Part shown: piece by piece, positions 1-24,000 of the stretch | Position numbering within the stretch: the stretch's first letter is position 1 | Layout: every line of letters begins with the position of its first letter | Assembly (NCBI GenBank): GCA_964343705.1 | Contig: CAYFJX010000002.1 | Span: 2,873-26,872 of the forward strand | Length of the DNA stretch: 24,000 bases | DNA from: an uncultured Methanosarcinales archaeon | GTDB taxonomy: Archaea; Nanobdellota; Nanobdellia; Woesearchaeales; UBA12501 | Direction of reading: 5' to 3' | Program-made: the position numbers and the translations under genes | Notes under the pieces: model-generated | Database searches by the model: none | What the model was told of the DNA's origin: nothing | Seen by the model: only the letters and a program-made list of their open reading frames with translations

Positions 1-75
1 TTTATGGATCTAAGATTACCTAGGTGTAGAAAGTATAAAAAGCTAACGGAAAAAATCAATGAAAGTATCTTGAAC

Positions 76-288
76 CTATCTTTTTCGTCTACGTCGTCCA
101 ACTGAGGCATGCATTGCTGCTGCTCCACGCTTAGGACCTCTTCGTGCTCGTCCGCCAAGGGTTCTTCTTCGCTTTGCAGGCACTTGTTTCTTTGTGGGTG
201 TTGAACGTGTTGCTGCTCGTCTTCGCCCACGCCTACCATGACCTTGAGGAAACCCAAAGCTTTCCAAGAACTCTTCCATAACTCCCAT
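76..288 (-). CDS. small arginine-rich basic protein (hypothetical); paralog of 302..508
   Basis: The ORF-track start at 297 is GTG. The ATG at 288 is preceded by AGGTGA (minus strand) and gives MGVMEEFLESFGF, which aligns with the MGIVHEFLEGFGF N-terminus of the upstream gene. The remainder is R/K/G/P/A-rich. The two are 13 nt apart on the same strand. Confidence 0.45.
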   Translation of the reverse strand: MGVMEEFLESFGFPQGHGRRGRRRAATRSTPTKKQVPAKRRRTLGGRARRGPKRGAAAMHASVGRRRRKR

Positions 289-301
289 GCTACTCACCTG
301 T

Positions 302-508
302 TTATGTTTTTATGATTATAACTGTTTTCTTACCGCCTCTCTTACGGCCGTGTCTTCCACCATGAGCTTTCCACTTCTTGTGCTTTTTCCAGTAAGGACA
401 ACCACAATGTGAACCTTTGCCATGACCACATTTCTTCCCATATCTTTTATGGTATCGTGGTTTTACATTAAATCCAAATCCTTCAAGGAATTCATGGACA
501 ATACCCAT
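302..508 (-). CDS. small lysine/histidine/glycine/cysteine-rich basic protein (hypothetical)
   Basis: 68-aa ORF with N-terminus MGIVHEFLEGFGF, followed by a K/H/G-rich tail containing CGHGKGSHCGCPYW. A minus-strand TATA box (CTTTTTATAG, 531-540) is centred ~27 nt upstream of the ATG, consistent with a leaderless start. Confidence 0.5.
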   Translation of the reverse strand: MGIVHEFLEGFGFNVKPRYHKRYGKKCGHGKGSHCGCPYWKKHKKWKAHGGRHGRKRGGKKTVIIIKT

Positions 509-530
509 AACAGAAACTATAGCATGTGTT

Positions 531-540
531 CTATAAAAAG
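531..540 (-). promoter_or_regulatory. TATA box for the 302..508 / 76..288 operon
   Basis: Minus strand reads CTTTTTATAG, centred ~27 nt upstream of the ATG at 508. Confidence 0.4.
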
Positions 541-562
541 GTATCGTTAAAAAAGAAGCAAG

Positions 563-2335
563 TTATTTTTCTTCTTTCACAATGTCAAGCTTGATATTAA
601 GCTCTTTCAATTGCTTTGTATCAATTGGATTGGGACTTCCATCCATGGGACATTGTGCAGCTTTGTTCTTAGGAAAAGCAATGACTTCACGAATGTCATG
701 TAAGCCAAGAAGTAATGCGACTACACGGTCAAACCCAATCCCCATTCCCCCATGTGGTGGTGCTCCAAACTTAAACGTGTTTAACAAGAACCCAAATTTT
801 TCCTCAAGATCTTTTTTTGTGAGGCCTATGACCTTCATGACACGTTCTTGAATTTCTGGTTTGTGAATCCTAATACTTCCTGAGGCAAGTTCGACACCAT
901 TTAAGACAAGGTCATATTGTGTGCAGTGAACATTTCCTGGATTGTCTTCTAAGTGTTTAATGTCGTCTTCTGCTGGCATGCAAAAGAGGTGGTGTGCTGG
1001 ATCCCATCGGTCTTCGTCTTCATTCCATTCATACAATGGAAAGTCTGTTACCCAGCAAAAATTGAATTCTTTTTCTTTTCCCTCAAGCAAGCCCAGATCT
1101 TGTGCAAGTTTCTGTCGCAACTTGTCAAGAACTGCATGAGTAGTTTTTATTCTATCTGCAATAAACATAAGTGTGCTTCCTGGTTTTGCACCAGTTGCAT
1201 CAATAAGCTCTTTTTGGACAGCGGGGCTTAAGAATTTAGCAATGCTGCTTTCCATGCCTGTTTCTGTGATCCGCGCCCATGCCATTCCTTTGACACCATT
1301 TTGTTGGCAAAAAGAAATATAATTATCCAATTCATTTCTGCTGAAGTCTTTTTCAGGAGCAAGACATTTTACCACTCCACCATTTGCAATAACATCAGTG
1401 AAGACTTTAAAGTCTGACTTTTTTACAATATCTGAAACATTAGTAAGAAAGAGTTCATACCTTAGGTCAGGTTTGTCAGTCCCATATTTTTCTACTGTTT
1501 CTTTAAACTTAAGACGGGGAAAAGGTGTGGGTAAATCAACACCTGCACAATCTTTGAAAATTGCTTTCATAACACCTTCACCAATAGTGTACAGGTCATC
1601 AAGATCAGGAAAACTCATTTCTAAGTCAATCTGAGTGTGTTCTGGTTGCCGGTCTGCACGTAGGTCTTCATCTCGGAGACATCGTGCAAGTTGAAAATAT
1701 CTGTCAAACCCACTTACCATGAGTATTTGTTTGTACAACTGAGGTGATTGTGGAAGTGCATAAAAGTTTCCAGGATTAACACGGCTTGGAACAACATAGT
1801 CTCGGGCTCCTTCAGGGGTTGACCTGACAAGAACAGGAGTTTCAATTTCTAGAAAGTTCTGTGATGTAAGAAAGCGTCGTGCTGCTTGTGCTGCTTTGTG
1901 ACGAATAGTAATATTTCGTTGCATGGTTGGTCGTCGCAAATCAAGAAACCTATATTTTAATCGTGTTTCATCACTTGCTAGGTTCCTGTCATCAACATCA
2001 ACGTCAATAGGAGATACATCTGCTTTGTTGTGAATAACAAGGTCTGCTACTTCTACTTCAACATCACCAGTGTACATTTTAGGATTTGCCATGCCCTCAG
2101 GACGAGGTCGGACTTTACCATGTACTTCTATGCAATCCTCACGCCGAAGGTGTTCAGCATCAGTAAACCCTTTACTCCCGGGTTCAAACACTGCCTGGGT
2201 AAGGCCGTAACGATCACGAAGATCTACAAAAATAACACCGCCATGATCTCTTCGCGTGTTTACCCAACCTTGAATACAAACATTTTTTCCAACGTCATCC
2301 TTGGTGAGCTGTTCGCACGTATGTGTTCGTTTCAT
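563..2335 (-). CDS. aspS: aspartyl-tRNA synthetase, bacterial-type (long form with insertion domain)
   Basis: Class II motifs are present: QSPQLYKQILMVSGFDRYFQLARCLRDEDLRADRQPEHTQIDLEMSF and GLHDIREVIAFPKN. The ~590-aa length is typical of bacterial AspRS. The track start at 2344 is TTG. The ATG at 2335 (MKRTH) lies ~28 nt downstream of a minus-strand TATA (CTTTATAAA, 2359-2367). Confidence 0.95.
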   Translation of the reverse strand: MKRTHTCEQLTKDDVGKNVCIQGWVNTRRDHGGVIFVDLRDRYGLTQAVFEPGSKGFTDAEHLRREDCIEVHGKVRPRPEGMANPKMYTGDVEVEVADLVIHNKADVSPIDVDVDDRNLASDETRLKYRFLDLRRPTMQRNITIRHKAAQAARRFLTSQNFLEIETPVLVRSTPEGARDYVVPSRVNPGNFYALPQSPQLYKQILMVSGFDRYFQLARCLRDEDLRADRQPEHTQIDLEMSFPDLDDLYTIGEGVMKAIFKDCAGVDLPTPFPRLKFKETVEKYGTDKPDLRYELFLTNVSDIVKKSDFKVFTDVIANGGVVKCLAPEKDFSRNELDNYISFCQQNGVKGMAWARITETGMESSIAKFLSPAVQKELIDATGAKPGSTLMFIADRIKTTHAVLDKLRQKLAQDLGLLEGKEKEFNFCWVTDFPLYEWNEDEDRWDPAHHLFCMPAEDDIKHLEDNPGNVHCTQYDLVLNGVELASGSIRIHKPEIQERVMKVIGLTKKDLEEKFGFLLNTFKFGAPPHGGMGIGFDRVVALLLGLHDIREVIAFPKNKAAQCPMDGSPNPIDTKQLKELNIKLDIVKEEK

Positions 2336-2412
2336 ACCTGGCAAGGCTGGTGTGATTGTTTATAAAGATTGTTATGGGACGGGGTACATACATGGAACAT
2401 AGGTACTAGAAC

Positions 2413-3003
2413 TCAGATCTTCTCTTTTAATTTTAATTCAAGAACAAGGTTTTCCACTTTTTTTAACTCATATTTTATACCATCAAACTTTCGGCGTAAA
2501 TCCCCATTACGCAGTTCAAACTGAATCAGTTCATCATACAACTGAGCAATAAATTCGCGGATAGCAACTGCATCTTGATAATTTTCTTTGATGGCACTAT
2601 TAGTTGCGCGCCTCATAAGCTCGCCAATAAGATCGCACAAACCTGCAAGATAGTTTTCAACATCAACCTGTAGCTCTTCAGCTGTTGGAAGACTTTTGTC
2701 AAACACAAAAGCCAAGTATGCTGCTGCTTCGACATATTCTTGTTCTGCTACTCGAGCAAGACCAATATGGCACAAACCTGGATTCTTTTGTATGAGTTGG
2801 CGTAGTGCTGTAATATTTGCAACAAGCTCTTTATGTGCAGCTTGTGCTCGTTTTTGGTCATTGCAGTGTACAGCCGTAATAACTGTTTTTGAGCTGCGTA
2901 TTGTTTCTCGACTTTTTTGTATTACTTCTTCTCGGCGTTCTTCAAAGCAATGTAATTGCTCACGAAGTTCTGCAAAGTCTTTTGAGTTGATCAGATTAAC
3001 CAT
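2413..3003 (-). CDS. translin-family protein
   Basis: All-helical ~196-aa protein. The segment ENYLAGLCDLIGELMRRA matches the translin/TRAX signature as I remember it. Start moved to the ATG at 3003 (MVNLINSK), which has a minus-strand TATA (GTTTTTATATC, 3025-3035) ~27 nt upstream. Confidence 0.75.
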   Translation of the reverse strand: MVNLINSKDFAELREQLHCFEERREEVIQKSRETIRSSKTVITAVHCNDQKRAQAAHKELVANITALRQLIQKNPGLCHIGLARVAEQEYVEAAAYLAFVFDKSLPTAEELQVDVENYLAGLCDLIGELMRRATNSAIKENYQDAVAIREFIAQLYDELIQFELRNGDLRRKFDGIKYELKKVENLVLELKLKEKI

Positions 3004-3024
3004 AAGAGAGCACAAGTGGGGAAA

Positions 3025-3071
3025 GATATAAAAACATATCGTTAGCATTTATAAAACAAAATATTTAAATA
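3025..3071. promoter_or_regulatory. divergent promoter region with two TATA boxes
   Basis: GTTTTTATATC on the minus strand (3025-3035) serves 2413..3003. ATATTTAAATA on the plus strand (3061-3071) serves 3095..3697. Each is ~27-29 nt from its ATG. Confidence 0.45.
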
Positions 3072-3094
3072 GCCGACATGCCATGTGATAAATA

Positions 3095-3697
3095 ATGGCA
3101 GTTGAGGAATCCACGTTTAGAGGTATTATCCATTTCTTTGCAGATTTAGGTATTTATGATGTGGTCTTACCCTTCTTGCTTGTGTTCACCATTGTGTTTG
3201 CAGTGTTGGAAAAAACCAAGATTTTTGGCATTGAAAAAATTGGTGATAAAGAATTTCCAAAAAAGAACTTAAACTCAATAGTGGCATTTGTTGCTGCATT
3301 CTTAGTGGTTGCGTCGACACGGCTTGTGGCTGCAATCAATGAGTCAATAGCAAATGTAGTGCTTCTACTCCTTGTTTCAATCAGCTTTTTGATGTTGATT
3401 GGATCGTTTTACAAAGAAGGAGAACCTGTTGCATTGGAAGGTAAGTGGCGAAACATGTTTATGATCATCATGTTCCTTGGTGTGGTGTCAATATTCTTAC
3501 AAGCAATCAAAATCGATCAACGTGGAATAATTGAGTACGTATATGATTTTATGCGAGCAAACTGGCATACTAATTTTGGTGCTTCAGTGATATTCATTAT
3601 TCTTGTTGTTATTTTTATGGTGTGGGTAACTTCTGCTCCTGAAGGAGCGCGACCAAGTGATAGTGGAAGCAGTAGTAATGATGATCACCATCATTGA
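3095..3697 (+). CDS. polytopic membrane protein, paralog 1 of 3 (hypothetical)
   Basis: 200 aa with several hydrophobic spans. The N-terminal block DVVLPFLLVFTIVFAVLEKTKIFG is shared with the next two genes. C-terminal S/D/H-rich tail. Confidence 0.7.
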   Translation: MAVEESTFRGIIHFFADLGIYDVVLPFLLVFTIVFAVLEKTKIFGIEKIGDKEFPKKNLNSIVAFVAAFLVVASTRLVAAINESIANVVLLLLVSISFLMLIGSFYKEGEPVALEGKWRNMFMIIMFLGVVSIFLQAIKIDQRGIIEYVYDFMRANWHTNFGASVIFIILVVIFMVWVTSAPEGARPSDSGSSSNDDHHH

Positions 3698-3801
3698 ACA
3701 AGCCAAGCACCTATAATCGAAAATTTTATATAGGGAACACCCTTAAAAAGACTCAGTTGGAGTAGCACATACTCCTCACAATAAAAAAAAGAGGAAAAAG
3801 C

Positions 3802-4398
3802 ATGGCATATGGATATGGTGGAGGAGGATCATTCTTTGAGCGAGGAATTCTTGCATTAGAACGAATTGGCCTTACTGATGTCTTACTGCCTTTTATGCTG
3901 GTCTTCACATTGGTGTTTGCAGTTGCTCACAAGAGCAAAATGTTTGGTGAACACAAAAAAAATGTTGAAGTTATGATTGCTCTTATTATGGGATTGGCAG
4001 TTGTCATCCCCCATGTAACTGGTGCGTACCCTCCTGGAATGGATGTGGTAAATATTATTAATCGTGCCTTACCTAATGTGTCTTTAGTTGTTATTGCAAT
4101 TCTTATGGTTATGCTGCTTATTGGATTATTTGGTGGAACTCCCCACTGGACAGGAAGCAACATCAATGGTATTATCGCACTTATCGCGTTCGTCTTAGTT
4201 GTGTACATTTTTGGTGCTGCAGCAAACTTCTGGACCATCGCTGACAAATTCTGGTTTTTGAGTGACCCGGACACGCAAGCACTCTTAGTAGTCATCCTTG
4301 TATTCGGTATCCTTGTATACTTTATCACTAAGGAAGAAGGCACAGTTGGTGAACGAAGCATGGAACAACTTGCGAACTTGTTCAAAAAATACAAGTAA
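3802..4398 (+). CDS. polytopic membrane protein, paralog 2 of 3 (hypothetical)
   Basis: 198 aa with block DVLLPFMLVFTLVFAVAHKSKMFG. A purine-rich SD (AGAGGAAAAAG) precedes the ATG. Confidence 0.7.
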   Translation: MAYGYGGGGSFFERGILALERIGLTDVLLPFMLVFTLVFAVAHKSKMFGEHKKNVEVMIALIMGLAVVIPHVTGAYPPGMDVVNIINRALPNVSLVVIAILMVMLLIGLFGGTPHWTGSNINGIIALIAFVLVVYIFGAAANFWTIADKFWFLSDPDTQALLVVILVFGILVYFITKEEGTVGERSMEQLANLFKKYK

Positions 4399-4429
4399 AC
4401 AAAGTAAATAGAATAAAACGAGCTCTACA

Positions 4430-5029
4430 ATGGTCACGCTCTTACAATCAGGGATATTAGAAGCGATTCTACCTATTTTCTCTTTACTATTTGTTATGGC
4501 AGTGGTCTTTGGGGTACTGTCAGTTACAAAGCTATTTGGAGATAACAAAGGATTGCATGCTCTTCTTGCGTTTATCTTAGGTATTATGGTGTTACTCGTA
4601 CCACGAGTAACCGACCTCATAGCAACCATGATGCCTTGGTTTACCTTCTTTTTCATATTTGTAATCTTCTTACTTATTACCTACAAAATTTTTGGAGCTA
4701 CGGACGCGGATATTGCTGGTGTGCTCAAGGCAGACCGAACTATTGGATGGATAATCTTGATTATCTGTTTGATTATTGGTGCTGGTGCAGCTGCAAAAGT
4801 GTATGGGCAAACCCTACTTGATGAAGGGAGAAGCGGAGAAACAGTAGATAGAGTAATAGGTCCTGATGGAACCGAGTTAGAAGTAGTACAAGGCCCAGGA
4901 AGCAGTGCTAGTGGTGATTACGCAAGCAATGTACGAGCTGCGATATTTCACCCTAAAATTCTTGGCTTTGGCCTGTTAATGCTTATTGCTGTGCTTGCCA
5001 TGTCTGTTATGGCTATGGAGCCTAGGTAA
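4430..5029 (+). CDS. polytopic membrane protein, paralog 3 of 3 (hypothetical)
   Basis: 199 aa with block EAILPIFSLLFVMAVVFGVLSVTKLFG. It has a soluble loop (DEGRSGETVDRVIGPDGTELEVVQGPGSS) and a final TM span. Confidence 0.7.
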   Translation: MVTLLQSGILEAILPIFSLLFVMAVVFGVLSVTKLFGDNKGLHALLAFILGIMVLLVPRVTDLIATMMPWFTFFFIFVIFLLITYKIFGATDADIAGVLKADRTIGWIILIICLIIGAGAAAKVYGQTLLDEGRSGETVDRVIGPDGTELEVVQGPGSSASGDYASNVRAAIFHPKILGFGLLMLIAVLAMSVMAMEPR

Positions 5030-5068
5030 CTAATTATTGGACTAATTTTCTATTAGAAAGTAAAAGAA

Positions 5069-5086
5069 GTAAAAACAAAAAAAATC
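5069..5086 (-). terminator. oligo-T terminator for 5090..5947
   Basis: Minus strand reads GATTTTTTTTGTTTTTAC directly after the stop codon. Archaeal termination typically uses T-runs. Confidence 0.4.
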
Positions 5087-5089
5087 AAA

Positions 5090-5947
5090 CTATTTCTTCG
5101 CTCGGCCAGTTGCCTTAGGAGCAGCACCTTTCATTGTCTGTGTAATTCTAGACAGTTCATGCACATTCTCCATGAACCCAGGAAGAATCTTTTGAAATAC
5201 TTGCTCAAGTGCTTTAATCTCAGTGCTTACATTGGTTAAACCCTTGTCATAATCACTAATTTTGCCTAGGACACCTTCATGGAGTTTGTCAACAGTTTTA
5301 TTCAATTCTTCAATTTGTTGTTCCATTTTTGCTGTCTTGGTTTCAATCGCGTCTTTCCATTCAATAATGTGATTCACACTTTCCATGAGTTCTGCCCATT
5401 TCTCTTCAATAATTGCTTCTGCAACTTCGTGAATACGGGCTTCTCCTGGACTAATATCTTCTGACATTGGTGCGCTTGGACCTGGTTCTGGACCGCCTTG
5501 CATGCCTGCTTGCATTCCTTGTGGCATTCCTCCTGCTGCTGGAGGTGGACTACCTGGGCCACCCTGGCCACCTGGCATTGGAGCTCCTCCTGCTGGGCCT
5601 CCTGGCATAGGACTTCCGCCAGGACCACCCGGGCCTGCTTGCACAGGTGCTGGGTGTACACCAACTTTTATGTCTGCCTGATTAAAGGCATTGTTTATCT
5701 GATCAATACTATAACCAAATCGTTGCAAATTTTGTATGATTTGATTATTACTAAGTCCTTGATTACGCATGTTAACCACATGCTGGATTGGTATATCTTG
5801 TGGATTGGGCATTTTTTGACCTCCTTGAGTATCTTGTTGTAATGATTGTAGTGCCTGAATTGAATCTGGCGATGAGGGATCACCTGGATCTGTTTCAGGA
5901 TAGCCTGCTGGTTTTTTGGGTGATAATAACCGTTTTAATAATGCCAT
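5090..5947 (-). CDS. coiled-coil protein with P/G/M/Q-rich low-complexity linker (hypothetical; possible pilus/archaellum accessory protein)
   Basis: 285 aa in three parts: an N-terminal small helical module (GLSNNQIIQNLQRFGYSIDQINNAFNQA), a ~70-aa PGGPGG/MPGG linker, and a C-terminal heptad-like coiled coil. SD GAGGAAC lies upstream. It sits next to the ATPase locus. Confidence 0.7.
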   Translation of the reverse strand: MALLKRLLSPKKPAGYPETDPGDPSSPDSIQALQSLQQDTQGGQKMPNPQDIPIQHVVNMRNQGLSNNQIIQNLQRFGYSIDQINNAFNQADIKVGVHPAPVQAGPGGPGGSPMPGGPAGGAPMPGGQGGPGSPPPAAGGMPQGMQAGMQGGPEPGPSAPMSEDISPGEARIHEVAEAIIEEKWAELMESVNHIIEWKDAIETKTAKMEQQIEELNKTVDKLHEGVLGKISDYDKGLTNVSTEIKALEQVFQKILPGFMENVHELSRITQTMKGAAPKATGRAKK

Positions 5948-5988
5948 ACTAGTTCCTCGACCTGTTATACTTTATAATGTTATATATT

Positions 5989-6525
5989 TTAGTGAATAGG
6001 AAGATTAGATGCTGTACCTGCATGTTGAGCTTGTTGTAATTCTTCAACACGAGCAAGAAGCTTGTCAAACTCTGCCCGAGTCACAAAATTCATAGGCTCC
6101 CACAAGTTAAGGTAATGCTGCATAGTCTGCACTTCATCACTTTTTGCGCAGTCTTTGAGTTCTTTAACAATAATTTTTACTTTGTCACGCAAATCAACAA
6201 ATTCAGTGCGGTAGTCTGAAAGTTCCTCTCCAAGGGCTTTTGTTTCCTTATTAGAGCCTTTACTCATCTTAAGGATGCTCTTATCACTAAGCTGTACTTT
6301 TTTTCGTAGATTAGTATATCGTTCTTCAAGCACCATAAGACGCCTTCCAAGATTAGAAAAATCTTTAGCAAGAGCTGATAAATCTTCATTTGTACCTGCT
6401 GCTGGCGCAGGCGTGTCTTTTTTACCAAAGAAACTAGGATGTTCTTTTTTAGGTTCATGCGCCTCTGCTGGCTTCTTATCACGGCCATCATGACCAGCTC
6501 CTGGCATTACAGCATTATGTTGCAT
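5989..6525 (-). CDS. coiled-coil protein (hypothetical)
   Basis: 178 aa with a charged N-terminus and then a long coiled coil (LMVLEERYTNLRKKVQLSDK...VDLRDKVKIIVKELK). SD AGAGGGG precedes the ATG. Divergent from the ATPase gene. Confidence 0.65.
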   Translation of the reverse strand: MQHNAVMPGAGHDGRDKKPAEAHEPKKEHPSFFGKKDTPAPAAGTNEDLSALAKDFSNLGRRLMVLEERYTNLRKKVQLSDKSILKMSKGSNKETKALGEELSDYRTEFVDLRDKVKIIVKELKDCAKSDEVQTMQHYLNLWEPMNFVTRAEFDKLLARVEELQQAQHAGTASNLPIH

Positions 6526-6717
6526 AGTACCCCTCTTTTATGGTATTGTACCCTATGTGCCCTTCCCCCTTAGTTAGTGTGAGGCATGGGTTTTTTGTTG
6601 ATGGAGTTTGAAAATATTTATAAATCCACTTTGTTTTAGAGTATCTGACTAGATATACGAGTAGTAAACTCTTATATAAAGTTTGTTCAAAAAAAGAGTA
6701 GAAGGTAAGAACCCATC

Positions 6718-9000
6718 ATGGTAAAAGAGGTCTGGAAGCACGATATTCTACGGGAAGGAGAAGAGGTTATAGTACGATTTGACTGTTCTCACATGCTACG
6801 AACACCGTCAATAGAAGATGACGCGTTATTCATGAATAAAACAATTGAAGTACTTGCTGAAGCTGGAAATGCTACCAAAATTGTATTTTTCCAAAAACGA
6901 GATTTTGAATATGATTTTAACCAAACCCAAATCTTGCTTGAGATTGCACGATTGTTTAACACCCTGGTAAAACAAAAAGAACACTTTAGTCTTGAAGCTC
7001 TAAGCCTAGGAGGTAAAGGAAAGAAAAACATTGATGGAAGATACAACACCATTCATGGCACTATTTTTCGCATGATAAAAGAAGATCCAGTTGGTTGTTA
7101 CATTGAACTTAATCGACTGGTCCGAGTTGAACGTATTAATCTTGACAAGACCCCTGAGGGTGTGGAGGCTGAATGTGTTAAAAAATACATTGCATTACTA
7201 CGATTTATTGCTAAACAACTTGAACAAACTAAATTAATGATACTTGCACTTCCTCATCTTGCAGGGGTGCGTGTGGGTCGTCGAGATGTGTATCGAGAAA
7301 TTTTCAGGCCAGTTATTAAACCAGATTTTATGTTCACCAAACTCATGTCACAATTCCCTCATGATGGAGAAGAGATTGACAGCTACACTATTGGTGATGA
7401 GGAAATTGAAGTTACTATTTTCAAGTTTCCTGAGTCAGTCAAGTATTTGTATCACCTTATGCCTCCGGAGTTCAAATTAAACGAGGATGAGTATGACTTA
7501 CTTGACACTGCACGACGTGTTATGGCAGAACACAAACCTAAGAAGGAAGAGTTTGTAAATCCTCAACGAATGAGGGAAGTCTTCTTCCATGTTGGTCGAG
7601 ATCTTATTGAAGAACTTGCCAACTTCAAAAATCTTAAAATTACTGCAAAAAAAGTTGAGATGCTCACCAAAATTCTTGTACGGTACACTGTTGGTTTTGG
7701 TTTAATTGAAGTCCTTCTTAATGATCCTAAAATTCAAGACGTGTCAGTGAACAGCCCCTATGGTAAAATTCCAATTTTTCTAGTGCACGCTGACTACGCA
7801 GATTGTGATAGCAATATTATTCCAACACAAAACGAAGCAGAAAGTTGGGCGTCAAAACTACGGATGATCTCAGGTAGGCCTTTAGATGAAGCTAACCCCA
7901 TTCTTGATACAGAGTTAGATCTTGGATTTGCAACAGCCCGTATCTCAGTCATTTCTAAACCCCTTGACCCTACCGGACTTGCATATTCATTTAGGCGACA
8001 TAGGAACAAACCATGGACACTGCCATTGTTTATTAAATACAAGATGATCAATCCAATGGGTGCAGGGTTGCTAAGTTTCATTATTGATGGAACTCGGACA
8101 ATGCTTATTGCTGGAACACGAAGTAGTGGAAAATCCAGTTTTCTAACAGGTTTATTGATTGAAATTATGAGACGATACAGAATTATTACTGTTGAAGACA
8201 CACTGGAATTGCCTGTTGAAGCTATGCGTGATTTGGGTTTTAATATTCAAGGTTTAAAAGTTGCTTCTGGCCTTGCAAAGGGAACATCTGAAATGAGTGC
8301 TGCTGATGGGATTAGAAGTACGCTGCGTCTTGGAGACTCTTCTTTGATTGTAGGAGAAGTACGAAGTAAAGAAGCATTGGCATTGTATGAAGCTATGCGT
8401 GTTGGAGCAGCAGCTAACGTTGTTGCTGGAACAATTCATGGGGATAGCCCGTATGGTATTTTCGACAGGGTTGTAAATGATATTGGTGTTCCAAAAACTT
8501 CTTTCAAAGCAACTGACATAATCATAATTGCAAACCCTATTCGGAGCGCTGATGGTATCCACCGATTTAGAAGGGTAACTCAAATCACGGAAGTGAGAAA
8601 AACATGGGAAGATGATCCTATGTTAGAGAATGGGTTTGTTGACTTGATGAAATATGACAGTACTGCTGACGAGCTACAAGTAAGTGATGATTTGATTAAT
8701 GGTGAAAGTGAGATTTTGAAGGGCATTGCAGCTAATATTCCTGAATTTGTAGGAAACTGGGACGCGCTTTGGGAAAACATTGAGCTTCGAGCAAAATGTA
8801 AGGAAACACAAATGTTGTATGCAGAAAAAGCTGGTGATCCAGAACTTATGGAAGCTCCATTTACTATTTTGTGCAATGATCGAATGCATGTACTAACTGA
8901 TAAAGTAAAACAAGACGTCGGAAGTATGGATAGCAAACTTATTTTTACTGAGTGGGAAACTTGGTTAAAACGAACCATAAAAAAGCATATGATGACGTAG
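6718..9000 (+). CDS. type IV pilus/archaellum-type secretion ATPase (FlaI/PilB/VirB11 superfamily), long form
   Basis: Walker A is GTRSSGKSSF. A Walker B/Asp-box-like motif is SSLIVGEVRSKEALALYEAMRVGA. A His-box-like motif is GTIHGDSP. A ~330-aa N-terminal extension precedes the core. Confidence 0.9.
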   Translation: MVKEVWKHDILREGEEVIVRFDCSHMLRTPSIEDDALFMNKTIEVLAEAGNATKIVFFQKRDFEYDFNQTQILLEIARLFNTLVKQKEHFSLEALSLGGKGKKNIDGRYNTIHGTIFRMIKEDPVGCYIELNRLVRVERINLDKTPEGVEAECVKKYIALLRFIAKQLEQTKLMILALPHLAGVRVGRRDVYREIFRPVIKPDFMFTKLMSQFPHDGEEIDSYTIGDEEIEVTIFKFPESVKYLYHLMPPEFKLNEDEYDLLDTARRVMAEHKPKKEEFVNPQRMREVFFHVGRDLIEELANFKNLKITAKKVEMLTKILVRYTVGFGLIEVLLNDPKIQDVSVNSPYGKIPIFLVHADYADCDSNIIPTQNEAESWASKLRMISGRPLDEANPILDTELDLGFATARISVISKPLDPTGLAYSFRRHRNKPWTLPLFIKYKMINPMGAGLLSFIIDGTRTMLIAGTRSSGKSSFLTGLLIEIMRRYRIITVEDTLELPVEAMRDLGFNIQGLKVASGLAKGTSEMSAADGIRSTLRLGDSSLIVGEVRSKEALALYEAMRVGAAANVVAGTIHGDSPYGIFDRVVNDIGVPKTSFKATDIIIIANPIRSADGIHRFRRVTQITEVRKTWEDDPMLENGFVDLMKYDSTADELQVSDDLINGESEILKGIAANIPEFVGNWDALWENIELRAKCKETQMLYAEKAGDPELMEAPFTILCNDRMHVLTDKVKQDVGSMDSKLIFTEWETWLKRTIKKHMMT

Positions 9001-9096
9001 GGAGTAACAACCTTTTTAATGGGTAAAAACACCATATAAGGAATATATAACAAATACTCTATCAAAAAAAGAGACGTACATTAAAAGAGGGTGATC

Positions 9097-11382
9097 ATGG
9101 GATTATTTGATAAAAGGCCTGTTCCAAAAGAAGGTGAGGGTGCTGCAGGTGACGAGCGTGCCCAGCTACAAAAAGAAATTGCAGGTGCGATGGAAAAGTA
9201 CAAGAACCAACTTGACCAAAATATGAACACACTCAATCCAGAGGAAGCATCAGGAGATCAAGATTCTATTGAAACTAAAGAGTATCAAGAATTTAAGGAA
9301 GAATACATGCCGGGGCACATGTCATTCTATGAAAAAGCATGTAATCAGGCTGAAAAACTCATCAAGATTCACCCTCCAGAAGATAAGCATGACGAGATTC
9401 AAGGATACATAAACATTTGTCATTTGAATATCACACCTACAGGAGTATACTCTCTTTCATTTCTTGCCCCTATTGCACTTGCGCTTGTCAGTGCATTGTT
9501 TGGATTAATCTTCTTGCAGTCTATGTTTTTTGTGGTTTTCTTTTTTATTTTTGGGTATGCAACACTCAAACCAATGCAAGGTATACCAAAGTTTATGGCG
9601 AATAGTTGGCGGATGAAAGCAAGTAATCAAATGGTACTTGGAGTTTTTTACGTTGTGACGTATATGAGGCACACCTCAAACTTGGAACTTGCGATTGCTT
9701 TTGCTTCTGATCATTTATCACCCCCTCTATCTCTTGATTTTAGAAAGGTGTTGTGGGATATTGAAACTGGAAAGTATGAGGGAATAAAGGAATCTCTAGA
9801 CGCATATCTTATGACATGGAAAGAATGGGCACCTGAATTTGTTGAAGGTATGCATTTGATTGAATCATCTTTGTATGAAGGAGAAGAAAGTCGACGTGTT
9901 GAAATGCTTGATAAGTCGTTGGCTACCATGCTTGATCAAACGTATGAAAAAATGTTGCATTATGCACAGAACTTGAAAAGTCCCATGACCATGTTGCATA
10001 TGATGGGTGTTATCTTACCCATATTAGGATTAGTTATTCTTCCGCTTGTGGTAAGTTTTATGTCAGGCATTAAATGGTGGCATCTTTCATTACTATATAA
10101 TGTTGCACTGCCTGCAGGAGTTTTTTATCTTGCCATGACTATTCTTGCAACGCGCCCAAGCGGGTATGGTGATAGTGATATTTCTAATAATCCTGAGATT
10201 AAAAAATTCAAGAAGATCTTGATTAAGTTTGCTGGCAGGGAGATTCGACTTGAACCCTTGTATATTTGTCTTATTTTTTTCGCTGTTTTTGTGCTTATTG
10301 GTTTGTCGCCCATCCTTATCCATATGGCGACGTATGATTCAGCTCATAAAACCCAGCATTGGGATCTTATTTTGAACAAGGATTGGAAATTACAGACAAC
10401 GAATAAAATGGTGGATAATGGTGCTAAACTAGCGTTGCTTGAATATCGTATTTCAAAGCCAAAGCCAGGTTCTGTTGGTGGGGAGGTGTTAGGGCCGTTT
10501 GGCTTGGGCGCGTCGATGTTAAGTTTATGTTTGATTATTGGTATAGGTGTTGGATTTGGATTGTATTTTAAATTAAGATCGAAAAATGTTATTAAGATTA
10601 GACAACGTAGTCAAAAACTTGAACAGGAGTTTGCCTCAGCATTGTACCAGTTAGGAAATAGAATAGGAGATGGCATTCCTGCTGAGATAGCTTTTAGTAA
10701 GGTTGCTCAGAACATGGAAGGTTCTGTTTCTGGTGAATTTTTTCAGTTGGTTTCAACCAATATTTCTCGTGGTGGAATGGGAGTTGAGCAGGCAATTTTT
10801 GACCCTGAGTATGGTGCTCTTGTCCATTACCCTTCAAGTGTTATTGATTCATCAATGAAGGTTTTAACTGAAAGTGCGAAAAAAGGACCTAAGATAGCAG
10901 CTGCGGCACTGATCAATGTTTCCAATTATTTAAAAGAAATGCACAAGGTTAATGAGCGGTTAAAAGATTTGCTTGCTGACATTGTTGCATCTATGAGGTC
11001 GCAAGTTAAATTCATGGCGCCGGTTATTTCAGGTATTGTTATTGGTATTACTTCTATGATCACGACTATCCTTGGAAAGGTTGGTGCTCAAATGAAACGA
11101 CTTGCAGAAGGTGGCGGTGGTGGTCTTCTTGAAATGTTTGGTGATGGTGTACCAACGTATTACTTCCAGTTCATGGTTGGTTTGTATGTTGTGCAAATTG
11201 TGTATATTCTTAGTATTATGACGAATGGTATTGAAAATGGTTCTGATGAATTAAACGAGAGATACATGCTAGGTCATAATTTAGTTAGGAGCATTATCCT
11301 GTATGTGTGTTGTTCTGGTGCTGTAATGCTATTGTTCAACATCCTAGCAGTGACTATTCTAAAAGGCATTGCTAAAGGATAG
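9097..11382 (+). CDS. FlaJ/TadC/PilC-like polytopic membrane platform protein
   Basis: Two T2SS-F-like helical repeats (around LSLDFRKVLWDIETGKYEGIKESL and QEFASALYQLGNRIGDGIPAEIAFSKV) are each followed by TM segments. It lies immediately downstream of the ATPase. The ATG at 9097 with SD GAGGGTGA is preferred over the GTG at 9091. Confidence 0.8.
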   Translation: MGLFDKRPVPKEGEGAAGDERAQLQKEIAGAMEKYKNQLDQNMNTLNPEEASGDQDSIETKEYQEFKEEYMPGHMSFYEKACNQAEKLIKIHPPEDKHDEIQGYINICHLNITPTGVYSLSFLAPIALALVSALFGLIFLQSMFFVVFFFIFGYATLKPMQGIPKFMANSWRMKASNQMVLGVFYVVTYMRHTSNLELAIAFASDHLSPPLSLDFRKVLWDIETGKYEGIKESLDAYLMTWKEWAPEFVEGMHLIESSLYEGEESRRVEMLDKSLATMLDQTYEKMLHYAQNLKSPMTMLHMMGVILPILGLVILPLVVSFMSGIKWWHLSLLYNVALPAGVFYLAMTILATRPSGYGDSDISNNPEIKKFKKILIKFAGREIRLEPLYICLIFFAVFVLIGLSPILIHMATYDSAHKTQHWDLILNKDWKLQTTNKMVDNGAKLALLEYRISKPKPGSVGGEVLGPFGLGASMLSLCLIIGIGVGFGLYFKLRSKNVIKIRQRSQKLEQEFASALYQLGNRIGDGIPAEIAFSKVAQNMEGSVSGEFFQLVSTNISRGGMGVEQAIFDPEYGALVHYPSSVIDSSMKVLTESAKKGPKIAAAALINVSNYLKEMHKVNERLKDLLADIVASMRSQVKFMAPVISGIVIGITSMITTILGKVGAQMKRLAEGGGGGLLEMFGDGVPTYYFQFMVGLYVVQIVYILSIMTNGIENGSDELNERYMLGHNLVRSIILYVCCSGAVMLLFNILAVTILKGIAKG

Positions 11383-11385
11383 AGA

Positions 11386-11541
11386 GTTACTGCACCTTGG
11401 AGTTTATTCGCAAAATAACCGATTCGCTCAGTGAACAAGTATGTTCGCTGGCGTCCCAGTGAGCTCTGCTCACTGAGGACATGCAGGTTATTTTGCGCAA
11501 GTTCCCCGAGCGGATGCGAGGGTTTTGCTCTGTGCAGTAAC
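11386..11541 (+). ncRNA. candidate structured RNA element A (unassigned family)
   Basis: A 10-bp closing helix (GTTACTGCAC/GTGCAGTAAC) is followed by a CTT bulge and a GGAG/CTCT helix. An 11-bp helix (GCAAAATAACC/GGTTATTTTGC) encloses two hairpins, followed by the hairpin CCCGAGC-GGAT-GCGAGGG. The G-T pairs are tolerated only if the plus strand is the RNA. The element is GC-rich relative to its flanks. Confidence 0.45.
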
Positions 11542-11545
11542 TAAA

Positions 11546-11556
11546 ACAATATAAAC
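11546..11556 (+). promoter_or_regulatory. TATA box for 11579..12121
   Basis: The AACAATATAAACC region is centred ~28 nt upstream of the ATG at 11579 (leaderless pattern). Confidence 0.35.
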
Positions 11557-11578
11557 CATCACCATACTTACACACACA

Positions 11579-12121
11579 ATGAAACGACTCTTAACAAATA
11601 AAACAGTACGCAAGTATGCACCTCAAATCATTGGTGTCTTGCTCTTGCTTTCAATCATCATGTTTTTCACGAAGCTGTTCTTGTTTGTAACCTTCTTAGC
11701 GATTTCTATTGCTGCATCTTTTATTCCAGTAATCATCGGCACCAGAAGCATTGGCTTTGAATTTATCACATTTCCATCCCTCATATTTCTCTACCTGTAT
11801 GGGTGGTGGGATGCATCAGTGTTTTGTGTAGTTTCTCTCTTTTTTTGGATATTTATAACAAGAAGCATGTCCCTAAACAGCTTTTTAGCATTTGGTATTG
11901 TTCCTATTCTTCTTGCTGGCCTCATCCCTCTTAAAGGACTGGGCATATTTGCGCTGGGTATGATCTTATCAATTGTTGGCAATCTTATTTTCACCATTAT
12001 CACGATTGCATTTGGTACTGCACCAATCCATAGGCGGATTATTTATTTTGGAACGCATGTTGCCTGGTCATGGTTCCTGTTTGGTACGTTTGGTGAGATG
12101 ATTTTGAAAATGGTTATGTGA
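11579..12121 (+). CDS. polytopic membrane protein (hypothetical)
   Basis: 180 aa, almost entirely hydrophobic spans. Its last ~19 codons are duplicated in degenerate form at 12510-12565. Confidence 0.7.
   Translation: MKRLLTNKTVRKYAPQIIGVLLLLSIIMFFTKLFLFVTFLAISIAASFIPVIIGTRSIGFEFITFPSLIFLYLYGWWDASVFCVVSLFFWIFITRSMSLNSFLAFGIVPILLAGLIPLKGLGIFALGMILSIVGNLIFTIITIAFGTAPIHRRIIYFGTHVAWSWFLFGTFGEMILKMVM
12065..12121 (+). repeat. direct repeat copy 1 (functional 3' end of the membrane-protein gene)
   Basis: By hand alignment it is ~81% identical (46/57, one 1-nt gap) to 12510-12565. Encodes WSWFLFGTFGEMILKMVM*. Confidence 0.7.
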
Positions 12122-12140
12122 GTTTGAGAGGAAGAAAAAT

Positions 12141-12503
12141 ATGAAAACAACCCCTGAACACGATGAGAGAATAGCAAATATGACATTTGCATCAGTGTAT
12201 CCCCTCCACTTAGCAAAAGTAGAAAAGAAAGGGAGAACAAAAAAAGAGCTGCACCAAGTAATACAATGGTTAACTGGCTTTGATGAAGAAAAGCTACGAA
12301 AACTTACTGATGAAAAAGTAACTTTTCAGACATTCTTTCAGAAAGCAAAGTTAAACCCAAATGCACATCTCATTACAGGAGTAATATGTGGATACCGTAT
12401 AGAAGAAATCAAAAATCCGTTAACACAAAAAGCAAGATATTTGGACAAGCTTGTTGACGAGTTAGCAAAGGGGAGAGCAATGGATAAGATTCTGAGGAAA
12501 TAA
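12141..12503 (+). CDS. DUF2200-like small soluble protein
   Basis: 120 aa. The N-terminal region IANMTFASVYPLHLAKVEKKGRTKKELHQVIQWLTGF resembles the DUF2200 family as I recall it. SD GAGAGGAAG lies upstream. Confidence 0.7.
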   Translation: MKTTPEHDERIANMTFASVYPLHLAKVEKKGRTKKELHQVIQWLTGFDEEKLRKLTDEKVTFQTFFQKAKLNPNAHLITGVICGYRIEEIKNPLTQKARYLDKLVDELAKGRAMDKILRK

Positions 12504-12509
12504 AAGACA

Positions 12510-12565
12510 TGGTCCGGGTTCTTATTTGATATGTTTGGTGACATGGTTCTAAAATGATTATGTGA
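12510..12565 (+). pseudogene. relic copy of the 3' end of gene 11579..12121 (direct repeat copy 2)
   Basis: Translates as WSGFLFDMFGDMVLK*, against WSWFLFGTFGEMILKMVM* in the intact gene. A 1-nt deletion truncates it. It has no upstream reading frame. Confidence 0.6.
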
Positions 12566-12566
12566 C

Positions 12567-12745
12567 CACTGGACATCTATTTTACCGAAATGCTTCCGGA
12601 ATTGATTTCTAAAACAGTGTTACAGCTCTTCTCGTCATCATTCGAAAATTCTCCGCAGGGATTATTCCGTCCACTAGACACAATTTTCGTCAAAGACGAA
12701 AATGTGCATCTGAGCTCTGCTCAGATTGCACTGGACATACGTCCG
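12567..12745 (+). other. hairpin-dense noncoding segment B1, bounded by a 10-bp direct repeat
   Basis: CACTGGACAT occurs at 12567-12576 and 12729-12738. Hairpins are TTTTCGTC-AAA-GACGAAAA (12684-12702) and GTGCATCTGAGC-TCT-GCTCAGATTGCAC (12704-12731). The second shares the 13-mer TGAGCTCTGCTCA with a hairpin apex in element A (11460-11472). Confidence 0.35.
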
Positions 12746-12752
12746 CGACAAA

Positions 12753-12761
12753 CTTATATAG
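12753..12761 (+). promoter_or_regulatory. candidate TATA box for the downstream structured RNA / LAGLIDADG transcript
   Basis: CTTATATAG is preceded by an A-rich BRE-like GACAAA. The predicted start is near 12781-12785. Caveat: TATAG...CTATA can also pair as a small hairpin. Confidence 0.3.
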
Positions 12762-12780
12762 CTCGAAAACTATACGGAAA

Positions 12781-13003
12781 GTAATGAAAAAAAGAAAGAT
12801 AACCCTTAGGCAAGGGAAAAAGGTTCAGACCCTAAGAATAAAGAACATCTTGAAATATTTAAATCTTTCGCAATGCCTGGGTAACCCTAATCAGGTAAGG
12901 GAGGGAGGTTCAGACCCTCTCAGTCAGCAATGACTTCGGGGTTCAAATCTCTTTAGAGTGCTAAGCTCTTGGGGTGAAACTCCCCGCTCAGGCGCATTCC
13001 CAT
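12781..13003 (+). ncRNA. candidate structured RNA / long structured leader B (unassigned)
   Basis: No credible ORF. Two ~35-40-nt repeat units (12801-12836 and 12883-12923) share the exact 13-mer AGGTTCAGACCCT presented in hairpin loops. GNRA-type hairpins are GG-GTAA-CC (12879-12886) and AGTCA-GCAA-TGACT (12922-12935). A T-arm-like GGGGTTCAAATCTCT lies at 12938-12952. Includes the bulged hairpin 12955-12999. Confidence 0.4.
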
Positions 13004-13042
13004 CACCCTCATGTTTTTACAGGGTGAAAAACATGAGAGGTG
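13004..13042 (+). promoter_or_regulatory. 15-bp hairpin sequestering the SD of the LAGLIDADG gene
   Basis: CACCCTCATGTTTTT (13004-13018) pairs with AAAAACATGAGAGGTG (13027-13042) with one small bulge. The 3' arm contains the GAGGTG of the SD, located 4-7 nt before the ATGs at 13047 and 13050. Confidence 0.45.
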
Positions 13043-13046
13043 ATTG

Positions 13047-13739
13047 ATGATGGAATTTGACATATCTAAGATAAAGTTTAGTTATATGGATAGGAGAAGA
13101 GGGGTAGTTATACCTACCCAAGTTTCTGAAAGTTTAGCTGAATTTGTAGGCATACTTATAGGAGATGGGTATTTACATAGCAATAAGAAAAAGTATACAA
13201 TTGGTGTTGTTGGAAGCCCAAAAACTGATGTTGAATACTTTACTAGAGTACAAAATCTGATTCAAGATACTTTTGGCTTAACAACAAAGATACATGAGAG
13301 GGAAAGAGCTCTACGATTAGTTTTTGGATCAAAAGCCATTTTCACTTTCTTAACAAACACAGTAGGATTAGCGCATGGGCCTAAGAAAGGAGAAGCAGTA
13401 ACAATTCCTAAATCAATCCTACTTAAGGAACTTACTACAAACGCTGTACTCAGAGGAATATTTGATACAGATGGAAGCATTTTCTTCTCTGACAAAAAAG
13501 GTTCTCCGAATTACCCCACAATAGAACTTACCACTACAAGTGGGGTATTAGCAACACAGATCGCTGAAATTCTAGCGAAAAAAGGATACAGGGTTCGCCC
13601 AAGAAAACACAGACCAGGCAATAATTTAGTCATAAACAGAGTGGCACTATATGGGAAGAAAAATATGAAAAGATGGTTTGAAGAGATTGGCTTTACAAAT
13701 CCCATAAAACAACGAAAACTAATCCAAGCAGTGATATAA
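13047..13739 (+). CDS. LAGLIDADG-family homing endonuclease, double-motif monomeric type
   Basis: Two LAGLIDADG motifs are present: LAEFVGILIGDGYL and AVLRGIFDTDGSIF. The ~230-aa size fits a single-chain enzyme. The track start at 13044 is TTG. The ATGs at 13047/13050 follow SD GAGGTGA. Confidence 0.9.
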   Translation: MMEFDISKIKFSYMDRRRGVVIPTQVSESLAEFVGILIGDGYLHSNKKKYTIGVVGSPKTDVEYFTRVQNLIQDTFGLTTKIHERERALRLVFGSKAIFTFLTNTVGLAHGPKKGEAVTIPKSILLKELTTNAVLRGIFDTDGSIFFSDKKGSPNYPTIELTTTSGVLATQIAEILAKKGYRVRPRKHRPGNNLVINRVALYGKKNMKRWFEEIGFTNPIKQRKLIQAVI

Positions 13740-13751
13740 AAAAAGGAAAAG

Positions 13752-13851
13752 TGGGAATGCAGGGATTTGAACCCTGGACATCCAGATCTTCAGTATCGCC
13801 TGCAAGACAGTGCCTTGCATCTGGCGCTCTCCCAGGCTGAGCTACATTCCC
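13752..13851 (-). tRNA. tRNA-Phe (anticodon GAA) with a 26-nt intron at a non-canonical position (~31/32)
   Basis: Minus strand reads GGGAATG-TA-GCTC-AGCCTGGGA-GAGC-G-CCAGA-[TGCAAGGCACTGTCTTGCAGGCGATA]-CTGAAGA-TCTGG-ATGTC-CAGGG-TTCAAAT-CCCTG-CATTCCC-A. The cloverleaf is perfect once 13794-13819 is removed. It has U33, G37 and A73, and no encoded CCA. Confidence 0.85.
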
Positions 13852-13896
13852 ACTAAAGATTACAGTGCTCAACCCAAACCCCCAAATCAGCAGATT

Positions 13897-13906
13897 CTTT
13901 ATATAG
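13897..13906 (-). promoter_or_regulatory. candidate TATA box for tRNA-Phe
   Basis: Minus strand reads CTATATAAAG, ~45-50 nt upstream of the mature tRNA 5' end. This implies a ~20-nt leader. Confidence 0.3.
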
Positions 13907-13961
13907 TTTTTGGTGCACATGAGAATAAGTGTCAAAAGCTCGGGTTCCTCGCTTTTTTCCC

Positions 13962-14033
13962 CTTTGAACCTACCACTAATCCAAGAAAAGATAAGAAAGT
14001 CCCACCAGCCAGTAGACTGAGGCAGGTTCAAAG
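13962..14033 (-). other. 72-nt stem-loop closed by a 13-bp helix
   Basis: 13962-13974 pairs with 14021-14033. The single non-Watson-Crick position is A-C on the plus strand but G-U on the minus strand, which favours a minus-strand RNA. It lies between the SSB T-rich terminator and the tRNA promoter. Confidence 0.3.
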
Positions 14034-14065
14034 TATAAAAAAGAGAATAAGAAAGAATAAAGAAA

Positions 14066-14509
14066 TTATTGTACTGGTTCTTCTTCAACAATTGGTTCTT
14101 CAGCAACTTCTGGCTTAGGTGGTGCCTCAGGTGCTGCTTCAGCAGGAGCTTCTCCTGTTTCAGCAGGAGCTGGTGCCGCTGGTTCTGCTGGTGCTTCTGC
14201 AGCTGGTGCTCCTTCGCCTGCTTTACCAACCACTTCGAGCTTACCAAACTTACCTGTGCTTAACTGTTTTTCACCTTGCCATTCACTAACCCATCCGTTT
14301 GAGATTTTGATTTTATCTCCAACATTAACTTGGTCAATTTGTTCGTTCCACAGTGAAAGTGTGATCTCGCCTGTTTCGTCTTTGCCTTTTGCATTGCAAA
14401 CACGACCGTCTTTTCCGAATTTGTTAAATGTTCGTATATCGCCCTTGTCAACAATATCAAGAGTCAATTCAACATTTCCTTGTTTTGGTTGTAAGTCAGC
14501 TACTGCCAT
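14066..14509 (-). CDS. ssb: single-OB-fold ssDNA-binding protein with acidic P/A/E-rich C-terminal tail
   Basis: The core is DETGEITLSLWNEQIDQVNVGDKIKISNGWVSEWQGEKQLSTGKFGKLEV. It resembles the crenarchaeal-type SSB layout, with one OB fold plus a flexible tail. SD GGAGGGAT and a TATA (CTTTATATAAAAG) lie upstream. Confidence 0.75.
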   Translation of the reverse strand: MAVADLQPKQGNVELTLDIVDKGDIRTFNKFGKDGRVCNAKGKDETGEITLSLWNEQIDQVNVGDKIKISNGWVSEWQGEKQLSTGKFGKLEVVGKAGEGAPAAEAPAEPAAPAPAETGEAPAEAAPEAPPKPEVAEEPIVEEEPVQ

Positions 14510-14592
14510 ATATAATCCCTCCGTTTGAGTATAATACTGTTTTTATTGTATGACCACCAAGAACTGACTTTTATATAAAGTTAACTGAAATG

Positions 14593-15558
14593 CTACTTCT
14601 TCTTCCGCATGTTCACTGCTTCAAAGACAGGCTCTATGAACTCTTCTTCCCAGCCAGCGTCAAGAAGCTTATCACGGATTTCTTCTTCTGTGTGGCCTGT
14701 CTTCATACCATTAAGAATATAGTCTTCAACTTCAGACGCGTAATAGGTTGCTTGTTTTTTCTCAAGCCGTTCTTCTTTGTGCTTTAGGTGAATCACTATA
14801 AAGACTAAGAAGAAAGTTACAAAGAACATGAGCCCAACTGAAGCCCAGAACTGCCAAGTACCATACCCTGGAATTCTGTACAGGCCGGTTTTAACAATGC
14901 AACAGTCCATCCCCAGACTAGGCATTTGCTTGTTAGTAGTACATTGTCTGATGACTGGACAATATCTGACTTGGAAAAGCCGGTTACATACTGGCTTACC
15001 CCCATCTTGTATAAATTCTGAAGGAAGATAGTAGAAATCTTTGCCTCCTGCGTTTTCTGTTAGTTTTTTACAGGATGGATTTTCAAGACTGGATTTAAAG
15101 GATTCATAGCTAACAAATTTGATAATAAAATCTTCACTTCCACTATTACTTGGATCATTGTTACAATAGCGACTAAAGCGTGATTCTTGAACTTCGACAA
15201 CACCTGCGTCTTTGAATATGTCAAATGATTTTACGTTATTATCGCCAAAGTCAATGAGTAAGCAAATCTCTGCTCCATTTCCTGCTTGTTTTGTTAGGGG
15301 AAAACTACTGGCATATGCACGTACTTGTGCAAGGAGGTCAGCAGGGACTTCTCCTACGCTTGCTGCTGGTGCTACCTCTGATTCTTCGTCACTAAACTCA
15401 TCAGATTCATCAAATTCTTCGTCTAAAACTTGGTTTCCTGTGATACCTGCAATGCCTGCAGGTTCGCCTGTTTCAAGGGTGAGTACACCAAGAAGTAAAA
15501 CAGTAATAATGAAACTATACCAGAATGTTCGCACTGCCTCTTTTTTCAGTCGTCCCAT
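14593..15558 (-). CDS. membrane-anchored cysteine-rich protein (hypothetical)
   Basis: 321 aa in four parts: an N-terminal signal/anchor, an acidic stretch, a Cys-containing ectodomain, and a C-terminal TM span. A cytosolic helical module follows (VEDYILNGMKTGHTEEEIRDKLLDAGWEEEFIEPVFEAV). Confidence 0.7.
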   Translation of the reverse strand: MGRLKKEAVRTFWYSFIITVLLLGVLTLETGEPAGIAGITGNQVLDEEFDESDEFSDEESEVAPAASVGEVPADLLAQVRAYASSFPLTKQAGNGAEICLLIDFGDNNVKSFDIFKDAGVVEVQESRFSRYCNNDPSNSGSEDFIIKFVSYESFKSSLENPSCKKLTENAGGKDFYYLPSEFIQDGGKPVCNRLFQVRYCPVIRQCTTNKQMPSLGMDCCIVKTGLYRIPGYGTWQFWASVGLMFFVTFFLVFIVIHLKHKEERLEKKQATYYASEVEDYILNGMKTGHTEEEIRDKLLDAGWEEEFIEPVFEAVNMRKKK

Positions 15559-15581
15559 GGTCCTCTAATGGATTCTAAGCA

Positions 15582-17126
15582 TTAAAGCTTATTAAATGTT
15601 GTTCTTCCTGAGAGTAAATCATCAAGTACACGAACTAACTCTTCAATTTTCACACGTTTTTGTTGAGCAGTATCACGATCACGAATAGTTGCCTCTCCAT
15701 CGTCTAAACTTTCAAAGTCTATAGTAACACAGTAGGGTGTACCAATCTCATCATTTCGTGCATAGCGCCGTCCAATACTTCCAGACTTGTCATACACACA
15801 TACAAAATGGTCTTTCACCAGGGCAAATACTTCACGTGCTTTATCTCTGAGCTTGTTTACTAGTGGAAGAACTGCAACTTTTACTGGTGCAAGTTTAGGA
15901 TGTAGTTTAAGCACAATGTTTCCTCGTTCTTTGTCATCGTTGTACGCGTCAAACAAGAAAACAAGCAGGGTTCGCTCTACTCCAAACGCTGGTTCTGAAA
16001 CAACGTGTGGCAGGACTTTTTTGTTAGTTTCTTCGTCATATAGTGTGAGGTCTGCTTTTGAATGAAGCATGTGTTGTTTGAGGTCAAAGTCCCCCCGGTT
16101 TGCAACTCCTTGCAGTTCTTTCCATCCAAACGGAAACTTGTATTCTAGATCCCACGTGTCAACTGCGTAATGACTTTTTTCATCTTTAAGATGTTGACGA
16201 ATACGAAAATTAGAAGGTTGTGCACCAAGACTGAGGTACCAATTAAATGATGAAGCAAGCCAGTACGCCTGCCAAGGATTAGTAAGTATTTTTTGATCCA
16301 TTGCTTCCTTAAGGGTCATTTCTTGATGTTCTTTTTTTTGTTCTTGCATGTCTGATGAAATAATCTGGATTTTTGTTCCAAGGACTTCATCAAGAAAAGG
16401 ACAGTCATTTCCTTTGTCTGGATGAATAAAGTATTCTAGTTCCATTTGTTCAAATTCACGACAGCGAAAAATAAAGTCTCGTGCACGTATTTCATTTCTG
16501 AATGACCTTCCCATTTGTGCAATACCAAAGGGCAGCTTTAATCGTGCGTGCTCTGTAACAAGTCTAAAATTAGTGAACATCATTTGTGCTGTTTCTGGTC
16601 TAAGATACGCTGTTGAACTGTCATTTTCTACTGGTCCAACTTGAGTTCTAAACATGAGGTTGAATTGTTTTCCTTCTGCATATCCTCCACCACACTTGCA
16701 GTTAATGTTGTTTTCTACAATCAGTTTGGTTACATCTTCTTTTGAAAGGCCGTCTGCTTGAATTTTCAGTTTGTCTTCAATAAGGTGGTCTCCTCGTACA
16801 CGTGCATTACACTTGCTGCATTCTACCATGACATCTTCAAAGCAGTCAACATGGCCTGATGCCTTCCATACTTTTGGATTGGTAATGATACTTGCGTCAA
16901 TACCTACAACGTCTTCTCGTGATTGTACAAAGTGGCGCCACCAATGTTGTTTCATGTTGTTTTTGAGTTCAGACCCAAGATGGCCAAAGTCAAAGAATCC
17001 TGCAAGTCCCCCATAGAGTTCTGCTGTGGGGTAGATAAAGCCTTTTGCTTTACAGAATGTAGCCATGCCTTCTATGTTAAGACCTATATTTCCTGTGTCC
17101 GCGTCCCCTGTTGTTTTTTCTGCCAT
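15582..17126 (-). CDS. glyS: glycyl-tRNA synthetase, alpha2 (archaeal/eukaryotic) type
   Basis: The 514-aa length fits. Motifs include AELYGGLAGFFDFGHLGSELKNN, RPETAQMMFTNF, and the class II motif-2-like GRSFRNEIRARDFIFRCREFEQMELEYF. A C-terminal anticodon-binding region is present. Confidence 0.95.
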   Translation of the reverse strand: MAEKTTGDADTGNIGLNIEGMATFCKAKGFIYPTAELYGGLAGFFDFGHLGSELKNNMKQHWWRHFVQSREDVVGIDASIITNPKVWKASGHVDCFEDVMVECSKCNARVRGDHLIEDKLKIQADGLSKEDVTKLIVENNINCKCGGGYAEGKQFNLMFRTQVGPVENDSSTAYLRPETAQMMFTNFRLVTEHARLKLPFGIAQMGRSFRNEIRARDFIFRCREFEQMELEYFIHPDKGNDCPFLDEVLGTKIQIISSDMQEQKKEHQEMTLKEAMDQKILTNPWQAYWLASSFNWYLSLGAQPSNFRIRQHLKDEKSHYAVDTWDLEYKFPFGWKELQGVANRGDFDLKQHMLHSKADLTLYDEETNKKVLPHVVSEPAFGVERTLLVFLFDAYNDDKERGNIVLKLHPKLAPVKVAVLPLVNKLRDKAREVFALVKDHFVCVYDKSGSIGRRYARNDEIGTPYCVTIDFESLDDGEATIRDRDTAQQKRVKIEELVRVLDDLLSGRTTFNKL

Positions 17127-17156
17127 AACGCCTCAATACAGAAATACAAGCCATTA

Positions 17157-17168
17157 TTTATATATTTA
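17157..17168. promoter_or_regulatory. near-palindromic TATA element (glyS promoter; could also fire toward element C)
   Basis: TTATTTATATATT lies ~35 nt upstream of the glyS ATG on the minus strand and ~40 nt upstream of element C on the plus strand. Confidence 0.3.
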
Positions 17169-17203
17169 GCGGCAGATAAGGGCATCTCCTACGTCTTTCT
17201 GAG

Positions 17204-17312
17204 GAATAGTGCCGCCTTGGAGTTTATCAGCCGAGACCCTGATTTATGCAAGGGTCTCGGCGTCAGTTACTGCCCGCTGGATGCGGGCAGCCCTAGCTCC
17301 GCTGCACTATTC
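17204..17312 (+). ncRNA. candidate structured RNA element C (same architecture as element A)
   Basis: A 9-bp closing helix (GAATAGTGC/GCACTATTC) is extended by GC/GC. A CTT bulge and a GGAG/CTCC helix follow. Hairpins are CCGAGACCCT-GATTTATGCA-AGGGTCTCGG and CTGCCCGC-TGGAT-GCGGGCAG. The 13-mer CCTTGGAGTTTAT (17215-17227) is identical to 11395-11407. Confidence 0.4.
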
Positions 17313-17348
17313 ATCCTGCACAAAAAAAGACTTAAAATGAAAAGAAAT

Positions 17349-18587
17349 TCAATGACTTCTCAACCAGGTAACTTCATCAGGATCCAGTTCTAGCTGGGCT
17401 GCAAGACCCTCTGCCATCACTGCCCCAGATCTGTTACGAAACACATTGTGTAAATAAGGTAACGTGTCTTTGATTGCTCGCTTGGTTGAAGTGTGTGTTA
17501 CTGCAGCAATTTTTTCAGCAATACTTTTTCGCTTTGCATACTTCATATTTGCCTGCCAGATTCGCAGCAATCGCATAGTTCGACGGTACTCTACCTGGTT
17601 TGGATTCTTAGTGTCTTTTGAAACTGCGACCCCTGCACTCAAGTAGGCATTGACATACACAAGGAAACGCCAGTATTGCCACCTCATAATACGTTTTTGC
17701 ATGATGTCAGCTTTGGACACATAATCATACGCTCGTGCTAAATCTGCAGGGTTTGTATACTCGCTAGGAAGGTTTTCATCAATCCACAGCATGATCTCTT
17801 TGAGGTCTTCATTGACATTGTCAAACGCGTGGACTGCAATGTCTACCTTGTTTGTTTTGAAAACACGTAAAAGCCCGTTGTTAAGCGGTTCTACTCTCTG
17901 TCGTTCTGAAAGATCATCAAGAGCTTCCTTGGTAAGCTTCTTTGTTTCAATGGTAAGTGATTGTAAATCATTGAGAGCACCTCGAACATCCCCCCCTGCC
18001 ATTCGTGCAAGTGTATTGAGTGCCATTTGATCAAAGCCAATGTTTTCAGCAGTACAAACACGTGTAAGAAGGTCAGCGATTGCTGTGTGACTTACTTCTT
18101 CAAAGCCCACTTGTGTACTTGCTTTTCGTAATGCTTTGAGTTTGTCAGAGCTTGGATCACCAGCTGTGCATATAACTGGAAATGATGAATCTGCAATGAG
18201 TTTGAGTAATTCAACAACACCCCCTCTGTCTTTCCTTCCTGAAAGTCCATCAACTTCATCGACCAGTATAAGTTTTCCCTTTGAGAACAAGGACATTTGT
18301 TTCATTGCTCCTCCAAGAATACTGTTGATACCATCTTTGTTTCGAAAGTCACTTGCGTTCATTTCTACTAGTTCAAGATCTGTTTGGTTGGCAATTGCGT
18401 GAACAGCGCTTGTTTTTCCACAACCAGGAGGACCATGAAGGAGAATACACTTGCCTTTTTTACTAGAAGAGCTACTGCTATAATTATTTATGAATTGTAT
18501 AAGTTGTGCAATTCCACTTTCTTGTCCAACTACATCTTCTGGTTTTTTGGGACAGTACTTTTTGATAAAGGGTGTTGAGTCACTCAT
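17349..18587 (-). CDS. rfcL: replication factor C large subunit
   Basis: Archaeal RFC-L layout with KYCPKKPEDVVGQ, Walker A LHGPPGCGKTS, ELVEMNASDFR, and Walker B LILVDEVDGL. The track start at 18599 is TTG, so the ATG at 18587 (MSDSTPF) is preferred. Confidence 0.9.
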   Translation of the reverse strand: MSDSTPFIKKYCPKKPEDVVGQESGIAQLIQFINNYSSSSSSKKGKCILLHGPPGCGKTSAVHAIANQTDLELVEMNASDFRNKDGINSILGGAMKQMSLFSKGKLILVDEVDGLSGRKDRGGVVELLKLIADSSFPVICTAGDPSSDKLKALRKASTQVGFEEVSHTAIADLLTRVCTAENIGFDQMALNTLARMAGGDVRGALNDLQSLTIETKKLTKEALDDLSERQRVEPLNNGLLRVFKTNKVDIAVHAFDNVNEDLKEIMLWIDENLPSEYTNPADLARAYDYVSKADIMQKRIMRWQYWRFLVYVNAYLSAGVAVSKDTKNPNQVEYRRTMRLLRIWQANMKYAKRKSIAEKIAAVTHTSTKRAIKDTLPYLHNVFRNRSGAVMAEGLAAQLELDPDEVTWLRSH

Positions 18588-18700
18588 ACAACCAACCAAG
18601 AGAGGGGTATTAATATTGTTTGTGTTGATGAAGTTAATAATTGGAGAAAACTTTAAATAACGCTGTACACTAATCCCTATAGAAGAACGGAGGTGTTCTG

Positions 18701-18946
18701 ATGAAAAGTGAAGTTCCTAATTCAACAATAGCTGTATTACTTGTTCTTACCATCCTTGTGTCAGTTGTTGGCACGTGGACAGTACTTGAGAAAACAAAAG
18801 ACATGCAGATTACTGATGGCCCAATTGCTGGTGCTGCAGTTGAGGGAGCAACTGGCTCAGCCATTACAGGCAATATTGTTGTTGATACAGACGAAAATCA
18901 AGAAGGAGATGGTTCTGAGTCTGAAATTGAATATGAGGGTGAGTAA
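18701..18946 (+). CDS. small single-pass membrane protein with acidic tail (hypothetical)
   Basis: 81 aa. SD GGAGGTG lies 6 nt upstream. It has an N-terminal TM span (TIAVLLVLTILVSVVGTWTVL) and an acidic C-terminus (DTDENQEGDGSESEIEYEGE). It ends 5 nt before the protease gene. Confidence 0.6.
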   Translation: MKSEVPNSTIAVLLVLTILVSVVGTWTVLEKTKDMQITDGPIAGAAVEGATGSAITGNIVVDTDENQEGDGSESEIEYEGE

Positions 18947-18951
18947 CGCTC

Positions 18952-19506
18952 ATGTTTTCCCTGCGAGAATTAATTGATCTGATTGTGATGACCCTTGCAT
19001 TAGGGTATATTTTTAGAGACACGTTTAAACCAGCGTACAGCCATGTCAGGTTCAACCTCCAGCAGTTTAGCTGGCATGATGTTGGCTATGCTGCACTGAT
19101 TACTGCTCCAGGTATTATTCTCCACGAGCTTGGCCATAAAATTGTGGGTCTTATTTTTGGATTGCAACCAGTATTTCATGCTGCGTATGGATGGTTAACA
19201 CTTGGTGTTGTTTTAAAGATGTTAAACTTTGGTTTTATCTTTTTTGTACCAGGGTATGTTTCCCATATTGGAGCAGCAACAGTCTTCCAAAGCACTGCAA
19301 TTGCATTTGCAGGACCAGGAATCAATCTTGTTTTGTGGTTTGTGGCAAAACAATTGTTCAAGCACAAAGTTGGCAAGGAAAAATGGCACAATGTCTGGAT
19401 TCTAACTGCAAAGATTAACATGTTCCTGTTTATATTTAACATGCTGCCAATCCCACCCTTTGACGGGTTTAAAGTGTGGACTGGCTTGTTTGAAATGATT
19501 TTCTGA
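18952..19506 (+). CDS. M50-family (site-2 protease-like) intramembrane zinc metalloprotease
   Basis: HELGH (HExxH) sits in a TM segment, and NMLPIPPFDG matches the NxxPxxxxDG motif. A compact 184-aa form. Confidence 0.85.
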   Translation: MFSLRELIDLIVMTLALGYIFRDTFKPAYSHVRFNLQQFSWHDVGYAALITAPGIILHELGHKIVGLIFGLQPVFHAAYGWLTLGVVLKMLNFGFIFFVPGYVSHIGAATVFQSTAIAFAGPGINLVLWFVAKQLFKHKVGKEKWHNVWILTAKINMFLFIFNMLPIPPFDGFKVWTGLFEMIF

Positions 19507-19556
19507 AAGTAAAAAAGGAGAAAGAAGAAAAAGAAAAAAAAGTTAGTTCTACAACC

Positions 19557-19805
19557 TTACAATAAATGATTGTACAACCACGCAATTAGTGCTCCACCAA
19601 TGGTTCCTTCTACAAACCCATGCACCCCACCGATAATGCTTCCAGTAAAGGTTGGTGCAAAGCCAAGGTACACTGTTCCGAGTGCTTCTACAAAGTTAGC
19701 ACCAAAACCGCGCATGGCAACAATACCCATCAAAAGAACACTTGCTCCCCAAAGAATACCTATTGTTAATGCCATTGCCTTAACATTCAATTCACTGTGT
19801 TTCAT
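19557..19805 (-). CDS. small glycine-rich membrane protein (hypothetical)
   Basis: 82 aa with two or three hydrophobic, Gly-zipper-like spans. A T-rich run follows the stop on the minus strand. Confidence 0.55.
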   Translation of the reverse strand: MKHSELNVKAMALTIGILWGASVLLMGIVAMRGFGANFVEALGTVYLGFAPTFTGSIIGGVHGFVEGTIGGALIAWLYNHLL

Positions 19806-19908
19806 ATGATCACCTGTTTTGCAGGATCCTACTCGCCTGCCCTATTCTACATATTATGCCTCTTCCAGTATATAAAAATTTTTATATCTCACATCACGTT
19901 ACCTGTTA

Positions 19909-21636
19909 ATGCACCACGAAAATAACCCATCCCATGATAACACCCCCCAGGACACGCACACATGTAAACAACCAAAGTTTATTGTTGTTACAGGTGGCGT
20001 TCTCTCAGGCCTTGGAAAGGGTATTGCAGCTGCAAGCATTGGCAACCTACTTTCTCATGATCTCAAAATTATCCCGATTAAGTGTGATGGGTATTTGAAT
20101 GTTGATCCTGGCACTATGAATCCTGTTGAGCATGGTGAAGTGTTTGTGCTTGATGATGGCACTGAGGTTGACATGGACTTTGGCCATTATGAACGATTTC
20201 TCAATGTTACATGCAAGGGCAAGTGGAATCTTACCATGGGAAAAGTATTTGCCAAGATTCGTGAAAAAGAACGACGCGGAGATTACCTTGGAAAAACAGT
20301 GCAGTTCATTCCTCACGTGACTGACCTTATTAGAAATCACTTTCTTGAAATTGCAGAAGAAGAACAAGCAGATATGGTACTTATTGAAGTTGGGGGTACG
20401 GTGGGTGATATGGAAAATGAGTTTTTTATTGAAGGAGTACGCCAGCTCAAAAACAAAGTAGGCAGAGAGAATGTTATGTATATTCACTTAACCTATGTTC
20501 CAAAGCCTGCAGGGGTGAAAGAACAAAAGTCAAAACCAACACAGCAAAGTGTTGGTTTGCTGCGACAAAAAGGTATTCAGCCAGATCTTATTATTGGACG
20601 TTGTGAGGAAATGCTTACCCAGAAGATAAAAGAGAAGATTGCTACGTTTTGTGATGTGGAACCTGCAGCAGTTATCACAGGGATTGATGTTGACAATATT
20701 TACCAGATCCCTGCAACATTTGAGCGACAAGGAATAATGGATATTATCAACAAGAAATTACATTTGAACATTCAGCCACAAAATGAAAAGTGGAACAAGC
20801 TTGCCTCAAACATGCATCCTGTTGGAAAAGAGATTACCATTGCAATTTGTGGTAAGTACACTGCACTTGAAGATTCATACGCAAGTATTCTTGAAGCATT
20901 AAATCACTGTAGTGCCCACTGTAATCATACAATCAACGTGCGTTGGATTGAAACAAGTGAAACAACTGATTATGCAGAGGCACTGCAAGGTGTTCATGGT
21001 ATTATTGTTCCCGGTGGGTTTGGCGGGCGAGGTGTTGAAGGAAAGATTGCAACCATTAAGTATTGCAGAGAAAACAACATTCCTTTCCTTGGTATTTGTT
21101 ATGGACTGCAAACTGCAGTTGTTGAATTTGCACGAAACGTGTGTGGATTACCAGAAGCTCACACCACAGAAACTGATGAAAACACCAAAGATCCAGTAGT
21201 GTATATTCTTCCTGAAAAAGAAGGTCTTGCAAACATGGGAGGAACCTTACGTCTTGGAGCATGCAGTGCAACTCTGATCAAGGGAAGTCTTATGAGTGAC
21301 TTGTATGAAGGACTTGTTGCAAGCGAGCGACACAGGCACCGTTATGAAGTCAATCCAGAGTACCATAACATACTTAGTGAAAATGGGTTGGTACTCAGTG
21401 GCATGAGTCCAGATAGGAAACTGGTTGAGTTTATTGAGTTACCACAACACATTCACCCATATTTTGTTGCGTGCCAGGGACACGTAGAACTTAAGAGTAC
21501 ACTTACCAAGCCAGCACCATTATTTTTGGGATTGGTTAAGGCAGGGATTAAGATGAAAGATGGTATTGTTGAAGCGCCGCAACAGGTGGAGCAACAAACA
21601 ATACCCACCCCAAGCATACAAGAGGTACAACAATGA
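19909..21636 (+). CDS. pyrG: CTP synthase
   Basis: FIVVTGGVLSGLGKG forms the P-loop. The GATase domain has PFLGICYGLQ plus a later catalytic H/E region. A ~20-aa N-terminal extension is present. The TATA TTTTTATATC is centred ~26 nt upstream of the ATG. Confidence 0.95.
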   Translation: MHHENNPSHDNTPQDTHTCKQPKFIVVTGGVLSGLGKGIAAASIGNLLSHDLKIIPIKCDGYLNVDPGTMNPVEHGEVFVLDDGTEVDMDFGHYERFLNVTCKGKWNLTMGKVFAKIREKERRGDYLGKTVQFIPHVTDLIRNHFLEIAEEEQADMVLIEVGGTVGDMENEFFIEGVRQLKNKVGRENVMYIHLTYVPKPAGVKEQKSKPTQQSVGLLRQKGIQPDLIIGRCEEMLTQKIKEKIATFCDVEPAAVITGIDVDNIYQIPATFERQGIMDIINKKLHLNIQPQNEKWNKLASNMHPVGKEITIAICGKYTALEDSYASILEALNHCSAHCNHTINVRWIETSETTDYAEALQGVHGIIVPGGFGGRGVEGKIATIKYCRENNIPFLGICYGLQTAVVEFARNVCGLPEAHTTETDENTKDPVVYILPEKEGLANMGGTLRLGACSATLIKGSLMSDLYEGLVASERHRHRYEVNPEYHNILSENGLVLSGMSPDRKLVEFIELPQHIHPYFVACQGHVELKSTLTKPAPLFLGLVKAGIKMKDGIVEAPQQVEQQTIPTPSIQEVQQ

Positions 21637-22067
21637 CCTGCTGTAACATATTTGACGCTGAGGTTTTTGATGAAGAAAACAATCTGCTTAAAGAGTACAC
21701 GCACTGGAAACTGCTTATTCGCAATAGAAATCAAACTCTTGGAAACTGTGTGGCAATCACCAAGCGGCACATGGAATCTTTCTCTGAAATCACCCCTGAA
21801 GAAATGCAGGATTTTCAAAATGTGGTAAAAGATGTGGAAAAAGCTTTGAAAGCAGCGTTTGGATATGATAAAATAAATTACATGATGCTTATGATGAATG
21901 ACAAGCACACACACTTTCATATTGTTCCACGGTATGCTGAAGTAAAAGTGTTTGCTGGCATGACTTGGACTGACGAGGGCTGGCCTAAAATGCCAGGTCC
22001 TGGGAAAGAAGCACTATCCCAAGATATGCTCAATGCAGTGAAAGAAGAAGTGCTAAAGCATTTGTGA
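21633..22067 (+). CDS. HIT-family (histidine triad) protein
   Basis: Contains the HTHFHIVPRY histidine triad. Its start overlaps the pyrG stop (ATGA), suggesting translational coupling. Confidence 0.8.
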   Translation: MTCCNIFDAEVFDEENNLLKEYTHWKLLIRNRNQTLGNCVAITKRHMESFSEITPEEMQDFQNVVKDVEKALKAAFGYDKINYMMLMMNDKHTHFHIVPRYAEVKVFAGMTWTDEGWPKMPGPGKEALSQDMLNAVKEEVLKHL

Positions 22068-22079
22068 TTGTCACAGTAA

Positions 22080-22964
22080 TCACGCAGGGCTCATTCTCTT
22101 TTTTCTCAAGTAGTAACCAGATACAATAATACACAATCCTCCTATGATCATATTCCAGGTGAGTACTTCGTTAAAAAATAAAAAGCCATAGAAAATTGCC
22201 ACTACCACTTCAAAATAAGCCATCAACGCGTACTCAACAACTTTAATACGACGTAGTGCATAGAAAAAAAGCAGCCATGCACCAATACCTATCACCAGGC
22301 CGTATACACTTCCCACTCCCGCTTGAAACAGTGTTGGGAATGGCTTGTTGATAAAAATAAAAGGCAGGAACACAAATGCAGCAACCAAGTTCTGGTGAAA
22401 GATCATTTCAGTTTTGGTGTAGCCTTTAATTTCTTTTTTGAAAAGCACCATCATCAAAGCAGTTAGAATAGCAGAGCCAAGCATGGCAGTCATGCCAATA
22501 ATATCATGGTTAGCAAGACTTAATGATCGGTGAGAGTACATCATAACAATACCAACAAAGGCAATGCCTAGTAAAAGAAAATCAACTCTTCCCACCTTTT
22601 CCTTCAGAAACAACATGCCAAATACTGCTGCAAATATTGGCCAGGTGTACAGAATGATATATCCATTTCCAAGAGTAGTATAGAGGAATGTCAAGTAATA
22701 CAAAAATATACGAGGAGCATTAATGACTGATGCCCAAAACAAGTTTTTGTATCCTTTTTTGAAGAAGGTTGTTTTTTTGTATGATAAGTAACAAAAGAGG
22801 ACAAGAACAGGTATTGCAACTCGAAAAAAGGTAATGCTTGTTGCAGGAAGACCAATAAGTTTGGCAAAGACACCGTTTGACGCCCCGAGCGTGACGCCCA
22901 GGATCATTGCAAGAAAAGGGTTGAGGTTCATGGTGTAACACATCCCACAATTATGAGAGTTCAT
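22080..22964 (-). CDS. EamA/DMT-family transporter
   Basis: About 10 TM spans with a two-fold EamA-like repeat. The start is uncertain: ATG at 22964 (overlaps the upstream gene by 14 nt) or ATG at 22931 (MNLNPFLAMILG). Confidence 0.8.
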   Translation of the reverse strand: MNSHNCGMCYTMNLNPFLAMILGVTLGASNGVFAKLIGLPATSITFFRVAIPVLVLFCYLSYKKTTFFKKGYKNLFWASVINAPRIFLYYLTFLYTTLGNGYIILYTWPIFAAVFGMLFLKEKVGRVDFLLLGIAFVGIVMMYSHRSLSLANHDIIGMTAMLGSAILTALMMVLFKKEIKGYTKTEMIFHQNLVAAFVFLPFIFINKPFPTLFQAGVGSVYGLVIGIGAWLLFFYALRRIKVVEYALMAYFEVVVAIFYGFLFFNEVLTWNMIIGGLCIIVSGYYLRKKRMSPA

Positions 22965-23532
22965 CCAGGCGTTTCATTGCATCCTGATGCCATTGTTTTG
23001 CAATCTCTTTTGCTTTTGGCGAGGTAATTCGTGTGTACATCCAGTCTATTTTTGGTCGTACTTTTTCAACACCATCTACAGGTAATTTTTTGTCAATGAA
23101 AAAGTCAACATTATTTTCAAGAAAACTAAGACTGTCAGCGTCTTTCAAAAGATTCTGGTCATCATCACCACCAACCTCATGTTTGGAAATAAGGTGTTTA
23201 ACACGCTCAATGATTTCTTTGCTTGCACCATGTTTTTCAAGAAACTCCCCCCTAATCTCTGCTCCTTTTTCTTGGTGGTACTTCATGCATTTCTTGTCAA
23301 GGTAGCCCTCTGGCCCCACGTACATATTGTCCTCAGGTTTTCTAAACCCTCTTTCAATATCATGAGCAAATGCAGCAATCTGAAATGCTTCATCTGCATC
23401 TGGCTTAAGCTGAAGCAGCCAATATACAGTGCGTTCAAAGTGAATCATACGTGTTTGATTTAAAGGGATCTGACCTTGTTTGGTGTAGGTATCAGTTACG
23501 TATTTTTTTACCTTTTCATAGAGTTCAGTCAT
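22951..23532 (-). CDS. HD-domain phosphohydrolase-like protein
   Basis: 193 aa, helical, with AAFAHDIERGF (the HD motif) and downstream His/Asp residues. Confidence 0.75.
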   Translation of the reverse strand: MTELYEKVKKYVTDTYTKQGQIPLNQTRMIHFERTVYWLLQLKPDADEAFQIAAFAHDIERGFRKPEDNMYVGPEGYLDKKCMKYHQEKGAEIRGEFLEKHGASKEIIERVKHLISKHEVGGDDDQNLLKDADSLSFLENNVDFFIDKKLPVDGVEKVRPKIDWMYTRITSPKAKEIAKQWHQDAMKRLDELS

Positions 23533-23629
23533 ATTTATAGACAGCTTCCCCTTCTATATAAATGTGTTCTTAAAGAAGTTCGGAAGTACCAAAAAGATTT
23601 ATAAAGGAGGTCTAGTTTTTGCCAAAGAT

Positions 23630-24000
23630 ATGGAAGAAGAATCCAAGGCACCAGTGCGTGTATCAAAAAAAAAGTTACGACGCGACCGTGCACGTATGAG
23701 ACAAGGACTCCGGCCAATCACCCATTCTGGACAAGCACAAGAAACAACACAGAGTAGTCAGGCTAGTTCAAGCCACAAAAATGAAGGCACCTTAAGACGA
23801 ATATATCGCCATCATTATAAACAATTATTATGGATTCCATTCATTCTCTTGGTTCTTGCTATTGCACAAATTAGCATTCAAACTGCAACAACCGGAGATT
23901 TTATTCACAAAGGAGTTTCTATTCAAGGAGGAGTTACAGTAACAATCCCAGGAATCACACAAGACAGTATAGTTATTGAAGAAATGTTAAAGTCAAAATT
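23630..24000 (+). CDS. SecD/SecF-like protein-export membrane protein, N-terminal fragment (runs off the window)
   Basis: Not in the ORF track because it has no stop in the window. The frame is open from the ATG at 23630 to the edge. It has a basic N-terminus, a TM span (LLWIPFILLVLAIAQISI), then GDFIHKGVSIQGGVTVTI, which resembles the SecF/SecD periplasmic start. The TATA GATTTATAAAGG lies ~29 nt upstream. Confidence 0.45.
   Translation, partial: MEEESKAPVRVSKKKLRRDRARMRQGLRPITHSGQAQETTQSSQASSSHKNEGTLRRIYRHHYKQLLWIPFILLVLAIAQISIQTATTGDFIHKGVSIQGGVTVTIPGITQDSIVIEEMLKSK

Follow-up and report, generated by a model that had tools for sequence, protein, structure and literature searches.

To our knowledge, few non-coding RNAs beyond tRNA and rRNA have been described for the DPANN archaea. 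The BHB motif, which is cut by the splicing endonuclease EndA, consists of two 3-nt bulges 4 bp apart; some EndAs accept relaxed hBH, HBh' and BHL forms (PMC6379350). DPANN EndAs that carry ASL/L3 inserts have been associated with relaxed motifs and with the disruption of tRNA genes (PMC12397907, PMC5829648), and in the clade that hosts the locus described here EndA specificity is relaxed and tRNA genes are heavily disrupted (PMC6379350, PMC5829648, PMC12397907).

Here, we describe a 158-nt spacer (11385-11542) between two genes of a Woesearchaeote, a DPANN archaeon, that gives a multi-helix RNA fold (Element A). An unbiased structure scan of the window, that is, the whole 24,000-nt stretch of DNA analyzed, found a paralog 6 kb away (Element C). 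Both carry at their base an outer helix, a 3-nt bulge and a 4-bp helix, and their features are collected in Table 1.

Fold of Element A

An earlier sequence-only reading of this DNA had proposed a set of helices for Element A, and all of them are present. The 10-bp closing helix (11386-11395 with 11532-11541) is Watson-Crick throughout and extends to 11 pairs (P1); GGAG (11399-11402) pairs with CUCU (11528-11531) after the CUU bulge, to which we add a fifth pair, U11403.G11527; the inner helix, given as 11 bp, has 12 (11409-11420 with 11486-11497) and encloses two hairpins, the second with the apex pairing GAGC-UCU-GCUC; and the hairpin CCC-GA-GC-GGAU-GC-GA-GGG, with its tandem G.A positions, lies at 11505-11522. 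The description "GC-rich" holds relative to the window (50% versus 40%) and not in absolute terms.

The RNAfold minimum free energy (MFE) of Element A is -74.5 kcal/mol, compared with -44.0 +/- 3.6 in 200 dinucleotide shuffles (z = -8.4), of which 0/200 equaled it. The MFE structure pairs the GGAG strand and the 3' hairpin differently from the fold of the sequence-only reading, but the two are isoenergetic (-76.1 and -75.9, respectively), and it is the latter pairing that Element C retains.

The reading had also assigned the fold to the plus strand, and the pairs agree with this. The G.U pairs G11399.U11531, U11403.G11527 and U11432.G11447 in Element A and U17223.G17296 in Element C can form on the + strand only, as can the tandem G.A/A.G in the 3' hairpin (P4) of Element A, and there are no A.C mismatches anywhere; the energy gap between the strands of Element A is small (-74.5 for + versus -70.0 for -). 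A coding role for Element A was considered and rejected: its sole ORF (11387-11575, a 62-aa frame on the - strand) is absent from public annotations, and the covariation described below is unlike that of a coding sequence.

Table 1. Coordinates of the parts of Elements A and C and of the related hairpin, as positions in the window
Feature	Position	Strand	Remarks
Element A P1 5' strand AGUUACUGCAC	11385-11395	+	11 Watson-Crick pairs with 11532-11542; A11385-T11542 is the 11th
Element A CUU 3-nt bulge	11396-11398	+	Unpaired in the MFE of A and C; same in both copies
Element A P2 5' strand GGAGU	11399-11403	+	Pairs with GCUCU 11527-11531: G.U, G-C, A-U, G-C, U.G
Element A junction J2/3 UUAUU	11404-11408	+	UUAU closes the invariant 13-mer CCUUGGAGUUUAU (11395-11407)
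Element A P3 5' strand CGCAAAAUAACC	11409-11420	+	12 Watson-Crick pairs with 11486-11497
Element A P3 loop, 5' half GAUUC	11421-11425	+	Counterpart in C: GAUUU 17241-17245
Element A nested 55-nt module	11426-11480	+	hp1 11426-11452, hp2 11453-11480; hp2 apex UGAGCUCUGCUCA
Element A P3 loop, 3' half AUGCA	11481-11485	+	Same as 17246-17250 of C
Element A P3 3' strand	11486-11497	+	Pairs with 11409-11420
Element A junction J3/4 CAAGUUC	11498-11504	+	AGUU common to C (GUCAGUUAC)
Element A P4 hairpin CCCGAGC-GGAU-GCGAGGG	11505-11522	+	GGAUGCG 7/7 in C
Element A junction J4/2 UUUU	11523-11526	+	With G11527, loop side of the putative BHL; sequence differs in C (GCCCUA)
Element A P2 3' strand GCUCU	11527-11531	+	Pairs with GGAGU 11399-11403
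Element A P1 3' strand GUGCAGUAACU	11532-11542	+	Pairs with 11385-11395
Element C, 109 nt	17204-17312	+	P1 17204-17215 / 17301-17312
Element C CUU bulge	17216-17218	+	Unpaired in the MFE of C
Element C P2	17219-17223 / 17296-17300	+	GGAG pairing is the MFE of C
Element C P3	17230-17240 / 17251-17261	+	Loop GAUUUAUGCA
Element C P4	17271-17289	+	C-G, C-G where A has tandem G.A/A.G
hp2-type hairpin GUGC-AUCUGAGC-UCU-GCUCAGAU-U-GCAC	12704-12731	+	Recurrence of the hp2 of A at a third intergenic site

Covariation between the two copies

Elements A and C have one architecture in common, namely P1, the CUU bulge, P2 (GGAGU:GCUCY) and a three-way junction with the hairpins P3 and P4. Element A amounts to Element C plus a 55-nt two-hairpin module nested in the P3 loop, so that the core of A is ~103 nt; when the module is removed, A aligns to C, and the flanks rejoin as the loop of C, GAUUYAUGCA.

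The sequence-only reading had looked to compensatory changes in homologs, and the paralog supplies them in all four core helices. Among the 34 aligned pairs of these two sequences from one population (in a hand-trimmed alignment), 17 are identical, 14 are changed on both sides, one is G.U in A and G-C in C (in P2), two go from G.A to C-G, and none is broken. When the 3' partner is shifted out of register by 1-3 columns, 0-2 double changes remain and 32-47% of positions pair, compared with 97% in register. Five of the 11 P1 pairs are altered on both sides with pairing intact, and 7 of the 11 aligned P3 pairs are likewise altered on both sides. Mutagenesis of the stems of the DGR type was rejected as an explanation, since the changes are compensated on both arms.

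The stems are ~50% diverged, and the loops are nearly identical. Among the unpaired segments, CCUUGGAGUUUAU is shared at 13/13 positions (17215-17227 in C), the P3 loop GAUUYAUGCA at 9/10 and GGAUGCG at 7/7, for a total of 29/30; the bulge and the 4-bp GGAG:CUCY helix are the best-conserved part of both elements. Because the flanks outside P1 have no similarity beyond chance, the conserved unit is bounded by P1.

Invariant loops with diverged, compensated stems are, as read from this pair of sequences, what selection on a fold of single strands leaves behind. We regard it as very likely that the fold of A and C is under selection, and as probable, with less assurance, that it acts as RNA. Against an RNA (and an EndA) reading stands the almost exclusively Watson-Crick pairing of the long stems, which would equally suit a DNA-level palindrome. 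That the second copy retains every helix via its compensating changes argues for a real structured-RNA family.

Searches for further copies and for known families

The sequence-only reading could place Element A in no RNA family, and covariance-model scans agree. With Rfam 15 at the gathering threshold, neither A nor C gave a match, and the only match in the window was the tRNA at 13752-13851; at E <= 10, the best sub-threshold matches of A and C had E values of 0.6-10 and were all implausible. Hammerhead and other ribozymes, 5S, SRP, RNase P, and C/D and H/ACA RNAs were rejected on the lack of Rfam signal and of box motifs. As far as their sequences indicate, A and C are a structured-RNA family absent from Rfam 15.

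One might still suspect that A and C belong to a known class (5S, SRP Alu domain, RNase P fragment, tRNA-like RNA or ribozyme) and have diverged far from it, since RNAs of the DPANN often do diverge and can escape the Rfam models. Nothing was found below E = 5 for A or 0.6 for C, however; the bulged 16-bp base with a three-way junction and two short hairpins suits none of these classes, and an essential single-copy RNA would not be expected to occur as two paralogs that differ in their insertions. A functionless chance palindrome, which we group with this explanation, is excluded by the z value of -8.4 and by the paralog, and we consider the pair of them extremely improbable.

Further copies were sought in several ways. 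A search with Element A by nhmmer against 89 loci gave no true match; exact 12-mer searches and motif searches at 1-3 mismatches in all loci gathered, and a scan with a helix/bulge/GGAG...CUCY descriptor, gave no further copy. A covariance model made from C only was overly specific and failed to recover A, and one made from the trimmed A and C found both and nothing more, whether in Woesearchaeota loci (781 kb) or in pattern matches (274 kb). In JGI metagenomes, the pattern CCTTGGAGTTTAT..GGATGC..GCTC gave 13 chance matches, none folding like A or C; four IMG/VR scans returned chance matches only, and blastn against phage and plasmid collections no true match. Within ~48 kb of the same genome (the window and ~24 kb further along), there are two copies and no third, and these searches found no homologs outside the source population.

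Genomic context and insertion

The gene upstream of Element A has its stop codon at 11380-11382, so that coding sequence reaches to 3 nt before P1, and a TATA-like box (AATATAAA, 11548-11555) precedes the ATG of the next gene at 11579. This is the context that the sequence-only reading had described, and with a TATA box between Element A and the next gene, its view of a discrete, strand-specific structured unit, not a 5' leader, is upheld. Element C lies between glyS (15582-17126, -) and rfcL (17349-18599, -) and opposes both. A riboswitch or 5' leader was rejected on the same TATA box for A and on the antisense position of C.

In the closest relatives, the spacer is 7-8 nt at the A site (platform gene / 180-aa gene) and 38-39 nt at the C site (rfcL / glyS). 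Relative to them, A and C are lineage-specific insertions of ~180-190 nt each, and Element A separates a gene pair that is tightly coupled (an operon) in relatives. There is no target-site duplication, in that no direct repeat is found at A (GATAGAG / AAAACAA) or C (TTCTGAG / ATCCTGC). The second copy, the nesting of the inner hairpins of A in a ~103-nt core and the insertion into very short spacers all go beyond the sequence-only reading.

The hairpin at 12704-12731 has the same apex 13-mer and the same 1-nt 3' bulge as the hp2 of Element A, with compensatorily different outer pairs, and is immediately preceded by another hairpin at 12682-12703. It has the same chromosomal orientation as A and C. 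The region 12504-13050 shows no conservation in relatives.

The surroundings are rich in insertions, with a DUF2200 cassette between direct repeats and a LAGLIDADG gene. The tRNA of the window (13752-13851) has an unusually placed insertion, and the equivalent tRNA of other Woesearchaeota has several.

The lineage-specific insertion of both copies into very short spacers gives rise to a mobile-element reading, and the main rival to an EndA-released RNA family is a non-autonomous mobile DNA element (MITE-, REP-/REPIN-like, or a derivative of a single-strand-DNA transposon), whose hairpins a transposase encoded elsewhere would recognize in their DNA form, with any RNA a by-product. It would account for the insertion of ~180-190 nt into both spacers, for the nested module and the return of its hairpin at a third intergenic site with all three in one orientation, and for the insertion-rich region (DUF2200 cassette, LAGLIDADG gene); P1 looks like a terminal inverted repeat of 10-12 bp, and nearly all pairs of the long stems are Watson-Crick. 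Yet the would-be inverted repeats differ between the copies at 5/11 positions, always on both arms, and ~50% diverged stems with identical loops are the opposite of recent transposition and of neutral decay. Target-site duplication and a common flank are lacking, only two copies are present in ~48 kb of genome, no transposase is found in the window or the extended loci, and the G.U/G.A asymmetry favors one strand. Overall, we consider a mobile DNA element unlikely.

A cis-acting transcript element (3'-end stabilizer, terminator or insulator), uncoupling its neighbors as bacterial REP/ERIC sequences do in operons, would fit the splitting of a coupled gene pair by A, after which a new TATA-like box precedes the downstream gene, and the T-rich run that the flank of Element C offers after rfcL on the - strand. 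No single UTR role suits both copies, however, because A is sense and C antisense to its neighbors. The conserved loops and three-way junction exceed the needs of a stabilizing hairpin, and the two copies do not conserve a hairpin with an oligo-T terminator, P4 being followed by UUUU in A and by GCCCUA in C. A cis-acting role is very unlikely in our judgment.

Proposed processing

No terminator-like site was found, and there is no oligo-T run 3' of A or C on the + strand. Because the elements have no promoter or oligo-T terminator of their own, and A begins 3 nt past a stop codon within what is an operon in relatives, we infer that the RNA would be cut from a longer transcript, with its ends fixed by processing.

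The sequence-only reading had seen in the base of Element A half of the motif cut by EndA. What survives is the conserved helix / CUU / 4-bp base in both copies; a strict BHB does not, and the match is to the relaxed form only. Of the strict form (hBHBh'), the first 3-nt bulge beside the outer helix h is supplied by CUU after the 11-bp P1, with the same in C, and GGAG:CUCY forms 4 pairs in both copies, which a conserved U.G (11403.11527; 17223.17296) could extend to 5. The second 3-nt bulge and inner helix h' are absent: the 3' strand of P2 opens directly into the multiloop, where the bases that precede it (UUUU in A and GCCCUA in C) cannot pair with UUUAU. The relaxed geometry (hBH, or bulge-helix-loop), that is, outer helix, 3-nt bulge, 4-bp helix and loop, is found in both.

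By analogy, we tentatively read A and C as a small structured RNA family that may be released by EndA from a longer transcript and circularized by an RtcB-type ligase. The RNA would be made from the + strand, with a core of ~103-109 nt, its 5' and 3' ends joined by P1, and P2 opening into the three-way junction with the hairpin loops of P3 (GAUUYAUGCA) and P4 ((U)GGAU). The two EndA cuts would fall within the CUU bulge and, on the junction strand, immediately 5' of GCUCY, and the ligase would seal the released core of ~130 nt (A) or ~80 nt (C) into a stable, probably circular RNA, whose conserved loops may bind a partner. It is geometry and analogy that suggest excision and circularization. 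The conservation of the bulge and 4-bp helix, the relaxed EndAs of the DPANN and the insertions in the tRNA of the window and its Woesearchaeota equivalents make a role of EndA plausible; the ~48 kb of this genome contain no EndA gene.

Several points count against processing by EndA. The second bulge and h' are absent, and the conserved U.G could spoil the 4-bp ruler. Element C, opposed to both neighbors, could be transcribed only if + strand transcripts started from the TATA at 17157-17164, which is nearly palindromic. EndA reads shape, not sequence, and so leaves unexplained the invariant 13-mer across the bulge, which points to a sequence-specific partner or a tertiary contact, for example of CUU with AAG/CAG in J3/4; a contact of GGAU in the P4 loop with AUUY in the P3 loop is also proposed.

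A stable small RNA or RNP scaffold that stays linear and is not cut by EndA would do better on this last point: a sequence-specific binder accounts for the 13-mer more readily than a shape-reading EndA. P1 would shield such an RNA from exonucleases, other nucleases would make its ends, and the invariant bulged helix and loops would be sites for a protein or RNA, as in Y RNAs with Ro. The same structural and covariation evidence applies to it, and the two paralogs with a common bulged terminal stem and differing upper domains fit it too. On the other hand, the window holds no gene for a candidate partner, processing would still be required without a promoter or terminator to define the primary transcript, and the Rfam Y_RNA and related models gave no match at E <= 10. 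Archaea generally use EndA for helix-guided excision, which also counts against a linear RNA, and we consider it somewhat unlikely.

The EndA reading and mobility can also be combined. A and C might be an ORF-less mobile element at the RNA level, a free-living, BHL-bounded "intron" that inserts into intergenic transcripts or spacers of a streamlined DPANN genome and is excised and circularized by the host EndA and RtcB, with the nested module as a second such element. We hold this to be quite improbable.

Implications

A compact, well-supported fold that occurs twice in a ~1-Mb-class genome, with spacers otherwise of 8-40 nt, is probably not junk that the cell could dispense with. Should the bulged base be an EndA site, small RNAs that stand alone between genes would join tRNA, rRNA and a few mRNAs as substrates of this enzyme, and two natural substrates with a common base would make a simple test system. 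If the elements are mobile instead, they offer a view of how small structured insertions, possibly BHB introns, colonize archaeal genomes; were the RNA-level mobile element true, it would add a new class to the selfish RNAs of archaea and offer a living example of BHB intron spread. On either reading, Woesearchaeales genomes can be searched with the defined covariance model that the family supplies.

Comparison with known systems

A kink-turn, the site of L7Ae, has the helix, 3-nt bulge and helix order of A and C. This candidate was rejected because G.U/G-C and G-C pairs come directly after the bulge, where a kink-turn has tandem sheared G.A/A.G; the sole tandem G.A lies in P4 of A, and C has C-G pairs in its place.

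Integron attC sites have been reported in Archaea too. Like Element A, they are structured single-strand elements directly after a stop codon, and, like both elements, they keep their structure while the stem sequence varies and have extrahelical bases. An attC site was rejected since, in both A and C, the inner end of the basal helix lacks an R'' RYYYAAC / R' GTTRRRY core; P1 ends there in ...TGCAC/GTGCA... (A) and ...CCGC/GCTGC... (C). Also unlike attC, there is no integrase domain in the window ORFs scanned and no cassette array, and C lies between housekeeping genes.

MITEs and the bacterial intergenic repeats REP/REPIN, ERIC, Correia and BOX resemble A and C in being structured, 100-160 nt long, intergenic or intra-operon, variably present in relatives and modular or nested. 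A MITE was rejected because the terminal repeats are not conserved between the copies and there is no target-site duplication; A and C differ from these repeats also in their compensated stems with invariant loops, and the ~48 kb of genome contain two copies.

Y RNAs have paired ends, a conserved bulged helix as protein site and a variable upper domain, measure ~100 nt and occur as several paralogs per genome. They and other small RNP RNAs would share with A and C the long end-pairing stem, the bulged helix, the variable upper domain and the presence of paralogs; A and C show no sequence or covariance-model similarity to them, and no Ro/TROVE gene was seen.

Unlike known EndA substrates, A and C lie outside tRNA, rRNA and mRNA coding regions and are without the second bulge and h', and their bulge and central helix are invariant in sequence, which those of real BHBs are not; the putative EndA product would be a small three-way-junction RNA with no known homolog. 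What they share with relaxed BHB substrates (non-canonical tRNA introns, rRNA processing stems and EndA/RtcB-made circular RNAs) is the order of parts at the base: an outer helix built from the sequences on either side of the RNA to be released, a 3-nt bulge, a 4-bp helix and a loop.

Fold and strand of Element A

All the helices that the sequence-only reading had placed at 11386-11541 are present in the sequence, and an additional pair, A11385-U11542, extends the closing helix (P1) to 11 bp. As a plus-strand RNA, Element A has a minimum free energy (MFE) of -74.5 kcal/mol, against a mean of -44.0 (sd 3.6) for 200 dinucleotide-preserving shuffles, 0/200 of which fold as well (z = -8.4). The minus strand is almost equal (-70.0, z -7.9), which is no surprise given that Watson-Crick pairs make up most of the stems. 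In the RNAfold optimum, GGAGUUU is paired to AAGUUCC and the 3' hairpin takes another fold; the earlier fold, with GGAG(U):(G)CUCU beside the closing helix and the hairpin CCCGAGC-GGAU-GCGAGGG, lies within 0.2 kcal/mol of it (-75.9 vs -76.1). The description of the element as GC-rich holds relative to the window (50% vs 40%) rather than outright.

Pairs of G with U that work only on the plus strand had been noted, and more now agree: G11399.U11531, U11403.G11527 and U11432.G11447 in A, and U17223.G17296 in Element C, its paralog. The tandem G.A pairs of A's P4 hairpin likewise point to the plus strand, and no A.C mismatch, the plus-strand appearance of a minus-strand G.U, occurs in A or C. The long stems of P1, P3, P4 and hp2 contain Watson-Crick pairs only. 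The non-Watson-Crick features favour the plus strand by 4-6 to 0, a tally that is suggestive and not decisive. An antisense GTG ORF of 62 aa covers all of A; public annotations of the identical contigs do not include it, and it is most probably spurious.

Locations of features in the window and in comparison loci (L-numbers)
Feature	Location	Strand	Remark
62-aa ORF	11387-11575	-	GTG start
Element A	11385-11542	+	
hp1	11426-11452	+	nested in A's P3 loop
hp2	11453-11480	+	nested in A's P3 loop
Direct repeats	12065-12121, 12510-12566		~57 nt, ~80% identity
DUF2200 gene	12141-12503		between the direct repeats
C/D-box-like match	12633-12698	-	SNORD38 model, E 0.31, AUGAUGA box
Hairpin pair	12682-12731	+	
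hp2-like hairpin	12704-12731	+	3' member of the pair
GC-rich stretch and endonuclease ORF	12790-13739		stretch of 250 nt
26-nt direct repeats	12808-12833, 12893-12918		AGGYAAGGGA...GGTTCAGACCCT
LAGLIDADG endonuclease ORF	13044-13739		free-standing
tRNA gene	13752-13851	-	55 bits in Rfam
glyS	15582-17126	-	
TATA	17157-17164	+	near-palindromic
GCGGCA	17169-17174		upstream of C
Element C	17204-17312	+	
UGCCGC	17210-17215	+	inner end, P1 5' strand of C
rfcL	17349-18599	-	
tRNA after platform gene	L013 ~6330-6460	-	
tRNA after platform gene	L044 ~4430-4560	-	
tRNA after platform gene	L045 ~6181-6310	-	
tRNA after platform gene	L063 ~6168-6300	-	
tRNA after platform gene	L088 3040-3115	-	
Spacer hairpin	L030 6173-6302	-	~20-bp stem
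Spacer hairpin	L074 6247-6376	-	~20-bp stem
Nop5 and fibrillarin genes	L130 7078-9370		this genome

Element C and compensatory change

A sliding fold scan of the 24 kb on either strand ranks the A locus and 17150-17350 as the two most over-structured sites. The latter holds Element C, where A's 13-mer CCUUGGAGUUUAT recurs without a change; the 13-mer spans the final P1 base, the CUU bulge, GGAG and UUUAU. C (MFE -60.3, z -7.5, mononucleotide shuffles) has a closing helix of 12 positions with one C.U mismatch, then the CUU bulge and GGAGU(U):(A)GCUCC (P2), and a three-way junction from which two hairpins rise, one of 11 bp with the loop GAUUUAUGCA (P3) and one of 7 bp with the loop UGGAU. Once the 55-nt module formed by hp1 and hp2 (11426-11480) is taken out of A, the flanks GAUUC and AUGCA match C's P3 loop, so A is a C-type core that carries a two-hairpin module within its P3 loop. 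The upstream GCGGCA is complementary to UGCCGC within C, and the two might pair instead, in competition with C's P1.

Pairs were compared between these two sequences only, and were counted both from raw coordinates and from a hand-trimmed ungapped alignment (A8), with the same outcome. A8 was obtained by taking out A's nested module and six C bases that are unpaired or mismatched, and is therefore biased towards structure; the coordinate count is independent of it. There are 34 homologous pairs: 17 are identical, 14 have changed on both sides with pairing kept (P1 5, P3 7, P4 2), one passes from G.U in A to G-C in C, two replace tandem G.A/A.G in A by C-G/C-G in C, and none is broken. In the true register 97% of cells are paired, against 32-47%, with 0-2 double changes, when the 3' partners are slid by 1-3 columns. 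Unpaired segments are identical at 13/13, 9/10 and 7/7 positions, and the flanks outside P1 show no similarity above chance.

About 50% of the stem sequence has thus drifted with pairing perfect, around an invariant bulge and loops. Together with the sharp P1 boundaries, this makes it very probable that the fold of both elements is under selection, and it rules out a recent repeat or a neutral palindrome. Homologs with compensatory changes, on which the sequence-only reading had staked its candidate, are represented by one paralog with 14 double changes. That the fold acts as RNA is probable, if less firmly so.

Insertion and distribution

The 763-aa membrane protein encoded by the platform gene, which ends at 11382, adjoins a T2SSE-type ATPase and has >3,000 homologs, the named ones being from Woesearchaeota/Nanoarchaeota. 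Several assemblies from a single metagenome project carry identical copies of the locus; the next-nearest relatives have 67-69% identity in this protein. In two of these, L085 and L089, only 7-8 nt separate the platform gene from a downstream homolog (68% identical) of the window's 180-aa gene, vs 196 nt in the window (3 nt, A and 37 nt); A is thus an insertion into a formerly tightly coupled gene pair. The TATA proposed for the next gene itself is borne out by a TATA-like AATATAAA in the 37-nt tail, 24 nt 5' of the ATG. The glyS-rfcL spacer is 222 nt in the window and 38-39 nt in L086 and L088, where it holds only a TTTATATA box. With relatives' spacers short at both sites, A and C are both gains of this lineage, and their two sites are unrelated. 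A is oriented with its neighbouring genes and C against both of its own; that they act in cis as transcript boundary elements is improbable.

Mobile DNA would account for two lineage-specific insertions, the nested module, the shared orientation of the copies and the Watson-Crick stems, but the evolutionary pattern of A vs C speaks against it, copy number is low, and neither a target-site duplication nor a transposase was found; we consider it unlikely. The RNA-family and mobility readings are compatible, and a bulge-helix-loop (BHL) element mobile at the RNA level, combining both, has a slim chance of being correct.

No third copy was found in the rest of the window, in ~24 kb of further sequence from the same population (genome walking), or in 80 loci of other Woesearchaeota species plus 4 close relatives (781 kb; nhmmer, motif, descriptor and covariance-model searches). 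A pattern scan of JGI metagenomes gave 13 matches, all chance and none folding like A or C, and four IMG/VR scans gave no third copy; since the collection scans required an exact match to motifs derived from two sequences, diverged members would escape them. The hairpin at 12704-12731 resembles hp2, with the apex UGAGCUCUGCUCA (13 nt), a UCU loop, a 1-nt 3' bulge and compensated differences in its outer pairs, and like hp2 it lies directly 3' of another hairpin. The two-hairpin module may recur separately from the core.

The Rfam check that had been proposed places A in no Rfam family: the single match in the window at Rfam 15 gathering thresholds is the tRNA, and permissive filters (E <= 10) return only noise for A and C (miRNA, snoRNA, CrcZ, RT-9, IRES fragment). 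ARAGORN gave zero matches, and blastn against phage and plasmid collections gave no meaningful match. A diverged known RNA, or chance, is very improbable.

Neighbouring features

The tRNA gene missed by ARAGORN carries a 26-32-nt insertion at an unusual position in the anticodon arm. Its loop, CUGAAGA, points to tRNA-Phe(GAA), whose intron would then lie at a non-canonical site, 5' of position 32; no bulge-helix-bulge (BHB) could be drawn by hand for the insertion. Many other Woesearchaeota have the equivalent tRNA-Phe after their platform gene, and in several it is broken up by more than one long insertion (D-, anticodon- and T-arms), which makes disrupted tRNA genes a common trait of the clade. 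The window's example agrees with the relaxed splicing endonuclease (EndA) picture for DPANN (PMC5829648).

The first of the ~57-nt direct repeats coincides with the 3' end of the 180-aa gene, and the DUF2200 region resembles a bacterial-type gene that was inserted as a cassette. The GC-rich stretch before the LAGLIDADG ORF has good predicted structure, is without an Rfam match (no group I intron) and is not conserved in relatives. The weak C/D-box-like match is probably noise; Nop5 and fibrillarin are encoded in this genome. The long near-perfect hairpins after the platform gene in L030 and L074 have sequences unrelated to those of A and C.

Possible processing and comparison with known systems

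Coding sequence reaches to 3 nt before P1 of A, and no oligo-T terminator was found after A or C; a discrete RNA would therefore need to be excised from a longer transcript. The precursor of A would be read-through from the platform gene, and that of C would start at the TATA ~40 nt upstream. Excision of RNAs from helices that their own flanks form is known in archaea as the work of the splicing endonuclease.

This enzyme's site has two 3-nt bulges with 4 bp between them (PMC6379350); enzymes with extra loops also accept relaxed hBH/HBh'/BHL sites (PMC6379350; PMC12397907), and such loops are common in DPANN EndAs, in genomes whose tRNA genes are heavily disrupted (PMC5829648). No part of the family is better conserved than the base of A and C, which consists of an outer helix, the CUU bulge, 4 bp and a junction. 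The BHB-type geometry claimed for A fits the relaxed definition but lacks the second bulge and h'. The proposed EndA cuts fall in the CUU bulge and, on the junction strand, 5' of GCUCY; a ligase would then close the released core. We regard this mechanism as tentative: besides the missing parts, a conserved U.G possibly lengthens the central helix, and the sequence invariance exceeds EndA's needs.

That invariance hints at another binder or tertiary pairs. Possible tertiary candidates are the P4-loop GGAU with the P3-loop AUUY, where C to U retains G-C/G.U, and CUU with AAG/CAG in J3/4, the strand between P3 and P4. A linear, Y-RNA-like RNP scaffold with a sequence-specific partner is a lesser possibility than the EndA-cut, ligase-sealed core.

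A and C make up a new family, so far known from one population, with a plausible, unproven processing mechanism. They are not a classical MITE, as a target-site duplication is absent and the terminal repeats differ between A and C, and they lack the defining features of attC sites and K-turns. As these definitions fail and the selection pattern is that of a conserved fold, we class A and C as a new family of small structured RNAs.

Follow-up and report, generated by a model that had tools for sequence, protein, structure and literature searches.

A probable tRNA-Leu(CAG) gene with a T-loop intron, and its decayed partial copy, upstream of a LAGLIDADG gene in a DPANN-type archaeon

The region described here lies within a 24-kb window (the whole stretch of DNA analysed), between a putative promoter and the open reading frame of a gene of the LAGLIDADG endonuclease family. 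The following features were identified:

12729..12761, plus strand: putative promoter module, in which CACTGGACA (12729-12737) is followed by a GCG block and then by the TATA box CTTATATAG (12753-12761)
12794..12870, plus strand: unit 1, most likely a degenerate partial duplicate (pseudo-tRNA) of the downstream tRNA-Leu
12875..12947, plus strand: exon 1 of the tRNA-Leu(CAG) gene, tRNA positions 1-59, from the ARAGORN parse after splicing; aligns at full length with the orthologous loci L091 and L092
12948..12980, plus strand: 33-nt intron with a bulge-helix-bulge (BHB) motif, inserted in the T-loop at tRNA position 59/60; motif read from the sequence
12981..12994, plus strand: exon 2 of the tRNA-Leu(CAG) gene, comprising U60, the T-stem strand CCCCG, the acceptor strand CUCAGGC and G73 (12994)
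13002..13044, plus strand: strong hairpin between the tRNA gene and the ORF (MFE -21.5 kcal/mol, z = -3.8, 0/200 shuffles as good)
13050..13739, plus strand: LAGLIDADG_3 endonuclease-family gene, 229 aa (Pfam PF14528, E = 1.7e-16)
13752..13851, minus strand: tRNA-Phe(GAA) with a 26-nt non-canonical intron, at 30/31 by the BHB reading (Rfam tRNA model, 55.2 bits)

An earlier note on this DNA had proposed a structured non-coding RNA gene of ~220 nt on the plus strand, with tRNA-like features. The features it listed are present where it placed them, and it was right that there is no credible ORF: only short ORFs (49 aa or fewer) overlap the region. One of these, of 49 aa (12784-12933), overlaps unit 1 and the 5' portion of the tRNA-Leu gene and is unsupported. 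Rather than a single RNA, the region comprises unit 1 and a separate tRNA gene, and what the note had considered as a possible novel RNA is this intron-bearing tRNA-Leu gene.

Folding of the region is modestly better than that of shuffled sequences on the plus strand (-65 kcal/mol, z = -2.2) and no better on the minus strand (z = +0.5). The minimum free energy fold has a four-way junction closed by the 7-bp helix GCCUGGG/CUCAGGC. This helix, the T-arm-like GGGGUUCAAAU and the intron-bearing tRNA on the minus strand nearby are clues to a disrupted tRNA. ARAGORN reports nothing for the unspliced 12875-12994, and the Rfam tRNA model gives the unspliced gene no score at E<=10. These standard finders miss the gene because a 33-base archaeal-type intron splits its T-loop. 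With the intron deleted in silico, ARAGORN returns an 88-nt tRNA-Leu(cag) that forms a cloverleaf and has the long variable arm. The view of the region as a plus-strand RNA gene with tRNA-like features holds. The parts of the tRNA are:

Acceptor stem: 5' strand GCCUGGG, 3' strand CUCAGGC, 7 bp
Position 8: U
D arm: CCCU/AGGG with loop AAUCAGGUA, carrying A14, G18G19 and A21
Anticodon arm: GGAGG-UUCAGAC-CCUCU, with U33 and the anticodon CAG at 12911-12913
Long variable arm: AGUCA-GCAA-UGACU
T arm: CGGGG and UUCAAA, the 33-nt insert, then U and CCCCG

All of the universal tRNA bases are readable after splicing (U8, A14, G18G19, A21, U33, G53, U54-U55-C56, A58 and C61), and the cloverleaf consists of a 7-bp acceptor stem, a D arm, and anticodon and T stems of 5 bp that each carry a 7-nt loop. 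One irregularity is the linker between the acceptor and D stems, which is 3 nt rather than 2 in the ARAGORN parse of the spliced form. As read from the sequence, the 3' end lacks an encoded CCA.

The intron is delimited by a BHB motif. The outer helix is the T-stem CGGGG/CCCCG (5 bp), the central helix is UUCA/UGAA (4 bp) and the inner helix is CUCU/GGGG (4 bp). The two bulges in the tRNA-Leu precursor, AAU and ACU, are 3 nt each and lie on opposite strands, and the motif has the hBHBh' form. The archaeal splicing endonuclease cleaves after the second nucleotide of each bulge, which for canonical introns gives the site 37/38. Application of this standard rule places the intron at 12948-12980, that is, at position 59/60, and its removal in silico restores the T-loop UUCAAAU and the 5-bp T stem. 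Non-canonical tRNA introns, including those at 59/60, are well known in archaea. Position 59/60 is listed among their documented sites (PMC4090602), and Crenarchaeota, Nanoarchaeota and ARMAN are rich sources of them (PMC4090602, PMC4033280).

No Pfam match for a tRNA-splicing endonuclease was found among the ORFs scanned in the window, a scan that covered all but a few short ORFs. The lineage evidently processes non-canonical introns, because the tRNA-Phe genes here and in related loci carry non-canonical or multiple introns. In the precursor, EndA would cut both 3-nt bulges beside the 4-bp UUCA/UGAA helix, and a ligase would join the exons and so restore the T-loop, after which the ends would be trimmed. 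The expected spliced junction is GGGGUUCAAA followed directly by UCCCCG, with 12947 joined to 12981.

A scan of metagenome contigs with a pattern of the anticodon loop and T-arm, with a variable arm of free length between them, yielded two loci, L091 and L092. Both have the acceptor stem GCCGGCG/CGCCGGC, the anticodon loop UUCAGAC, a long variable arm and the same T-arm as the tRNA-Leu of the window. Their introns are 27 and 29 nt long, compared with 33 nt in the window, and are inserted at the identical site with different interiors. The BHB geometry is the same, with the central helix UUCA/UGAA and 3-nt bulges AAU and AUU, and centroid folds of the segments comprising T-arm and intron reproduce it in both loci. 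The inner helices are ACCU/AGGU in L091 and AUC/GGU in L092, compared with CUCU/GGGG in the window, so that the first pair of this helix is C-G or A-U among the three sequences. Thus, within this set of only three, the BHB motif is kept while the intron sequence drifts.

In the alignment of the three sequences, 98.8% of the 86 cells in 29 pairs are standard pairs, and both sides have changed in six pairs, which are spread over three stems of the tRNA (acceptor, anticodon and variable) and the inner helix of the intron. None of 500 shuffles reached these values, and sliding the partners by 1-3 columns leaves 37-53% paired. The variable arm of L091, for example, is kept through a compensatory change from A-U to C-G. 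The covariation sample consists of three sequences, one of which was the source of the structure. Despite this small sample, the agreement of the three orthologues is as would be predicted for a functional gene. We conclude that the locus at 12875-12994 (+) is very probably a functional class II tRNA gene with anticodon CAG that reads the leucine codon CUG, and that its T-loop is split by an intron. What the sequences show directly is how the gene is built, the geometry of the BHB and its conservation among orthologues; transcription start, splicing, ligation, termination and aminoacylation are predicted.

The base that follows the acceptor stem is G in all three orthologues (12994 in the window), not the A73 expected for leucine. 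In all three domains of life, A73 is the determinant of leucine identity, whereas G73 acts against recognition by the Haloferax volcanii LeuRS as an antideterminant, and human tRNA-Leu becomes a serine acceptor by G73 alone (PMC9976931). We tested for reassignment of CUG because of this G73. The codon CTG is used 63 times in 6704 codons. In CTP synthase, four of the five CTG codons are at invariant leucine positions and one is in an L/M/F column (three PDB homologues). In GlyRS, three of the seven are at leucine in the aligned PDB homologue(s), the remainder are in variable columns and none is at serine. As CTG codons occupy invariant leucine positions in these proteins, there is no sign of reassignment of CUG to serine, and the codon placements indicate that CUG is leucine in this genome.

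The simplest reading is that LeuRS tolerates G73. The chances are about equal, in our view, that the LeuRS of this lineage has dispensed with the otherwise universal requirement for A73 or has not; this is a milder and much likelier proposition than charging with serine. It seems to us very doubtful that at least some tRNA(CAG) in this lineage is charged with serine, which would make CUG decoding ambiguous as in CTG-clade yeasts. The fetched loci contained no reliable Leu or Ser tRNAs for a comparison of class II discriminators in DPANN.

Immediately upstream of the tRNA gene is unit 1. Its clear similarity to the tRNA covers only the D and anticodon arms (12799-12833, tRNA positions ~8-43). 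Two copies of the 13-mer AGGTTCAGACCCT, and no more, are present in the 24-kb window; they lie at 12821-12833 and 12906-12918, the positions given in the earlier note. Shuffled sequences predict 0.03 matches, and none of 100 shuffles contained two or more. The repeat extends to 26 nt with 85% identity (12808-12833 versus 12893-12918), and gapped local alignment of unit 1 with tRNA-Leu over 37 columns scores 43, compared with 15.7 ± 2.7 (maximum 28) for shuffles, none of 500 of which reach it. Past the 13-mer, unit 1 appears collinear with the tRNA, for example UUUAAAUCU versus UUCAAAUCU, at a level that is not significant (271 of 1000 shuffles reach it). The termini of unit 1 pair perfectly over 7 bp (GAAAGAU/AUCUUUC), possibly by chance.

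The two repeat units that the earlier note had recognized are thus a real repeat, although their identity differs from that proposed: they are the D and anticodon arms of tRNA-Leu(CAG) and a decayed duplicate of these. Likewise, AGGUUCAGA, which had been drawn as a 9-nt loop closed by GGG/CCC, consists of the 7-nt anticodon loop UUCAGAC and the two stem bases that precede it, the stem being 5-6 bp long. Unit 1 itself was considered as a second functional tRNA and rejected. Only 3 bp remain of its anticodon stem, its T arm is absent, ARAGORN finds no tRNA in it, and it folds no better than shuffles (z = -1.3). Unit 1 is also absent upstream of the L091 tRNA and from the LAGLIDADG loci examined; it could not be assessed in L092, as only 12 nt precede the tRNA there. 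Unit 1 is most likely a non-functional, decayed partial tandem duplicate situated in the 5' leader.

The LAGLIDADG gene downstream has the aspartates of the catalytic motifs, D39 and D141, which are invariant in the alignment of homologues. A database search returned 54 homologues, and those for which names were given are from DPANN (Woesearchaeota, Nanoarchaeota); a genome scan identified 231 stretches related to the gene, mostly in DPANN metagenome-assembled genomes. At L005, L006/L007 and L009, the LAGLIDADG gene is upstream of, and convergent with, genes for an OB-fold protein and a class II aminoacyl-tRNA synthetase; in the window, the class II synthetase gene near the LAGLIDADG gene encodes GlyRS. 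The tRNA-Phe gene of the window is convergent with the LAGLIDADG gene, and ARAGORN misses it because of its intron. This LAGLIDADG family is tied to tRNA-Phe genes and is sometimes encoded within the tRNA-Phe intron. These surroundings, including the link to tRNA-Phe and the conserved operator-like motif described below, are arguably of more interest than the tRNA finding.

Upstream of the LAGLIDADG gene, the motif CACTGGACA is present in further copies at 12567-12575 and 12672-12680, and four copies are observed in the window where 0.7 would be expected. The order CACTGGACA (often in tandem), GCG and a TATA-like box recurs in related DPANN archaea, upstream of the LAGLIDADG homologues at L005, L006, L009 and L094-L097; L093 has an inverted pair of CACTGGACA instead. 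In the fetched loci, the motif occurs almost solely within 350 nt upstream of a LAGLIDADG gene, in forward orientation. The module presumably acts as a promoter. The TATA box CTTATATAG at 12753-12761, put forward in the earlier note, is present, and is plausibly and probably a real promoter element that forms part of the module shared by LAGLIDADG genes.

The resemblance of CACTGGACA to the complement of the window's tRNA-Phe raised the possibility that it is a copy of the T-arm of that tRNA. This idea was discarded, and the resemblance is taken as coincidence, since the tRNA-Phe at L006 lacks it. The T-arm-like match to tRNA-Phe recorded in the earlier note does hold: across 14 nt, the block at 12939-12952 has 93% complementarity to the plus-strand copy of the tRNA-Phe T-arm, and GGGGUUCAAAUCUCU is a real T-stem and T-loop together with the first bases of the intron.

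The distance from the TATA box to the ATG of the LAGLIDADG gene is ~25-75 nt in L006, L009 and L094-L096, ~210 nt in L005 and ~290 nt in the window. Among the LAGLIDADG loci examined, only the window has this tRNA between promoter and ORF. Given that the spacing is shorter in these relatives and that they lack the tRNA there, tRNA-Leu and its pseudo-copy are a lineage-specific insertion at this point.

No strong TATA box is present at the usual distance from the mature 5' end of tRNA-Leu. Use of the distant upstream promoter is therefore assumed, and the precursor is probably transcribed from the conserved TATA box, or from a weaker AT-rich box nearer the gene. For the conserved box, the start is expected near 12783-12788, which would give a leader of ~90 nt and place the promoter ~120 nt upstream of the mature 5' end. 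Runs of five U residues are a terminator-like signal in archaea. The strong hairpin at 13002-13044 contains such a tract (13014-13018) in its 5' arm, and the Shine-Dalgarno-like GAGAGGUGA of the LAGLIDADG gene is located in its 3' arm. This arrangement suggests roles for the hairpin both in termination and in masking of the Shine-Dalgarno sequence: the U5 tract and hairpin would probably end most transcripts, and in those that read through, the hairpin would mask the ribosome-binding site of the LAGLIDADG gene, leading to poor translation.

The location between the conserved promoter and ORF of the LAGLIDADG gene, and a very stable hairpin that contains the Shine-Dalgarno sequence, would also be expected if the LAGLIDADG mRNA had a cis-regulatory 5' leader here, similar to a riboswitch or a T-box, in which the hairpin controls translation. 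The leader at L005 is long (~210 nt) and rich in hairpins as well. However, we consider this very improbable. Where both TATA and ATG could be placed, leaders are short except at L005: the TATA-to-ATG distances of L006, L009 and L094-L096 are only the ~25-75 nt given above, and the promoter motif is close to the gene in every other motif-bearing locus. Searches for relatives of 12760-13046 with blastn-short and nhmmer in 89 loci recovered only the window's own contig, and no relative of the element was found in L093-L097, either by eye or by a scan for anticodon-loop and T-loop strings. A tRNA accounts in full for the best-structured part of the region, and a reading of the (untranslated) sequence downstream of the tRNA orthologues in L091 and L092 brought no LAGLIDADG gene to notice. 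The regulatory leader of the endonuclease suggested in the earlier note therefore stands as to position, with a tRNA between the LAGLIDADG promoter and ORF, and not as a conserved leader.

It is similarly far-fetched, in our assessment, that the whole region is dead DNA, composed of two decayed, non-functional tRNA pseudogenes that arose by duplication or endonuclease-associated rearrangement. In favour of this, the degeneration of unit 1 is clear, and in the downstream copy G73 is atypical, the acceptor and D stems are separated by 3 nt, and a strong TATA box is lacking at the usual 5' distance. Against this, the downstream copy retains all universal tRNA bases, intact stems and an exact BHB motif; two diverged orthologues retain these features via compensatory substitutions and share the G73; and the CTG codons at conserved leucine sites need a decoder.

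A resemblance to RNase P RNA, raised in the earlier note, would fit an RNase P RNA that is divergent or minimal, or else a stand-alone RNA like its specificity domain, with CR-II- and CR-III-like blocks that dock the tRNA elbow. The resemblance is literal in one place: AUCAGGUAAGGG, taken as CR-II, is an exact 12-mer of Escherichia coli M1 RNA, and follows a GNRA-capped hairpin in both. In addition, GGGGUGAAACUCCCC loosely resembles the M1 stretch GGUAAACUCCACCC, and no RNase P RNA was detected elsewhere in the 24-kb window. Yet only GGUAAGGG of the 12-mer is conserved in the RNase P family consensus, and the block is the D-loop and the 3' strand of the D-stem. The CR-III-like GAAACUCCCC..CAGGC is the 3' end of the intron followed by the 3' strands of the T-stem and acceptor stem, and the CR-I-like CGGAAAGUAAUG lies at or before the expected transcription start. 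Both GNRA hairpins can be drawn; the one with GCAA is the variable arm, whereas the GUAA hairpin GGGUAACCC is spurious, as it runs from the acceptor stem through positions 8-9 into the D-stem. As the earlier note had conceded, a P4 pseudoknot (CR-I/CR-V), CR-IV and CR-V cannot be built, and we found none. Each of the CR blocks is thus assignable in the tRNA cloverleaf and BHB intron, an assignment backed by the orthologues and compensatory changes. The 3' side of the element leads into the hairpin and then directly into the LAGLIDADG ORF.

The covariance-model search that had been suggested, with the RNase P models and all of Rfam, gave no RNase P match. We searched 4,227 Rfam families at gathering score over the 24-kb window, at E<=10 over 1.8 kb, and at E<=10 with the laxest filters over 361 nt. 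No RNase P model (archaeal, bacterial A and B, nuclear and type T) matched at E<=10 in either of the two narrower searches or reached gathering score anywhere in the window, whereas the E. coli rnpB control scored 318.6 bits with the same tool. No other family reached gathering score in 12781-13003; there were only chance miRNA-type matches in the element (E>=1), and no cis-regulatory family was detected. A candidate C/D-box sRNA on the minus strand at 12633-12698 was rejected (SNORD38, 21.9 bits versus a gathering score of 44, E = 0.3, with the boxes in the wrong order). The probability of an RNase P-like RNA at this locus is negligible; that reading is effectively refuted, and the resemblance is best treated as coincidental.

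The region is thus neither a riboswitch nor a new class of RNA. The tRNA-Leu(CAG) gene is an object of known kind, an archaeal tRNA gene with a non-canonical BHB intron, accompanied by a pseudo-copy. Such introns have reportedly been described in Thermoproteales, Nanoarchaeum and ARMAN/Micrarchaeota by Marck and Grosjean in 2003, Sugahara and colleagues in 2008 and Fujishima and colleagues in 2011. We know of no individual description of a DPANN tRNA-Leu(CAG) with an intron at 59/60. The main value of the finding is for annotation, in that a T-loop intron and a long variable arm hide a real tRNA from ARAGORN and the Rfam tRNA model, and fragments of a tRNA hidden in this way can mimic pieces of a larger ribozyme. 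Reports of DPANN genomes routinely give incomplete sets of tRNAs, and hidden intron-bearing genes of this sort account for part of what is missing. A conserved G73 where the anticodon is that of leucine and the tRNA is of class II is a small but concrete lead on the identity rules of aminoacylation in DPANN.

Several known systems share features with this locus. With the RNase P specificity domain (RF00010, RF00373) it shares the 12-nt AUCAGGUAAGGG after a GNRA hairpin and a string of the GUGAAACUCC type; it differs in that the catalytic domain, P4 and any model match are lacking and the strings belong to the D-arm and to the intron and T-stem. The tRNA-Ser(CAG) of CTG-clade yeasts is, like the tRNA of the window, a class II tRNA with anticodon CAG and G73, whereas the genome of the window has CTG at invariant leucine positions of CTP synthase and GlyRS. 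As in tRNA pseudogenes and partial duplications, unit 1 repeats the D arm and the anticodon arm with its loop, and has lost the stems that a cloverleaf needs. It is in direct orientation only 85 nt upstream of its parent gene and, unlike att-site duplications, borders no kilobase-scale integrated element. The gene itself belongs with archaeal tRNAs that carry non-canonical BHB introns (reviewed in PMC4090602, PMC4033280). As in those genes, the intron is defined only by the BHB motif, lies outside 37/38 and is predicted to be spliced by proteins, the gene is invisible to standard finders, the host is of DPANN type, and neighbouring tRNAs have non-canonical or multiple introns. The gene of the window differs from those described in its G discriminator, in the decayed duplicate upstream and in its position inside the leader of a LAGLIDADG gene.

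The LAGLIDADG gene of the window converges, within 13050-13851, on a tRNA-Phe gene that contains an intron at a non-canonical position, and an association between these two types of gene recurs in other genomes. The window tRNA-Phe was missed by ARAGORN, but the same gene is detected by the Rfam tRNA model:

13752-13851, minus strand: tRNA-Phe(GAA) with a 26-nt non-canonical intron (Rfam tRNA model, 55.2 bits)

The intron is bounded by a bulge-helix-bulge with a CGCC/GGCG central helix, AGA and AUA bulges and a UGCAAG/CUUGCA inner helix. In four genomes, labeled Nanoarchaeota, Aenigmatarchaeota, Undinarchaeota and Desulfurococcales, a homologue of the LAGLIDADG gene is encoded in sense orientation within a tRNA-Phe(GAA) intron of 630-662 nt:

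L033, 1023-1750: tRNA-Phe(GAA) with intron-encoded LAGLIDADG homologue
L046, 2447-3159: tRNA-Phe(GAA) with intron-encoded LAGLIDADG homologue
L058, 2456-3160: tRNA-Phe(GAA) with intron-encoded LAGLIDADG homologue
L077, 2397-3133: tRNA-Phe(GAA) with intron-encoded LAGLIDADG homologue

These introns and the mini-intron of the window share one site in the anticodon stem, which we read as 30/31. A strict signature of the tRNA-Phe(GAA) anticodon loop and T-loop was present, on either strand, within about 300 nt of the LAGLIDADG gene at 40 of the 77 loci scanned. A limited literature search returned no description of archaeal tRNA introns that harbor homing-endonuclease genes. In the closest relatives, tRNA-Phe is interrupted by at least two introns, which lie in the D-loop and the anticodon-stem region; the genes of L005, L006 and L009 were detected neither by Rfam at gathering thresholds nor by ARAGORN:

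L005, 3735-3890, minus strand: multi-intron tRNA-Phe
L006, 3690-3830, minus strand: multi-intron tRNA-Phe
L009, 3630-3800, minus strand: multi-intron tRNA-Phe
L012, 3150-3295, minus strand: multi-intron tRNA-Phe

Also conserved is an operator-like motif, CACTGGACA, which occurs upstream of the LAGLIDADG gene either in tandem (CACTGGACACTGGACA) or as two inverted copies, and is followed by GCG and then by a TATA-like box. It was found upstream of the gene at about 25 of 77 loci and is almost absent elsewhere:

Window, 12567-12575, 12672-12680 and 12729-12737: motif copies
L005, L006, L009 and L093-L097: motif upstream of the LAGLIDADG ORF

It may be a regulator binding site, and the putative regulator is conceivably the LAGLIDADG protein itself. 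The second CACTAGACA motif of the window lies inside an imperfect inverted repeat (CGTCATCATTCGAAAATT...AATTTTCGTCAAAGACG) at 12633-12698. The minus strand of this interval gave a weak SNORD38-like match (21.9 bits, E = 0.3; gathering score, 44) that is probably due to chance. L005, which is among the closest homologue loci with 55% identity for the LAGLIDADG protein, likewise has a long leader:

L005, 2795-3000: leader of about 210 nt, from the conserved TATA box to the LAGLIDADG start codon

This leader contains long, nearly perfect hairpins whose sequences show no relationship to the tRNA-Leu(CAG) element of the window, and no tRNA was recognized within the leader.

The window also encodes an aminoacyl-tRNA synthetase that merits a look, given its bacterial type in an archaeal, DPANN-like contig:

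563-2344, minus strand: bacterial-type AspRS with GAD insertion domain (PF02938)

All three orthologues of the class II tRNA(CAG) carry G as the discriminator base (window 12994, and the metagenome sequences L091, at 2035, and L092, at 7852). The universal leucine determinant is A73 (PMC9976931). Despite the G discriminator, CTG codons fall at conserved leucine positions in alignments.

Follow-up and report, generated by a model that had tools for sequence, protein, structure and literature searches.

What is the 109-base, GC-rich nested palindrome that lies between rfcL and glyS in this archaeal genome? Element C (17204-17312) was originally predicted to be the second copy of an RNA architecture shared with an element A, the closing helices of the two differing in sequence and still pairing. 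We analyzed the window, which is the whole stretch of 24,000 nucleotides, together with 13.5 kb of additional sequence, giving 37.5 kb of the same genome. The source contigs belong to ENA project PRJEB17505, and five samples were compared.

Structure and stability of element C

Re-reading of the sequence confirmed the coordinates and sequences given for element C in the original prediction, and the minimum free energy (MFE) fold of 17204-17312 on the plus strand reproduced the proposed architecture exactly. The fold consists, in order, of a 9-bp helix, a C bulge, GC/GC, a 3-nt CUU bulge, the GGAG/CUCC helix, which can be extended by U·G and U-A, and two hairpins. The closing inverted repeat, seen in both sequence and fold and assigned to no strand, is formed by a 5′ arm GAATAGTGC (17204-17212) and a 3′ arm GCACTATTC (17304-17312). 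With one mismatch it extends to 17201, giving 12 bp (GAgGAATAGTGC/GCACTATTCaTC). The 13-mer CCTTGGAGTTTAT (17215-17227, plus strand) comprises the last closing base pair, the CUU bulge (17216-17218), GGAG (17219-17222), and a UUUAU junction, and is an exact match to 11395-11407 of element A. On the other side of the helix, CTCC-GC (17297-17302, plus strand) pairs with GGAG, with a pair probability of 0.997, and with the GC at 17214-17215. Hairpin 1 (17230-17261) has a perfect 11-bp stem (GCCGAGACCCT/AGGGTCTCGGC) with a 10-nt loop, and hairpin 2 (17270-17290) has a perfect 8-bp stem (CTGCCCGC/GCGGGCAG) with the loop TGGAT, neither being assigned to a strand. The two hairpins are unrelated to each other, and the apex sequence GGATGCG of hairpin 2 is also present in A.

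The plus strand of C folds with -60.3 kcal/mol (z = -7.13), a value that was reached by 0 of 200 shuffles, and the minus strand with -59.4 kcal/mol (z = -7.8). The fold contains 35 Watson-Crick pairs and one optional G·U pair. With equal stability on the two strands and this pair composition, C gives no information on the strand and resembles a DNA palindrome. The GC content of C is 58% against a background of 40%, an enrichment that resembles that of the tRNA gene in the same AT-rich genome. An independent sliding fold scan of the whole window ranked no other non-coding stretch as more structured than C and A. Two further structured stretches, 5480-5680 and 14100-14220, were rejected as elements because they are low-complexity coding repeats rich in Pro, Gly, and Ala with a GC content of 60-67%; such coding sequence has a very low folding energy and would generate false positives in structure-based scans.

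The flanking genes, promoter, and terminator

Element C was predicted to lie antisense to both neighbors, and this is the case. It sits in a 222-nt gap between two minus-strand genes, rfcL (17349-18587/18599), which encodes an RFC-type AAA+ clamp loader, and glyS (15582-17126), which encodes a class II synthetase with glycine-tRNA ligases as its named homologs. The best of these come from the Woesearchaeota/Nanoarchaeota, and the present AT-rich archaeon is of that type. A TATA element had also been noted ~40 nt upstream of C on the plus strand. An AT-rich box is indeed located there, but it is the glyS promoter: the TATA region AAATATATAAATAAT (17153-17169, minus strand) lies ~34 nt upstream of the glyS ATG, and a box of this kind, about 30 nt from the glyS ATG, is also present in relatives without C. 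Just past the rfcL stop codon and before C is a run of seven T residues (17322-17328, minus strand). Oligo-T is the termination signal of archaeal RNA polymerase, and from its sequence and location this run is likely the rfcL terminator. Element C occupies the sole dispensable DNA between this run and the glyS TATA box. We found no dedicated promoter for C on either strand, and reading of the sequence identified no oligo-T run after C or A on either strand.

Located past rfcL and directly ahead of the glyS promoter, C would be well placed for a cis-regulatory RNA or DNA element of one of these genes, such as a leader, a 3′-UTR element, or an operator. We consider this highly improbable. Because C lies upstream of the TATA box it is outside the glyS transcript, and on the rfcL strand the T7 terminator precedes it. 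The element is missing from relatives that have this gene pair and promoter, the related element A adjoins unrelated genes, and C gave no match to the glycine riboswitch or the T-box at E ≤ 10.

Comparison with the nearest relatives

The comparison set consisted of the three nearest relatives, L005, L006, and L007, whose GlyRS proteins are 73-76% identical. The gene order around rfcL/glyS is kept in all three, and C is absent from the rfcL-glyS site in each. The gap of 222 nt in the present genome compares with 39 nt in L006 and 66 nt in L007, while the L005 spacer holds two unrelated genes. These inserts (L005 2553-3794) lie on the opposite strand and are a UPF0175 antitoxin-like gene and a gene for a 291-aa protein without a domain match. 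This spacer between rfcL and glyS seems to be a hotspot for insertions in the lineage. Element A is likewise absent from the three relatives; at its site L005 has a 46-nt spacer, and in L006 a tRNA gene follows directly after the gene. Both elements are accordingly lineage-specific additions to very short spacers.

We then turn to further copies. No third copy was detected in the extra 13.5 kb or in the contigs of the relatives by descriptor scan, fold scan, BLAST, or covariance model. The pattern CCTTGGAGTTTAT...GGATGCGRG gave a single chance match, in a Prosthecobacter coding region, across 185,579 GTDB representative genomes (one per species). A wider two-motif pattern gave nine chance matches in JGI metagenomes, none of which has the architecture, and four scans of IMG/VR viral contigs with the two-motif pattern gave no real match. 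BLAST of C against phage and plasmid collections produced no match, and a six-frame peptide search of 5.8 billion proteins revealed no mis-called ORFs over other copies. Given its absence from the nearest relatives and from every database searched, C looks like a small lineage-specific insertion. The contigs from the five samples are identical across A and C, the lone SNP being located in glyS at 16567, and so offer no population variation with which to probe covariation.

Element A and its relation to element C

Element A (11385-11542, plus strand) is a partly related 158-nt nested palindrome that contains an 11-bp closing helix, the 13-mer CCTTGGAGTTTAT, and a 12-bp hairpin enclosing two more hairpins. 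It starts 2 nt past the stop codon of a 763-aa ORF and ends 6 nt ahead of the TATA box of the next gene, thereby occupying the same type of spacer as C, from a stop codon to the next promoter. As coding sequence stops 2 nt upstream, A has no promoter of its own. The plus strand of A folds better than the minus strand by about 5 kcal/mol, with six G·U pairs compared with one. This weak preference for the plus strand is the only strand preference of the two elements. The orientations of A and C relative to local transcription are opposite.

The 13-mer CCTTGGAGTTTAT is present in exactly two copies in the window, at 11395 in A and at 17215 in C. The claim that both copies hold an equivalent structural position stands insofar as each directly follows the closing helix. 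In A, however, the matching arrangement is just one of two isoenergetic folds; the shared architecture has an energy of -77.0 kcal/mol versus -77.2 kcal/mol for a different MFE fold in which GGAG is paired otherwise, and the pair probability of GGAG/CUCU in A is ~0.38 compared with the value of 0.997 for GGAG/CUCC in C. The apexes described for the last hairpins, GC-UGGAU-GC in C and GC-GGAU-GC in A, and the 3′ strands ending in G-CUCY were correct.

Could the resemblance be coincidental, with two unrelated structured or palindromic sequences sharing a 13-mer by chance? The window holds 25 exact repeated 13-mers, in agreement with the caveat already attached to the prediction that one shared 13-mer is not compelling alone, and the sharing of CCTTGGAGTTTAT therefore matters solely through its location. 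Coincidence would also fit the equal-energy folds of A and the other words common to A and C (a 9-mer and the 7-mer GGATGCG), which are at chance level. A covariance-model search points the same way. A single-sequence model of C scored 141 bits on C and 18.8 bits on its reverse strand but, with filters off, reported neither A nor 12955-12999, which had been suggested as an additional member, at E ≤ 10. Against coincidence, we estimate the chance that two preselected segments of this size share a 13-mer on the same strand at ~5e-4, and the chance that the two copies of a random repeated 13-mer both fall within C and A at ~1e-3 or less; the latter would be lower still if the same structural position is also required. 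Shuffles of the window gave 0 matches to the two-motif pattern. We regard a chance resemblance as distinctly unlikely. That the 13-mer holds one structural position in both A and C, the most structured non-coding elements of the window, supports a non-random relationship between them.

The original prediction went further and read the closing helices as showing covariation at the RNA level. The closing helices do differ, with four of the six outer pairs changed on both sides, and both pair. This comparison involves n = 2 sequences, and two unrelated perfect palindromes would give an equal count, so the number of changed pairs does not establish RNA-level covariation. The corresponding proposal is that A and C represent, as paralogous genes or as processed products, a new small RNA with a three-way junction and a covarying closing helix, in which the C-CUU-GGAG-UUUAU module and the GGAU loop are functional, putatively in a role such as protein binding. 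The main observation in its favor is the 13-mer at an identical structural position, to which the common apex motif, the differing but paired closing helices, the tRNA-like GC enrichment, the plus-strand preference of A with its six G·U pairs, and a suitably spaced plus-strand TATA box upstream of C can be added. We nevertheless judge this proposal to be unlikely. Only two sequences are involved, C is strand-symmetric without an informative G·U pair, and the TATA box belongs to glyS and is kept by relatives without C. In addition, A has no promoter of its own and an oligo-T terminator follows neither element, the elements are not conserved in relatives, the covariance model of C misses A, and the scans of public collections were empty.

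Comparison with known families

A search of the whole window with Rfam 15 at the gathering threshold returned a tRNA gene (13752-13851) as the sole match, and no family overlapped C or A at E ≤ 10 or E ≤ 5. The features that define an RNA family, namely strand asymmetry, a dedicated promoter and terminator, and conservation in relatives, were not found for C. Reading of the sequence or Rfam also ruled out 5S rRNA, the hammerhead and other ribozymes, the glycine riboswitch or T-box, C/D and H/ACA RNAs, and a K-turn for C, as well as a replication origin, a CRISPR repeat, an attC site, and a micro-ORF after GGAG. A spliced protein-coding intron was ruled out because the stop codon at 11552-11554 blocks read-through after A.

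Among mobile elements, we first compared the two palindromes with MITEs. Both have terminal inverted repeats, of 9 bp in C when perfect (12 bp with one mismatch) and of 11 bp in A. The flanks, CTGAG on the left and ATCCT on the right of C, and TAGAG on the left and AAAAC on the right of A, contain no target-site duplication, although both left flanks end in GAG. Within the 37.5 kb there are two copies with differing termini in place of a multicopy family with common termini, and no transposase was seen among the Pfam annotations. The terminal inverted repeats of a MITE family are conserved, and A and C show the reverse. The statement that the closing helices are not a conserved transposon terminal repeat is borne out by the differing termini. 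Four features of REP/BIME elements or GC clusters are seen, namely short GC-rich palindromic modules, an intergenic location, either orientation, and mosaic combinations; as to the fifth, a multicopy state, the 37.5 kb yielded two partly related copies.

The perfect, strand-symmetric palindromes, the GAG at the end of both left flanks, and the insertion hotspot seen at the rfcL-glyS spacer in L005 would also be consistent with a site for recombination or protein binding that acts at the DNA level and folds in single-stranded form, similar to attC sites or to the end hairpins of IS200/IS605-type elements. The attC consensus is RYYYAAC...GTTRRRY. These boxes are absent from C, whose termini are GAATAGTGC...GCACTATTC, and no integrase domain is encoded by the neighboring genes. 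In IS200/IS605 elements the hairpins of the left and right ends are similar, whereas the two hairpins of C are unrelated, and no integrase, TnpA, or TnpB was seen in 37.5 kb. A recombination site of this kind is a far-fetched reading.

The archaeal splicing endonuclease offers a further comparison, as the host itself uses the bulge-helix-bulge system. The tRNA-Phe(GAA) gene (13752-13851, minus strand), which was detected by Rfam and missed by ARAGORN, has a 26-nt intron at the non-canonical position 30/31. Analysis by hand identified a canonical bulge-helix-bulge with a central helix CGCC/GGCG, bulges AGA and AUA, and a 6-bp inner hairpin. The orthologous tRNA gene of L006 has no intron, which identifies the intron as a recent gain. 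Compared by hand with this intron, C has one 3-nt bulge and a 4-bp helix, without the second bulge or the inner helix. On the minus strand, the outer helix, the 4-bp GGAG/CUCC helix, and a 3-nt AAG bulge on the 3′ strand might constitute a relaxed bulge-helix-loop substrate, making C intron-like or a source of circular RNA. The minus-strand bulge is on the correct side of the 4-bp helix, as in the organism's own tRNA-Phe intron, the lineage gained that intron recently, and a LAGLIDADG gene is close by. We consider the proposal very unlikely since the second bulge and inner helix are missing, the 4-bp helix of A contains an A·C mismatch when read on the minus strand, A and C are opposite relative to host transcription, and neither interrupts a gene. 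The endonuclease recognizes shape and not sequence, so the conserved 13-mer would be unexplained.

The LAGLIDADG homing-endonuclease ORF (13044-13739, plus strand) is free-standing, and it and the tRNA-Phe gene are convergent. Upstream of the ORF lie ~540 nt of non-coding DNA (12504-13043) that is structured (z = -3.5) and in which Rfam gave no family match. This stretch contains T-arm-like motifs, GGTTCAGACCC (twice) and GGGGTTCAAATCTC, an 85%-identical direct repeat (12808-12833/12893-12918), and a perfect 11-bp hairpin just before the LAGLIDADG start codon (13008-13037). The block from A through the LAGLIDADG gene is wholly missing in L006. Beyond the right end of the window (L010 1-6326) are seven consecutive same-strand genes for proteins of 182-603 aa without a Pfam match, which may represent an integrated or lineage-specific gene block.

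Hairpin modules and contig breaks

A second 13-mer, TGAGCTCTGCTCA, forms the apex of the inner hairpin of A at 11457-11475 and of a hairpin at 12708-12726, located in the non-coding stretch upstream of the LAGLIDADG gene. The two hairpins have the exact apex TGAGC-TCT-GCTCA in common and have different outer stems. On sequence grounds, the occurrence of TGAGCTCTGCTCA at two sites with different stems hints at modular mosaicism.

Contig ends provided a second view of the core of C. Logan k = 31 contigs from two samples (L002 and L004) both start at 17243, in the loop of hairpin 1, from which it follows that the terminal 31-mer starts at 17213, the junction between closing helix and core. MEGAHIT k = 127 contigs are continuous through 17243, and the Logan contig L053 is continuous through A. 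One possible cause of the break is another context for the 30-mer 17214-17243 in the metagenome, with a further copy or a variant of the core; an artefact of the hairpin is the other. At a separate location, ~3.4 kb to the left of where the window begins, two samples gave MEGAHIT contigs (L060 13355-13452 and L061 3700-3788) that end within 3 bases of each other, just past a long inverted repeat, GTAGTAGTTCTCGTCGA...TCGACGAGGTGACTACT. These ends suggest that a repeat of >127 nt begins there.

The C-CUU-GGAG-UUUAU module might belong to a new DPANN three-way-junction RNA family with a covarying P1, or be a mobile core that inserts into hairpins; we regard this pair of options as unlikely. With a mobile core, each copy would gain a different closing helix from a pre-existing hairpin. 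On either option, the k = 31 break at the helix/core junction in two samples would be due to additional core copies at other sites of the genome.

Discussion

We tentatively favor the interpretation of C as a small non-autonomous palindromic insertion, MITE- or REP-like, in the dispensable spacer between the rfcL terminator and the glyS promoter, while giving it somewhat less than an even chance. The absence from relatives, the GC content of 58% against 40%, the strand symmetry, the opposite orientations of A and C, the mosaicism, and the lack of a promoter, terminator, or Rfam match bring an insertion close to an even prospect without reaching it. A contig break at the helix/core junction would fit the presence of the core in a second context. 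Counted against an insertion are the recovery of two partly related copies with differing termini, without a target-site duplication or a transposase in 37.5 kb, the lack of any real match in the scans of GTDB, JGI, IMG/VR, phages, and plasmids, and the plus-strand preference of A with its six G·U pairs. The perfect retention of CCTTGGAGTTTAT amid diverged surroundings suggests a functional site that the insertion model leaves unexplained.

As an insertion, C would be a lineage-specific palindrome of ~109-115 bp assembled from hairpin modules, which may have arrived either by insertion or by local duplication of such modules. A read-through transcript of either strand would be expected to form the same three-way junction. 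As C is a near-perfect palindrome whose strands fold alike, its effect is likely neutral, or at most that of an orientation-independent 3′-end barrier or stabilizer for the upstream mRNA. If the insertion reading is true, C adds one more small palindromic selfish DNA, in this case in a streamlined DPANN genome, and spacers between a terminator and the next promoter are sites that tolerate insertion. To our knowledge, small palindromic selfish elements have hardly been described in DPANN archaea. If one of the less likely readings is true, the elements would represent a novel class of RNA in archaea, or a novel mode of insertion that targets hairpins.

The two elements can be compared with several known systems. 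Like the archaeal bulge-helix-bulge, C has an outer helix formed from both ends, a 3-nt bulge, and a 4-bp helix; unlike it, C has no second bulge or inner helix, interrupts no gene, and has a 13-mer conserved in sequence. Archaeal MITEs, such as the Sulfolobus SM elements and the IS-derived elements of haloarchaea, derive from identifiable insertion sequences and are multicopy with common terminal repeats. Elements A and C, if insertions, are similarly small, non-coding, and intergenic, with terminal inverted repeats, but no parent element or common terminal repeat was seen for them. In yeast mitochondria, GC clusters are short GC-rich hairpins in the spacers of a compact AT-rich genome, near homing-endonuclease genes; they are organellar, 30-80 bp in length, and present in many copies that fall into defined sequence classes. 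Fungal mitochondrial DNA also contains double-hairpin elements (PMC4478555). Elements A and C share with the GC clusters the intergenic, GC-rich hairpins that are conspicuous in an AT-rich compact genome and the proximity of a homing-endonuclease gene, but are longer, non-organellar, and represented by two copies in 37.5 kb.

The bacterial intergenic palindromic repeats and small MITEs include REP/BIME, ERIC, Correia/NEMIS, and the Rickettsia palindromic elements. These families have tens to hundreds of copies and conserved termini, with target-site duplications in the case of MITEs, and, on co-transcription, they fold and can influence the 3′ ends of mRNAs. Elements A and C differ in being two partly related copies with different termini and neither a duplication nor a recognized partner enzyme, in a DPANN host. 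They resemble the bacterial repeats in their length of 100-160 bp, their stable folds, their location in spacers between a gene end and a promoter, their occurrence in either orientation, and their construction as mosaics of hairpin modules.
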